NCBI GenBank assembly: GCA_964016885.1 | Contig: OZ024746.1 | Coordinates: 77,624,001 to 77,688,000, forward strand | Length of the DNA stretch: 64,000 bases | Source of the DNA: Eledone cirrhosa | Taxonomy: Eukaryota | Reading direction: 5' to 3' | In this document: one piece after another, positions 1 to 64,000 of the stretch | Numbering within the stretch: position 1 is the first letter of the stretch | Layout: each line of letters begins with the position of its first letter | Program-made: the position numbers and the translations under genes | The notes under the pieces: model-generated | What the model was told of the DNA's origin: nothing | Databases searched by the model: none | What the model saw: the letters and a program-made list of their open reading frames with translations, nothing else

Positions 1-134
1 CTTACTCTCTCTCTCTTTCATTCTCTCTCTTTCCCTAACTACACATACATGTACACATATATATGTGTATGTGTGTATATATATATATATATATATGTGT
101 ATGTGTGTGTATATATATGTGTATGTGTGTGTGT

Positions 135-431
135 GAAAAGTGGGTATGTATAGGAAGCCGTACAATGCAATTGGGTTAGAATTACGAAAGTAATAAGTCA
201 GAAGGGAATTGCGAGAGATGAGGTAGAAAGCAAAAAGTGGGAGGATAAGGAAAAAAGGGAAAACAAATTGAAAGAAGAGGTTGACTGAAAGTTACCTTTG
301 CAATTTATTACTCCCAAAACTTTCCTTCTCCCATTCTTTTCTTTCTACCTCATTTCTCAATTCCCTTCCGACTTGTTACCTTGGTAATTCTAACCCACTT
401 GGCATTGTACGGCTTCCTAAACCCTCTTTTC
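135..431. repeat. Old, diverged inverted repeat (arms about 135-275 and 295-431)
   Basis: Left aggaagccgtacaatgc..tgggttagaattac..gaagggaattg..atgaggtagaaag is the reverse complement of right ctttctacctcat..caattcccttc..gtaattctaaccca..gcattgtacggcttcct, with many substitutions and indels. Confidence 0.85.
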
Positions 432-974
432 ATTTTCATATTCCACAAAGCTTCAAGCAAACTATTACACTCTCTCACACAACCACACACTCTCAGATAT
501 ATATATCCTCCTCATCGTTTAATGTCAGTTTTCCTTGCTACCAAGGGTCGGATGTGTTGTCACTAATTGTGTCAGTGGTCAAGCAGAGCTACTGACCTCA
601 CAAACAAATAGGCTGGGTGGGGGTACATCTTGCTTACTTATGTTTCTGCACTCTATCATGTGCTCAGGCATGCCAGGGTCCAGCACCTTACTTAAAAAAA
701 TCCCCATGCTCTGCCGAGTGCATTTTATTGTGGCATCTACACTAAGGATATTGTTATGCTTTTGATGCAGCTCATATATGTATGTGTTTCGGTGATAAGA
801 AGTGCATCCAGTTGTAGAAGTCTTGCCAAACAAAGGACCCTCAGTTGTGTCATAGACATGACAACTCCTCCTGTGCACTCAAAGGATTGCGAGACCGTAC
901 ATAAGGGAGGCACAGATCCATGGCTCTGCTTCAGTACTGATTTCGTCTATGTAGCTCTGTCCAAATCTTGCCAG

Positions 975-1385
975 CAAGATTCAACTGATTGACATAAAAT
1001 CACTCACAGAATATGCTCCAGATTCTGGCTCACAAATATGCTGTCTCCTCTCACTGCTTTTTGTACTGCTACTACTATGGCATCTGCTTCTTGAAGCTGG
1101 GCAGTTGTAATTCAATTGTCTTTCCACTTCTCATCATGTTGTGACAGATCATCACAAGCCTCCCACCTCCAATACACACACACACACTCCATACTAAACA
1201 CTATACCCAGTCCTTTCTTTCCGGAGAATACCATCCCTCTGGAATTCTCTTCTTGCTCGTGTTTTTCCTGTAGCTTGCAACATTTTAAGTAGAAGGACCA
1301 TCAACTGCATCGATCTCACCAGATCTTTGAGGCCCAGTGCAGGCCAGAGGCACAGCCTTTCCCGTCAGACTTAGCCAAAAAAAGA
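975..1385 (+). mobile_element. Decayed 3' end of a CR1/L2/Jockey-group LINE (ORF2 C-terminus)
   Basis: Frameshifted translation IQLIDIKSLT..LQILAHKYAVSSHCFLYCYYYGICFLKL..HTKHYTQSF..TIP/WNSLLARVFP..LQHFK..INCIDL fits the LxHRRxVxSLxLFYRYY..SFFPRT..WNSLP..F C-terminal pattern of these LINEs; ends in an A-run. Confidence 0.7.
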
Positions 1386-1419
1386 AAAGGTGATTGAATT
1401 TTTAGTGTTGTTGAACCTC

Positions 1420-1750
1420 CGTCAGTTCTGATGACGAGTGTTCCAGTTGTTCAAACAATGGAGCAGAATGTCCATGTAATTAATGTACAAGTGTCTCGGC
1501 ATTCCACAGAGATACGTGCACCTTTGATGTAGTTCTCAGCATGACACTGTGTAACGAGGCTAGCCTTTTGAATTACAGATGCATCTCATCATTGCCAGCA
1601 AAGTGAACTAGGGCAACTGGAGATCAATTGTCTTGCTCAAGGATACAATGCATCACTGGGATGGATGGGAAGGGTGGGTTTTGTGCTGGGAGTCACTCTC
1701 ATGACCATACAATTGTGAGCTATACTCTGTAACCATTAAGCCTCACACTT
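1420..1750 (-). mobile_element. Degenerate tRNA-headed SINE (family B-related)
   Basis: Contains gtcttgctcaagga and a decayed head (taaccattaagcc) matching the better-preserved copies at 13350-13682, 18704-19048 and 60764-61068. Confidence 0.65.
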
Positions 1751-1884
1751 TCACTTTTATTGTGTAAAGGGAGCAATGAAATATCTCACCTCTTTATCTT
1801 GGAGCCTTCTGGGAATTACCAGACAGTCTAGACTGACTGGCTACTGTCAGGTGTTAAAAGACAACTGATATATAAAACAAGAGG

Positions 1885-2097
<213 letters not shown>

Positions 2098-2559
2098 AAG
2101 TGGTTGTAAGGGAGGGACCAGTTTTATTTCCACTTCTTTTGAACATGCAAGCTTGTCCACTGTAGTAGTGACCTAGTATTAAAACTAAAACTATATTGTT
2201 TGTATGTCTGTTATGTAATTTCTTCTTAATACTCTTTCCATTTGATAAACAGTATCTGATTTTATTGATATACTTCAACAGAGATGTAGTTTTGCCTATT
2301 GATCACGGAAATCACATTTGTTTTTTCTGCTTTTTTTCCTTTTTTTTTTTGAAATTAGTTATAAAAGAGGTACAGCTCTTAAAAGATTTCTTTTTTATCT
2401 ATTTATTTATTTATTATTATTATTTTTTTTTTTGGTTAGGTAATTTCAGCCAATCATATATCCATGATATATCATACCACCCACCCATCTGCCCACCTAT
2501 AACAACAGCAAAGATTTACAGTTTTCTCTATTGCTGTGTGTTTCTGATGATGAAGGATC

Positions 2560-2602
<43 letters not shown>

Positions 2603-2789
2603 CGATTGTATTGTTATTTCTGTTTACCTTTTTCATATATATGTTATGTATTTCCATAGCAAAGGTAAAGGAATCTAATGAGCATTCTGGACGTTTCTGT
2701 TAGGATCGTGTAGTTTCCTGAAACCTTTGGTAATGGAATAATTATATTGTGTAGTTTATATGTAAATATGTATATGTAGGGTAGAACCC

Positions 2790-3035
2790 TCTTCGGTCAC
2801 ATGGTCACAAATGACCATGAGATTTGCAGTTTGAAAGCTTTCTTCCAAGGCACGAGTCCAAGCAAGGTGTTTTTGTGGAAGTTCAGCAGTCACCCATACA
2901 TACCAGTCTCCTCCCTCCACGCCACCGATGTCTAACAGAAAGGCTAAGGCCGATACAATTTGGCACCAGTGACGTTGCAACTCATTTCTACTCATTTCTG
3001 AGTGTACTGGAGCAATGTGAACTAAAGTGTTTTAC
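2790..3035 (-). mobile_element. SINE fragment related to the 43330-43648 copy
   Basis: Shares ggccgataca..tggcaccagtgac..gcaactcatttct..ctggagcaatgtgaa with 43330-43648. Confidence 0.7.
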
Positions 3036-3629
3036 AATCAGTATATATTTTCTGTTTTAATTAAACTTAAATTTAGTGTACACACACACACATACACACA
3101 TACAGACATACACACACACCATCATCATCGTTTAATGTCCATTTTTCATGTTAGCATGGTTTAGATGGGTTGTTCCATTAGAGGCAAGTTGGGTCAGGTG
3201 ACCGTGTCTTGCTCATATATATAGGAAGGGCATCCTATATATATATATATATAGGAAGGGCATCCAACTGTAGAAACTGAAATATGTAACATATCAGCAA
3301 GATGAGGTTGCACCACCTTGTTTTGGTCCAGGTCCATGTCAACCTATCCAACCCATGCCAGCATGAAAAACAGATGTAAATGATGATGATCATCACCATC
3401 GCCACCATCATTTACACACACACACACACACAAACACAAACACAAACACACAAACACAAAAAAATATTTAATGTATTAGAGAAAAGCAAGAAATACATTT
3501 TCACAACTGTAATGCAATTGAAATTTTAATCCAGTTAATTAGATGAAATATTTATGTATCGTTCTTGGCTGTAGTTTTATTACATTTGATGTGTCTTGAT
3601 ATTCTCATTTCATATTTATTTCTTTGGTA

Positions 3630-3745
3630 TATTTTGTTGTTGTTGCTGTTGCTAATGTTGTTGTTGTGTTTGGTGGTGTTGTTGTTGTCATTGATTTTGT
3701 TGCTGCTGCTATCGTCACTGTTGATGTTGTTGTTGGTACTGTTGC

Positions 3746-3776
<31 letters not shown>

Positions 3777-3885
3777 GCCATTGTTGTCATTGCTGTTGTC
3801 ACTGTCATTTTGTTGTTGATATTGTTGTTGCTGTCGGTTCTGTTGTTGGTGCAGGCACTTTTGTTGTTGTTATTGTTGTTTAAAA
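3630..3885. repeat. Degenerate (GTT)n low-complexity tract
   Basis: Direct inspection; explains the poly-L/V/T ORFs. Confidence 0.9.
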
Positions 3886-4284
3886 TTGGTCCTTGACTTA
3901 AGTAGGAATTACTGTAGTGAAAAAAAAAAAAAAAAAAAAAATTATAACAACAACAACAACAATAATAATAATAAATACATCATTCTTCAATTGTGTGCTC
4001 TTTGTCCATTTTCTTGTATTGATTTTGTTAGTGTTGCTTTATGAGTTGGAACACTATTGATGGTTGTACTGATGGTGAGGAGGAACAACAACAACAACAG
4101 CAATAACAATAATGATGATTTTTATGGTGATAAAATGGTAACAGAGAAGAGTGTAGAGGAGGGAGTAGTCCATTAGTAAGGAGAATGAGGGAGAGAGAGG
4201 GGGGAGTGAAGAAGGGAGGGGTGGAAGGAAAATAGGACATGGCAAAAATAATAATAATAAAAGAATATGGAAATAATAATGTTG

Positions 4285-5140
4285 ATTTCAAATTTAGGCA
4301 CAAGGCCAACAGTTTGTAGAGAAAGGAAAACTCGATTATATTAACGCCACTACATTACTGGTACTTTATTTTGTCGATCCTGGAAGGACGAAAGACAAAG
4401 TTAACCTCAGTGTGATTTGAACACAAAGCCAGAGCAAAGTCTTATTATATTTATTATAATAACGCATAGAGTTATGGCCCTTGCCATTCTGGGTTCAAAT
4501 CCCGTCGAGGTTAACTTTGCCTTTCATCCTTACAGGGTTGATAAAATAAAGTACCAGTAATGCACTGGGATAATTGCTGGCCTTGTGCCAAAAGTAGAAA
4601 CAATTATAATTATTAGAAGGATTGGCAGTATTGATAGAGCGTCAAACACCCTGCTTCGTAGCATAGAGTTATAGCCCTTTACGTTCTGTGTTCAAATCCC
4701 ATCGAGGTTAGCTTTGCCTTTCATCCTTATGAGGTCGATAAAATAAAGTACCAGTCATACACTGGGGTTGATTTAATCGACTTTCCCCTCCTCCAAAATT
4801 GTTGGCCTTCTGCCTAAAAGTAGAAACAATTAATAATAATAATTGTTTCTACTTTTGGCACAAGGCCAGCAATTACCCAGTACATTACTGGTACTTTATT
4901 TTATCGACCCCGTAAGGATGAAAGGCAAAGTTAACCTCGGCGGGATTTGAACTCAGAATAATAATAATAATAATAGTTTCTGATTTAAGAACAAGGCCAA
5001 CAATTTTGGGGGAGGGGAAAGTTGATCATATCAACCCCCGTACTTAACTGGTACTTTATTTTATCAACCTTTGGAAGGATGAAAGGCAAAGTTGATCGCG
5101 GCGGGATTTGAACTCAGAACATAAAAGGCTGTTACTTAAT
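4285..5140. mobile_element. Cluster of five family A SINE copies (orientations -,+,+,-,-) separated by (TAA)n
   Basis: Each has the core gttcaaatccc..gaggttaactttgcctttcatcctta.ggggtcgataaaataaagtaccagt and the tail ggccttgtgcc.aaagtagaaacaatta, or their reverse complements; B-box gttcaaatcc present. Confidence 0.9.
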
Positions 5141-5164
5141 GCCTCAAAACTTTTTGGTCTAACA

Positions 5165-7456
<2,292 letters not shown>

Positions 7457-7532
7457 TTACCCGTCTAACCCATGCTAGCGTGGAAGAACGGACGTGAAAC
7501 GGTTATGATGATGATGATGATGATGATGATGA
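7457..7532 (+). mobile_element. Isolated RTE-type 3' tail ending in (GAT)n
   Basis: cccgtctaacccatgctagcgtggaagaacggacgtgaaacg followed by (gat)n; the same terminus as the RTE/SINE copies elsewhere in the window. Confidence 0.8.
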
Positions 7533-7704
7533 TAATACAATATGTTGAAAAGATAACACACTAGAGAGAGAGATAGTGCGCCATCAATCAAACAGGGAAA
7601 AACCACCAGTGTATGGAATCTATAGCCCATGGAAGGCAGAGTAGACACACAATAATTAAAAGTATAAATTAAAGTGTAAATACATACCTCGATAACTATC
7701 TAAC

Positions 7705-7785
7705 ACACACGTACAAATCCAAAGAAATCTGTTTCGCCAGTAAGTTCTTGACAGAAATGATAGCCCATGGTTCATCAGTGTGTGT
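7705..7785 (-). ncRNA. Type I hammerhead ribozyme (left-arm copy; stem I closing pair mismatched)
   Basis: Minus strand reads acacaca-CTGATGA-acca..tggc-GAAA-cagattt cttt ggatttg-TA-cgtgtgt. Confidence 0.7.
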
Positions 7786-8046
7786 AAGGTTATACATTTC
7801 AGACAACTCTACGAGAATCTAAAGCGACTGTCCAGCCACATGTGGGAGAGAGAATTCGCAGCGTGCCTAGGGCAGTAACCAGTGGCCTCTGAGGGACGAG
7901 CTGCTAGAAAGGGCAGCCCAAACCACTCAGAGAAATGTGCTCAATCAAACAGAGAGAGAGGAAAGACTGTTATAGGCACGCTGTGAATTCTCTCTCCCAC
8001 GTGTGGCTGGACAGTCGCTTTAGATTCTCTTAGAGTTGTCTGCCTT

Positions 8047-8127
8047 ACACACGCTGATGAACCATGGGCTATCATTTCTGTCAACAACTTACTGGCGAAA
8101 CAGATTTCTTTGGATTTGTACGTGTGT
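8047..8127 (+). ncRNA. Type I hammerhead ribozyme
   Basis: Stem I acacacg(8047-53)/cgtgtgt(8121-27); CTGATGA 8054-60; stem II cca..tgg (A.C at 10.1/11.1); GAAA 8097-8100; stem III acagattt/ggatttgt; GUA cleavage triplet 8118-8120. Confidence 0.8.
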
Positions 8128-8644
8128 GTTAGATAGTTATCGAGGTATGTATTTACACTTTAATTTATACTTTTAATTATTGTGTGTCTACTCTGCCTTC
8201 CATGGGCTATAGATTCCATACACTGGTGGTTTTTCCCTGTTTTATTGATGGCGCACTATCTCTCTCTCTAGTGTGTTATCTTTTCAACATATTGTATTAT
8301 AAAGATCTCGGGGTTCCTTCTCCTTTGAGCACATTACTGACAGGGAATAGCGAGAGTCTTTGGGTCCCTTAATTTATCGTATATATATATATGAGAAAGA
8401 GAGAGAGACCCTTGGTGGGAATAAGGGGGGAATAAAGGTAAAATAGGACATAGCTAGAAGATAAAACAAAGAGAATAATAATAATAATAATAATGATAAT
8501 AATAATAAATGTCAGTATAAAATATCATTAAACAAAACCAAGCCAACATTAATAATCCATTAATTTAACTTTGTTGTTACGGTTTGTTGCAGACATTATC
8601 TACTTTTTGTATTGCAATCTTGTAGCTCAGTAATTATTGTACAG

Positions 8645-8968
8645 CGTTGATAGTGTTGGTGGTGGTGATGGTGTTGTTGTTGGTGGTGTTAGTGTTAGTT
8701 GTGGTGTTGGTGGTGTTAGTGTTGGTGGTGGTATTAGTGTTGCTGCTGGTGGTGGTGATGGTGTTGTTGGTGGTGCTGGCGTTGTTGTTGTTGCTGGTGA
8801 TGGTGTTGTTGTTGGTGTTGGTGGTGTTAGTGTTAGTTGTGGTGTTGTTGGTGGTGGTGGTGGTGGTGGCGTTGGTGGTGATGGTGATGGTGTTGGTGGT
8901 GTTAGTGTTAGTTGTGGTGTTGGTGGTGATATTAGTGTTGCTGTTGTTGGTGGTGGTGTGGTTGTTTA
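8645..8968. repeat. GGT/GTT low-complexity tract
   Basis: Direct inspection. Confidence 0.9.
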
Positions 8969-9741
8969 TTTTTATATATATGCAATATTTGTTAATTTTT
9001 CTCGATTACAATCAGAGAATCTTGCATATGTTACAGAGGATAGCCTCACTTCTAAAGTCTGTTACTCCTACTTCACATGTTGTTGCTGTTCTACTTGATT
9101 TTTTTTTTTCTGTAGTACATTTGCTTTGAACAAGAACAACCACAATTATTTTACACCCCTTCCCACTTAAAAAAAAAAAATAATAATGTCATAAAAAAAT
9201 CGATTTTATTTTATCTTCCATTTTTATTTTTTTTTAAATTTCCTTCAAAATTTTTTTAATAGTGGTGTTTTTTTTTTTTCTTTTTTTTTTTTTACTACAG
9301 AGCCTTTTATGACAATTTGATGTTTGAGTGTTTTATTATATTTTTTCTTTAAATATCTCCTTAGGATGGCAGCCCATTAAAATTTACAGGAATTGTATGG
9401 CTATTAAATCTTTTTTAATTTGTTAAATTTGCTAGTAAAGGCAACAAATTGGTAGAGTTGTTAGAGCAGTGGACAGAATGCTTTGCAGGATTTATTCCAG
9501 CTCTTAGTTCTAATACTGCTGACATCATCTTTGCTTTTTATTCTCTTGAGGTTGATGAATAAAGTACCAGGGTTGATTCTCTCTCATCAGCTGCATTCAA
9601 GCTGAAGAGGGACAGTTGAGGTTCAATGGATGGAAATTTGTTGCTGGTATTAGTTACTGCAAACCAGTGGTCCTTAACCATTTTTTGTTCCATGACATCC
9701 CCTTCCCCTAATTTGTCCCCTAATTTGTCCTAGTATGTATG

Positions 9742-9801
<60 letters not shown>

Positions 9802-10303
9802 AGTATATATATATATATATATGTGTATATATATATGTGTATATGTGTATATATATATAGATGTGTATATGTATATGTGTATATCTATATATATATAGAT
9901 GTGTATATGTGTATATATATATATGTGTATATATATGTATATATGTGTATATGTATATATATGTATATATATATATATATGTATGTATATATATGTGTGT
10001 GTTTGTATCTACATTTGTATATATTTTTGTCTGTACTGTATGTATATGTTTGCATATTGCATATATATGTATCTGTTCTAATAATGTGTCTTAACTACTG
10101 GAACCAGTATTCTGTATATTCTAATCAATGTAAGACATGTAGGATGCCATTTCACCAGATAAAGCTCACGTTTAAGTGCCCAACATATTGTGTCAAGAAA
10201 CAGAGCAGGGAATTTAGAATGATTTGGAATAGTTTCATTGTATATTAATTACAAATCCTAATTACATGTGATAGTTTGACATTATGTACATCATCTATGG
10301 CTG

Positions 10304-10340
<37 letters not shown>

Positions 10341-10343
<3 letters not shown>

Positions 10344-10598
10344 GAGGTCGTGTAGGTGTCACGAAAAAAAAAAAAAGCACACAGTCCACGCTGTAATGTG
10401 GCCGTGTAGGTAACACGGTAAAAACCTCCCAGTCCACACTGTAAACGTGGTCGGTGTTAGGAAGGGCATCCAGCCGTAGAAAACCCGCCAGACAGTCCTA
10501 CACGAGCAAGACAACCAATCTTGCCTCAAGTGGGAAAACTCCTGTCCAAACCCATGCAAGCGTGGAAGATGGACGTTAAACGATGGTGATGATGATGA

Positions 10599-10602
<4 letters not shown>
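10341..10602 (+). mobile_element. 3' UTR fragment of the long-UTR RTE LINE, ending in (GAT)n
   Basis: Highly similar to the reverse complements of 40635-40880 and 61628-61880. Confidence 0.85.
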
Positions 10603-10691
<89 letters not shown>

Positions 10692-10823
10692 TATAAATAC
10701 TGCATTCATATAGATACATGTATGCACAAGCATAAATATATATATATGTATATATATATATATACACACACACATATATAAAATATATATATATACACAT
10801 GTAGGTGTATATATACATATATA

Positions 10824-10929
10824 CAGGATGTCCCCCAAAAATGTATACACACTTTGGTTACCTGTACAAGCAATATTTAGTTATCTGGTGTTGAAGTGTG
10901 TATACATTTTTGAGGGGACACACACCCTG
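10824..10929. mobile_element. Tc1/mariner-like MITE in TA context
   Basis: TA-caggatgtcccccaaaaatgtatacacactt ... aagtgtgtatacatttttgaggggacacacaccctg-TA: ~30-bp imperfect TIRs with TA flanks. Confidence 0.75.
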
Positions 10930-11054
10930 TATATATATATCATCAATCATCATCATCATCATTTAACACTAGCATATATATATATATATAGTGAAATTTT
11001 AGCTATATATATATATATATATATATATACATACATGCATATGCATGTATATAT

Positions 11055-11327
11055 GTACGGGAGAGGAGACTGAGGTGGTATGGACATGTGATGCGCATGG
11101 AAGATGACCGATGGGTGAAGAAGTGCCAGGAAATGCCAGTTGAAGGAAGATGTGGTAGTGGTAGACCACGAAAAACATGGGCGGAGGTGGTGAGAACAGA
11201 CCTCAGATCATTGAAGCTCACGGTGGAGATGACGAAGGACCGTGACGAGTGGAGAGATGCTGTGCTGAATAAGACACGTCCAACCCTAGCAAACAGGGAA
11301 AAGCGGACGTAAAATGATGATGATGAT
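11055..11327 (+). mobile_element. RTE-clade LINE 3' end (short 3' UTR)
   Basis: Translates RRLRWYGHVMRMEDDRWVKKC..GRPRKTWAEVVRTDL..DRDEWR, the hallmark RTE ORF C-terminus; the stop is followed almost immediately by (GAT)n. Confidence 0.92.
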
Positions 11328-11694
11328 ATTCTACTTTTATTCTTTCATCAACATTATTGTGAAGAGTTTTTCACTTATAGGTATAATGAAACTGTTTCCA
11401 AAATGTTGAGGTTTTCTCTTCGGTGAAGTCATTGTCGTTTATCAATTTTTCTTCTTTGACAGGTGAAGCCACATGGCTTAACGGTTTGAGTTTCATTTCC
11501 CACCGGTTTTCATATTGTGGCTAGGGCCTCTACTATTAGAAACTCATAAGAGGACAGCAGGGTTAAACTACAAAACTTTCATCCATTTGTTGGAACCTTT
11601 TGCAATAGAGTTTTTTCAAATTACAAACAACTCAGATTTGTGTACATTATTTTAGTCCCCTTTTATGAAAAGTAGATTTGTCATCGTTATCATT

Positions 11695-12098
11695 AGCAGA
11701 ACCATTAGAATGTCAGATAAATGCTTTGTAATATTTGTTCTGGCTATTTACCTTCTCAATTCAAATCCCACCAGGGTCAACTCCACTTTTTATCCTTTCG
11801 GAGTCAATAAAATAAGGCACTAGTCACATATTGGAGTAATTATCTCATCCCCCAAATTACTGGCCTTATACCTTAATTAGAAACCTTTATTACTGTTGTC
11901 ATTTAAAGCATCAGACAAATTCTTAGTATTTGTTTCAGATATTTTTGTTCTGAGTTGAAGACCCTTCAAAGTTAGCTTTGCTTTTCATCCTGGCGGGGTT
12001 GATAAAATAAAGTACCTGTAATGTACTGAGGTCTGTTTAATTGACTTTTCCCTTCCCTCAAATTGTAGGCCTTGGCCAAATGTAGAAACAATTATTAT
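11695..12098 (+). mobile_element. Two tandem degenerate family A SINEs
   Basis: ttcaaatcccaccagggtcaac..ataaaataag and tttcatcctggcggggttgataaaataaagtacc..gtagaaacaatt. Confidence 0.75.
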
Positions 12099-13010
12099 CT
12101 TTAACTTTTGGCATGAGTGGACATGTGTCTAGACATGCTCTGAGGAATTTGTTTGTTCAAAGAATTTGCTAGATGTAAATACTTTTTTGCGGATTGTTTT
12201 ACCATCAGAATACTCTTGGAAACCTTGTTTACCCTGGGGATGATAAAATGATAGTTTGTCCTTGGATATTTTGTAAATATTTGTTTGTTTGTGTTTCTTC
12301 CTCTGGGGTGACAGTAAGAGTTGCTAACCACAAAAAACAGTAGCAGCCTACATGCACCCTGTAGTTTTGCAGAAAGATTTTGAAAATTATAAATAAGAAA
12401 ACAGACAAAAAAAAAAATCATGACAGACAAGCAGATGCAATTAAAAACAGAAACATTATCACTTTGAAAAATATCAATTTCCCCGAATTTGTAAACATGA
12501 ATTTTTGCACTACAGCACAGAAGTAGCAATGACATTTTAAAAAGAAACAAAAGCAGTAACAGTAGCAACAACAGCTAAGAGGTATGTCTCAAAAAAAAAA
12601 AGCCCTTACTTTTGTATGAAATGAAGTGATTTCCATTGACTATGAAAAGGTATATGTGAGTCTATGCTTGAGGTTGAACACTTAGGATGAAGCAAAAACA
12701 AGAAAACCAGAGAGATATTATGTCATATACCTGACTATAGACTGATGTTTGAGATATATTAAATTACATAACATGACAGTTATAGCAAGACACATTGGGA
12801 GAGATGCTGAACCGTGGCTCACTGTCACCTAAAAATGTATGTTCAGAAGACATTGTATGCTATTTTAAACATCAAATGCAGAAAATACTAATGGGTGATT
12901 TTGTGTACATCAAGTGGTAGATGGAAAGGCAGGGTGATCTGACCAAACCTGCTATTTTTCACCCTTGTGTGGATGTTTTCTCCAATTTTTTTTTTTTGTT
13001 TCCTCAAATT

Positions 13011-13060
<50 letters not shown>

Positions 13061-13063
<3 letters not shown>

Positions 13064-13350
13064 AGGGATAAACTGTAGTGTGCAGGAGAGAAGACTGCAT
13101 TGGTATGGCCATGTGATGCGCATGGAAGGTAACTGCTGGGTGAAAAAGTGCTAACAAACCTCAGTCGAAGGGAGACACAGTAGAGGAAGACCACAAAAAA
13201 CATGGGCGGAGGTGGTGAGGGCTGACCTCAGATCGCTGAAGCTCACTGAGGAGATGACGAAGGACCATGACGGATGGAGTGATGCTGTGTTGAAAAGGAC
13301 CTGTCCCACCCTTGCAAGCAAGGAAAAGCAGACGTAATGTGATGATGATC
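13061..13350 (+). mobile_element. RTE LINE 3' end
   Basis: ERRLHWYGHVMRMEGNCWVKKC..GRPQKTWAEVV; (GAT)n tail; similar to 11055-11327. Confidence 0.9.
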
Positions 13351-13682
13351 ATCATCATCATTTTATGTCCACTTTTCCCTGCTGGTAAGGGTGGGACGGG
13401 AACTGATTCTGGCTTGATTTCTACAGCTGGATGCCCTTCCTAACGCCAACCTCATTACAGTGAGTGCTGGGTGCTTTTTTGCCATGGCACCTCCACGACC
13501 ACTTTGCAATGGAATGATAGGAACCCCAGTCCTATCATCTCATTTCTACAGCTGAGTAAACTGGAGCAATGTGAAATAAAGTGTCTTGCTCAAGGAAACA
13601 ACATATCACCCGGTCTGAGAATTGAACTCACAACCTTTCGATTGCAAGGCCAATGCTCTAACCACTAAGCCATGTGCCTCCA
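13350..13682 (-). mobile_element. Full-length tRNA-headed SINE (family B) with RTE-derived tail
   Basis: Head tggaggcacatggcttagtggttagagc (A box) ..gagttcaattc (B box); body ccttgagcaagacactttatttcacattgctccag; nearly identical to 18704-19048. Confidence 0.9.
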
Positions 13683-13688
13683 TTTTAA

Positions 13689-13808
13689 ATGCTTACGGCA
13701 CCTAGGGTTTCCAAGTGGTTACCCATCTAAGTACTAACTAGGCTCGGCGTTGTTTAACTTCGGTGATCAGACGAGAACCGGTGTTTTCAGTGTGATATGG
13801 CGGTAAAT
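13689..13808 (-). rRNA. 5S rRNA: Dispersed, diverged 5S rRNA copy (probable pseudogene)
   Basis: 120 nt on the minus strand: atttaccgccatatcacactgaaaacaccggttctcgtctgatcaccgaagttaaacaacgccgagcctagttagtacttagatgggtaaccacttggaaaccctaggtgccgtaagcat. Metazoan 5S with internal control region (gaagttaa..agtactt.gatggg); 5' end and box C carry substitutions; no TTTT terminator. Confidence 0.92.
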
Positions 13809-13820
13809 ATATATATATAT

Positions 13821-14020
13821 CATCATCATCATCATCATCATCATTTTACGTCCGCTTTTCCTTGCTTGCAAGGGTTGGACGGGTCCTATTCAGCACAGCA
13901 TCTCTCCACTTGTCACAGTCTTTTGTCATCTCCTCGGTGTGTTTCAGAGATTTGAGGTCTGCTCGCACCACCTCTCCCCATGTTTTTCATGGTCTACCTC
14001 TACTGCATCTTCCTTCCATA
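13821..14020 (-). mobile_element. RTE LINE 3' end
   Basis: Minus strand reads GRP*KTWGEVVRADLKSL..DKWRDAVLNRTRPTLASKEKRT followed by (GAT)n. Confidence 0.88.
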
Positions 14021-16502
14021 CCTATGTTTATATGTAATAAACTATTTCATCATTATCATTTTACACCGGCTTTCCTTGTTGGCATGGTGTGAGTGACCAT
14101 ATCTTGCTCTTATACAATACATTTCTGGCAAGGTTTCTACAGTTGGATGGCCTTCCTAATGTCAACTGCTTTACAGAGTGTGCTCGGTGCACTTATCGTG
14201 CCATCAGCACTACTACTTTATTTTGTCACGAATATTAATAATATTCAACTTCAAAACTTGTAATACGTTTCCTCACATTTTATTATAGTTTTATTTTATT
14301 TATTGCCTACTTATTTTGTAACTTCTTTTTATGTGTTGTCGTGTGTGTGTGAATAGGCCCTGATGACAATAATAAAGAATTGTTGTTGTTTTCATCATCA
14401 TCATATAACATTTTACAATTAAATGTCATGTTTAAGTGTTGTAAATGCTGTCTTGTCTTGAGACTGTTCAGATTTAAATTAACTTCCAACATTTGAATGT
14501 TCTGACAAATAAGGCTCTCTCCACTTTTACATATACATCAGGCGGTGAAGTAGAGTGCTGAGAGCTTCATTGTTATCTTTCCTTCTTGCTACCATCTCCT
14601 GGTTCCCCTACATCTATGTCTATCTACCTCCTCAGTATACCTAGCGTTTTCTCCTTGTCATTTGAATTGGAGCTTCTCATCCTCCTCTTCTCTCTAGTAT
14701 GGTGTTATTGGAAGCATCATCAATCATTTTCTTTTCTGTTCCTTTTCTAATTAGGACTGTAAAACAAATTCATATTGGATTTGATTCTCCCTCTTTTCTT
14801 TTCACCGGTCAGTGTTTCATGCCTGTTGGTATTTTGATAATTGTTTGGTATATTGTATACTGTGTGATAGGGAAGTATAGTCACCTCTTTGGCATTTCAC
14901 ATGATTATCAGTTCTGAGTTGTAGCCAATCTTTTGCTCTTAGCTGAACTGACTAGCCAACAGTCTGTCAGTGAAAGCCACTCGCTGTTCATTGTTTTTCA
15001 AGAGACCACCATTATTCATTCAGCTTATTTTGATTGAGTCAATTATCGCAGACGCAACATCTTAAACTGGCATATCAACTGTAAGAATTCAATATTAATA
15101 GAATACTGTATCAAATTAACGATGTTAGTCATTTTATATGTAGTTAGAAGTCTGCTGTTTGAACACAAGCTACAGCTAGCTGAATGCCTGCTAGCTTTTG
15201 GCTTGTTGTTCTTCTATTATATCTGTGATAATAATTGCAGCATTCATTGCTGGAATGATTCTTCTTCTTCACAAGTTGCAGTTTCTAACACTTCATTCAA
15301 TAGCCTTTGTGTATGTATTCTCACTTGTTGCTGCTATTTATTGAGTCATTATTGTTGTCAGCAGCGTATTTATTTATTACTTATTTACAATTAGAGATAA
15401 AAATCTTCATAATCTCTTCAATGTTGCAATGTTTATTGGCGGAAAATTTACAGTCATTAAGGCATCAGATTAAATGCCTCGGTATTTGTTCCAACTCATT
15501 GTGTTCTGAGTTCAAATCATGCCGAGGTCAACTTTGCTTTTCATCCTTTCGGAAGGTCAATAAATAAATAAATAAATAAAGTCCAGTGATGGTGGATTGG
15601 CGAAACTGTTAAAAAGTTGAACAGAATTCTTTGTGGTAATCTGATCAGGTTTTGTGCATTGTGAGTTCAAATCCTGCTGCTTCCTGCTAAGAGTTGTGAT
15701 AGGCAGTTAGTATTAGCAATGGAAAGACCAATGGAAATATGAATTCCTCAGTCTGATTTGATGATTGGCCCCTTCCCTTTCCTTTTTGTAATGGTTAGCA
15801 TTAGACACCTACTTTACTTATTTCCAATTTTAAATCGCTGCCTATGATTTTGAAATCTTCTTGAAAATAATAAAGAATTTGGAAAGATTTAATATTTCAA
15901 CATAATGGTTGACAACACTCACTCTAAATTGTGACGTGTTTAATACTCACAGTAAAAATATTTTAAATTCAAAGCTACTGAGTGGCAACATTTTGATGTG
16001 CACAGCACCAATTACTGCATCTGCACAACTGTGTACCCACCCAATTGAGAGTGAACATTGATGGTTGAACTCATGGCATACTTGGAACTTTCTTGGATTG
16101 TTAAATTGTCTCATCTACTATTGCATGCAAATGAACAATTAAACTTAAGGTTCCTTTATTAATCAGATTTATTTTCCCCCTACTCATTTAAAACACTCAA
16201 GATACAGTTTACAGATTAACTAATACAGACATCAATTGTAAATTACTTTTAGATTTAGTTCTGGAGATTGTTCCTGGCAGAGAATTTATAGAAGATTATA
16301 AACTTTAATTTTTGGTTCAGAAACATTCGATGCCTGAAAGCTATGGGAAACATATCTGCTGTGCTAGTCACATGAAAATACTGATGTAGATTAAAACTGT
16401 TGCTCTGCCGGTTAAAATAACAACCTTATATATTTTATCAACTTGAATGAAGACTGAAATGTTGTTAGTCTGCTGTGCTATTTTTATTTCATATGAGTCA
16501 AA

Positions 16503-16615
16503 TGATAATTGTTTCTACTTTTGGCACAAGGCCAGCAATTATCCAGTGCATTACTGGTACTTTATTTTATCGACCCCGTAAGGATGAAAGGCAAAGTTAA
16601 CCTCAGCGGCATTTG
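16503..16615 (-). mobile_element. Family A SINE 3' half
   Basis: ttgtttctacttttggcacaaggccagc..ggatgaaaggcaaagttaacctc. Confidence 0.85.
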
Positions 16616-16628
16616 TCAAATGATAATC

Positions 16629-16890
16629 TTAACTCTTTTGTAACTATATTTGTAAGAGAAAAACGCTGCCTATTATTTTCAAATAATTTTGAAAGCAAAC
16701 AAAAATATGGTGAAATTTACTAAAATAACTAACTTTCTCATTATTAAGCTGGTGTTTAGAACATAACAAAGGTTCTTATATATAATTATAATGGAAATTT
16801 GTTTTAGATAGATACAAACACTTTAAAACAAAGTTTTGTATTGTATAACAAAGCGTAGTTTCATGCAGTTTAGTATCAAAAAGTCTTTCA
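16629..16890 (+). mobile_element. Degenerate TTAA-type MITE, family 2
   Basis: Starts ttaactcttttgtaactatattt..ctgcctattattttcaaataattttgaaa, as in the copies at 33858, 42618, 44302 and 63496. Confidence 0.55.
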
Positions 16891-17169
16891 ATTGTAGACA
16901 AGATCTTGACACTAGTCTCAAACCTGTGTAAATAAAGACTGACTCTCTCTCTCTCTCTCTCTCTCTCAATTTACTACTTCATGGAATGTTACATGTTGTC
17001 TATAGTAGAAGTATTAAAAGCAAAGAATGTAACATAATAACTCTGCCTACTCTTTGTTATATTTCATATACTAAATCTTTACATGTATCACTGCTTACTG
17101 TTGTGTTAATTCTTTTGATAACAAAGCTGTTTATTTTCAGGGGTTCATATTTCAAAACTTCCATCATAA

Positions 17170-17274
<105 letters not shown>

Positions 17275-17402
17275 TTTTCATCATCATCATTCATCATCCT
17301 TTCCGTTTAGCGTCAATTCTTCTGTGCTTGCATGGGTTAGATGGGTCGTCCATGCTGGGAAGGAAGCAAATCTGGCCGTGGTTGGTCATATCAGACTTTG
17401 TT

Positions 17403-17436
<34 letters not shown>

Positions 17437-17491
17437 TTAAGGCTGTGATGACTCTTGTTACTCTGTGTATTCATAGGATCATCAAACAAGT

Positions 17492-17540
17492 CTTGTCTGA
17501 TGATCCTGTGAGTACACAGGTGAAACTCCAATGTAATAAG
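17492..17540 (+). ncRNA. Degenerate type I hammerhead ribozyme
   Basis: cttgt-CTGATGA-t cctgtg agta cacagg t-GAAA-c tccaat g-TA-ataag: stem I cttgt/ataag, perfect 6-bp stem II, U.U at 10.1/11.1, 2-bp stem III. Confidence 0.6.
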
Positions 17541-18421
17541 CTAGTTGGATCATTAAATTTTACTTTGGTATTTAGTATTCATTTTTGTGTCTGTCAACAT
17601 TAAAGATTTTATATATATATATATATATATAGTTATATATATATATATAGTTATATATATATATATTTATACTTCGGGAGACTCGTGCGGCCAATAAAAA
17701 CATATGCACCTGTTGGTTTTCACTTCAATTTATTCTAAATTTCCATTGGTTGTTTATATATTGCCAAAATAGGACACTATCTGTTTGAACACACGTTTCC
17801 AGATAAGAAATCTTGCAAAACAAATTCAAAAAGGAAGTATGTGTGTGTGTGTGTATATATATAGAGATATATATATATGTAGTCTTTGTTGCACAAACAG
17901 AAGAAACAGAAATCAATACATGCGTTAAGTGGTATATGCTTTATTATAGCTGTAACTACATACCTGTGACCCAAAAGCCTGAGCAACAGACCCCCAAGCC
18001 CCTGAGTCACTAATAGAGCTCTAAGTTTATAATAAAGAGTGTGTATGTGTGTGTGTGTGTTTGCGTATGTATGTATATGTATATCAATACTCATGTACGT
18101 CAATACTCATCTTTTTCCATTTATCTGAGGGTTCTAAACCCCATTATCAGGCTAAAATTTCTTTAGTCAAAAATACAGTGAAAGCTATTCTATTTTCTAA
18201 TTTCAAACCTGCTCAGTGTTTCAAAACATACTTACTTGATATATATATATGTATATATATAGTGTTGGTTATAATTAGGTTATTAGCTTTCTGTTATGAA
18301 ATGCGAATTAAAAAATGAAAAGCCTCTAGCGATATATTAAACTTTAATCCAATGTAAATACACAAGCGATTCATGGAAGTTTGTTTAGTTATATTAAACG
18401 TTTGCAAAGCTGCTTGTTTGG

Positions 18422-18466
<45 letters not shown>

Positions 18467-18651
18467 AAATACATTTAAGTCCTACAGTATGGAGAACTAA
18501 GTAAAATAATGGCCTTATTAGTTTTTAATCAGTAACATCTCTCTCTCTCTCTTACTCACACACACACACTTATAAGTAACCAATTTCTGCATGAAAAAAA
18601 TATCACTCTCATGGATCAAACAAACAAAACCATCCATCTTCCTTGCCAGCA

Positions 18652-18703
<52 letters not shown>

Positions 18704-18705
<2 letters not shown>

Positions 18706-19048
18706 TTTTCATTTTTCATTTTTTTACGTCCGCTTTTTCCCTGCTTGCAAGGGTGGGACGGGAACTGATTTTGGCTTGATTTCTACAGCTGGATGCCCTT
18801 CCTAACACCAACCTCATTTTACAGTGAGTGCTGGGTGCTTTTTTTGCCGTGGCACCTCCACGACCACTTTGCAGTGGAATGATATGAACCCCAGTCCCTA
18901 TCATCTCATTTCTACAGCTGAGTAAACTGGAGCAATGTGAAATAAAGTGTCTTGCTCAAGGAAACAACACATCACCCGGTCTGGGAATTGAACTCACAAC
19001 CTTTCGTTTGCAAGGCCAATGCTCTAACCACTAAGCCATGTGCCTCCA
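18704..19048 (-). mobile_element. Full-length family B SINE
   Basis: Near-identical to 13350-13682 and 60764-61068. Confidence 0.92.
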
Positions 19049-19194
19049 TATATATATATATATATACACGTGTGTGTGTGTATATTTGTGCATGTATTTG
19101 AGTTTGATTCTTGGACCGAGTTATGCATTGTATCCTTGAACAAGACACTTTATTTCACATTACTCCAGTTTACTCAGCTGTAGGGAGAGGGGAG

Positions 19195-19955
19195 ATTAGT
19201 ATGCATGGGCGACTGCCAGTCTTCCACAAAAACACCTTGCCCAGTCTTGAGCCTTAGAGAAAAGCTTTCTTCTTTTTCTTTGCCCACTTATTTCTGAGTG
19301 GGTTGTCGGTGAAGAATCCTCAAAAGACACCTTCCAGTGTGTCCTGTCAGAAGCAACCATCTCCAACTGATCTGGCTGGATCCCCAAGTGAGACCAGCCA
19401 AGCTCATGGATGTTATCCAAACATCTTGCTTAAGGTCTCATGCCTGTTGGTTTTGCCCATAAAATCTGTCCAGCAAATTTTTCCTGAGACCTTCTAACCA
19501 CTTGCCCAGAGTATCGGAACTGTGATCTCTCAAATTGGAGAAGTAGTGGCTCTACCAAGAGTAAATCTCTGATCTCTGAGCTACACACTCTACCGAGTAA
19601 CATTACTCCAAAGATCCTTTGGAGGACCCCATTTCGGATGCTTGTATTCATGATAGTATTCTTTTGGTCATTACCCAAGATTCATGACCATAAATAAGGG
19701 TTGGCATGAATACCTAATTGAAGATAGTGAGTTTAACTTTTACACCTACCCCCCTTCTTCTGAATGCTGAATGCTGGAGCTGGCACATTACTGCACCAGC
19801 TTTTGCAATTCTTGCACTTAATTCAGCCTCCTGCCTTCCATCACTTCTGAACATGCCCATGAGATACTTGAACTTCTCCACCTTCTTCAGTGGAACTCCA
19901 TTCACATGTAGAGTGCACTGCTTTCTAGGTGTAAAACCCATGGTCAAGGACTGAA
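19195..19955 (-). mobile_element. Decayed RTE LINE fragment of a second lineage (Expander/Rex3-like C-terminal region)
   Basis: VEKFKYL..DGRQEAELSARIAKAGAVM..KVKLTIFN*VFMPTLIYGHESWVMT..VEPLLLQFERSQFRYSGQVVR..LGWSHLGIQPDQLEMVASDRTHW, with stops and frameshifts. Confidence 0.88.
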
Positions 19956-20117
19956 GGGGTTCTTTTATAACTATTAGACACACTCTTATATATACAAAGA
20001 AAGTGACTCCAATCCAACACTAGTAAATACCATCAATGCACTGAAACTCGGCCTAACCTATCAAAGTAAAGCATTAATCTCATCCTTAAGAACTAAAACC
20101 AAACTCACTCCTATACA

Positions 20118-20310
20118 TAATAATTGTTTCTACTTTTGGCACAAGGCCAGTAATTATCCCCGTGTATTTCTGGTACTTTATTTTATCAACCTCATAAGGA
20201 TGAAAGGCAAAGTTAACCTCGGCGGGATTTGAACTCAGACCATAAAGAGCTGTAACTCTTTGCTGCAAAGCATGGCGTCCGACCCTCTACCAATACTGCC
20301 AATCCACCGT
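20118..20310 (-). mobile_element. Full-length family A SINE
   Basis: Head ggtggattggcagtattggtagagggtcggac on the minus strand, B box, core and (TAA) tail. Confidence 0.9.
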
Positions 20311-21159
20311 CCAATCCATCCACTCCTATACATAATAATAACAACCAAACCTATACTAATTACTGATATAGAGGTAATGGACATATATATATAAAAGCAG
20401 GCCTCTCATGTTTAAGAAAATATGAGATTTTGATTAGTTAAAAAAAGAATATGCTTTTGAACTTCTGAAAATCTTTATTAGATTATGTTGGTTATGTATG
20501 CAATGCCTTGATGTAATTGTGAAACTATTTCTGAAGCTGTTGCAGGCTTTACTTATTTACTAATCTAACATTTACTATATACTAAGTTAATTCTCTATGT
20601 ATGTCTAGACTCTATACATATCTACAATCTTGACTCAATTAAATCATATAAAGCATATTAGTGACATTATCTCCTCCTCATCCACCTTCTTTTTTTTCCC
20701 CCCTTCTTGCCATTCTACCGCCGACGTTTACAATGTTCTGTAATGATCTGGTTTCCAGCATTATTTCAACAGCTAATTGTCTATAACTACTCGTTTAATT
20801 GACTTGCTTACAGTCAAAGTTGTTAGCGTCATTCAATATGCGGATATCTTAGCAGCTTGGGTGCGTGCCAAAGATGTTGTTGTTGTTGCCATTATTCTTT
20901 CTTGTCAGGAGAAACATGTATATATACACGTATGTGTACGTGTGTGCGTATATATATATATGTATATATATATGTATATATACATACATATGTGTGTGAA
21001 TTTTTGTTGAATGTAAGTAAGTGCGTGTCTAGCATTTGGATTTATTGTAACCAGATGTCTTTATGAAAATATCATAAACGCAAACAAGATATCTCTCTCC
21101 CCTTTTCATTGCCTTCTTGCATAATGTAATTGAAAGGGGTAGAACTGATCAACATGAGC

Positions 21160-21223
<64 letters not shown>

Positions 21224-21939
21224 TGTGTGTGTGTTTGTGTTTATATAAAAGCAAAGTAAACACTCTAAGCTAATACTCTGCTTCGATTCACTTTCTTGAA
21301 GCATCTGAAAACAATTTATTTGCATTAAAATCTGAACGTGTATATATATATATATATATATCTAGACATACATATGTATGAATTATACACACATACATTT
21401 TGCACACATGCCATGCATGGGGCCTTAACTCATGGGGGAGTCATACCAACGTCGTCATGACAAAGAGCATTTAAACTTAAAAGACCCCCTCCACCCTCCA
21501 GTTTGGAACGCAACCGAACTCTTCCAGAGAAAAAAAAATATACATACATACATACATATATATATATACATATAATAAATGACTGATAAGTTTCAAAAGG
21601 CTGGTACAATGTGGTAGAAATATATAAAGGGCAAAGGATGACAAATAAAACAAAACAAAGTAATGTTTTACCCAGTATATATCAACATAATATTTCTCTT
21701 TTTTTGTTCTGTCTTACACCATCTTGGTTTTGTGAGTTGTGAGCATGCAACTTAAACACCGCATACACACACATATGTGTGTACACAACATGTGTGTGTG
21801 TTCTACTAGTATTCTTTTATTGAATGACTATTAGTCTGTGGCCATGCTGTGGCACTGCCTCAATTTAGTTGATCATATATACGTGTCAATGCCTTTTTTT
21901 CCAAGCCTGGTACTTATTTCATCAATCACTCTTTTTAAT

Positions 21940-22081
21940 GACTTGCCCCAGGCCTTCTGCAGTCTCCACATATTTCAGTCATAAAGCATTGGTCAACCTG
22001 AGGCTATAGTAGAAGACACTTGACCGAAGGTGCTGTGCAACAAAATTGGATGCAGAACCCCGGAGTCATGAAGCAAACTCT
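21940..22081 (-). mobile_element. tRNA-headed SINE, family D
   Basis: ggtcaacctgaggctatagtagaagacacttg.ccgaaggtg is shared with 24065-24225 (-) and 51035-51180 (+). Confidence 0.7.
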
Positions 22082-22453
22082 TTAACCCTTCAGCATTTAA
22101 ACCGACTGTGACTGACCAGAATTCTCTCATCTCTTTCAACCCAGCCATATCCAGCCAGAATTCTCTCACCTCTTTCTGTTCAATCAAGCCGTATCCAGCC
22201 AGAATTCTCTCACCTCTTTCTGTTCAATCAAGCCGTATCCAGCCAGAATTCTCTCACCTCTTTCTGTTCAATCAAGCCGTATCCAGCCAGAATTCTCTCA
22301 CCCCTTTCTGTTCAAACCGGCTGTAACTGGCCACCTGTATTAATGTTAAGGTATTGTTATCAAAATCTCATAGATTCAATATTATGTGAGATAAAGCCTT
22401 TACTATGAAAACACAATAGTATATAGAGTGTAATGTAAATGCTAAAGGGTTAA
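22082..22453 (+). mobile_element. piggyBac-like MITE family 1 with an internal 44-bp tandem expansion
   Basis: TTAA-cccttcagcattta ... taaatgctaaaggg-TTAA; 44-bp units start at 22151, 22195, 22239 and 22283. Confidence 0.88.
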
Positions 22454-22952
22454 CACACTGCATCTATGAATAGTTTCTTTATGAATAGTTTTATCTCTTG
22501 AAATATCCCTTGCTTACAACCAGATTGTTGGCGGCATCAATGTTTGGAGAACCAATTTATTATTGTGTTATTAGCAATTAACTCTTCCGTAGTTAATCTA
22601 TTAACACATACAGGAACTCCTAATTTATAGATGTCGAATGTGCTTTTTTTAACAACAGGAGGGCTCATTATTAAGAAAGATAAACAAGGCGCACCACAAA
22701 AATAAACTGTTAATTTCCAATATAATCCTAGCAGCCAGTCAATGTTGCCACTTTGGTGCCATTATTTAGTTTGAAGTGAATACCAGATTCACAAACTATT
22801 AACAGTAAGTTAATAGCAGACTATTCAGTGTACACAAGAACACTTACTTTGGACAATTAAAAAAAACAAAAACAAAAAAATGCTAATGACTGGTGTGTCT
22901 GAAATGTCTAACAATATATATAATTAACGCTAAAATTACCACAATTATACAA

Positions 22953-22998
<46 letters not shown>

Positions 22999-23157
22999 TC
23001 ATCATCATCATCGTTTAATGTCCATTTTTCCACACTGACATGGGTTAGACAAGTTATCCTGTTGTGAACAATGCTAGGTCAGGCGACCATGTCATGCTCA
23101 TTTATATATAAGCAATAAAAAATAAAATACATACACACACACACACACAGACATACA

Positions 23158-23252
23158 GGACCCCGACAGCTGAGCTCTGGCCATTTCAACAGCTAGACCT
23201 GAACTGTTTGGATATAGCTGTTGAAACGGCTGTTGCTCAGCCACCGGGGTCC
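23158..23252. other. GC-rich ~95-nt imperfect hairpin
   Basis: ggacccc/ggggtcc, ctgagc/gctcag and ggccatttcaacagcta/tagctgttgaaacggct pair co-axially. Confidence 0.75.
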
Positions 23253-23964
23253 CGACTCTTTTCATATTACCCACTCTACTACCCTAAGTATTGAGTACTC
23301 TCGTGCGTTGTGGTCCACCTGGTATCTTACCACGCCCTCGTTATGTGTGTGTGTGTGTGTGTGTGTATTATTATTTTTTTTTATTGCTTATTTAGGAGCA
23401 ACATTCCCTCTAATGTCCCCTATCCCCTAGGCAGAATGTTTGATGTTTTGGTCAAACCTAATTTTGATTCAAAGATACAGCATGACAACATTTCAAAGCT
23501 ATTGAGTGTTAACATTTTGATGTGTACGGCACTATTACGGTGCCTATCTGGTGTTCCATGTGTGCAGCTTATAGGGGAACGTTGATCAGGGGTAAAGTGT
23601 AGACCCTAGTACTTATTTTTTTCAAGTCTGGTACATATTTTATCAATCTCTATCTGTTGAACTGTTAAGTTGTGGGACACAAAAACACAGACTCAAACAT
23701 AAACTTAAACATAGACACATCACAAGCATACATACTCCCCCCCCCCCCTCCACCTCAACACGCACACACATACATATTCATATGTACCCTGTGTAGACTA
23801 GTGCAGTATTTTCCTGTGTGCCATAAGAAGCAACTGAAAAGGTTTATGTCTGATAAGGCATTCAAATGTAAAACATTGCTTCAAATGGTCCCGTCCAACC
23901 CATGCTAGCATGGAAAAGTTGATGTAAAAGCGATAATGATGATTATTTTATTTACACACACACA

Positions 23965-24066
<102 letters not shown>

Positions 24067-24526
24067 GTGGGCTCCTGCAGTTTCTGTCTACCAAATTCCA
24101 CTGACAAGGTATTGGTCAAACTGAAGCTATATTCGAAGATACTTGCCCAAGGTGGTGCTGCCGCACAGCAGGGTATCTGTACCGTGAAGCACGTGGTTGC
24201 TAGGTTGACTCTTTAACCATGCAGCCATGGTGGAATTTTCTTCAAAGTAATTTGAAATTTGCAGAATGTAAAATAGATAAGATAAGCATTGATCTATCCA
24301 CTTCCAGTTGTTGTGAAGCTTTTCTTTGGATTGAAGGAGGTACTTCACAACCTTATATAGAATATATAAGGTTGAAAACTTCATCATGTCCAACTGACAA
24401 GCAGTTATGGACCAACACCAACACCTAAAGAACAAAAGAATATATTTAGCTAAGCACTGTAAGATTGAATTTATATATGTATTGCTATTGTGTGTCTTTG
24501 TGTAAATGTGTATGTGTTTGTTTGTA

Positions 24527-24569
<43 letters not shown>

Positions 24570-25154
24570 GTGTGTATGGGTGTGTGTGTGTGTAGTGTGT
24601 GGGAGGAGAATGTTGTATGTACATGTATGCCTGTGTGTGTCTGTGTATATATGTGCATCTCTGTGCGTGTGTGGGAGGTGGGTGTTTGTGTATCTGTATG
24701 TATTTGTATGTAAGCGTGCTTGTGTGTGTACGCATTTGTATATGTGTATTTGTGCCTGTATATGTTTCAGTGTGTGATTATTTGTGAATGTGTCTGCAGT
24801 GTTTGTATATATATATATATATGTGTGTGTGTATTTGTGTGTAGCTTGTAGTGTACACACGATGTGCTCTAAGAGATTTATCGAAGATGATTATGAAATA
24901 AAAAGATATAGTAAGTGACAAATATGTGGTCATAAAGAGTGGAGGGGTTTGAAGGGTTTGTTTCTAACAGCTCCTCATAAACCAAGCAATCATCATAGCA
25001 ACTAAAAGCTTCTGCAATATAACTAGATTTATGAAATGGATTTTGCTCACATCGATCATTTGTGCTTACTTTAGTCTATTCACCATGTATAGTGTCCTAG
25101 AAAGTTTTAGTGCTCTTTATTATTATTATTATTATTATTGTTATTATTATTATA

Positions 25155-25360
25155 GGGGCGGTGAATTGGCAGTATCGGTAGAGAGTCGGATGCCATGCTT
25201 TCCAGCATAGTTACGTCTCTTTACGGTCTGAGTTCAAATCTCACTGAGGTTAACTTTGCCTTTCATCCTTACGGGGTCGATAAAATAAAGTACCAGTAAT
25301 GTACTGGATAATTGCTGGCCTTGTGCCAAAAGTAGAAACAATTATTATTATTATTATTAT
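25155..25360 (+). mobile_element. Full-length family A SINE flanked by (ATT)n
   Basis: ggcggtgaattggcagtatcggtagagagtcgg..gagttcaaatc..gtagaaacaattattatt. Confidence 0.9.
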
Positions 25361-26354
25361 AGCAACAACAACAATGATGACCATCACTACCACCTCCGTG
25401 CTCACTGGTCCTACAGTACAAAACTGTTTGTGTTAAAATTTTGATATTTATCTAAACATCTTCCATCATACATTTATGTAAAGACCTTCGTTTTTTTTTA
25501 AGCTGTATTCTGAACTCCAGTTTAACTCTTATTCTCCTGTACCACATGAAACTGCATTACCAACAGATTCTTGAAAAGTATAAAACAGCACATCACTGCC
25601 TCACAAAACCTGAACCCTTTACTTTATTTAATGTTACAAATATTTTCTAATAAATCATTATGTGTAGTCCCTTAACTCCTGGGGGAGTCATAGGGGCACT
25701 GTATTGACATATGGCATTTCTTGGGCATTTTTAAACCTAGCGGAGCCCATCCTTCTCCAGCCTTGAGTACAGCAGATTTCTGCCAGAGAAAGATAGAAAG
25801 TTGGTAAATCAATGCAGGATATTATGGGTTAATTCTTGATTCTTTTCTTTCTATTTGAAATCATAGACAGTGCCTTTCATGAGAGATATGGTAACAAAAT
25901 GGTTAAGGTGTTTGTGTTTATTAATTGATAGTATAGTAATGGTAGTGATAGTAGTGGTGGTGGTGGTGGTGGCAGCAAAGATGATGAGGATGGTGGTGGT
26001 GGTGGTGGTGGCGATTGATGCTGAGGAGAGGAAGAGGAGGAGGAGCTGCTAGAATGGTCAGGATTTACAAGACTGTTTTCAGAAGAATGAAGCTGATCAC
26101 TAGGTGATAGTAAATAATGAGAACTTTCACACCATGGGGCTCTAATTCTTGTAAAATACAACTGTTGGTGATTGAAGGAGCAGCAGCAGCAACAACAACA
26201 ACAACAATGCAACTACCCATACCAAGGCTACCACCTGCTCACTACCAACACTGCACCGCTATCATTATCACTACCATCAACACAACCACCACCACCACTG
26301 TTGCTAAAAAGCGAAGGTGGTGGTGCTGTTGAAAGAAATGGAGTATAGGACCAA

Positions 26355-26842
26355 CCACAAAGATAATTGTTTCTACTTTAGGCACAAGGCCAGCAATCAC
26401 CCAGTACATTACTGGTACTTTATTTTATCGACCCCGTAAGGATGAAAGGCAAAGTTAACCTCGGCGGGATTTGAACTCAGAATGTAAAGGGACGTAACTA
26501 TGCTAGAAAGCATGGCGTCCGACCCTCTACCGATACTGCCAATTCACCACAAAGATAATTGTTTCTACTTTAGGCACAAGGCCAGCAATTACCCAGTACA
26601 TTACTGGTACTTTATTTTATCGACCCCGTAAGGATGAAAGGCAAAGTTAACCTCGGCGGGATTTGAACTCAGAATGTAAAGGGACGTAACTGTGCTAGAA
26701 AGCATGGCGTCCGACCCTCTACCGATACTGCCAATTCACCACAAAGATAATTGTTTCTACTTTAGGCACAAGGCCAGCAATTACCCAGTGCATTACTGGT
26801 ACTTTATTTTATCGACCCCATAAGGATGAAAGGCAAAGTCAA
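26355..26842 (-). mobile_element. Head-to-tail array of ~2.5 family A SINEs, 192-bp period
   Basis: ccacaaagataattgtttctac recurs at 26355, 26547 and 26739. Confidence 0.93.
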
Positions 26843-27825
26843 TGTCATTTGCTTACACTCTTGAAATCGACTGGAACTTTCTCAAATTCATAACTCGAAC
26901 ATCTACAACCTGAGGATCTCTCACACTGTCAAGGCATCTTTATCATCATCATCATCATCATCATCATCATAATTTTGTGAGTGCTTTTCCATTGATGTGT
27001 GGGTTGGCCTGGTCTTCCCAGCGCAGCCTTTCCCTCCACTTGTTGACTTCGTTTATCATCTCCTCTCTGAAGTTTAGCAATTTGATATCACCAGCTCTCA
27101 CTATCTCAGCAACTGCAATAAAATTTATATATATATCTAAGGAAAAGATGAAAAGAAAATGTGGAGTGGGTGAGGTTGGGGTGAGCAACATCATGTAATA
27201 GCAGACTTGGTACGGTTTTGGGGGCTGGATTTGATTTTACAGAGGGGCTGGGAGGTAGTGAGTAAGTCACACACCCTGCTCTCATGATGTTGTTAAATAT
27301 TAATGTTCCACAATAGTATGTGAACCCTAACTATCAGGGGGTGGGTGAAGGTAGGTGAATTAGGTACTTAGTAGGGTTCAATTGCTGATCCACTTGGAAG
27401 TAGGGTATGTGCCTCCACATATTTAGCCTGGCAAGGTTTTCACTGTTTATCGCACAACTGGAATGGCTTTCAACTCCACTGTTGCAGCCAGCATGAAATT
27501 CTCTTGGATCTCAAAGACATCAGATGGAAGCATGTCCGGAGTGTAGGGAGCCTGGCAAATGAATGAAACGCTTTTTTGTTTTTAACCAAGAATCCTTGGA
27601 TCAGCTCTGATGAATAAACTGAATCTCTGTTATGATACAGCTGCCAGTTTTGTGAAACCCATAGATCTGCACTCTTTGTAATGCAGGTACCAGCTACAAC
27701 TCCTTTTTGCCAAGTGAGTAGACTAAAGCAATGTGACATAAAGTTTCTTGACCCATTCCACCACCAGGAATTGAACTCAAGGTTTCACAATCTTGCACTG
27801 AACACCCTCACCACAGATGTTCAGT

Positions 27826-27890
<65 letters not shown>

Positions 27891-28114
27891 ACACACACAC
27901 ACAAAACAAAAGTCCGGAGCTCAGTCATCTGGGTCCTGATTTCTTTCATACATATATATATATATAAATATATATAAAGGTTAAACAAGGTTCAATGAAT
28001 AAATCAAAGAATGAGTTTTACAATAGATTGGAAGCACTCAACAGAAATGGTTTTCCGGAGTTATTAATATTAATTCAAAATATTAACAAAAATAGACATT
28101 CGTGTGATCAAGCA

Positions 28115-28181
28115 TATTTTATTATACATATTTCAGAGGTACCGAGCTATCTTCAACAGTACGTCCTCATCAGATAAAATA
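28115..28181 (-). ncRNA. Type I hammerhead ribozyme (left arm)
   Basis: Minus strand tattttat-CTGATGA-ggacgtactg..cggtacctct-GAAA-tatgta-TA-ataaaata; stem I is 8 Watson-Crick pairs. Confidence 0.78.
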
Positions 28182-28253
28182 AGATGATGCATGACATACC
28201 CTGACATCTGAATCTTAACCAACTACTATGTCAGGGTATGTCATGCATCATCT

Positions 28254-28320
28254 TATTTTATCTGATGAGGACGTACTGTTGAAGATAGCTCAGTACCTCT
28301 GAAATATGTATAATAGAATA
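28254..28320 (+). ncRNA. Type I hammerhead ribozyme (right arm)
   Basis: Stem I tattttat/atagaata; CTGATGA 28262-68; stem II gga.gtactg/cagtac.tct; GAAA 28301-04; self-complementary stem III atatgtat; AUA triplet, predicted cut after 28312. Confidence 0.78.
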
Positions 28321-28969
28321 TACTTGATCACACGAATGTCTATTTTTGTTAATATTTTGAATTAATATCATCATCATCATCATTTCATTTTACGTCCGCT
28401 TTTTCCCTGCTTGCAAGGGTATACACACACATACACACATTCATATGTATATATATATATACTTATACACACATACATATGTATATATATATATATATAT
28501 ATATCATCATCATCATCATTTTACTACTGGCTTCCATGCTGGCAAAAAAAACAAAAAAACAGACATACATATATTGCTACGCATTTGTAATTGCAAATAT
28601 TTATCACTTCATATGATCCCTAGTGCCCTTTCTCTCCTCTCCCTTGCTCAGTTCTGCTATCTGCCCCCCCCCCCCCCTCCTCAGTCACAGTAACAATGGC
28701 TGGTATGCAGAACACTTTTTTTTTTCTTTTTTTTCTCAAGCATATCTGCACTGTCAAATGCATTTACCTTTGAGAGACCTGCTGGAATTCCTCATTTGAG
28801 CCGCCTACCAAAGTGGTGAAGTGATGTAGTGCTGAAGGAAATGTTGTTTGAATATGTGATTTATATAAGTGCTGAGACAATTCAAGTAGCAACATAGTAA
28901 TTTCATAGGAATTCTTCTATCTCCTACTGGTAGTGGTGGTGGTGGTGGTGGTTATTGTTTCTTATATAT

Positions 28970-29420
28970 CTGGTCTCTCTTTTTCTCTCTCTTTGCCTAT
29001 GTCCTCTCTCTCTTTCTCTCTCTCTCCTACCCTCTATCTTTCTCTCTCTTCTACCCCCTCCCTTTCTCTCCTCCCCTCTCTCTTTCTCTCCTCCCCTCTC
29101 TCTTTCTCTCTCCTCTCTCTCTTTCTCTCCCTCCTCCTCTCTCTTTCTCTCTCTCTCTCACCCCCCCTCCCTTTCTCTCCTCCCCCCTCTCTTTCTCTCC
29201 CTCCTCTTCTCTCTCTCCTCCCCTCTCTCTTTCTCTCTCTCTCCTCCCTCTCCCTTTCTCTCTCTCCTACCTCTCCCTTTCTCTCTCTCCTACCCTCTCT
29301 CTTTCTCCCTCTCCTCCCTCTCTCTTTCTCCCTCTCCTACCCTCTCTCTAGTTCTCTCCTCCCCTCTCTCTAGTTCTCTCCTCCCCTCTCTCTAGTTCTC
29401 TCCTCCCTCTCTATCTCTCC
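28970..29420. repeat. About 450-bp polypyrimidine (CT-rich) tract
   Basis: Almost exclusively C and T on the + strand. Confidence 0.92.
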
Positions 29421-29804
29421 AACCACTCAACCTATATTCACCTTATGCAATAATGATAATAATATTAGTCAATATCCATCCTCTGACATGACCTGTATTC
29501 TCACCTGTGTGATTGCGCGCGCACGCACACACACACACACACACACAGATGTATAAATGCATGTGCATATGTATGTATGTATGTATGTATGCATGTATAT
29601 ATGTATGTATATATGTATGTGTATATATGGTCAGTTATAGAATAGATGTTTGCATGGTAAGTGATTCCTATAATCAGTTGTGTTTGCTAACATGTGCACA
29701 CTGCACTGCACATTTACATATATATCTGCACCCATCTAACTTCTACGCATACAATAAAACTGAATGTTGTCATAACTGCCATTAAAGGATACACACACAA
29801 ACAT

Positions 29805-29922
<118 letters not shown>

Positions 29923-30096
29923 TCACAAATCTTCAGCTCATGAAAAATTAACTCAAATGCGTGTGTATACAAGTTTGCAAGTGCAGTTGTGTGTATAGAG
30001 ATTCATGTATGTTTATTTGTGTTCAGCTGTATGTATAGAGAGTTGTGTATGTGTATATGTACATGTCTGTGTTTGCGTGTACTTGTGTATATGCAA

Positions 30097-30143
<47 letters not shown>

Positions 30144-30439
30144 GGGCAAGAAGTAGGTATCTGTGTTTGCATTATGTATCAGTGTGTGTGTGTGTGTATG
30201 TGTTTGTAACATGCATGTAATATATGTTACCCCTTGATATATGTATGTCATCATCATCATCATCATCTTATGTCCACTCTCCAGGGTTGGATGGGTTGTG
30301 GAAGAATGAGACAAGACAGATTAGACCTGTTCTTGCTCATTAGATTTCATCTTTAGCATGGTTTCTATAACCTTGACACTCTCCCTAATGCCAACCACAA
30401 CACGTGGGTGCATTTCATCATGGCACCATGTGTGACTGT

Positions 30440-30620
30440 TGGCAGCATTGGTAGAGAGTCAGACACTATGTTTTGGAACATAGAGCTATGGCCCTTTATG
30501 TTCTGAGTACAAATCTCGCCGAGGTTAACTTTGCCTTTCATTCTTACGGGGTCATTAAAATAAAGTACCAGTAATGCACTGGGAGTAATTGCTGGCCTTG
30601 TGCCAAAAGTAGAAACATTG
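30440..30620 (+). mobile_element. Family A SINE
   Basis: ttggcagcattggtagagagtcagac..gaggttaactttgcctttc..gtagaaaca. Confidence 0.88.
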
Positions 30621-30814
30621 TTATATATGGATGTATGTATATGATATATAATACATTTATGCACACTGTTGTGTGTGCGCGTATCTTTGTGTGTAAGGTC
30701 TGCTGAAAGACATGTAGATGTGTAACAAGCTTATAAGGCCATGGACAAAAGCATGCCATCACGTATGTATGTACAAGCATACATATATAGCTTATATGTT
30801 TGTATGTATGTATA

Positions 30815-31180
30815 CAAAGGGCGGAAGAACTTACAAGAGTCAACGGCCATCCAAAAGTGTGTAAATATGTATATACACATGTACCAGGCGGTTAAACCAC
30901 TGGGAGTGAAGGACACCTAGCCTTTGTCAGGGCATTCTTCTAGGAGAAGGCAACTCAGGAAACTGGGATTACTCCGATATAAAACCTGTGGGTCAGTAGT
31001 TACTGATGATGTTGATCTTTTCTTCTTTTCAGGTTATAGCTACTGTCACTCCGAGAGTGGGAATGGCTCAGTGCACAGTCTTTCCTCACTTTGCACAGGC
31101 ATTGCATGCATGATAGAATTAATTAATAATGGTATATCGTGCAATGGCCATACTCGATAACGAGGGGGGCAGCCATCATG
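30815..31180 (+). mobile_element. Diverged copy of the non-coding retroposon at 41348-41935
   Basis: Shares cctttgtca.ggca..ttctaggagaa, gatgttga..ttcttc and the terminus tactcga.aacgag..ggcagcca with 41348-41935. Confidence 0.65.
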
Positions 31181-31350
31181 TATGTATATATGTATGTATA
31201 TAAATATATCTCTTATGTATATGAATAAATGTCTCTTGTTGTCATTATGATGCACACTCACTCATATAAATATATATATATATATATATATTCACACGTA
31301 CAAATATATATGCATAATGTATTTAATCAGAGTGCTTGTGTACTGTGCAC

Positions 31351-31386
<36 letters not shown>

Positions 31387-31442
31387 TATACTTAAACATG
31401 CGTACATATATACATGTGTATATTTATGTGCATGTGTTTGTG

Positions 31443-31490
<48 letters not shown>

Positions 31491-31694
31491 CATAAACTTA
31501 AACATTCACACATATATGCATATGCATTTGTTGTGTATGTTTACGTATGTATGTATGTATGTGTGTGTGTGTGTATATATATATCTTTGTGTGTGTATGT
31601 GTGAATGTTCTCTAAGACACATTGTCTTACCATGTAAGATTAACTTCCCCTGTGATACTTCCTGCCAGTACTTCTCCCCCTCCTCTCATTAAAC

Positions 31695-31750
<56 letters not shown>

Positions 31751-32024
31751 CTGTCTGTGTGGGTTGGTGGTGGTTGTGTGTGTATATATGTATATAATAT
31801 ATATACATATGTATGTATGTATGTATGTATATATATACATGTACACAAACACATATACATACATACATATATGTATATAATATATATACATATGTATGTA
31901 TGTATGTATATGTGTTTGTGTACATGTATATATATACATACATATGTATGTATGTATGTATATGTGTTTGTGTACATGCATATATATATATACATACATA
32001 TGTGTGTGTGTATATGTGTTTGTG

Positions 32025-32064
<40 letters not shown>

Positions 32065-32420
32065 CATACATATGTGTGTGTGTACATGTATATATATATA
32101 TATATATATATACATACATACATATGTGTGTGTGTATGTATGCATATACCTACGAGGATGATACATACACGCACATATATGGAACACCCCTTTATTAATG
32201 ACATAATAGAATGGCTGTCATTTTAGTGCTCATAAATCTTACCTCATGTATTGTTGATGTTGTTGTTGTTATACTTATTATGGCTAATGTTATTGTTATG
32301 AATTTTATTATCCTCTTTGTTGTTGTTATTAGAAAATTATAAAGTAAAAGACAACACCCATTGTTAGCATTATTGTGGTATTTTGATAAATTTCTTAACT
32401 GTTGCCTTGCGTGTTTCTCT

Positions 32421-32485
<65 letters not shown>

Positions 32486-32593
32486 ACTGTGGTGGGGACA
32501 GAGAGAGAGAGACAAAGAGAGAGAGCGAGAGATGCAATTTGTAAACATTGTAGATATTTAAATTGGAATAGTTATAGGAAATCTGAATGTGTG

Positions 32594-32897
<304 letters not shown>

Positions 32898-33857
32898 ATA
32901 ATGATAATGATAATGATATATATATATATATATAAATATATCTATATATATCATACATACAAATGTGTATATGTACACACACATATAAACAAATACACAC
33001 ACACATCTCCGTGCTACATTTGTTGTAGAATTTGTGAACTTTTTATTTTTAGTTTTATTTTCTATTTATTTACATTTGCATCATATTTTTTCTTGAAAAT
33101 ATGTTAAGTAACAACAACCTTGCTTGAAGAAAAAGATTTTCTAAATATCTACATTCCCCCCTTTTTCCCCCTCATCCTCTTCCTGCTCTTCTTATCATCA
33201 TCATCATCAAGGATAATTTCCTTTCTAGTGATATTGCCTCTTGAACGTTTATTTGCAAAACATAGGTTGGTGCAAGAAATATTTAGAGGTGGGTAGGTGG
33301 GCCATATATCTTGATTTTATATATCATTTTAAAGAATTTCTTCCTGTTTAAATTATTCAGTATTTTCTAATGCAGGCTAATCTCTCTCTCTCTCTCATCT
33401 TTCTTTCTTCTACTATTTTTGCTGTTGTTGTTGTGTTGTTGTTGTTGTAACTTAGGCTATCTGTGCTGTCATAAATGACAGCCATTTTCAGTTCAAGCTT
33501 CAATTTCAATTTCCAATTCCTTACATGATATTTTTTTAAACTTATAATGTAAAAAAATATTTCATCATACCTTAGATTTAATAATTTATTTTTATTTGAT
33601 CTTTCTTTTTATTTGGACCTTTTTTTTCTTTGTCAGTCCTTTAAAATACCCTAGTTGTTGTAAGAAATATATATCAAAGAATTTAAAGGTGGAATTTTTT
33701 CTCTCCTTCTTTTCTTCATTCCCTTTTTAAATTTTTTTTTTCTTTCTAGAATTACATTATTTACCTGAATTAGATTTAGAAAATATAATCTTGCTTGATA
33801 GAATTATTTCCTCTTAGACAATATAATATCACATTTCTTTTTCACTGAAAGTTTACC

Positions 33858-34550
33858 TTAATTCTTTCACGACCATATTTCTTATGAAATACATTATATT
33901 TCAATTGATTAAAGGAGAATTTTGAAGGATTTACTAAGATTATTAATTATTTTATTACTAAGATAGTAACTTAACATATGATTCTTATATAAATTAACGG
34001 TGGAAAATTAAGATTTAAATTGGAAACCTTTTGGCTAGATTGATATCAAAAGAGTTAACCCTTTCATGGCTATAAGAAATACACTCTAGTTCAATTGATT
34101 AATAAAGACTTTCGAGCGATTTACTAAGATTAATTAATTCATTTGTGAAAGTGCATGGCTTAGTGGTTAGAGAATTGGATTCGCAATTGTGAGGTTGCGA
34201 GTTTGATTTCCGGACCGGGCGATGCATTATGTCCTTGAGCAAGACACTTTATTTCACGTTCCTCCCCACCTGCCAGGAGTTGCAACCAGTAAATAGTATT
34301 AACAATAGAAAGACCAATGGAAACATTGTTTCCATGGTCCAATTTAACAAGCTCCATCCCACTTGGTAAGGCAATGAGTTATGTGGTCTTGTCAATCCAT
34401 ACCTTATTAGATAATTCGTTACTAAGATATCTTAACATATCGTTCCTGTACAAAATTAAGTTGGAAGATTTAAATCTAAATAGAAACACTTTAAAACAAG
34501 TGTTTTTTTTTTCAAAGAACCACAGTTGGTTTTTGCCAGGTTGTTATCTA
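33858..34550 (+). mobile_element. Two tandem family 2 TTAA MITEs; the second is interrupted by a SINE (about 34150-34390)
   Basis: ttaattctttcacgaccatatttc..gatatcaaaagag-TTAA-ccctttcatggctat; the second copy repeats tcaattgattaa..gatttactaagatt and resumes after the SINE. Confidence 0.65.
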
Positions 34551-35811
34551 TAGGATTAAGAACACTAAGGAAATACATAGAGATACACTAGTTGTATTAT
34601 TGCAAAAAAAGTATTTATGAAAGCAATTATTAGTATTAATTTAAGATCCCCATTGTTCAGACTGATTGTGAGTTTTCACTGGGAATATTCTTCTTCAAGG
34701 TTCAAGATGTAGGCCTGGGCAAGGTGCATAGGTTTTATTTTTCACCTGGGGAAGACCAGCATGCATATCTCCTTTTCTCCACATCTCTGATGTTGTCAAA
34801 GATCGATACAGCTCAGCACTAGTGTGACATCTTGAGCTAACTGAGAATGGAAGGAACTGACACTCTAACAATTCTGGCAATCTTCTACCTTGGATTGCGT
34901 CATCATTTATCGACTTTGAAAGGATGAAAAATGGAGTTGACTTGGATAGGATTTGAACTGAGAGAGCAGGTAACTGGAACAAATATCGGGAAGCATTTTA
35001 ATTCCTCTCTTTCTCTCTCTACCAAGCATCCTCTCACTCCCTCCCATTTGCATCCCCCCCTCCTTCTCTTTTGCATCCCCCCAATCTCTCTGTTGTTGTA
35101 ATTACCAAAACAGACATCTCTCTCTTTCTCTCTCTCTTCTTTGTTGCATCCTCTCTTACTCTTTCCTTTTCTCTCCTTTTAGAAGTACCTCTTCACTTCT
35201 GCTATCTACTGAAGTAGACCTCTCTCCCCTTCCCTCCCTCCTCATTCCTCTCTCTCTCTCTTTCCCTCACACCCCATATCTCTCCCTCAACCCTCTCTCT
35301 CTCTCTCTCTCTCTCTTCCTCACTCCCCATATCTCTCACTCTGTCTCCATTTTATTCTCATACACACTCTCTCCTGTTAGAAGTACCTCTTCACTGCTGC
35401 TATCTACTGAAGTAGACCTCTCCCTCCCTCCCTCCTCTTTCTCCGTCCTTTGTATATCCCCCCCCCCTCTCTCTCTCTCTCTATCTTTCTCTCTCTTTTA
35501 AAGTACCTCTTCACTGCAGCTATCTGCCAAAGCAGACCTTCATTCAGTCAGGATATTAAAGGCTGTACTCCTGACATTCCTAGGAACCATGTGGTTCACT
35601 TTGACAGGCAACCATTTTTCAAGTTACATTGTAATAAGTTTTTGATCTATTACATCCTGTAAGACATGGAAGAGGTGAAGAAAGAAAGTATGAACGTATA
35701 TAGGCTGTTACTTTTCTCATATGATGTCTTTTGGTGTTAATTTCAATGTTAACAACATTGATTAAACTTTTCAAATATATTGTATTTTAAATTGAAAAAT
35801 ATTAAAAAGTC

Positions 35812-35869
<58 letters not shown>

Positions 35870-36109
35870 AGTCATACACACACAATGTGTATATATATAT
35901 ATATATATACATTGTGTGTGTATGACTGTTTATATATATATAATAATTTTTGTATGTGTGTGTGTTTATACACTTATATACATATATACACACATATTTA
36001 TGTATATATATATATATATACATAAATATATGTATATATGTATACATATATATGCATGTTTATATATGTATATATGCGTGTGTATATATATATAATGATG
36101 TGTAAGTAT

Positions 36110-36144
<35 letters not shown>

Positions 36145-37831
36145 ATGTATATATATAATGATGTGTAAGTAAATATAGAAACGTGTGTGTGTGTGTGTGC
36201 ATGTGTGTGTATATACACACGCGCATGCCATTGAAGGAAACATCAACAGTAACAACAACAACAGCCACAAATATTATTTGTTGACATGAAGTGTTTGCTA
36301 AATGTCTTCTGGTTCATTATATGGGTTACATCCAATAAAAATGGGGTAGGAATAAATATTATTAGCTTTTAGAAAACAATTATTTCTAGCCTTGCTCTAA
36401 AGAAATTTTCACATTATGTAACCTTCAGGGAGACCATGTATGTAAGTATGTACGTGTAGTATGTGTATTATGTACGTATATATATATATGCGTGTGTATG
36501 TATATGTGTGTGTGTTTATGTATGTATGACAGGAGAAGGATTGCAATCACAATATATTTGAGTTTCGTCATATTAAGTTTCTAACTGAAAGACACTACCT
36601 TATGGTTTTTCAAATAATTTGAAAAATAATCAATAATTTGATGCAGTTTAGTTTTATAATTAACTTTCTCATTATTAAACTTAACAAAGGAGGTTACATA
36701 AAATTATGATTGAATGTTTCTAGATAAATATAAACATTTTGAAATAAACTAAGAGCCAGTACCTAGATATTTAGTTCCCTGGGTTAACCCTTGACTCTTG
36801 TTGTTCTGACCAAACTAATAAAGTTAAGCCTGCATTTCCCACTGCACAGTTGACATTCATCCATGCCAAATTTTGTGGCATGTTATAGCACCATACAGCT
36901 TTCTATAAAAGTCCATTATCAATTCAATTGCCATTGCTTAGGTACCTTTCCAGAGATCCAGGTCACCAGGCACACATGACCCAGCCAGAGAATTCCTTCT
37001 CTATTTAAGACATATTTCATCTTCTCCAGATACAGCATAAAGAGTGTACAACATGGCCGCCTTTTACTAGATGAGTAGATTAGGGGAAGATGAAATATTG
37101 TGTCTTGTTTTAGGAATCAACACACCACCAAGAATCAAACTCACAATCTTGCAATAGTTAGCCAAACCCCCTAACCACTAAGTCATGTGCCTTCACTATA
37201 AATAAAATTAATACTGTTTCTGAAGTAAAAAGATCACATACTTGTGTATAACAGGACCCCATATGTCTATGTAAATGTTTTTGTAAACTTGTTAGCCATT
37301 AAAACTTCATTACAATATTCAGTTTCTCACGATGGTAAAGTATGTAAAACTATCGGATGGTTAGCATTTTGTGTAGAAGTACCACTTAATTTTATTCTAA
37401 TCTTGCCAATTGAAATGCATATTTTTAAGCTAGAAAAAATGTTCAGATAGTATGGATTCATGTATAATATGACACCCCCAGCCCTCCACCTTTTTAATTT
37501 GCTCTTAATTTTAATAGAAATTTTTTTTTGGGTATTATACACGAGATATAATAATCTATAAACTAGAAATAGCATTGATCCTGACCTGGCATTCTGTCTA
37601 GCAGAGAGTGTGTTGGATGGGGGTGGCTTGTTCATTTGTATATAATGTGTTAGCTTCTATAAATATTCATATTGATAATCTGGATTGTGCTATAGAAACA
37701 GTTTGAAAAGGTGGAAGGGCTGGCCAGTAGTGTGGGTATTAGTGTGGTGAATGTGTTACTGTGGAGAATGTGGTAAATGTGGTTGTGGTGTGTGTTAATG
37801 TGGTGGGTGGGTGTCAATGTGATAAATGTGT

Positions 37832-37864
<33 letters not shown>

Positions 37865-38048
37865 TGTTGCAGGGTGTGTGTGAATGTGGTGAGTGTATTA
37901 ATGTGCTATATACATTGGTGTGGTGGGTGTGTTAGTATTTGGTATAGAGATTAGTTTATCTATCAAAGTTCACATTGAATGACTCTGTTAATCTTTCAGA
38001 GTTCTTATTTTTTTTCTATTTATTCATTATGCTTGAAAATGTAGTGAG

Positions 38049-38119
<71 letters not shown>

Positions 38120-38188
38120 GTGAGTGAGTGAGAGTGAAGGACAATGTGTCTGTGCGAGTAAGAGAGTATCTATGAGAGATAGAGTGTC

Positions 38189-38234
<46 letters not shown>

Positions 38235-38525
38235 TGTCTGTGTGAGAGAGAGTCAATAAGGTTTACCAAGTGTTTGTGTGTTGTTTGTGTATTGGGTGTA
38301 TGTACACATGTATATGTAATGTGCACATGTGTGTGTAATGTGTGTGTCTAAGGTTTACCAAGTGTATGTAAAGCAGAGGAGTGAAGGTGATGGTGGGGGG
38401 TAGGGACAACAAGTAAATCAATCACACAGCTGTTGTATTTTATCATCATCAGTAGAAGCTTTGATAGCTTGTAACTTACTTTCTCAGATATGAAGATTTA
38501 GCTAGTAATAATGTTAATAATAACA

Positions 38526-38742
38526 ATGGTTTCTACTTTAGACACAAGGCCAGCAATTTGAAGGGGGGAGGGAGTCTATTAAATCAACCCCAGTGCCTTA
38601 CTGGTGCTTTATTTTATCGACCCCAGAAGGATGAAAACTAAAGCTAACCTTGGTGGGATTTGGACCCGGAACGTAAAGGGCCATAACTCTATTCTACTAA
38701 GCATAATGTCTGACGCTCTACCGACACTGCCAATCCACCACC
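38526..38742 (-). mobile_element. Family A SINE
   Basis: Head ggtggtggattggcagtgtcggtagagcgtcagac on the minus strand; core and tail present. Confidence 0.88.
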
Positions 38743-38747
38743 TTCAA

Positions 38748-39232
38748 TAATAATAATAATAATAATGATTTCTTTATTGGCCATAAGGGCTGACATTAAG
38801 AAAAACATTACAGAGGGCACAGGATGGTACAGGACGGTACGATGTGGGTCTTGTGCGTGTAAAGATTTTTATTATTTATATAAGAAAAGAAAAAGAAAAA
38901 AAGACATAGAAACATATATATATATATATAAACAATAAAAATGAAAATTGAAACAATGAAAAATTCCCCAATAGGGGGGAAACCTCCGAGGGTTACTCGT
39001 GGCGAAAACCACACAAAAGACTACGGCCACCCTGACCACCAGGGCAAGCGCCCTCTCTCAATTTTTTCCCATTCCTCAAACTACAAGCGCATATTCAGAG
39101 CGGTCCCGTTCAGTCGGACCATTCTTGCTACATTCACCCACCTTTCAACAAACTTGCTAGAAGACAGCACTTGTCTCTCAACCCTGATTTTCCTCTTCAA
39201 GTGAAACTTGAAAAAGGGATTTGCTGAAGAGA
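38748..39232 (-). mobile_element. L1/Tx1-like LINE 3' end (ORF2 C-terminus and 3' UTR)
   Basis: FFKFHLKRKIRVERQVLSSSKFVERWVNVARM* resembles Tx1-type C-termini; ~300-nt UTR with AATAAA (38773-38778) followed by (ATT)n. Confidence 0.65.
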
Positions 39233-39464
39233 ATAATAATAATAATAATAATAATAATAGTAATAGTAATTGTAATGGTAATAATGGCTTCTCATTTAGG
39301 CACAAGGCTTGACATTTGATCAAATCGACTCTAGTGAAGTACTGGTACTTTATTTTATTGACCCCGTAAGAATGAAAGGTAAAGCTAACCTCAGCAAGAT
39401 TTGAACTCAGAAGGTAACTACGTAACTACGCTGCAAAGCATTTTGTCTGACACCATTATGACCC

Positions 39465-39666
39465 TCATCATCATCATCATCACCGTTTTACGTTGATCCT
39501 TCCACGCTAGCATGGGTTAGACGGGTTGTCCTGTTGTGGGCAATGTTAGGTCGGCTGACTTTGTCTTGCTCATACTGGAACTGATTTTGGCTAAGGGTTC
39601 TCCTACATGGATATAAAGTAGTGGCTGTACTCGAAAACGAGTTGGCAGCCACCATATATATGTATG

Positions 39667-39719
<53 letters not shown>

Positions 39720-39870
39720 TTGATTTTTACAGCTGGATACCCTTCCTAACACCAACCTCATTTACAGTGAATGTTGGGTACTTTTCTTCCATGGCGCCTA
39801 CACGTCCACTTTACAGTGTGGGCCGGGTGCTTTTTTGTTGTGACATCTCCATGACCATTTTGCAGTGGGA
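39465..39870 (-). mobile_element. RTE-tailed SINE/UTR copy split by a short (TA)n-tailed insertion at 39593-39718
   Basis: The host sequence ggaactgattttggct|tgattt.tacagctggat is uninterrupted in the 18704-19048 copy. Confidence 0.8.
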
Positions 39871-40530
39871 GGAATAATACTAATCTTTTCTTTCGTACCC
39901 GGCAGGACTTATAAACAATGAGAACAATACAAGATGATTGTGTGTTGGTTTTCATGAAAGCATGTAAAAAGGAGAATTATCAAAACAAAGGGGTAACAAT
40001 AACATTCTGAGAAAGATTTCCTAAGTATATTCGTGGGAATCCCACAAAACATGGTTAAGCTGATCCCTAAGGCAAGTGGCTTCTCTTAGCTGTCATCTCT
40101 ATATATATATGCATCACTTGGCCTATGCTTGCCACTCTCATTCACCTTTTAATGAATTAATAAATTGTAGTGAATTAATAAATTAATAAATTATAGTGAA
40201 TTAATAAATTAATAAATTATAGTGAAAAAAGTTGAAGTCTTGGTCAAAGAAGAAAATATCTGTCTTCAATAATAATAGTAATAATAATAATAATAATAAC
40301 AAGAACAAGATAATGAAAATATGATTAATCATGATGATAACAGGAACAAGACAATGAAAATAAGACTAATAATGATAACAACAACAACAACAACTGACAA
40401 GGTGCAGTTTGTTCATCAAGATATATATCACAGTTGAAACTACACACACAAACACACAAATATATGTATGTCTGTGTGTGTATCTCTGTATATGTGTCTG
40501 TGTGTGTATATATATATGTATGTGTGTGTG

Positions 40531-40563
<33 letters not shown>

Positions 40564-40634
40564 ATATATATATATATATGTATATATATGTATGTATGTA
40601 TGTATGTATATATATGTATGTATATATGTATATA

Positions 40635-41195
40635 TCATCATCATCATCATCATCATCAACGTTTAACGTCCGTGTTCCACGCTTGCATGGGTTTGGACGG
40701 GGGTTTTCCCACTTGAGGCAAGAGTGATTGTCTTGCTCGCATAGGACTGTCTGGCTGGTTTTCTACAGTTGGATGCCCTTCCTAACACCAACCACATTTA
40801 CAGTGTGGGTCTGGGAGGTTTTTACCGTGTTGCCTACACGGCCACATTACAGCGTGGACTGTGTGTTTTTTTGTCGTGACACCTACACGATCTCATTTGT
40901 TTCGGCCTGGATGGTGTGGCACCAACATAACTTTACATAGAAGGGGGCGGTGTGGATGGGGTGGGGGTGGTGGGACTGGGGTGTATTTTGTTAGAGATGC
41001 CTACTGACTGTAGTAGGTTTTACTTTGTATTTAGGTAAGGCGGGTCTTCTCTATTACTGAGTACCGCCAAAGGTCTCGGTCCAGTGACATTGTCTTGGTG
41101 AGGTGTAAGTGTGTGAGGTCGAAGTTTATTAGCTCGTCCCAGGTTTTTCTGGGTCTGCCTATTCCGTGGCTACTTTGTTATACAGCTATCGTCCT
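40635..41195 (-). mobile_element. RTE LINE 3' end with a ~400-nt 3' UTR
   Basis: Minus strand IGRPRKTWDELINFDLTHLHLTKTMSLDRDLWRYSVIEKTRLT* (stop 41031-33), then a long UTR and (GAT)n; sister copy at 61628-62048. Confidence 0.88.
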
Positions 41196-41347
41196 TCATA
41201 TGTATGTATGTATATATATGTATATATATATGTATGTATATATATATGTATATGTATATGTATATATGTATGTATATATATATGTATATGTATATATATA
41301 TGTATGTATATATGTATGTATGTATATATGTATGTATGTATAAATAT

Positions 41348-41935
41348 GTCAGGTCACCAGTTGGTGCTACTGGTAACATGTATCCCAGTACAACCTGTCC
41401 CATGGTCGTTGGCGACTAAACTGGCAACCCCACCAAGGTTTCTTGATGAGGAAGGTGACTTTGGACATCCTGCAGAACTAAAAACAAAACCTGTCAAAAG
41501 GGCAAAGGAGCTCAATAGCCATCCAAAATCACCGGGAGAGATGACCCTTTAGCCTTTGTCAAGGCAGAATTCTAGGAGAAAGAAAGCTCTGATATAACAC
41601 TTGCAACCCTGATGGTATCCAATGATGTTGACTTGTTCTTCTTTTTGGTAAATATCATCTTGGTTAAGGGAGTGGGACTGGCTTTGTGCAGTGCCTTTGC
41701 TCACTATAAAAGCTTCACGGCACAGGCATTGCTTTATATCTGGAGATCTCTCTGCACTTGTCGTCACATGGTACCATGGGCCCAGCACTATGTGTCAATG
41801 ATTGTCACAAGTGTAGTGTTTGTACCAGAGTTTTCAAGTCGCTGGCTGGACTAAAAAGTTCAGCGCATCGGTAGGGGTTCTCCTACATGGATATAAAGTT
41901 ATGACCGTACTCGAAAACGAGTTGGCAGCCACCAT
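41348..41935 (+). mobile_element. Non-coding retroposon with an RTE-5'UTR-like segment and a (TA)n tail
   Basis: Contains gtcgttggcgactaaa and ttctaggagaaagaaagctctgat (reminiscent of RTE 5' UTRs); the terminus gtactcgaaaacgagttggcagccacc(at)n is shared with 39595-39655. Confidence 0.6.
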
Positions 41936-41968
41936 ATATATGTATGTATATATATATATATATATGTT

Positions 41969-42022
<54 letters not shown>

Positions 42023-42059
42023 TATAATATATATATACATATATATAATATATATATAC

Positions 42060-42222
<163 letters not shown>

Positions 42223-43275
42223 CACATATATCATACATATATACATACATACATATATATATATATAACTAATAGTGTCTTGACATTTTAATAGCATTTC
42301 GGTAGTTGATCAAATACAAAAGCCCCGATCAGCGCTACCACCCCTACCACTCCTCTCTTTCCACTCCTCTCTTTCCACTCCCTTTGTTTATGATAAGTGA
42401 ACTGATTACATGGCATTTTATGGTATATTTGTTTCAAAGTGGAGTGGTGAGGGGAGGCTGTTTTGTTATTATGTTCTGTGAAGCTTGTAATATTATTATT
42501 ATTATGAAACTTGCTCAATTGATTACACCATTGACACTTTTCACTTTATTAATATCTTGAAGTTTGCCACTCCAAATTATTAACTTTTATTCATTTTCTT
42601 CTTGTTTGAAAACACATTTAACCTTTTCGTTGCCATATCCCCAATGAAAGACACTGCCTATTATTTTCAATTAACTTTGTAAATAATCAAGAATTTTGGA
42701 AGATTTTAGTAATTACATCCAGCGTTTTTTCTTTTTTTTTTTTGTTGTTATTATGCTTGTGTTTGTAATATAACAACATAATTTAACAATGGTTCTCTCA
42801 TAGAATTTAATATGATTATAACTATAAGAACCAAGAAAAGACAACATCAAAATGCGTGTTTGATAAACAGATCTTTATTGCTGACTCAACATTGAGTTGT
42901 TTTCCTTTACTCCCGTTGCATTATGGGAATCTCCATTGCATTCAACAATTGAAACCCTTTTGCTGCCTGCTTGCATGCTCTACATTCAATACATTAGTTG
43001 AGAATAAGCATAGTTATTATATAGAAATGGCTCCTATTATTTTCTGTGTTTCTACATTGCTACATTTTTAAAGAATATATATATATATATATCATCATCA
43101 TCCCTGCAATCACAGTCAAAGTCTACAATTCATGAGTTTCCATTGCTCTTGGTAACTTCACCCTAATGAGGTTTGTATCAGAGTTGATTGATGAATGTTA
43201 GAGGAGGTTGTCCTCTACTGTGTTTCCTCTGAGTTACACTCCCTGTTCAAATTAGCAATTGCAAAACCAAAAAAT

Positions 43276-43329
<54 letters not shown>

Positions 43330-43331
<2 letters not shown>

Positions 43332-43648
43332 TCGGTCATGGATGACCATGAGATCTGTACCTAGAAAGTTCCTCTCTGGGCAAAGTTGTTTGTGGAAGAC
43401 GAGCAGTCGCCCATGCATACCAGCCCCCCCCCCCCCCCCACCACCGATGTTGTCCAAGGGAAAGGCAATGGCCGATACAGCTTGGCACCAGTGACATTGC
43501 AACTCATTTCTGCAGCTGAGTGAACAGGAGCAATGTGAAATAAAGTGTCTTGCTCAAGGACACAGCCTATTACCCAATCTGAGAATCAAACTTTCAATCT
43601 CCCACTTGCAAGCCCAATGTTCTAACCACTCAGTCATGTGCCTTCATG
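43330..43648 (-). mobile_element. tRNA-headed SINE (family B head, alternative body)
   Basis: ggcacatgactgagtggttagaac head; gtccttgagcaagacactttatttcacattgctcc core. Confidence 0.85.
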
Positions 43649-44301
43649 CACAGACAGAGAGAGAAAGAGAAACTATGCCAGTATGGAAAAATAGACAATG
43701 ATGATGGTGGTGGTGGTGATGATGTATGCTCAAGGCAAAACTGTAGAGCTATGTATATAAGTAGATGCCAGTTGATTTTGTATATTATGCAATATTGTGG
43801 GAATGGAGATTAATTTGAAAATCAAATAAACTAGATACATATGTAATAGGGTAGGTATTCTTACCTATGTTCTTAAGTCATTTATTTTCATAGGTTAAAG
43901 TTAACAGTTAGGGTTAATAATTAGAGTTAATAAGGGTTAATTGTATTAAGAAAGGCCATGGCCTACCAATATCATTCAGAACTTTTAAAGTCAGGTTTTC
44001 TTTTATTTGAAGTTTCTGTTAATTTAGACATTTTCAAATTCAATAGACCTCTGTCTGCATTTCCAACTCTAAATTATTCCTACAAAATTACTTATTGAGC
44101 TGCATCTGACAATGGCAAACCACTTCTCATGATTGTTGAAGTGATAATCTTTGGCAAGTTTATAACTTTGTGATGCCTTCAGGCCTATAAGCCATCCAAC
44201 TTGTTGCATCAAACATCTATCTACTCACTGTGCCTGCTTTCACAGCTTCTCTTGTCTTCTTCATCTTATACTAATTTTATTGAACGTAAGTGGATGTAAA
44301 T

Positions 44302-44575
44302 TTAACCCTTTCCTTACCATATATTTCTCATGAAATACACTGCCTCTGATTTTCAGATAATTTTGAAAATAATCAAGAATTTGAGATGATTTTAGAATAT
44401 AACTAACTTTCAAATTATTAACCCTTTTGTTACCATATTTCCCATGAAAGACTCTGCCGCTGATTTTAAAATAATTTTGAAAATAATAAATTATTTGCAA
44501 ATGAAAGACAGCCTATGATTTTCAAAATTTTGAAAACAATCAAGAGGGATTTAGTAATATAATTGAACATTAGGT
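44302..44575 (+). mobile_element. Nested or tandem 5' ends of the family 2 TTAA MITE
   Basis: ttaacccttt..ttaccatat at 44302 and 44418, with a third partial unit near 44500. Confidence 0.65.
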
Positions 44576-45654
44576 AAAGATTTAGCAGAACATAAAACAG
44601 ATTTGTTAATTCAAATGTTTATAATATCTTTACTTGTGAACTGATCGTTTAGACATAAACTGTTTTAATAGTCATGTATATGTTTATAATACTGTCATGT
44701 ATATGTTTGTGCACTTGTTTACTGTTTGTTTATGTCCTATAATTTTGCAGTTTGATAAAAAGGGATTAATAAAATAAGTACTTGACTTGAAATAATAATA
44801 CTGGGGTTCATATGATCAGCTAAAATCCCTTTTGCTATAGCCCCAGTCTAATAACTGAAACCAGTAAAAATATAAATATTAAACTTGAGTAAAGCAAACC
44901 AGATCTTTACAACAATTTCCGTGTGGTGAGCAAATAGTTCACAGATGCACTCATAAATCCCAACAGAAAAATGCACTTCATTTCCTCTCTTATATATTCT
45001 AACATTTGTAAACCTTTTCTGCACATTGTATGAGATAGTTATGGCTTTCAACGATATTTTTTGATTGATGCATTGTGGTGTTCTTGAAATCCTTCATGAA
45101 TCGATGCAGTTATAGAACCGTACGTGTTTCCTTATTTAATAGCCAAGCTATGATGTATTGTTGAAGTTCCAGTATTAGGTGTAGATCAATGCTGTTCAGA
45201 TACTTCTTTTACAAACTATTTTTCTAGCATCCAACCAGACCTCTTCCTCCATCCTATTTTTGCTTGTCATCCATACTTACTTGAAACATTCTTTTCAATG
45301 CAGCTTTCCAAATGATTTATCTACTTAACAGCATAGATTCTAGCATGCCTGGGTCTTGAAACTCATCCAAAAGGAATTTGTTTTTTCTTTCTCTTACAAC
45401 ACTTTAAGAACAGAAAAGAAGATATACTTTTTTTTTTTGCAATGATTTAAACTTTTTTTTTTTTTTTTTCAATAAAAAATGGGGGTAACTATTTGGCTGA
45501 TAGCAGTTGTATGTGAGTGTATGTGTGAGTTTTATCCCCAATTTTATTCAACTATATTATCATCAATTTACATTGTAAGTAGCCTTTGCAAGCAGCAAAA
45601 ACATTCTTTTTATTTTAAATTATAATAATTGGTGTTGCTATTGTTATTGTTAAT

Positions 45655-45965
45655 GGATTGGCAGATTTCTCAAAGAGTCAGAGAGAACGGCTTGTTGTTA
45701 CATTCTGAGTTCAAGTCTCACTGACAAAATAATGTCAACTTTGATTTTATCTGTCAATAATATAAAGATTATAATCATCATCACCACCACTACCCCCACC
45801 GTGGTAGAGTGTCGGACAACATGCTTCGCAGCATAGTTACAGCCCTTTACATTCTGAGTTCAAATCCCGGTTGATAAAATAAAGTACCAGTAATGTACTT
45901 GGTCGATTTATTTGACTTTCACCTCTCCCAAAAATTGTTGGCCTTGTGCCTAAATCAAAAACTAT
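45655..45965 (+). mobile_element. Two partial family A SINEs
   Basis: ttctgagttcaa motifs and the ataaaataaagtaccag..ggccttgtgcctaaatc tail. Confidence 0.75.
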
Positions 45966-45967
45966 TG

Positions 45968-46004
<37 letters not shown>

Positions 46005-46879
46005 GTGTTGTGTATCTAATAGTTGTAATTGTTACATCTTGTTTTTGAAATCCTGCAGATGATATATATATATAGATACACACACACACACACACACACA
46101 CACATTTACATATGCATGCATGTATGTATGTGTATGTATGTGTGTGTGTGTTTATTTGGGCTGTCTTATGCTATTTGTAATATACCAATGATTATATATA
46201 TAATGTATAATAAACAATACAATATAATTACCTCATTACCAGAGGTTTCCCGAATAAGACGAATACGAAAAACGTCCTCATTCGTTCATCGGGCAAGGCA
46301 ATTTAAAACATAGTGAAATATTTGAAAAATCTCCTCAAGAAAGGCAAGAGTTTTACGGGCAAAAAAAATAAAGCAAGAGATATATAAAAATAAGGAAATA
46401 TAGTGAGGGTATGTGTATAAATGTGTATATATTCACTCATATGTACATATGTGTCTATGTAGATATGTGTGTATGTACAAATGCATGTGACTTTTTCAAT
46501 TTTCAACGGAAACTTCAATACTTATATATATATATATATATAATGGTATATATTATATTTAATTTCGGATATATTTGTGTATAGTTGTATATATTGTATA
46601 TATTTTTGGATATTGTACATTATATACATATATATTATCTGTATTGGAAATATTGCACGGATTTTTTTTCTTCTTTTTATCAAAGTATCTTCCAAAATAA
46701 TTGTATCTGTCAGGAAACAGCTCTTTCCCTCTTCCAATTCTCTTTGACAACAATATTGGGACAATTTCCCTTTATTTATTTCAAATTACATTCTCTCTTT
46801 ATGATAAGATTCTGTGATACTTGTAGAGTTTCACGTATATATGTACATTCATATGCGTGTGCACCCCCACGACTGGCAC

Positions 46880-47165
46880 TTTATCAACCTGCAAAGTTGG
46901 CTCTGGTGGAATTTGAACTCAGAACACAGTGTAGTGGAACAAATACTGCTAGGCATTTAATCCAGCACCCTAACAACTCAGCCAATTTGCTGGCAGTGTA
47001 TAATAATGGTTTCTACATTTGGCACAAGGCCAGCAATTACCTCAGTGCATTACTGGTGCAATTACCTCAGTGCATTTTATCGGACCTGTAAGGATGACAG
47101 GCAAAGTTAACGTTGGCGGGATTTGAACTCAGAACGTAAAGGGCCATAACTCTATGCTACTGCCA
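46880..47165 (-). mobile_element. Two family A SINE fragments
   Basis: atttgaactcagaac occurs twice; ggcacaaggccagcaattacctcagtgcatt is locally duplicated. Confidence 0.75.
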
Positions 47166-47488
47166 ATATCCCCAATACACAATGTAAAGTGGTTAGTGTT
47201 AAGAAGGGCATCCGGGTTGCAGAAACTTGCTAAACAAAGAAATGAGAAGATTCTTCAGTTGTGTCTCAGATATGACGACCTTTCTAGTGCTGGTGCTATT
47301 CTGTAGAGTGCAGGAACTCTACAGTAAGCAAGATGCAACCCTTGGCTTATCTGAGAAGTCAATAGTTCTGAGTAAGCATTGATTTCATTTACGACCACCC
47401 GTCCAACCCTTGAGAGCAGAGAAAATGTATGATGTAGCTCTAACTATGCAAAGCTCTGAGCTCTGTTTAGGAAAACCTATTTATAGGT

Positions 47489-47707
47489 TTGACCCTTTAG
47501 CATTTACATTACTCTACTATTGTATTTTTGCAGTAAAGGCTTTATCTCACGTAATATCGAATCTACAAGATTTTGATGATGATGATATTTATTTTGAGAA
47601 CAATACCTTAACATCAGTATGAACAGCTGGTTATGGTCAGTTTGAACAGAAAGAGGTGAGAGAATTCTGGCTGGATACGGCCAGTTTAAATTCTAATTAA
47701 AGGTTGA
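47489..47707 (-). mobile_element. piggyBac-like MITE family 1 (degenerate)
   Basis: ccctttagcatttacatt .. aacagaaagaggtgagagaattctggctggatacgg. Confidence 0.8.
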
Positions 47708-48116
47708 ATTCTAACTAGTAGTTTCTGAACTAATCTGTCTCATAATAAATGCCTCGTGTCAGTCGAGACAAATGCTGTTATATGGCTAATTTCTCTCCTA
47801 AAATAGTAAATTTTGCATGAGTTTCTGCAACACTAGAGAGGTTGATGTACCCTTGAAACAACTGAAGTTTTTTTTTCAACCCATTGCTTTCTACAGTTGG
47901 ATGCCTTTCTTAACTTCAAAAGCATGTAGATGCTTGATCTAGTGGTGAGGGTTTTAGAATTATGATTATATGTCTGTGGGTTCAATGTTCAGACCAGGTT
48001 GTATGATTTCACATTGTTCCTGTGCACTCATCGCCCCCCCCCCCCAAAAAAAGGGTATTGGCACCAGGTAGGAGGTGGGAGTGTGGGGGTAGTCTTGTAA
48101 TAGACTGTATTCTTAC

Positions 48117-48302
48117 TAGGGCTGGATTAACCATTAAACAAAATAAACATATGCTTAGGGCATCTAATTATTCTAATGAAATGTAATTTTTATCACCCCA
48201 CCCCCAACAAATTCTTTTTGTAAACTTTATATATAGGTAGGGAAAGAGTGTACTATATTCTTGTAAGTGCTTAGAACCTCAAAAGGAATTAATCCAGCCC
48301 CA
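48117..48302. mobile_element. hAT-like MITE
   Basis: TIRs gggctggattaa / ttaatccagccc; flanks attcttac / actcttag resemble a decayed 8-bp TSD; inserted into an old SINE. Confidence 0.65.
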
Positions 48303-48716
48303 ACTCTTAGTCACTTAATAACACTTGAAATTACGATAAGCTCCAGTCTGAGGAGCCTCTTGGCTAAAAAATAAAAGAGTTTAACTTTCTAACTTAAGCT
48401 TAAAATCTTTACTTTCTCCTCTGTATGTCTGAGGGTGGGTTAGATATATATGTTGAGAAAGAGATAGAACCAGTGGGATTCAAAAACTCATTGGAATTTA
48501 ACAGAACTAACTAAGAAAATACTTGTTTGCTTTATAGTAAAGCTGTTGGTGGCAGTGAGAAATGTTCAACTCATCTTGTGCTATATCTAGATACCAAAGC
48601 TAAGGCTTGGCCATCGAACCCAGTAAGGTATTGGCAATAGCATATGGACTGACAACTCTTTAGTTTATCAGGCTGCTCTGTTGTTGTCTCAAACATCTGC
48701 AGGTTTCATTCTAAGC

Positions 48717-48946
48717 TTAACCCTTTAGCATTTAAACCGGCTGTATCCAGCCAGAATTGTCTCACCTCTTTCGGTTCAAACTGGCTGCAACTGGTCACTC
48801 ATACATATGTTAAGATATTGTTTTCAAAATAAATAATATCAAAATCTTACAGATTTGATATTATGTGAAATAATTATATGAGATAAAGTGTTTACCGCAA
48901 AAATACATATACAATAGTATATATAATGTAAATGCTAAAGGGTTAA
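48717..48946 (+). mobile_element. piggyBac-like MITE family 1
   Basis: TTAA-ccctttagcattta ... taaatgctaaaggg-TTAA, perfect TIRs. Confidence 0.92.
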
Positions 48947-50396
48947 CTTCTCCCCAAGTTTGATCAGGGTCTCTATTATGGTAATAGAGAGTGTAATATA
49001 TCATCATCATCATCATCATCACCAGCAGCATTTTACATCTGTTCCTCCATGCCAGCATGGATTGGATGGATAATTTTTTTGCTTACAGTTTATTTTTAGC
49101 TTGGTCTCTACTCTACAACTGGATGCCTTTCTTAATGCAACCATCTTTACCGAGCATACTGGGTACATTTTATAGTGGCACCAACAAATTATTTTGTGTG
49201 CCTTTTGTGGCGTCCACTCTATTGGAAGCATCCATGGTAAACCTTCAGTTTGGGAATACCTTCCTCCCTTCTACCAGTCTCAGAGTCCTTGAAAATGATT
49301 TGAGGCACTGTACTCTCCCCCTTAGCCGCCTGACTGAACAACTTTTAAAAAGAAAAAAAAAAAATGATTGAAAATTATACCTGGAAAGGTTCTGCAGAGT
49401 TAAAATGGACAGCCATATAGTATATGGTGTTATCATTTAAGTTTCTGTGTTAACCACGATGTGTATGGAACTCTTAATTGAAATGGGGGAGATAGTGAGA
49501 AATGAGGTGGGTTTTATGGTTTTGGTTGAATATGAGTTTAAAATAGTTCTTTCAGAAGAAACTAACATGGATAGAATTAATTGAATTTGTTTCTGGAATT
49601 CTCTGTGTTTGATCATGGAGTTTCGAATTTCCTATTTTCGTTTTTGCTTCTGATTCAAGTTGTATTTCACCTACGTCTGGATGGAAATTTGGGAGCTCTG
49701 TGGTATGGCTATAGACATTATTTTGCAGGTGGAGGCATTACACACACACACACACATATATACACACACACACATATATAGTGACATGCTTACTTAAGTG
49801 GTATGTGTGCTCCATTTTGAATCAGAGGCGAAACAAATACATGACTACTGGATGTATGGCTGCTGGTGATGATGATGGCAATGGTGATGGTGGAGAAAGA
49901 GGATGCTGTTTGGCTTTAAAGAGCTACTTTCATGTTGGAAATGATGCCATAAAATAATGGATTCAGTCTGAAGTATGAATTCAGAATGTAGGAATCTAAA
50001 GCTTTGAAGCTGTAATAGTTCTATTAGGGAAAGGAGAGAAAAAATAAATAAATACCCCCCCCCCCTCCATCCTCCTCCTTCTCATCTTTACTTTCAGATA
50101 TTTCTGGTGATGATGAAGCTACGTAGGAAGCAGTGAAAGTTGTGACAATTCCTGAATGTGTGTAAATAAAGATATTGCAATCTTTCTATTAAAAAATAAT
50201 AACAACAACAACAACAAACAAACAAGCAAAAACGAAAATAGGCAGGTCTTTTTTTTTTTTTTTAATTTTATTAAATGTTTCATAGAAATTTTAAAGATTT
50301 TTTTTTTAATCGTCATCACCAACATCCTGACTTCAATCATCAACAGTCTGTTTTTTTCTTCCATGTTGGCATCTCATGGGAGATCTCTTGAGTGTT

Positions 50397-50609
50397 TTAA
50401 CTCTTAATGTCCTGTAGCACATGAAACTGCATTGGTAAGACAATCTTGAAAAGCACAAAACAGCTCTACATTAAAAATGAAAGTCTTTACTTTACTGCCA
50501 ATGTTTTTTATGATGTGTCCACTCAGAAATATACTTTGAACATTTGAATTAGCAAATCTATTTTTAGACATTTTCTTTTACTAAATTATTACAGGATGTT
50601 ATGAGTTAA
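50397..50609 (+). mobile_element. TTAA-flanked MITE family 3
   Basis: TTAA-ctcttaatgtcctgta ... tacaggatgttatgag-TTAA; related partial copies near 25522 and 51191. Confidence 0.7.
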
Positions 50610-52011
50610 TAAACAAGGCTCCAGTTCTATCATGTCACCAGTTTTCTAATGACATGAGGTAGGATTTGAACTCAGAATGCACATTGAGCCAGAAGAGATA
50701 TCACAAGTCATCCTGTCTAATGCTCTAACAATTCTGCCAATCTACCTGCAAAAACATTTGGAAAATGAATCCAAACAGAAAACTTAGAAGTAAAATATTA
50801 GCTGCTGCTTTAATTGAACAACCACGAAGAAGACAAAGCTTGTTATTTTAATCTGCAATAAAGTGTTAAGTTAATCTGCAAATTAAACATAACAAGAAGA
50901 AGAATGAAATGATAGATAACTTTATAAATCTATGTCAAAAGTTATTCTTAAATGAAGTGTAGCTCTCTTGTCATTGAAATATTAACCATTCATATCAGTA
51001 TTCAACAATTAGTCATTCTGCATCTATGTAAATATTGCTGAATGGTTAAGATGTACACTTTGCAATCATGAGCTTCTTAGTTTGATCTCAGCCAGTAACT
51101 GGTAATTTTAAGCAACTGTCTTTACCACAACCTCAGGTTAACCCAAGCCCTATGAGCGAAATTTCCTCCATAAAAGTATGATGGAATGTGTTAATTCTTA
51201 ATGTCCTGTACTATATGGAATAAGAAATCTCAAAAAACTCTGATGACATCACTTTAAAAATTGAAGTATTTACTTTAATTCTGCAAATGTACAAAACAGT
51301 TTGTCTACTAGTAAAGATACTATAAGATACATTTGAATTATCAAACCTGTTTTTAGATATCCTCTGTGCACCACCACTACACCCCCACCACACACACACG
51401 CACGCACGCACGCACACACGCACGCACGCACACACACACACACACACCACCACCACTACCACCATCACTACCACTATTTTGTTAATTTTTGGGCACAGGT
51501 AAGTATTTGTCCAAGTCATAATATAATGAGAACAAGTTTATTTGCTGAAACAGTTGTAAGTAATAATAACATGATAAAACTTCATGTTTGCTGTGTTTTT
51601 GTAGTGTGTGTGTGTGTTATGTGTATATATGTGTATGTGTATATATGAGTGTTTGAGAGAGAAAGAGAGAGCAACAGTCTGTCCAAAGCTGTGTTGTCTG
51701 AACAGCTTTTGTGTGAATCAAAATGCTTGCAGTCAGATCAGATATTCTGATGTCACATACACTTTACTGTCAATGTTTGTTTAATCTTCAGTCTTGCTTG
51801 TTTATACTTGAGAACAATTGAGAATATATCAAATAAAATAAACATATACATAAATAACTACTACTACTGCTGCTGCCATCAACATCACCACTGCCATTAC
51901 TACTACTACTACTACCACCACCACCACCACCACCAATAATAATAATAATAATAACAACAACAATAATTTATTAGCCATAAGGGCACCAGATGAAGAAAAC
52001 ATTTCAAGCAC

Positions 52012-52049
<38 letters not shown>

Positions 52050-52480
52050 AATAATAATGATTAGAGATAAAGAGAGAGTGAGTGAGTGAGAAGAGAAAGA
52101 GAGAAAAAATAGATTTAGTGAAGAAAATGTCTTTGATAAATTGCTGTTTTCTCACCAAATATATACTGCAGGCTATCAATTTGAGAAAGTGGGTATTGAA
52201 CAGAAACAATTAACACTTATCTATTTTTAAATCTATTATTTTAATAATTTCTGACTTCCATTTGATTGATTTTTATTTGTTTTCTCCTTCTTTCTTTTTT
52301 TCGTTCATTTTTTTTTTTATTATATATATATATAAAAAAAAATGTTTTTTCCTTCTTTTCCTGTTTTTTTCTTTCTTTTTTTCCCTGATTTCTCCCCCTC
52401 TCCTTTGCAATACATGAAAAGTATCTAGTTAACCTCTTTGCTAATGGAAAAATAATTTTTTGTGATTTTCTACAAATTAA

Positions 52481-52554
<74 letters not shown>

Positions 52555-52619
52555 GTCTATCTCTGTGTTTCCTGTTCCTTATGTCTCTCTCTCTCTCTCT
52601 GTGTTTCCTGTTCCTTATG

Positions 52620-52650
<31 letters not shown>

Positions 52651-53192
52651 GTGTTTCCTGTTCCTTATGTCTCGCTCTCTCTCTCACTACCACTTCAATT
52701 CATTCATTCTTGCTTTCTGTTTTCATCTTTCACCTCTCTTATCAATATAATGCTGTTGCTTCCAGACAAAAAATTTGATCATTATATCCGTACACACACA
52801 CACACACTCACACACAGATACAGACACATTTATGTATACACATATATACACACACACATTTATGTATACACATATATACACACACACACATGTATGTATG
52901 TATACATACCTGTATACACACATACATATATATTCCCATGTTGTTATTGTATAATAGTTTATTATTTTCTTTCATTAAACTAAATTGGTGGTCTGCACCA
53001 TTTTCATTGACACCCCCTCCCCCTCCCTCTAACATCCCCCCCTCTCACCTACCCCCCCCCTCTCTCTCTCTATATATATATATAGCTATCTGCCTATCCA
53101 TTTTCTTTGAATACTTTCACACTTCACTTCACATGGCTTTTAATTCTCCCCTCCTCTCTCTCTCTCTGTATATATATATATATATACATAAG

Positions 53193-53259
<67 letters not shown>

Positions 53260-53518
53260 CCATCCATTGCCATTGTTTCTTAATACTACCTTAAGAGTCT
53301 TTAGAAGTTACTGGTCTGCAATATGTGCACTGACCAAACTTTAGCAAACACTATAGCCGATCAGTGAATGAGCAGGTACAGTGTAATGTTTCTGCTCAAT
53401 AAAACGACAAGAAGCTCCTTCAATCCTCTCAAGCTGTTGGCAATCAGTATTGTTCACTGGTGCCTGAACTTCTCTCCTTTGTGTATTGCTTGCTAAACAA
53501 CACGCTACTCTTATTCTC

Positions 53519-56336
53519 TCATGCGCTCTCTCCCTCTCTTTCTCTCTCTCTCTCTCTCTTGGCGTGTTTGTCTTTCTGACATTTGCCTTGGCTTTCTACT
53601 TTGGCATTGGTTCTGGCTATGCTGGTGGTGGTGTTGGTGTTGGTTATCGTGGTTCTGGAAATGGCGGTGTTGGTGTTTGATATAGTGGTGTTGGTGTTGG
53701 CTATGGTGATGTTGGTGTTTGATATAGTGGTGTTGGTGTTTGATATAGTGGTGTTGGTGTTGGCTATGGTGGTGTTGGTGTTTGATATAGTGGTGTTGGT
53801 GTTTGATATAGTGGTGTTGGTGTTGGCTATGGTGATGTTGGTGTTTGATATAGTGGTGTTGGTGTTTGATATAGTGGTGTTGGTGTTGGCTATGGTGATG
53901 TTGGTGTTTGATATAGTGGTGTTGGTGTTTGATATAGTGGTGTTGGTGTTGGCTATGGTGATGTTGGTGTTTGATATAGTGGTGTTGGTGTTTGATATAG
54001 TGGTGTTGGTGTTGGCTATGGTGATGTTGGTGTTTGATATAGTGGTGTTGGTGTTTGATATAGTGGTGTTGGTGTTGGCTATGGTGATGTTGGTGTTTGA
54101 TATAGTGGTGTTGGTGTTTGATATAGTGGTGTTGGTGTTGGCTATGGTGATGTTGGTGTTTGATATAGTGGTGTTGGTGTTGGCTATGGTGATGTTGGTG
54201 TTTGATATAGTGGTGTTGGTGTTTGATATAGTGGTGTTGGTGTTGGCTATGGTGATGTTGGTGTTGGCTATGGTGATGTTGGTGTTTGATATAGTGGTGT
54301 TGGTGTTTGATATAGTGGTGTTGGTGTTGGCTATGGTGATGTTGGTGTTGGCTATGGTGGTGTTGGTGTTGGTGTTGGCTATGGTGATGTTGGTGTTGGC
54401 TATGGTGATGTTGGTGTTTGATATAGTGGTGTTGGTGTTTGATATAGTGGTGTTGGTGTTGGCTATGGTGATGTTGGTGTTGGATATAGTGGTGTTGGTG
54501 TTGGATATAGTGGTGTTGGTGTTGGTGTTGGCTATGGTGGTTCTAGCTATGGTGGTGTTTGCTACGGTGGTGTTGGCTATGGTGGTGTTGGCTATGGTGG
54601 TGTTGGCTATGGTGGTGTTGGCTATGGTGGTGTTGGTGTTTGGTATGGTGGTGTTGGTGTTGGATACAGTGGTGGTGATGTTGGTGTTGGCTATGGTGGT
54701 TCTAGCTATGGTGGTGTTGGCTATGGTGGTGTTGGCTATGGTGGTGTTGGCTATGGTGGTGTTTGCTATGGTGGTGTTGGCTATGGTGGTGTTGGCTATG
54801 GTGGTGTTGGCTATGGTGGTGTTGGCTATGGTGGTGTTGGCTACGGTGGTGTTGGCTGTGGTGGTGTTGGCTATGGTGGTGTTGACTATGGTGGTGTTGG
54901 CTATGGTGGTGTTGGCTATGGTGGTGTTGGCTATGGTGGTGTTTGCTATGGTGGTGTTGGCTATGGTGGTGTTTGCTATGGTGGTGTTGGCCATGGTGGT
55001 GTTGGCTATGGTGGTGTTTGCTATGGTGGTGTTGGCTATGGTGGTGTTTGCTATGGTGGTGTTGGCTATGGTGGTGTTGGCTATGGTGGTGTTGGCTATG
55101 GTGGTGTTTGCTATGGTGGTGTTTGCTACGGTGGTGTTGGCTATGGTGGTGTTGACTATGGTGGTGTTGGCTATGGTGGTGTTGGCTATGGTGGTGTTGG
55201 CTATGGTGGTGTTTGCTATGGTGGTGTTGGCTATGGTGGTGTTTGCTATGGTGGTGTTTGCTATGGTGGTGTTGGCTATGGTGGTGTTGGCTATGGTGGT
55301 GTTGGCTATGGTGGTGTTTGCTATGGTGGTGTTTGCTATGGTGGTGTTGGCTATGGTGGTGTTTGCTATGGTGGTGTTTGCTATGGTGGTGTTTGCTACG
55401 GTGGTGTTGGCTATGGTGGTGTTGACTATGGTGGTGTTGGCTATGGTGGTGTTGGCTATGGTGGTGTTTGCTATGGTGGTGTTTGCTATGGTGGTGTTGG
55501 CTATGGTGGTGTTTGCTATGGTGGTGTTTGCTATGGTGGTGTTGGCTATGGTGGTGTTTGCTATGGTGGTGTAGGCTATGGTGGTGTTGGCTACGGTGGT
55601 GTTGGCTGTGGTGGTGTTGGCTATGGTGGTGTTGGCTATGGTGGTGTTGGCTATGGTGGTGTTGGCCATGGTGGTGTTTGCTACGGTGGTGTTGGCTATG
55701 GTGGTGTTGGCCATGGTGGTGTTGGCTATGGTGGTGTTGGCCATGGTGGTGTTTGCTACGGTGGTGTTGGCTATGGTGGTGTTGGCTATGGTGGTGTTTG
55801 CTACGGTGGTGTTGGCTATGGTGGTGTTGGCTACGGTGGTGTTGGCTATGGTGGTGTTGGCTATGGTGGTGTTGGCTATGGTGGTGTTGGCCATGGTGGT
55901 GTTTGCTACGGTGGTGTTGGCTATGGTGGTGTTGGCTATGGTGGTGTTGGCTATGGTGGTGTTGGCTATGGTGGTGTTGGCTATGGTGGTGTTGGCTATG
56001 GTGGTGTTTGCTACGGTGGTGTTGGCTATGGTGGTGTTGGCTACGGTGGTGTTGGCTATGGTGGTGTTGGCTATGGTGGTGTTGGCTATGGTGGTGTTGG
56101 CCATGGTGGTGTTTGCTACGGTGGTGTTGGCTATGGTGGTGTTGGCCATGGTGGTGTTGGCCATGGTGGTGTTTGCTACGGTGGTGTTTGCTACGGTGGT
56201 GTTAATGGTGTTGATGTTGGTGGTGTTAGTGTCGGTGTTGCATATGGTGTTGGCTACAGTGACACTTGTGTTGGCCCCTTGACTATGGTGTAGGCAATTG
56301 TTGTCACTAACTTTTACAATATCTCTTGCAAAACAG

Positions 56337-56377
<41 letters not shown>

Positions 56378-56388
56378 CACTACTACTG

Positions 56389-56392
<4 letters not shown>
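53519..56392 (-). CDS. Hypothetical 957-aa (ANTT[IVM])n/(SNTNTTI)n repeat ORF; coding status unproven
   Basis: Stop-free across the array, and the two commonest variants are synonymous in this frame. However the N-terminus is a (GTA)n microsatellite and there is no signal peptide or strong splice site. Confidence 0.2.
53670..54526. repeat. 21-bp minisatellite with a 63-bp higher-order unit (A-B-B)
   Basis: A = ggctatggtgatgttggtgtt and B = tgatatagtggtgttggtgtt; ABB is repeated about 7 times, then becomes irregular. Confidence 0.95.
54527..56205. repeat. 15-bp minisatellite (ggtggtgttggctat), about 110 units
   Basis: Variants tgc/gac at the ggc position and tac/cat/tgt at the tat position; unit length is almost invariant. 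Confidence 0.95.
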
Positions 56393-56427
<35 letters not shown>

Positions 56428-56446
56428 GTAGTAGTAGTAGTAGTAG
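56337..56446. repeat. (CTA)n switching to its complement (TAG)n
   Basis: ..ctactactagtagtagtag.. foldback junction near 56427. Confidence 0.9.
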
Positions 56447-56706
56447 ATATTTAGTTGTTGGTTGTTAATCAGTTGTGTCAGTACAGTGTGTATTTGTGTT
56501 TCCAGAAATGTTTAAGTGCATTTTAAACAAGATTATAATGTTGTTTATACATAGACAGATGTGCACATAAGTGTGTGTGTGTGTGTGTGTATGTATATAT
56601 ATATATATGAAGATAGACGTTAATCGATGACAATGATGATGATGATGATGTGTGTGTGTATATATATAAATGTGTTATATATTGTGTGTGTGTGTGTGTG
56701 TGTGTG

Positions 56707-56748
<42 letters not shown>

Positions 56749-57257
56749 TACAAACATCATCATTATTTAACACATTTGTTTCCCCTGCTAGATATATGTA
56801 TGTGCATATGTATGTATGCATGTGTATATGTGTTTGTTTGTTTGTGTGTGTGTATGTATATATATGTGTGTGTATGTATCACCGTTTTTGATGATCTACT
56901 CTCCTTTCCTCCAACACACAGTTAGACCTAATTCGTTGCCAGAAGTTGTTTTAAGTATGCTATGTTAAACTGTAATCCTGTTCACTGAGATTTCTCCAGT
57001 CAATATGAGTGACAGGGCATTGCTGTTTATTCCCATTTCATATCTATAGAAGATAGATCTAACTGATCAATTGGATTGACCAACGGCAAAGTGGCAGGGA
57101 ATCAGAATGGCACGGAAGCTTCTATGTTGAATATACTTCTGTTATAAATTCATTATATATAGATACACAATATCTTCGAAGGAGGTCTTCAACAAATAAA
57201 TGTATACATCTGCCTTTTCAGTGTAAATATATCATCATCATCATCATCATTATTATT

Positions 57258-57612
57258 GGGTTGGCTGTATCAGTAGAGCACCAGACACTATGCTTTGCAG
57301 CATAGTTATGGCCCTTTACGTTCTGAGTTCAAATCTCACTGAGGTTAACTTTGCCTTTCATCCTTACCGGGTCGATAAAATAAAGTACCAGTAATGTATT
57401 GGGGGAAATTGCTGGCCTTGTGCCTGAAGTAGAAACGTTTATTATGTAAAATTTCAACACTTAACGTTTTCAGTTCATATCCCACTGAGTTTAGCTTTGC
57501 CTTTCATCATTACAGGGGCAATAAAATAAAGCACCAGCACTCTTAGGGTTGATTTAATTGACTTTCCTCTTCCCTTCAAATTGCTGGCCTTGTGCCTAAA
57601 TCAGAAACCATT
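57258..57612 (+). mobile_element. Two tandem family A SINEs
   Basis: Core and tail motifs occur twice. Confidence 0.85.
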
Positions 57613-58059
57613 ATTATTATGTTTGGATTTTACTTTGTGTTTGTACTAACTGACACTGTCTCTCTGAGAAACCTCAAGAGACAAAATCTTATGAGTTCAA
57701 GTGGGTATTACAACTAGGACTCTTGATAACTACCATGTTTTGTGGAAGAATGTAGTTTAGTGTTGAGGACTTGTTTTAATTCTATGCTTTGGGTTCCTAG
57801 GAAGTATTATTGCAGAAAATGTCTGTCAAAGCAGAAGAAAATTATATGTTTGTTTAAAAGTAGTTGTTTGGTGATAAAATGATAGTATGATAATAAAATG
57901 ATGGTAAAGGATATTTGCTAGTATGTACATTTAAAAGTACTTTTGATATGGTGAAAAAAAAACAGTTAAATATAGGACTGGAAATTCTTATAATGATAAT
58001 ATATACTCTCTACTTTTCTTAAATATAGAGTAGTAAGTTGAATAATGGTTTTACTCATC

Positions 58060-58286
58060 TTAACCCTTTACCATACATTACTCTATATACACTATTGTAT
58101 TTTCATGGTAAAAGCTTTATCTTGCATAATTATCTCACATAATATTGAATCTGAAAGATTTTGATGTTATTTATTTTGAGAAAAATAATTTAACGTCAGT
58201 ATGAGTGGCCAGTTACAGTTAGTTTGAACAGAAAAAGGTGAGAGAATTCTAGCCGGATACGGCTGGTTTAATGGCTAAAGGGTTAA
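58060..58286 (-). mobile_element. piggyBac-like MITE family 1
   Basis: TTAA-cccttta ... ctaaaggg-TTAA; the interior is the reverse complement of 48717-48946. Confidence 0.88.
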
Positions 58287-58294
58287 ATAGTAAC

Positions 58295-58550
58295 ATTTCA
58301 TACAAAACGCCAGCACCAGTTTTGCAAGAGATGTCAACATGAATGGACCTATTATTTTTATCTAAAGACATTTTTTCCAATTCCAGCCCGCCCATCCCCT
58401 TAATCTATTTTATTTCTCATTCTTTCTTCTGAAGAAGGACTAGCGTCCGAAACGTTAAGATCCTCTTCCTGCTATATCAAGCGTTAACCTAATATATACT
58501 TTCCATATACTGTACTGATTGTGTTGTTATTTCTGTTTACCTTTTACATA
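58295..58550 (+). mobile_element. Penelope-like pLTR remnant
   Basis: RCQHEWTYYFYLKTFFP (from 58329) resembles the R..RE...I..L.T..P.GLN end of PLE GIY-YIG ORFs; it is followed by a minimal hammerhead; the tail gattgtgttgttatttctgtttacctttt also occurs near 2603. Confidence 0.65.
58425..58460 (+). ncRNA. Minimal type I hammerhead ribozyme
   Basis: tctt-CTGAAGA-a-ggac tagc gtcc-GAAA-cg-TT-aaga: stem I tctt/aaga, 4-bp stem II, palindromic stem III acgt, GUU triplet. Confidence 0.82.
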
Positions 58551-58554
58551 CACT

Positions 58555-58610
<56 letters not shown>

Positions 58611-58659
58611 CAAAAACATTAGCATAATAAACATGCTTGCATGTCAGATTTTAATAGTT

Positions 58660-58860
58660 GTGTTGCGGAAGGATGAAAATAACTGGATGAGAGGAATGAT
58701 GGAAACTAATGTGGAAAGAAGTAGGCAAAGAGGAAGTCCAAGAAAGTCACGGCTAAGGATGATAGAGGATGAAATAAAAAGCAGGGTGTTGGTGGGAGGG
58801 GGTTGCAGACAATAGGGCCAAATGGAGAAGACTGTGATGGTGCTCATTGCAATGCTAACC
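58660..58860 (+). mobile_element. Highly degenerate RTE 3' end
   Basis: VLRKDENNWMRGMMETNVERSRQRGSPRKSRLRMIEDEI. Confidence 0.65.
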
Positions 58861-59414
58861 TTGACTTTAGCAAAGAATATGACCTTAAAACGCTTGTTCC
58901 TGTTGCTATAATCATTAAACTTAACATTACTCCATAAATAGATACAGTTAGTGGCAAAACAAGAACAACAAGAGAATGAAACGGAAAATAGTAATATTTC
59001 GCTACTATTGTTTTCACTTTTATAATTATATTCAATATAAAGTTGACAGAGTTTGTGTTTGCTTGTTATGTTTCATATTATGAATGCAATTGTATTGATC
59101 AATATTTGTCTTTTGTTTCCTAAATACAGAAACATATGTCAGCGAGATGTGGACTTTGGCCCATCTGAAGGGTTAGAGGCTTTGACAAAGTACTCGCTTC
59201 GTCTGTGTTGACCTATCCAGCTCTTGCTAGCTGGGAAAATGGATGTTAAAAATGATAATGATGAATTCTCCATGTGTGTGATTATTCTGTTACTAGTTTC
59301 AATCATTAAACTGCTGTGGTACAACTTTAAATGGATAAACATATTTTAGTTGATTATATCAACCCCAGTACATATTTTTAAAGTTTGATACTTATTTTAT
59401 CATGCCTATAGTTA

Positions 59415-59630
59415 TTAACCCTTTAGCTTTTAAACTGGCTGTATCCGGCCAGAATTTTCTCACCGCTTTCTGTTCAAACCGTTTGTAGCTGGCCACTCAT
59501 ACTGACGCTAAGATATTGTTCTCAAAATAAATAATATAAAAATCTCATAGATTCGATATTATGTAAGTTAAAGACTTTACCATGAAAATATGATAGTATA
59601 TATAGAATAATGTAAATGCTAAAGGGTTAA
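59415..59630 (+). mobile_element. piggyBac-like MITE family 1
   Basis: TTAA-ccctttagc ... gctaaaggg-TTAA; a paralogous empty site lies near 58915. Confidence 0.92.
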
Positions 59631-59833
59631 ACTAAACATTACTCCACAAGTATATTTTGTTCGGAGAAAACAAGAACAACACAACAGACCAGAAAATAAT
59701 AGTATTTTACAATTATTGTTTCCACTCAGTTAATTTAATATAAAGTTGACAAAGACTGTGTTTGCTTGTGCATAGTTTTCTACACATTATGTTTCGTCAT
59801 ATGAATGCAGTTGTATTAATCAATTTTATCCTC

Positions 59834-59880
<47 letters not shown>

Positions 59881-60763
59881 CCTTTTGCTTTCTTAATCTG
59901 CCCCTCTGTCTGTGCTAGCGTGTATGTGTGTTTGTGTATGTTTAAATGCAATCAGATGTATACACTCACATATGCACACATACATACATTACACACTGTA
60001 ATTATTGCTAATTGCATAGTATTTTCTACCTGCTAATAAAAAGCTATTTAATTTCCATTTAATGCTAATGTGTGAAAGATAATTTACCTTATTAGCCCAT
60101 TCATGTGAAGCAGTCCTATTGAAATGGTCTCCCTGTCTTTCTCACCCTCCTTTCTATCTCCTATCTGTCTTTATCTTTGTCTCTCTTTCCCCTTTATCTC
60201 TCTATCTCTGTTTCTCTATATTTCTCTATCCTCTCTCTGTCTCTCTTTATCTCTCTCCCTTTTTCTCTCTCACTCGCGTACACATTCAGTAATACCCTTG
60301 CTGTCTGTTCATCCTCTATTACGTTCTCTCTATTTTCTGAACATGATGTTCATTTAAAACATGTTAAATTGCTGTGTTTAGATTGAAGAAGAAAACACTG
60401 AAAATACCCCCCTCTTGGCTAACTTGTTAATATATCAGCCAGTGCTTGTTGCTTTATTACAACATAACTTGATTATTATTGGTCTTGTTTGAATGGTATA
60501 ATTTGCAATACTATGATAGGTAAATACATGTTAAGCCACTTGAAATTAATTTCCTAACGAATTGCACATCTCATAATTATAATTAATTCCAACAAGAATT
60601 TAAAAAATTAAAAAACAGGAACAAAGGAAATACAAAAAAATTTACAATAATCTCATAAAATATATATATTAAAAAAAATATTTTCATACTTTTAAAAACA
60701 TTTTTTTTGAAAATAAACAACACTGATATTTAATACAAATTGAATATTTTTATTTGTACATTC

Positions 60764-61068
60764 TGGAGGCACATGGCTTAGTGGTTAGAGCATTGGCCTT
60801 GCAATCGAAAGGTTGTGAGTTCAATTCTCAGACCGGGTGATGTGTTGTTTCCTTGAGCAAGACACTTTATTTCACATTGCTCCAGTTTACTCAGCCACTG
60901 CAAAGTGGTCGTGGAGGTGCCACGGCAAAAAAGCACCCAGCACTCACTGTAAATGAGGTTGGTGTTAGGAAGGGCATCCAGCTGTAGAAATCAAGCCAGA
61001 ATCAGTTCCCGTCCCACCCTTGCAAGCAGGGAAAAGTGGACGTAAAATGAAATGATGATGAATGATGA
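60764..61068 (+). mobile_element. Family B SINE with an internal deletion
   Basis: Otherwise near-identical to 18704-19048; lacks the tgtagaaatgagatgatagg..catt segment. Confidence 0.92.
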
Positions 61069-61214
61069 TTCTCTGTTATTTTTGTTGTTGTGTATCTCCA
61101 CATCAGCCATGGCTGAGCTGCACATTCACCATTAAAGCCATTCCAGTTGTCTTTTCATATATCTAAGACTATATTGCTCAATATATGCTTCTTTATTTTT
61201 AGATCGTATAGTGT

Positions 61215-61545
61215 GAATACATGTGATCTAGTGTGTAGAATGTTGAACTCCTGGTCATAAAGTCATGGGTTTGATTCCTAGACAAAGTGGCGTGTTGTGT
61301 TCTTGAGCAAGACACTCCACTTTATGTTGCTTTTCATGATAGGATTGGGGTCCCTACGAGCAAGACACTTCATTTTATGTTGCTTTTCATGATGGGTGTG
61401 GGGTCCCTACCATTAAACCACTTGAGAAACTTCGTCAGCTAAGCATGAATAGGGATGAGCTATAAACCCCCCCCCCCCCCCCATTTTGTGGTAGGTTGTG
61501 ACTGAAGGACCTTTGGCACCTATGAGTGACCATCATAGAAGTTTT
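61215..61545 (+). mobile_element. Old tRNA-headed SINE with an internal tandem duplication
   Basis: gagcaagacact..ttatgttgcttttcatgat..ggggtccctac occurs twice. Confidence 0.6.
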
Positions 61546-61574
61546 CTCAGGTTATACATACATACATATATATA

Positions 61575-61617
<43 letters not shown>

Positions 61618-61627
61618 ATGTATATAT

Positions 61628-62048
61628 ATCATCATCATCATCATCGTTTAACGTCTATCTTCCACGCTAGCATGGGTTTAGACGGGAATTATCCCACTTG
61701 AGGCAAGAATGGTTGTCTCGCTCGTATAGGACTATCTGGCAGGTTTTCTATGGCTGGATGCCCTTCCTAACACCAACCACGTTTACAGTGTGGACTGGGA
61801 GGTTTTTACCGTGTTACCTACACGGCCACATTACAGCGTGGACTGTGTGTTTTTTTGTCTTGACACCTACACAACCTCATTTATTTAGGACTGGATGTTG
61901 TGGCACCAACATAACTTTACAGAGAAAGGGGTGGTGTAGGTGGGGGTAGGGATGGGGATGTATTTTTGGTTAAGAGGTGCCTACTGACTAGGTTTCACTT
62001 TGTACTTAGGCAAGGCGGGTCTTCTGTATTACTGCGTAGCGCCAAAGA
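61628..62048 (-). mobile_element. Long-UTR RTE 3' end (sister of 40635-41195)
   Basis: Colinear with about 40635-41070. Confidence 0.88.
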
Positions 62049-63162
62049 TATATGTATATCACTTAGTCTGTGCTCATTTCAGGCTTAACTATTAAACCAT
62101 GTGCCGTCACATATATATAACTGTATTTTCCACTGGGTTGCACTGTTTTTTCCTCATAAAGTATGCCTGGAAAATTTACCCTTTCTTTTGGAGGTCAACG
62201 GTTACATTAGGTAAACATTTTTTGTTAGATTTTTGTTGTTGTTGTTGTTGTTGTTTCAAAAGTTAGGTACTGAAATGGGGAGGTGTGTCTTTGACATTGG
62301 AGCGTTATCGATGCCAGGAAATACAGTGATGACTCACACATACATGCACCCATGCACAAGCAAGTAAACAAACACATACACGCACGTGTGACCACATACA
62401 CAAGCAAACAAACTTATACGCACATACACAAACACTGAAACAAATACACACACACACAAACATACACACATAGTGTAATAATTTTATGAGTGTCTGTGAC
62501 ATGTGACATATTCATTGCAGTGGTTGATGTTTGCCATATCAGGTCACTTTACAGTTAATGGGTGCAGCCCTCTTTTTGATTTATTTGGGTCCCAGTTGAA
62601 AAGTAAAGAAATCTAGGGTTTCAAAGACAGGTAAATAATGGCAGGGCTGCATGTCAGTGTTGAAATGTCACAAAACCATTTGCTTTTTGATGCCCAGTGC
62701 ATATTTGTTTTTTTTTAGATATGTGTCTGTGTGTTTATATATATATATATATATGTGTGTTGTGTGTGTGTGATACACACATGCACATATATAAAACCTG
62801 CTGCTTAATTATTTTTTACAAGGTACTTTTTGACAGTTCAGCTCTTTGAAGAGTTTGGGTGTACACTCATACACACATACACACATACACACACTGCTTC
62901 TCATACATACTAACACTATCTCATACACATACATACTGAAAACAGTCAGTTACTTATGCGCACCTATCTTTACACTCTTAATGTTACCTACTTTAGCCAA
63001 TTTTTTAAACCCCTTTGTTAGGTTTTATTTATTTATTTGCTTTGCTCTTTTCCTGTCTCATTTCATGTTGTGTACGATGTATACCTGCCATCTAATGTCT
63101 TTCTCTTACATAAGCTATGGCTAGTTGTGCTAAATTTTGTGGTTTGAAGGACACATTAGCTC

Positions 63163-63391
63163 TTAACTCTTTAGCATTTAAACCGGCCATATCCAGCCAG
63201 AATTCTCTCACCTATTTCTGTTCAAACTGGCCATAACCAACTACTCATACGTATGTTAAGGTATTGTTCTCAAAATAAATAATATCAAAATCTCACAGAT
63301 TCAATATTACATGAGATAATTATGTGAAATAAAGCTTTTACCGTGAAAATACAATAGTAAATATAGAGTAATGTAGATGCTAAAGGGTTAA
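63163..63391 (+). mobile_element. piggyBac-like MITE family 1
   Basis: TTAA-ctctttagcattta ... gatgctaaaggg-TTAA. Confidence 0.9.
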
Positions 63392-63495
63392 CATGGTGTA
63401 ATCTACAAAATGTGTTTGTTCATTTAAATGTTGATAGTATTTGTTAATAGTGGACAGATTGTTGTGAAAATTTTCGATATTAAAAACTTCAATTT

Positions 63496-63706
63496 TTAAC
63501 ACTTTTGATACTAACCCACCTAAAACTACCCTAGGTTCTATGATTCTATGTAAGAACTTCTGTTATGTTCCAAACATCAACTTGATATTGGTAAATATCT
63601 AAATGGATAATATCTTTAAATCTCTCTAAATTCTTGATTATTTACAAAATTATTTGAAAACCATAGATAGTGTCTTTCATTAGAAATATGGTTATGAAAG
63701 GGTTAA
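63496..63706 (-). mobile_element. TTAA MITE family 2
   Basis: TTAA-cacttttgatac ... atatggttatgaaaggg-TTAA. Confidence 0.7.
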
Positions 63707-64000
63707 ACCATTTCTTGTGTTCAATATGGCAGTTACTTGATTGTTGGATATTTCTTCTGAAGGATCAAGGTTTATTTTTATCCCTTTTGATAACAAACTA
63801 CCTGAAACCACCCTTGGTTTTTCATCACAAAGATGTTTTCTTTTTAATTTTATATATTTATCTAACAAACTTTCATCATAATTTTATGTAAGAACTTTAT
63901 TAAATTATGTTCCCAGCACCAGATAAATAATGATAAAGCTAGTTATTTTACTCAATCCCTCTGAATTCTTAAGACAAACAAATACTGGGGATTGTCCAGC

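Follow-up and report, generated by a model that had tools for sequence, protein, structure and literature searches.

The window analysed here is a 64,000-nt stretch of the Eledone cirrhosa genome (assembly GCA_964016885.1, contig OZ024746.1, positions 77,624,001 to 77,688,000), and the feature of interest within it is a foldback built from two copies of one repeat, which we term family A, lying head-to-head. The left copy is a 443-nt part of the repeat unit on the minus strand (7974-7532), while the right copy is a 408-nt part on the plus strand (7973-8380), with a 2-nt overlap (TA) between the copies at their junction (7973-7974). The inverted arms, 7532-7869 and 7973-8300, are identical at 322 of 338 alignment columns, the differences being six substitutions and 10 nt missing from the right arm, in agreement with the near-identical arms described in an initial annotation of this locus. 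That annotation had placed the feature at 7532-8300, as two arms around a separate spacer, and both its boundary and its layout prove incorrect. The insertion spans 849 bp (7532-8380), the right copy extending 80 nt beyond 8300, and the apparent spacer (7870-7972) is a minus-strand stretch of the left copy's own unit. This assignment rests on the order of spacer and arm in other copies, where the spacer, in ribozyme orientation, immediately precedes the arm; spacer and left arm are continuous, and the left copy is recovered as a single profile match (7976-7530). The outer end of the left copy falls at the first of two sites where copies of the family end (end-site 1) and that of the right copy at the second (end-site 2), so that a plus-strand "tail" between the two end-sites (8301-8380) is present on one side of the insertion only. 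The left flank is an (ATG)n microsatellite (7505-7531), the right flank is (TA)n (8381-8392), the usual target of the family, and no target-site duplication is discernible. At 7459-7531 a short repeat end, possibly a SINE-like tail, runs into the (ATG)n tract, and similar ends are seen near other loci. As the annotation had stated, no open reading frame is present, none of at least 90 aa being found inside 7532-8300.

The arms and both of the outward-facing type I hammerhead motifs they carry are real. The right motif (8047-8127, plus strand) consists of stem I (8047-8053/8121-8127), core strands at 8054-8060 and 8097-8100, stem II (8061-8096), and stem III (8100-8119), with the cut predicted from the motif after 8120, the position given earlier. 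The left motif (7705-7785, minus strand) has its predicted cut after 7712. CUGAUGA, GAAA, and GUA are read from plus 8054 and from minus 7778, and core CUGANGA, GAAA, and the NUH triplet are thus present in both copies. The stem details reported previously also hold, namely a 7-bp Watson-Crick stem I and 36 nt between the core strands with A.C at the base, as does the defect of the left copy, whose stem I closing pair is an A.C mismatch (7779). The right arm is damaged as well, by a 10-nt deletion at 8042/8043 that is shared with one of 30 other full arms. Stem III, previously called a stable 8-bp helix, does have eight pairs, but three of these are G.U and the hammerhead is not the minimum-energy fold: unconstrained folding finds a misfold, above which the hammerhead lies by 7.7 (right) and 10.2 kcal/mol (left), these energies covering secondary structure and no tertiary contacts. 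The window copies are therefore predicted to be poor candidates for monomer cleavage. The Rfam hammerhead models, a check proposed in the initial annotation, gave no match at E<=5 in window positions 6000-10000.

The repeat is abundant. The 3.0-Gb genome was searched with the arm, which drew 2,668 candidates, 40 of which were scored. An exact 15-mer of the core has 256 matches in the genome against 2 in the control, while a relaxed core pattern has 877 against 4 and a disjoint pattern 506 against 1, the last two sets including a few matches unrelated to the clade; together with its sister families (below), family A forms a clade of about 1,380-1,400 motifs. Family A is also abundant in four sequencing runs of unrecorded kind. 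In other copies, the arm continues to the equivalent of position 8384, followed by 9 nt and then by the next spacer, and tandem cores spaced 534, 538, and 542 nt apart (L092, L124, and L125) give the unit length; a 5-mer of a sister family occurs at L112, and the window copy itself is without a tandem pair. The longest ATG frame on the sense strand of the unit is 64 aa, and the GC content is 0.39. Family A is thus a non-coding repeat with a tandem unit of ~534 nt that carries a hammerhead motif. As circles, its units are predicted to be weakly self-paired (z = -1.9, -1.3, and -0.4), while sister-family circles give -3.7 and -4.2 (family B) and -2.1 (family C), with 25 shuffles for each value. 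No published description of family A was found in the papers searched, and it may already be catalogued in Repbase or Dfam.

Over the unit, family A has weak homology to sister families B (449-472 nt) and C (463 nt), which share its two-ended layout. Between families, pairs 3, 5, and 7 of stem I change from A-U to U-A, pair 7 of stem III changes from C-G to U-A, and the triplet changes from GUA to GUC. Stems I and III are 95.7% paired in an alignment of 28 sequences, a value reached by 0 of 500 shuffles, and slid-alignment controls are 12-42% paired. The number of covarying pairs alone is not above shuffles (301/500), and because stem I is a dinucleotide repeat, a slide of +2 still gives 0.88 in family A. 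An intact core was parsed in 58 of 61 other family A copies, part of which were chosen on the core. Preferential conservation of core nucleotides, the test suggested in the initial annotation, is found: 3 of 330 core cells are changed (0.9%) compared with 297 of 7533 elsewhere in the arm (3.9%; Fisher p = 0.002, for BLAST-selected copies that are related and not independent). Rfam at the gathering score found no hammerhead in three sister-family loci. Despite this, on sequence comparison we consider the hammerhead motif genuine at the family level, because stems I and III covary between families.

The three families differ in how readily the hammerhead is predicted to form. Stem III is 20-22 nt with eight pairs in all of them, while the base of stem II is A.C in 62 of 68 family A copies, in place of the canonical G10.1-C11.1, a pair retained behind a bulged base by all 18 of the family B copies. 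In folding models, 13 of 18 B copies and 11 of 16 C copies have the hammerhead no more than 1 kcal/mol above the minimum, with median distances of 0.0 and 0.1 kcal/mol, compared with 1 of 68 A copies and a median of +8.0 kcal/mol (+4.5 under a looser constraint); four unclassified ribozyme copies are excluded from these family fold and stem comparisons. Family A appears to have lost G10.1 and to have a weaker stem II. Within family B, the stem III hairpin occurs in two versions (L176, L184, and L190-L192 versus L180 and L193) the distal part of one being the reverse complement of the other's, and this suggests a template-switch flip.

How copies of family A are inserted is recorded in their ends. 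Of 104 3′ ends, 94 map to two fixed sites separated by about 84 nt, 40 of them 165-179 nt and 54 of them 250-262 nt past the cut site, on a reference sequence that stops at +262. TA repeats follow 85 of the 104 ends. Head-to-head inversions are found at 34 of 56 sampled loci, the window itself (L001/L002) and the overlapping L086/L093 being dropped from the locus tallies, with one end at each end-site in 26 of the 34, and the ribozyme is present on both strands at 6 of the 56. These inverted copies, two ends, and (TA)n targets are the published insertion signature of Penelope-like elements (PLEs), whose insertions are described as carrying an inverted 5′-truncated copy and a 30-40-bp tail on one end, with a bias for microsatellites (PMC8557442). 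The PLE protein is reported to cut and extend both target strands, with two internal start sites bounding the tail and the RNA left uncut (PMC11167929), and PLE repeats are described as lying head-to-head, with action in trans on pLTR sequence (PMC3846280). Hammerhead pairs 100-700 bp apart on opposite strands are also on record (PMC4209133). The 5′ ends of our copies are scattered, with 1 of 16 in family A and 2 of 28 in the three families lying within 60 nt of the cut site (p = 0.63, in a test biased by the many loci picked for containing the ribozyme), and some loci traverse the cut site twice or more. Cut linear monomers were rejected as the template for want of any excess of 5′ ends at the cut site; from this, and from the loci that cross it repeatedly, we infer an uncut or multimeric RNA, or a circle.

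Candidate sources of the required protein are present in the same genome, in which 10,597 GIY-YIG candidates were detected and 150 were scored; RT and GIY-YIG are both present in six of ten ORFs tested. Those at L061 and L064 carry the CX4CxxC linker, a feature described for Neptune elements (PMC8557442). The L061 ORF (L061:3309-6122, minus strand) is an uninterrupted 938-aa RT + GIY-YIG frame with terminal repeats of ~1.1 kb, and no canonical hammerhead core was found nearby. A pLTR homologous to the unit was absent from 50 GIY-YIG loci compared by blastn and profile, of more than 10,000 candidates, apart from one independent 70-nt insert, and three relaxed core patterns likewise found no homologous pLTR. 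Four loci that might have pointed to a PLE link were set aside: TA arrays separate the copies at L035 and L116 from the ORFs, so that these are read as independent insertions, and L107 and L145 are tail-to-tail neighbours. Two chimeric junctions were found. At L089 (1184-1820), a family A copy lies head-to-head with an L064-type PLE 3′ end that bears a ribozyme, and at L222:1-2000 (L234, L237), a family C tandem lies head-to-head with a truncated PLE ORF and its 3′ UTR, in both cases with no TA gap. These we read as probable products of a shared integration machinery, each being a single event with a different PLE partner. Among 30 loci of the L222-type PLE, including the 3′ UTR, only the chimera matched the unit. 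The L222-type PLE has two 3′ ends ~40 nt apart and, by eye, a minimal hammerhead with a U3-A8 core variant.

Taken together, we consider it very probable that the foldback is a single insertion of a non-coding ~534-nt hammerhead repeat into an AT microsatellite, likely made by the RT and endonuclease of an autonomous PLE, probably of Neptune type. A tandem master copy would be transcribed into RNA that may serve uncut or may first be self-cleaved to a monomer and circularised. The PLE protein would then cut both target strands and prime cDNA on each, at two internal sites ~84 nt apart, and both cDNAs would end early and be joined head-to-head at a microhomology. In the window insertion, both cDNAs would have run beyond the ribozyme, and each strand has one motif because both happened to pass it. 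The copy would since have decayed neutrally, and in any read-through transcript the ribozyme is predicted to be trapped in a long hairpin. Against this account, no sampled autonomous PLE shares the unit sequence, the two chimeras point to different partners, and family A circles are predicted to be weakly self-paired, while the tail is 80-84 nt compared with the published 30-40 and the ribozyme fold is predicted to be disfavoured in most family A copies. Alternatively, instead of forming a self-standing non-autonomous unit, the copies might be truncated pLTRs from an autonomous PLE with ORF-bearing copies outside our sample, given that 5′-truncated ends are reported to dominate PLE families (PMC8557442) and that 50 of the 10,597 GIY-YIG candidates were compared. 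This is improbable, since in many loci the unit closes on itself, running from end-site 2 through the 9 nt into the spacer and next arm with core-to-core distances of 534-542 nt, and since tblastn over 183 loci gave 9 with a PLE protein match, none of which reads as an in-line continuation of the unit.

The timing of the inversion can also be questioned, as the foldback could be younger than the insertion, a single copy having undergone local inverted duplication or conversion, or could be an artefact of assembly. The two arms are indeed 97.9% identical to each other, compared with family means of 95.2% and 93.9%; the base at 8070 is missing from both and present in 30 of 30 other copies, among which a few changes that the arms share are rare or absent. 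One template RNA would account for such shared changes, however, and the right arm has 97.2% identity to the copy next closest to it, while the outer ends fall exactly at two different family end-sites, as in the 26 inverted loci counted above. An artefact is unlikely because the arms differ at six sites and by the gap, and formation after insertion is altogether very unlikely. The insertion had been called young, and its arms do depart less from the column majority (1.5% and 3.0%) than the family median (3.8%), a measure that gives relative age only. The initial annotation went further, treating a foldback with two ribozymes as special and suggesting that the cleavage of a host transcript might be gated by ADAR editing or by formation of the hairpin. 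It is true that the antisense arm is transcribed first on either strand, that the predicted duplex reaches -632 kcal/mol, and that rare changes are shared between the arms, but the same layout recurs at 6 of 56 family A loci, in sister families, and in a second family in the window. Both window ribozymes carry private lesions, the arms showing private decay, and no host exon was detected, with no Pfam domain passing the cut-off in 20 window ORFs tested. A-to-I editing would be expected to strike the A-rich core and not to release it. Upon stepwise folding of the plus-strand transcript, every tested ribozyme position pairs with the left arm once it is made, so that the 328-bp duplex would capture the ribozyme during transcription, predicting silencing and not a switch. 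The gating proposal is thus unsupported, and co-option as a switch has at most a slim chance of being correct, given that PLE enzymes routinely leave two back-to-back copies.

Other hammerheads are scattered through the same DNA. The second double-hammerhead foldback in the window (~28067-28368, cores at plus 28262 and minus 28173) belongs to another family; its arms are 93% identical, its stem III is short, and its stem II spans 32 nt. Further hammerhead-like cores are found at 58429 and 17497 on the plus strand, the former having a short, palindromic stem III of the kind usual in minimal PLE motifs. At L116:3480-3620, a further family contributes a very short foldback with two hammerheads, next to a long, uninterrupted PLE-like ORF without a Pfam match. 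Long-stemmed hammerheads are diverse in the genome, including other tandem units of 459 nt (L062:7010-7919) and a motif with a 50-nt stem II (L080:1042).

While the window locus is ordinary, family A is modestly interesting, as it shows that many well-covarying animal hammerheads whose stems II and III are long go undetected by Rfam. The two fixed priming sites, the lack of a 5′ pile-up at the cut site, and the Neptune-type chimeras make the partnership between retrozyme and PLE testable in one genome, as the many copies do for the question of an uncut or circular template. Sister family B, in which the ribozyme is the predicted minimum-energy fold, would be a better test object than the window copy. 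It is conceivable, and we put it forward tentatively as somewhat less than an even prospect, that the clade is an undescribed one, invisible to Rfam, whose extended hammerheads (stem III of 8-9 bp, stem II of 35-41 nt) drive retrozymes with monomer cleavage and circular RNA, mobilised in trans by Neptune-type PLEs. The insertions would then record this mobilisation through their pair of priming sites, the tail, and the head-to-head chimeras with ends of autonomous PLEs. If so, they would be direct genomic evidence for the movement of animal retrozymes, which the literature deduces from co-occurrence and phylogeny.

Compared with known systems, family A is a new member of the non-LTR retrozymes, or non-autonomous PLEs; the link to PLEs and to a non-autonomous, retrozyme-like family that the initial annotation had drawn is supported by the insertion signature, the tandem units, and the lack of an ORF. 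As described for animal non-LTR retrozymes, which likewise have a short non-coding tandem unit with one type I hammerhead each, a GC content below 50%, forms from monomers to multimers, and co-occurrence with PLEs (PMC7229834; bioRxiv 10.64898/2026.07.22.740005), family A combines all of these features, and the base of stem II is likewise mismatched in axolotl HHR_Amex2 (U.U, where family A has A.C). Monomer cleavage is already reported as demonstrated for coral and mussel retrozymes (PMC7229834). The unit of 534-542 nt is longer than the 150-450 nt given as typical, within a stated range of 51-972 (Li et al., 2026, bioRxiv 10.64898/2026.07.22.740005), and relative to the retrozymes covered by these sources, family A and its clade differ in the 8-bp stem III, the 36-38-nt stem II, and the lack of detection by Rfam, with family A mostly dispersed and bearing PLE-type inverted ends. 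With endonuclease-bearing PLEs, as they are described (PMC8557442, PMC11167929, PMC3846280), it shares partial tandems, an inverted 5′-truncated head copy, a one-sided tail, two priming sites downstream of the ribozyme, a microsatellite target, and an uncut template, while differing in having no ORF, a tail of 80-84 nt and not 30-40, and no homology found to an autonomous pLTR. For a squid, Rfam hammerheads have been counted (PMC6962438). The type I topology is that of the minimal metazoan PLE hammerheads (Cervera & de la Pena, 2014, PMC4209133), with which sister family B also shares the unpaired base after A9. In contrast to these, where stem III is a short palindrome or absent, and to the short stem III reported for animal PLE hammerheads (PMC6765202), the clade has a long stem III, a trait in common with the large helix III described for PLE ribozymes of fungi and protists (PMC4209133).

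Follow-up and report, generated by a model that had tools for sequence, protein, structure and literature searches.

Anatomy of the hairpin

The window, by which we mean the whole 64-kb stretch of DNA that was analysed, carries between positions 27943 and 28383 a compact inverted repeat. Its two arms, 28067-28207 and 28228-28368, are reverse complements of 141 bp each with exactly three mismatched pairs (28113/28322, 28119/28316 and 28143/28292), and they flank a spacer of 20 bases, 28208-28227, which is unpaired between them. The element as a whole is asymmetric: the left copy reaches 99 bp past its arm, to about 27968, so that the total comes to ~400 bases. If the repeat family is numbered with q1 at window position 28208, the right copy covers q1-q161 on the plus strand and the left copy q21-q260 on the minus strand, and what looks like the loop of the hairpin is family sequence of the ordinary kind, which runs straight on into the right arm. 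The head-to-head junction of the two copies, at 28207/28208, is blunt and shows neither palindrome nor microhomology, and the 20-mer at this junction has a single occurrence in the 3.0-Gb genome. The segment 27957-28205 matches a natural family copy at 96%, while the arms differ by 2-4% from a typical copy. The features of the locus are the following:

27943..27967, no strand: left-flank target run of (TA)n type, inside which a target-site duplication is unreadable
27968..28066, minus strand: one-sided tail of 99 nt; body sequence found 3' of the 5' pLTR in full-length copies, where it leads to the ORF start; outer end in (TA)n
28067..28207, minus strand: left arm, a 5'-truncated pLTR piece (q21-q161) with private sense A-to-G changes at 28113 and 28143
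28107..28188, minus strand: left type I hammerhead motif; C3 at 28173, N17 at 28123, predicted cut after 28123
28208..28227, plus strand: spacer, formed by the first 20 positions (q1-q20) of the right copy; it begins some 9 nt downstream of the putative transcription start
28228..28368, plus strand: right arm, a tailless pLTR piece that stops at q161, the short 3' end; private A-to-G change in stem I (28316)
28247..28328, plus strand: right type I hammerhead motif; C3 at 28262, N17 and predicted cut after 28312
28254-28261/28313-28320, plus strand: stem I of the right motif
28262-28268 and 28301-28304, plus strand: core of the right motif
28269-28278/28291-28300, plus strand: stem II of the right motif
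28304-28311, plus strand: palindromic stem III of the right motif
28369..28383, no strand: (CAT)n run of host sequence, adjoining the insertion point on the right

A repeat search of the whole window is dominated by microsatellites, and a Pfam match was found for 0 of its 123 ORFs of at least 70 aa, a survey from which short exons could escape.

The Hammerhead Motifs and Their Folding

A structure-aware scan recovers one motif in each arm, both of type I and reading outwards, with an AUA triplet and an 8-nt self-complementary stem III; the same scan yields 0.15 hits per 64 kb in 20 block-shuffled windows. Scan and coordinates together confirm what the earlier note had described, namely 141-bp arms with about three differences around a 20-bp loop, an outward hammerhead in each arm, the self-complementary stem III, the AUA triplet and the cut predicted after 28312. 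An Rfam scan of the hairpin returned no hammerhead model; its matches were to microRNA-like hairpins, each scoring less than the gathering cut-off.

Stem II contains a C.C mismatch and has G.U as its first pair in place of the customary G10.1-C11.1, which is replaced by A-U in most rows of the sister families and is found in its G-C form in L005 and L117. The sister families (L016, L045, L061, L088, L091, L100, L121, L145, L158 and L160) share the core and stem III, have A-U at 10.1-11.1, keep the C.C mismatch in stem II and often occupy the same TA-rich spots. Across 14 rows taken from this and the sister families, 97.4% of 266 cells are paired, against 37-53% in slid controls, a result that is partly built in, given that the rows were pre-selected for pairing and are mutually related. 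In the same rows six of nine stem II pairs are changed on both sides, while the core and stem III are nearly invariant; the core conservation among homologues whose absence the earlier note had named beforehand as refuting its reading is present. Judged by these comparisons, the motif belongs to a real hammerhead family, on which selection has acted in the parent lineages.

At the locus itself the predicted folding is quite different. Read-through RNA from either side is predicted to fold as a hairpin of -224 or -232 kcal/mol, the monomer ribozyme fold to reach -8.4 kcal/mol, and the hammerhead pairs to form in the read-through RNA with a probability below 1e-27. The ribozyme is predicted to be inactive because the antisense arm precedes it in read-through RNA of either direction, and a tandem dimer is impossible on one RNA because the two hammerheads sit on opposite strands. 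According to these predictions, the hammerheads would be locked inside the hairpin, each sequestered by its antisense arm. The two-strand ribozyme device that had been proposed for this locus would founder on the same points: opposite strands, no tandem dimer, and each motif predicted to be buried by the antisense arm.

The Parent Element

The arms belong to an abundant dispersed repeat: an exact 24-nt stretch of the hammerhead core has 3,883 copies in the genome and its control has none. At one locus (L057) the arm shares its strand with a broken RT/GIY-YIG ORF situated about 1.8 kb upstream; non-coding sequence of that length connects the two, and an inverted piece of the arm is found at the 5' end. 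Among 20 loci selected by their ORF, 16 continue through the 3' UTR into the arm, and in 13 the 5' end is adjoined by an inverted copy of the family; exactly one tail is present in all 10 of those with both outer ends visible, as counted by eye. The one full-length copy seen (L156) has the order pLTR, hammerhead, tail, ATG ~57 nt later, ORF, 3' UTR and pLTR, its direct pLTRs being 4,543 bp apart; the tail sequence precedes the ORF ATG both here and in L095.

Translation of the single ORF gives RT motifs, then a Cys-rich linker (CxC...C...C) and then a C-terminal domain of GIY-YIG type. Pfam matched no family in four natural ORF pieces of the arm's own family, and since it is silent on them the RT/GIY-YIG call leans on translation motifs, on homology with a neighbouring family, whose ORF has a weak GIY-YIG match, and on searches for homologues and clusters. 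For a 477-aa piece of the ORF there are 591 homologues at E<=1e-10, most of them without a name, and the Atlas clusters closest to it contain RVT_1, HTH_animal and GIY-YIG in differing proportions. Together with the microsatellite pattern, these homologues and clusters point weakly to a molluscan host, perhaps a cephalopod. A Cys-rich linker between RT and C-terminal endonuclease is given as a Neptune feature in the passages cited from Arkhipova et al. (2013; PMC3846280) and Craig et al. (2021; PMC8557442). On sequence grounds, then, the arms are best identified as pLTR pieces of an EN+ Penelope-like element (PLE) with the hammerhead inside its pLTR, and this element is assigned to the Neptune type from domain order and Cys-rich linker as read in the translations. 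Thus the assignment to PLE hammerheads made in the earlier note is upheld by the link of the arm to an RT/GIY-YIG ORF, and the genome search for the arrangement and a linked PLE ORF returned dispersed repeat, head-to-head pairs and ORF alike. The family may already bear a name among the octopod PLE families in the supplement of PMC8557442. Another Neptune-type family lies on the minus strand at L059:5938-8362; it has long open frames (188 and 605 aa), and a low-complexity insert separates its RT from the Cys-rich linker.

Head-to-Head Insertions across the Family

The architecture of the insertions was followed in 69 loci, which are the first exact core matches on contig C1 in genome order, with L108 left out because it forms the second half of L107, one already sampled match skipped and close pairs taken once. 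Their 3' ends fall into two classes, 45 short (q161) and 23 long (q260), with one other. An inverted hit adjoins the 5' end in 36 of the 65 loci that have this end inside the locus; omitting five of these 36 with unresolved ends leaves 31 head-to-head pairs, 30 of which have one tail, one none and none two (P=1.5e-8 against 50:50), two of the 30 (L128/L130) being one segmental duplication. The latter spans 1.8 kb at 94% identity and bears the same head-to-head stub in both halves. Of the 30 pairs with one tail, 24 have a tailless arm that extends further 5', and often the tailed partner consists of tail alone, without counterpart in the other arm.

The 5' ends are concentrated as well. Among the 63 that lie between q-300 and q130, 26 fall in q-15..q0 and none in q-39..q-16, where 2.3 are expected; some of the ends upstream of q-40 are alignment breaks in diverged subfamilies (with shared flanks, e.g., L104/L126). 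The pile-up coincides with a TCACT motif ~30 nt below a TATA box, seen in nine of the nine copies printed. Hammerhead cleavage was considered as a source of the 5' ends and rejected, none of 101 ends lying at the cut site (q100-112). In the main texts of the open-access literature we found neither a strict one-tail count nor a pile-up of 5' ends at the start site.

The outer ends lie within (TA)n in most copies, a repeat in which target-site duplications are unreadable. The junctions vary between loci and the arm lengths are continuous, from <100 bp to several kb with ORF. Contigs from four public runs contain many further, differing head-to-head joints; among the contig pieces listed for these runs, none spans the junction of the present locus or its whole stretch. 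In a separate head-to-head insertion (L140, G000:C1:63697634-63697904) the plus arm has three hammerhead-core matches 65 bp apart, tandem cores with which a dimer fold could form.

Differences between the Arms

Two of the three differences between the arms fall in hammerhead stems, U-A to U.G in stem I and U-A to U.G in stem II, and the third in the internal loop of stem I; all are A-to-G on the sense strand of the element. The family state at the three sites is A in 59/59, 59/61 and 59/61 arms, and the G variant occurs in 0/59, 1/61 and 0/61, counted in arms not chosen by the difference sites. The variants at 28113 and 28143 had looked like common family polymorphisms, an artefact of searching with the left arm, while unbiased arm sets show A. 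The stem II G variant has 20 copies against 3,914 with A (20/3,934, 0.5%), the per-site A-to-G rate being 0.4%. Reverse-transcribed A-to-I editing was rejected as a source of the changes: among 1,126 singleton changes there is no strand excess, with 106 A-to-G against 138 T-to-C (p=0.11).

In inserted copies the core and the remainder of the arm decay at the same pace, that is, neutrally; changes in 29 ORF-selected arms amount to 8/319 in the core, 20/1,158 in the stems and 57/2,199 elsewhere. Pairing is kept by 8 of these 20 stem changes against 22% expected (p=0.056), a weak trend towards preserved pairing that runs counter to the other counts. The earlier note was right that both stem differences of the hairpin keep pairing, an outcome with a chance of ~5% under the family mutation spectrum; pairing is preserved because the A-to-G changes lie opposite U, which makes it automatic. 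Such pairing does not count as a signal of function, the changes being private and at background frequency in a core that decays neutrally. From the family comparison, the arm differences are private, derived and neutral changes, with no sign of selection.

Other Features of the Window

A further foldback at 7532-8385 has the same one-tail head-to-head layout, with a hammerhead of GUA triplet and monomer-type stem III. As stated in the earlier note, the two families are unrelated, with only microsatellite-type matches between 7532-8300 and the hairpin studied here. The family of 7532-8385 has two 3' ends, 8300 and 8385, and 2,700 first-look candidates; its insertion in the window carries the tail, about 85 nt long, on the right arm. 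Its other copies show a partial-tandem, retrozyme-like unit of about 540 nt without linked ORF; none was found within 1.5 kb in 25 loci, and two GIY-YIG matches near copies of the 7532-8300 family appear to belong to neighbouring insertions. The segment 7860-7973, part of the spacer of this foldback, is inverted relative to other copies. Directly to the left of the foldback lies a TA/TG microsatellite of about 2.3 kb (5175-7460).

A third, single minimal hammerhead is found at 58420-58565 on the plus strand, with an extra base after A9, a G-C closing pair and a 4-nt palindromic stem III. Behind it come about 100 nt with (TA)n at their end, and it looks like the solo end of another PLE family; similar sequence flanks L023. 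Finally, a copy of 5S rRNA (91.8 bits) on the minus strand at 13690-13808 has several broken pairs and is probably a pseudogene.

Origin of the Hairpin

The best explanation of the hairpin, to which we assign a probability of about 0.93, is a single short insertion of a Neptune-type PLE, in which two 5'-truncated pLTR ends, one of them tailed, lie head to head in a TA run, likely through priming by the RT/endonuclease on both cut strands. The hairpin is then likely to be ordinary debris rather than a two-strand ribozyme device. The sequence of events would be as follows. The RNA of the element would start at the TATA-Inr site ~9 nt above window position 28208, as predicted from the motifs and the 5' ends. 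Reverse transcription would start from two AT-rich positions within the RNA, q161 and q260, each serving one target strand; a short 5' leader would be copied up to run-off at or near the RNA 5' end, and the two cDNAs would be joined end to end. After insertion the arms have gained their three neutral differences. The hammerhead itself was under selection in the parent elements, where it probably worked as a dimer or with the aid of a protein.

A different origin for the second arm, which we regard as unlikely, is that it was copied from the first by fold-back or self-priming, on DNA or on an antisense RNA, with no need for two target primings. Just such a mechanism is proposed in the relevant passages of PMC3846280 for head-to-head PLE insertions with junction palindromes, and it would fit the near-identity of the arms within one insertion, which often have subfamily variants in common. 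The geometry of the present insertion is hard to reconcile with it: neither arm contains the other, the tailed one starting at q21 and the tailless one at q1, and the junction in the window is blunt, with no palindrome or microhomology. Across the family, the further 5' reach of the tailless arm in 24/30 pairs and the tail-only partners without counterpart speak in the same direction. Arm geometry and blunt junction together exclude a plain DNA fold-back, while an RNA template jump or antisense self-priming stays compatible with them.

That the locus is instead a functional two-strand ribozyme hairpin under selection, transcribed from either side and either cleaving or feeding editing and small-RNA pathways, is very improbable. 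One could point to the intact cores, to the ~5% chance of both stem differences keeping pairing, to the natural occurrence of the stem I U.G variant in sister families and to the long double-stranded RNA that would form at a predicted -224 kcal/mol; yet intact cores are expected because the arms are only 2-4% off the typical copy, and the stem II variant is as frequent as the background of A-to-G changes. The core decays at the background rate, no A-to-G excess exists on the sense strand, the ribozyme fold is predicted to be blocked with the motifs on opposite strands, and no 5' end in 101 lies at the cleavage site. Moreover, metazoan PLE hammerheads are stated to cleave poorly even as dimers in the pertinent text of Cervera and de la Pena (2014; PMC4209133). 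Slighter still is the probability that the hairpin is a non-autonomous foldback, MITE-like unit or retrozyme that was copied ready-made. Its short symmetric size would suit such a unit, the 7532-8385 family resembles a unit of about 540 nt devoid of an ORF, and a preprint (10.64898/2026.07.22.740005) argues for a descent of non-LTR retrozymes from PLE pLTRs. But a junction 20-mer present once in the genome and junctions that differ between loci largely refute this possibility, and the continuous range of arm lengths, up to several kb with ORF, and the inverted arms, with no tandem hammerhead units, also stand against it.

With the insertion of two PLE ends as the preferred reading, the locus itself is one of thousands of dead stubs and unimportant individually. 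Its value lies at the level of the family, where the one-tail rule, the 5' ends at the TATA-Inr site and the 99-nt tail bear on PLE integration, a step described as undefined in the literature passages that we draw on. We would give even odds to the more specific proposal that these stubs record the integration reaction, a dimeric RT/endonuclease priming once at each internal RNA site, one per strand, and hardly ever twice at one site (30 of 31 pairs), with mini-hairpins being run-off copies of the capped 5' leader that end at the transcription start. If it were true, the promoter of a Neptune element and its two priming sites could be located from genome counts alone, and its in vitro product foretold. 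A point against the preferred reading is that both 3' ends lie in AT-rich motifs that resemble the target, whereas the start sites reported in PMC11167929 are not homologous to the cut DNA. The earlier note had also concluded, from the shared architecture of two unrelated families, that a general mechanism deposits ribozyme hairpins; a mechanism common to both foldbacks stands, but it is the one-tail head-to-head PLE insertion already published and not a new kind of ribozyme-hairpin deposition. For genome scans there is a warning here: outward-facing hammerheads paired in one hairpin are what PLEs usually leave behind.

Comparison with Known Systems

The head-to-head, one-tail layout of 27968-28368 has already been described for EN+ PLEs. 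In the portions relevant here, PMC8557442 reports an inverted 5'-truncated copy adjoining the 5' end, with a tail of 30-40 bp often at one end only, and PMC3846280 the head-to-head layout together with a TATA box and a TCACT Inr-like motif in rotifer pLTRs. The present family resembles the EN+ PLEs of these accounts in its 5'-truncated head-to-head copies, one-end tail and simple-repeat target, in the TATA and TCACT Inr-like motif of its pLTR, and in a tail that is body sequence beside the 5' pLTR. It differs from what they describe in having a tail of about 99 nt rather than 30-40, an ORF that starts ~57 nt beyond the tail and not inside the pLTR, and a 3' UTR of 1.8 kb, and at 27968-28368 both copies are reduced to the pLTR. 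Single ORF, RT, Cys-rich linker and C-terminal GIY-YIG are as in the Neptune clade.

As regards the ribozyme, the corresponding text of PMC4209133 describes pairs of minimal hammerheads on opposite strands about 100-700 bp apart, with a palindromic helix III that needs a dimer and low cleavage even as dimers. Our motif is likewise of type I with a palindromic helix III and a long helix II, and departs from the metazoan PLE hammerheads presented there by its G.U at 10.1-11.1 (A-U in the sisters) instead of G-C, by the lack of an extra base after A9, by the conserved C.C mismatch in stem II and by a helix I of 8 bp.

The closest biochemical parallel is the Poseidon protein of Anolis (PAc). According to the sections drawn on from Frangieh et al. 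(2024; PMC11167929), PAc cuts and extends both target strands in vitro, its RT starts at two internal sites that define the tail, the protein is predicted to be a dimer and hammerhead cleavage is not needed. Two internal RT start sites that set the tail, use of both strands and an AT-rich target would be shared by our family, as judged here from genome ends, and in both cases the hammerhead cut is absent from the product ends. In contrast to PAc as reported there, the start sites here are ~99 nt apart and AT-rich like the target, the element is of the Neptune and not the Poseidon clade, and the comparison on our side comes from genome sequence only. Non-LTR retrozymes and viroid-like RNAs, finally, resemble the hairpin in their type I hammerhead and in having a motif on each strand. 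The hairpin differs in that its arms are inverted, in place of the head-to-tail tandem units of retrozymes, in that there is no sign of circular RNA, and in that its motifs are inverted duplicates of a single sequence rather than independently evolved.
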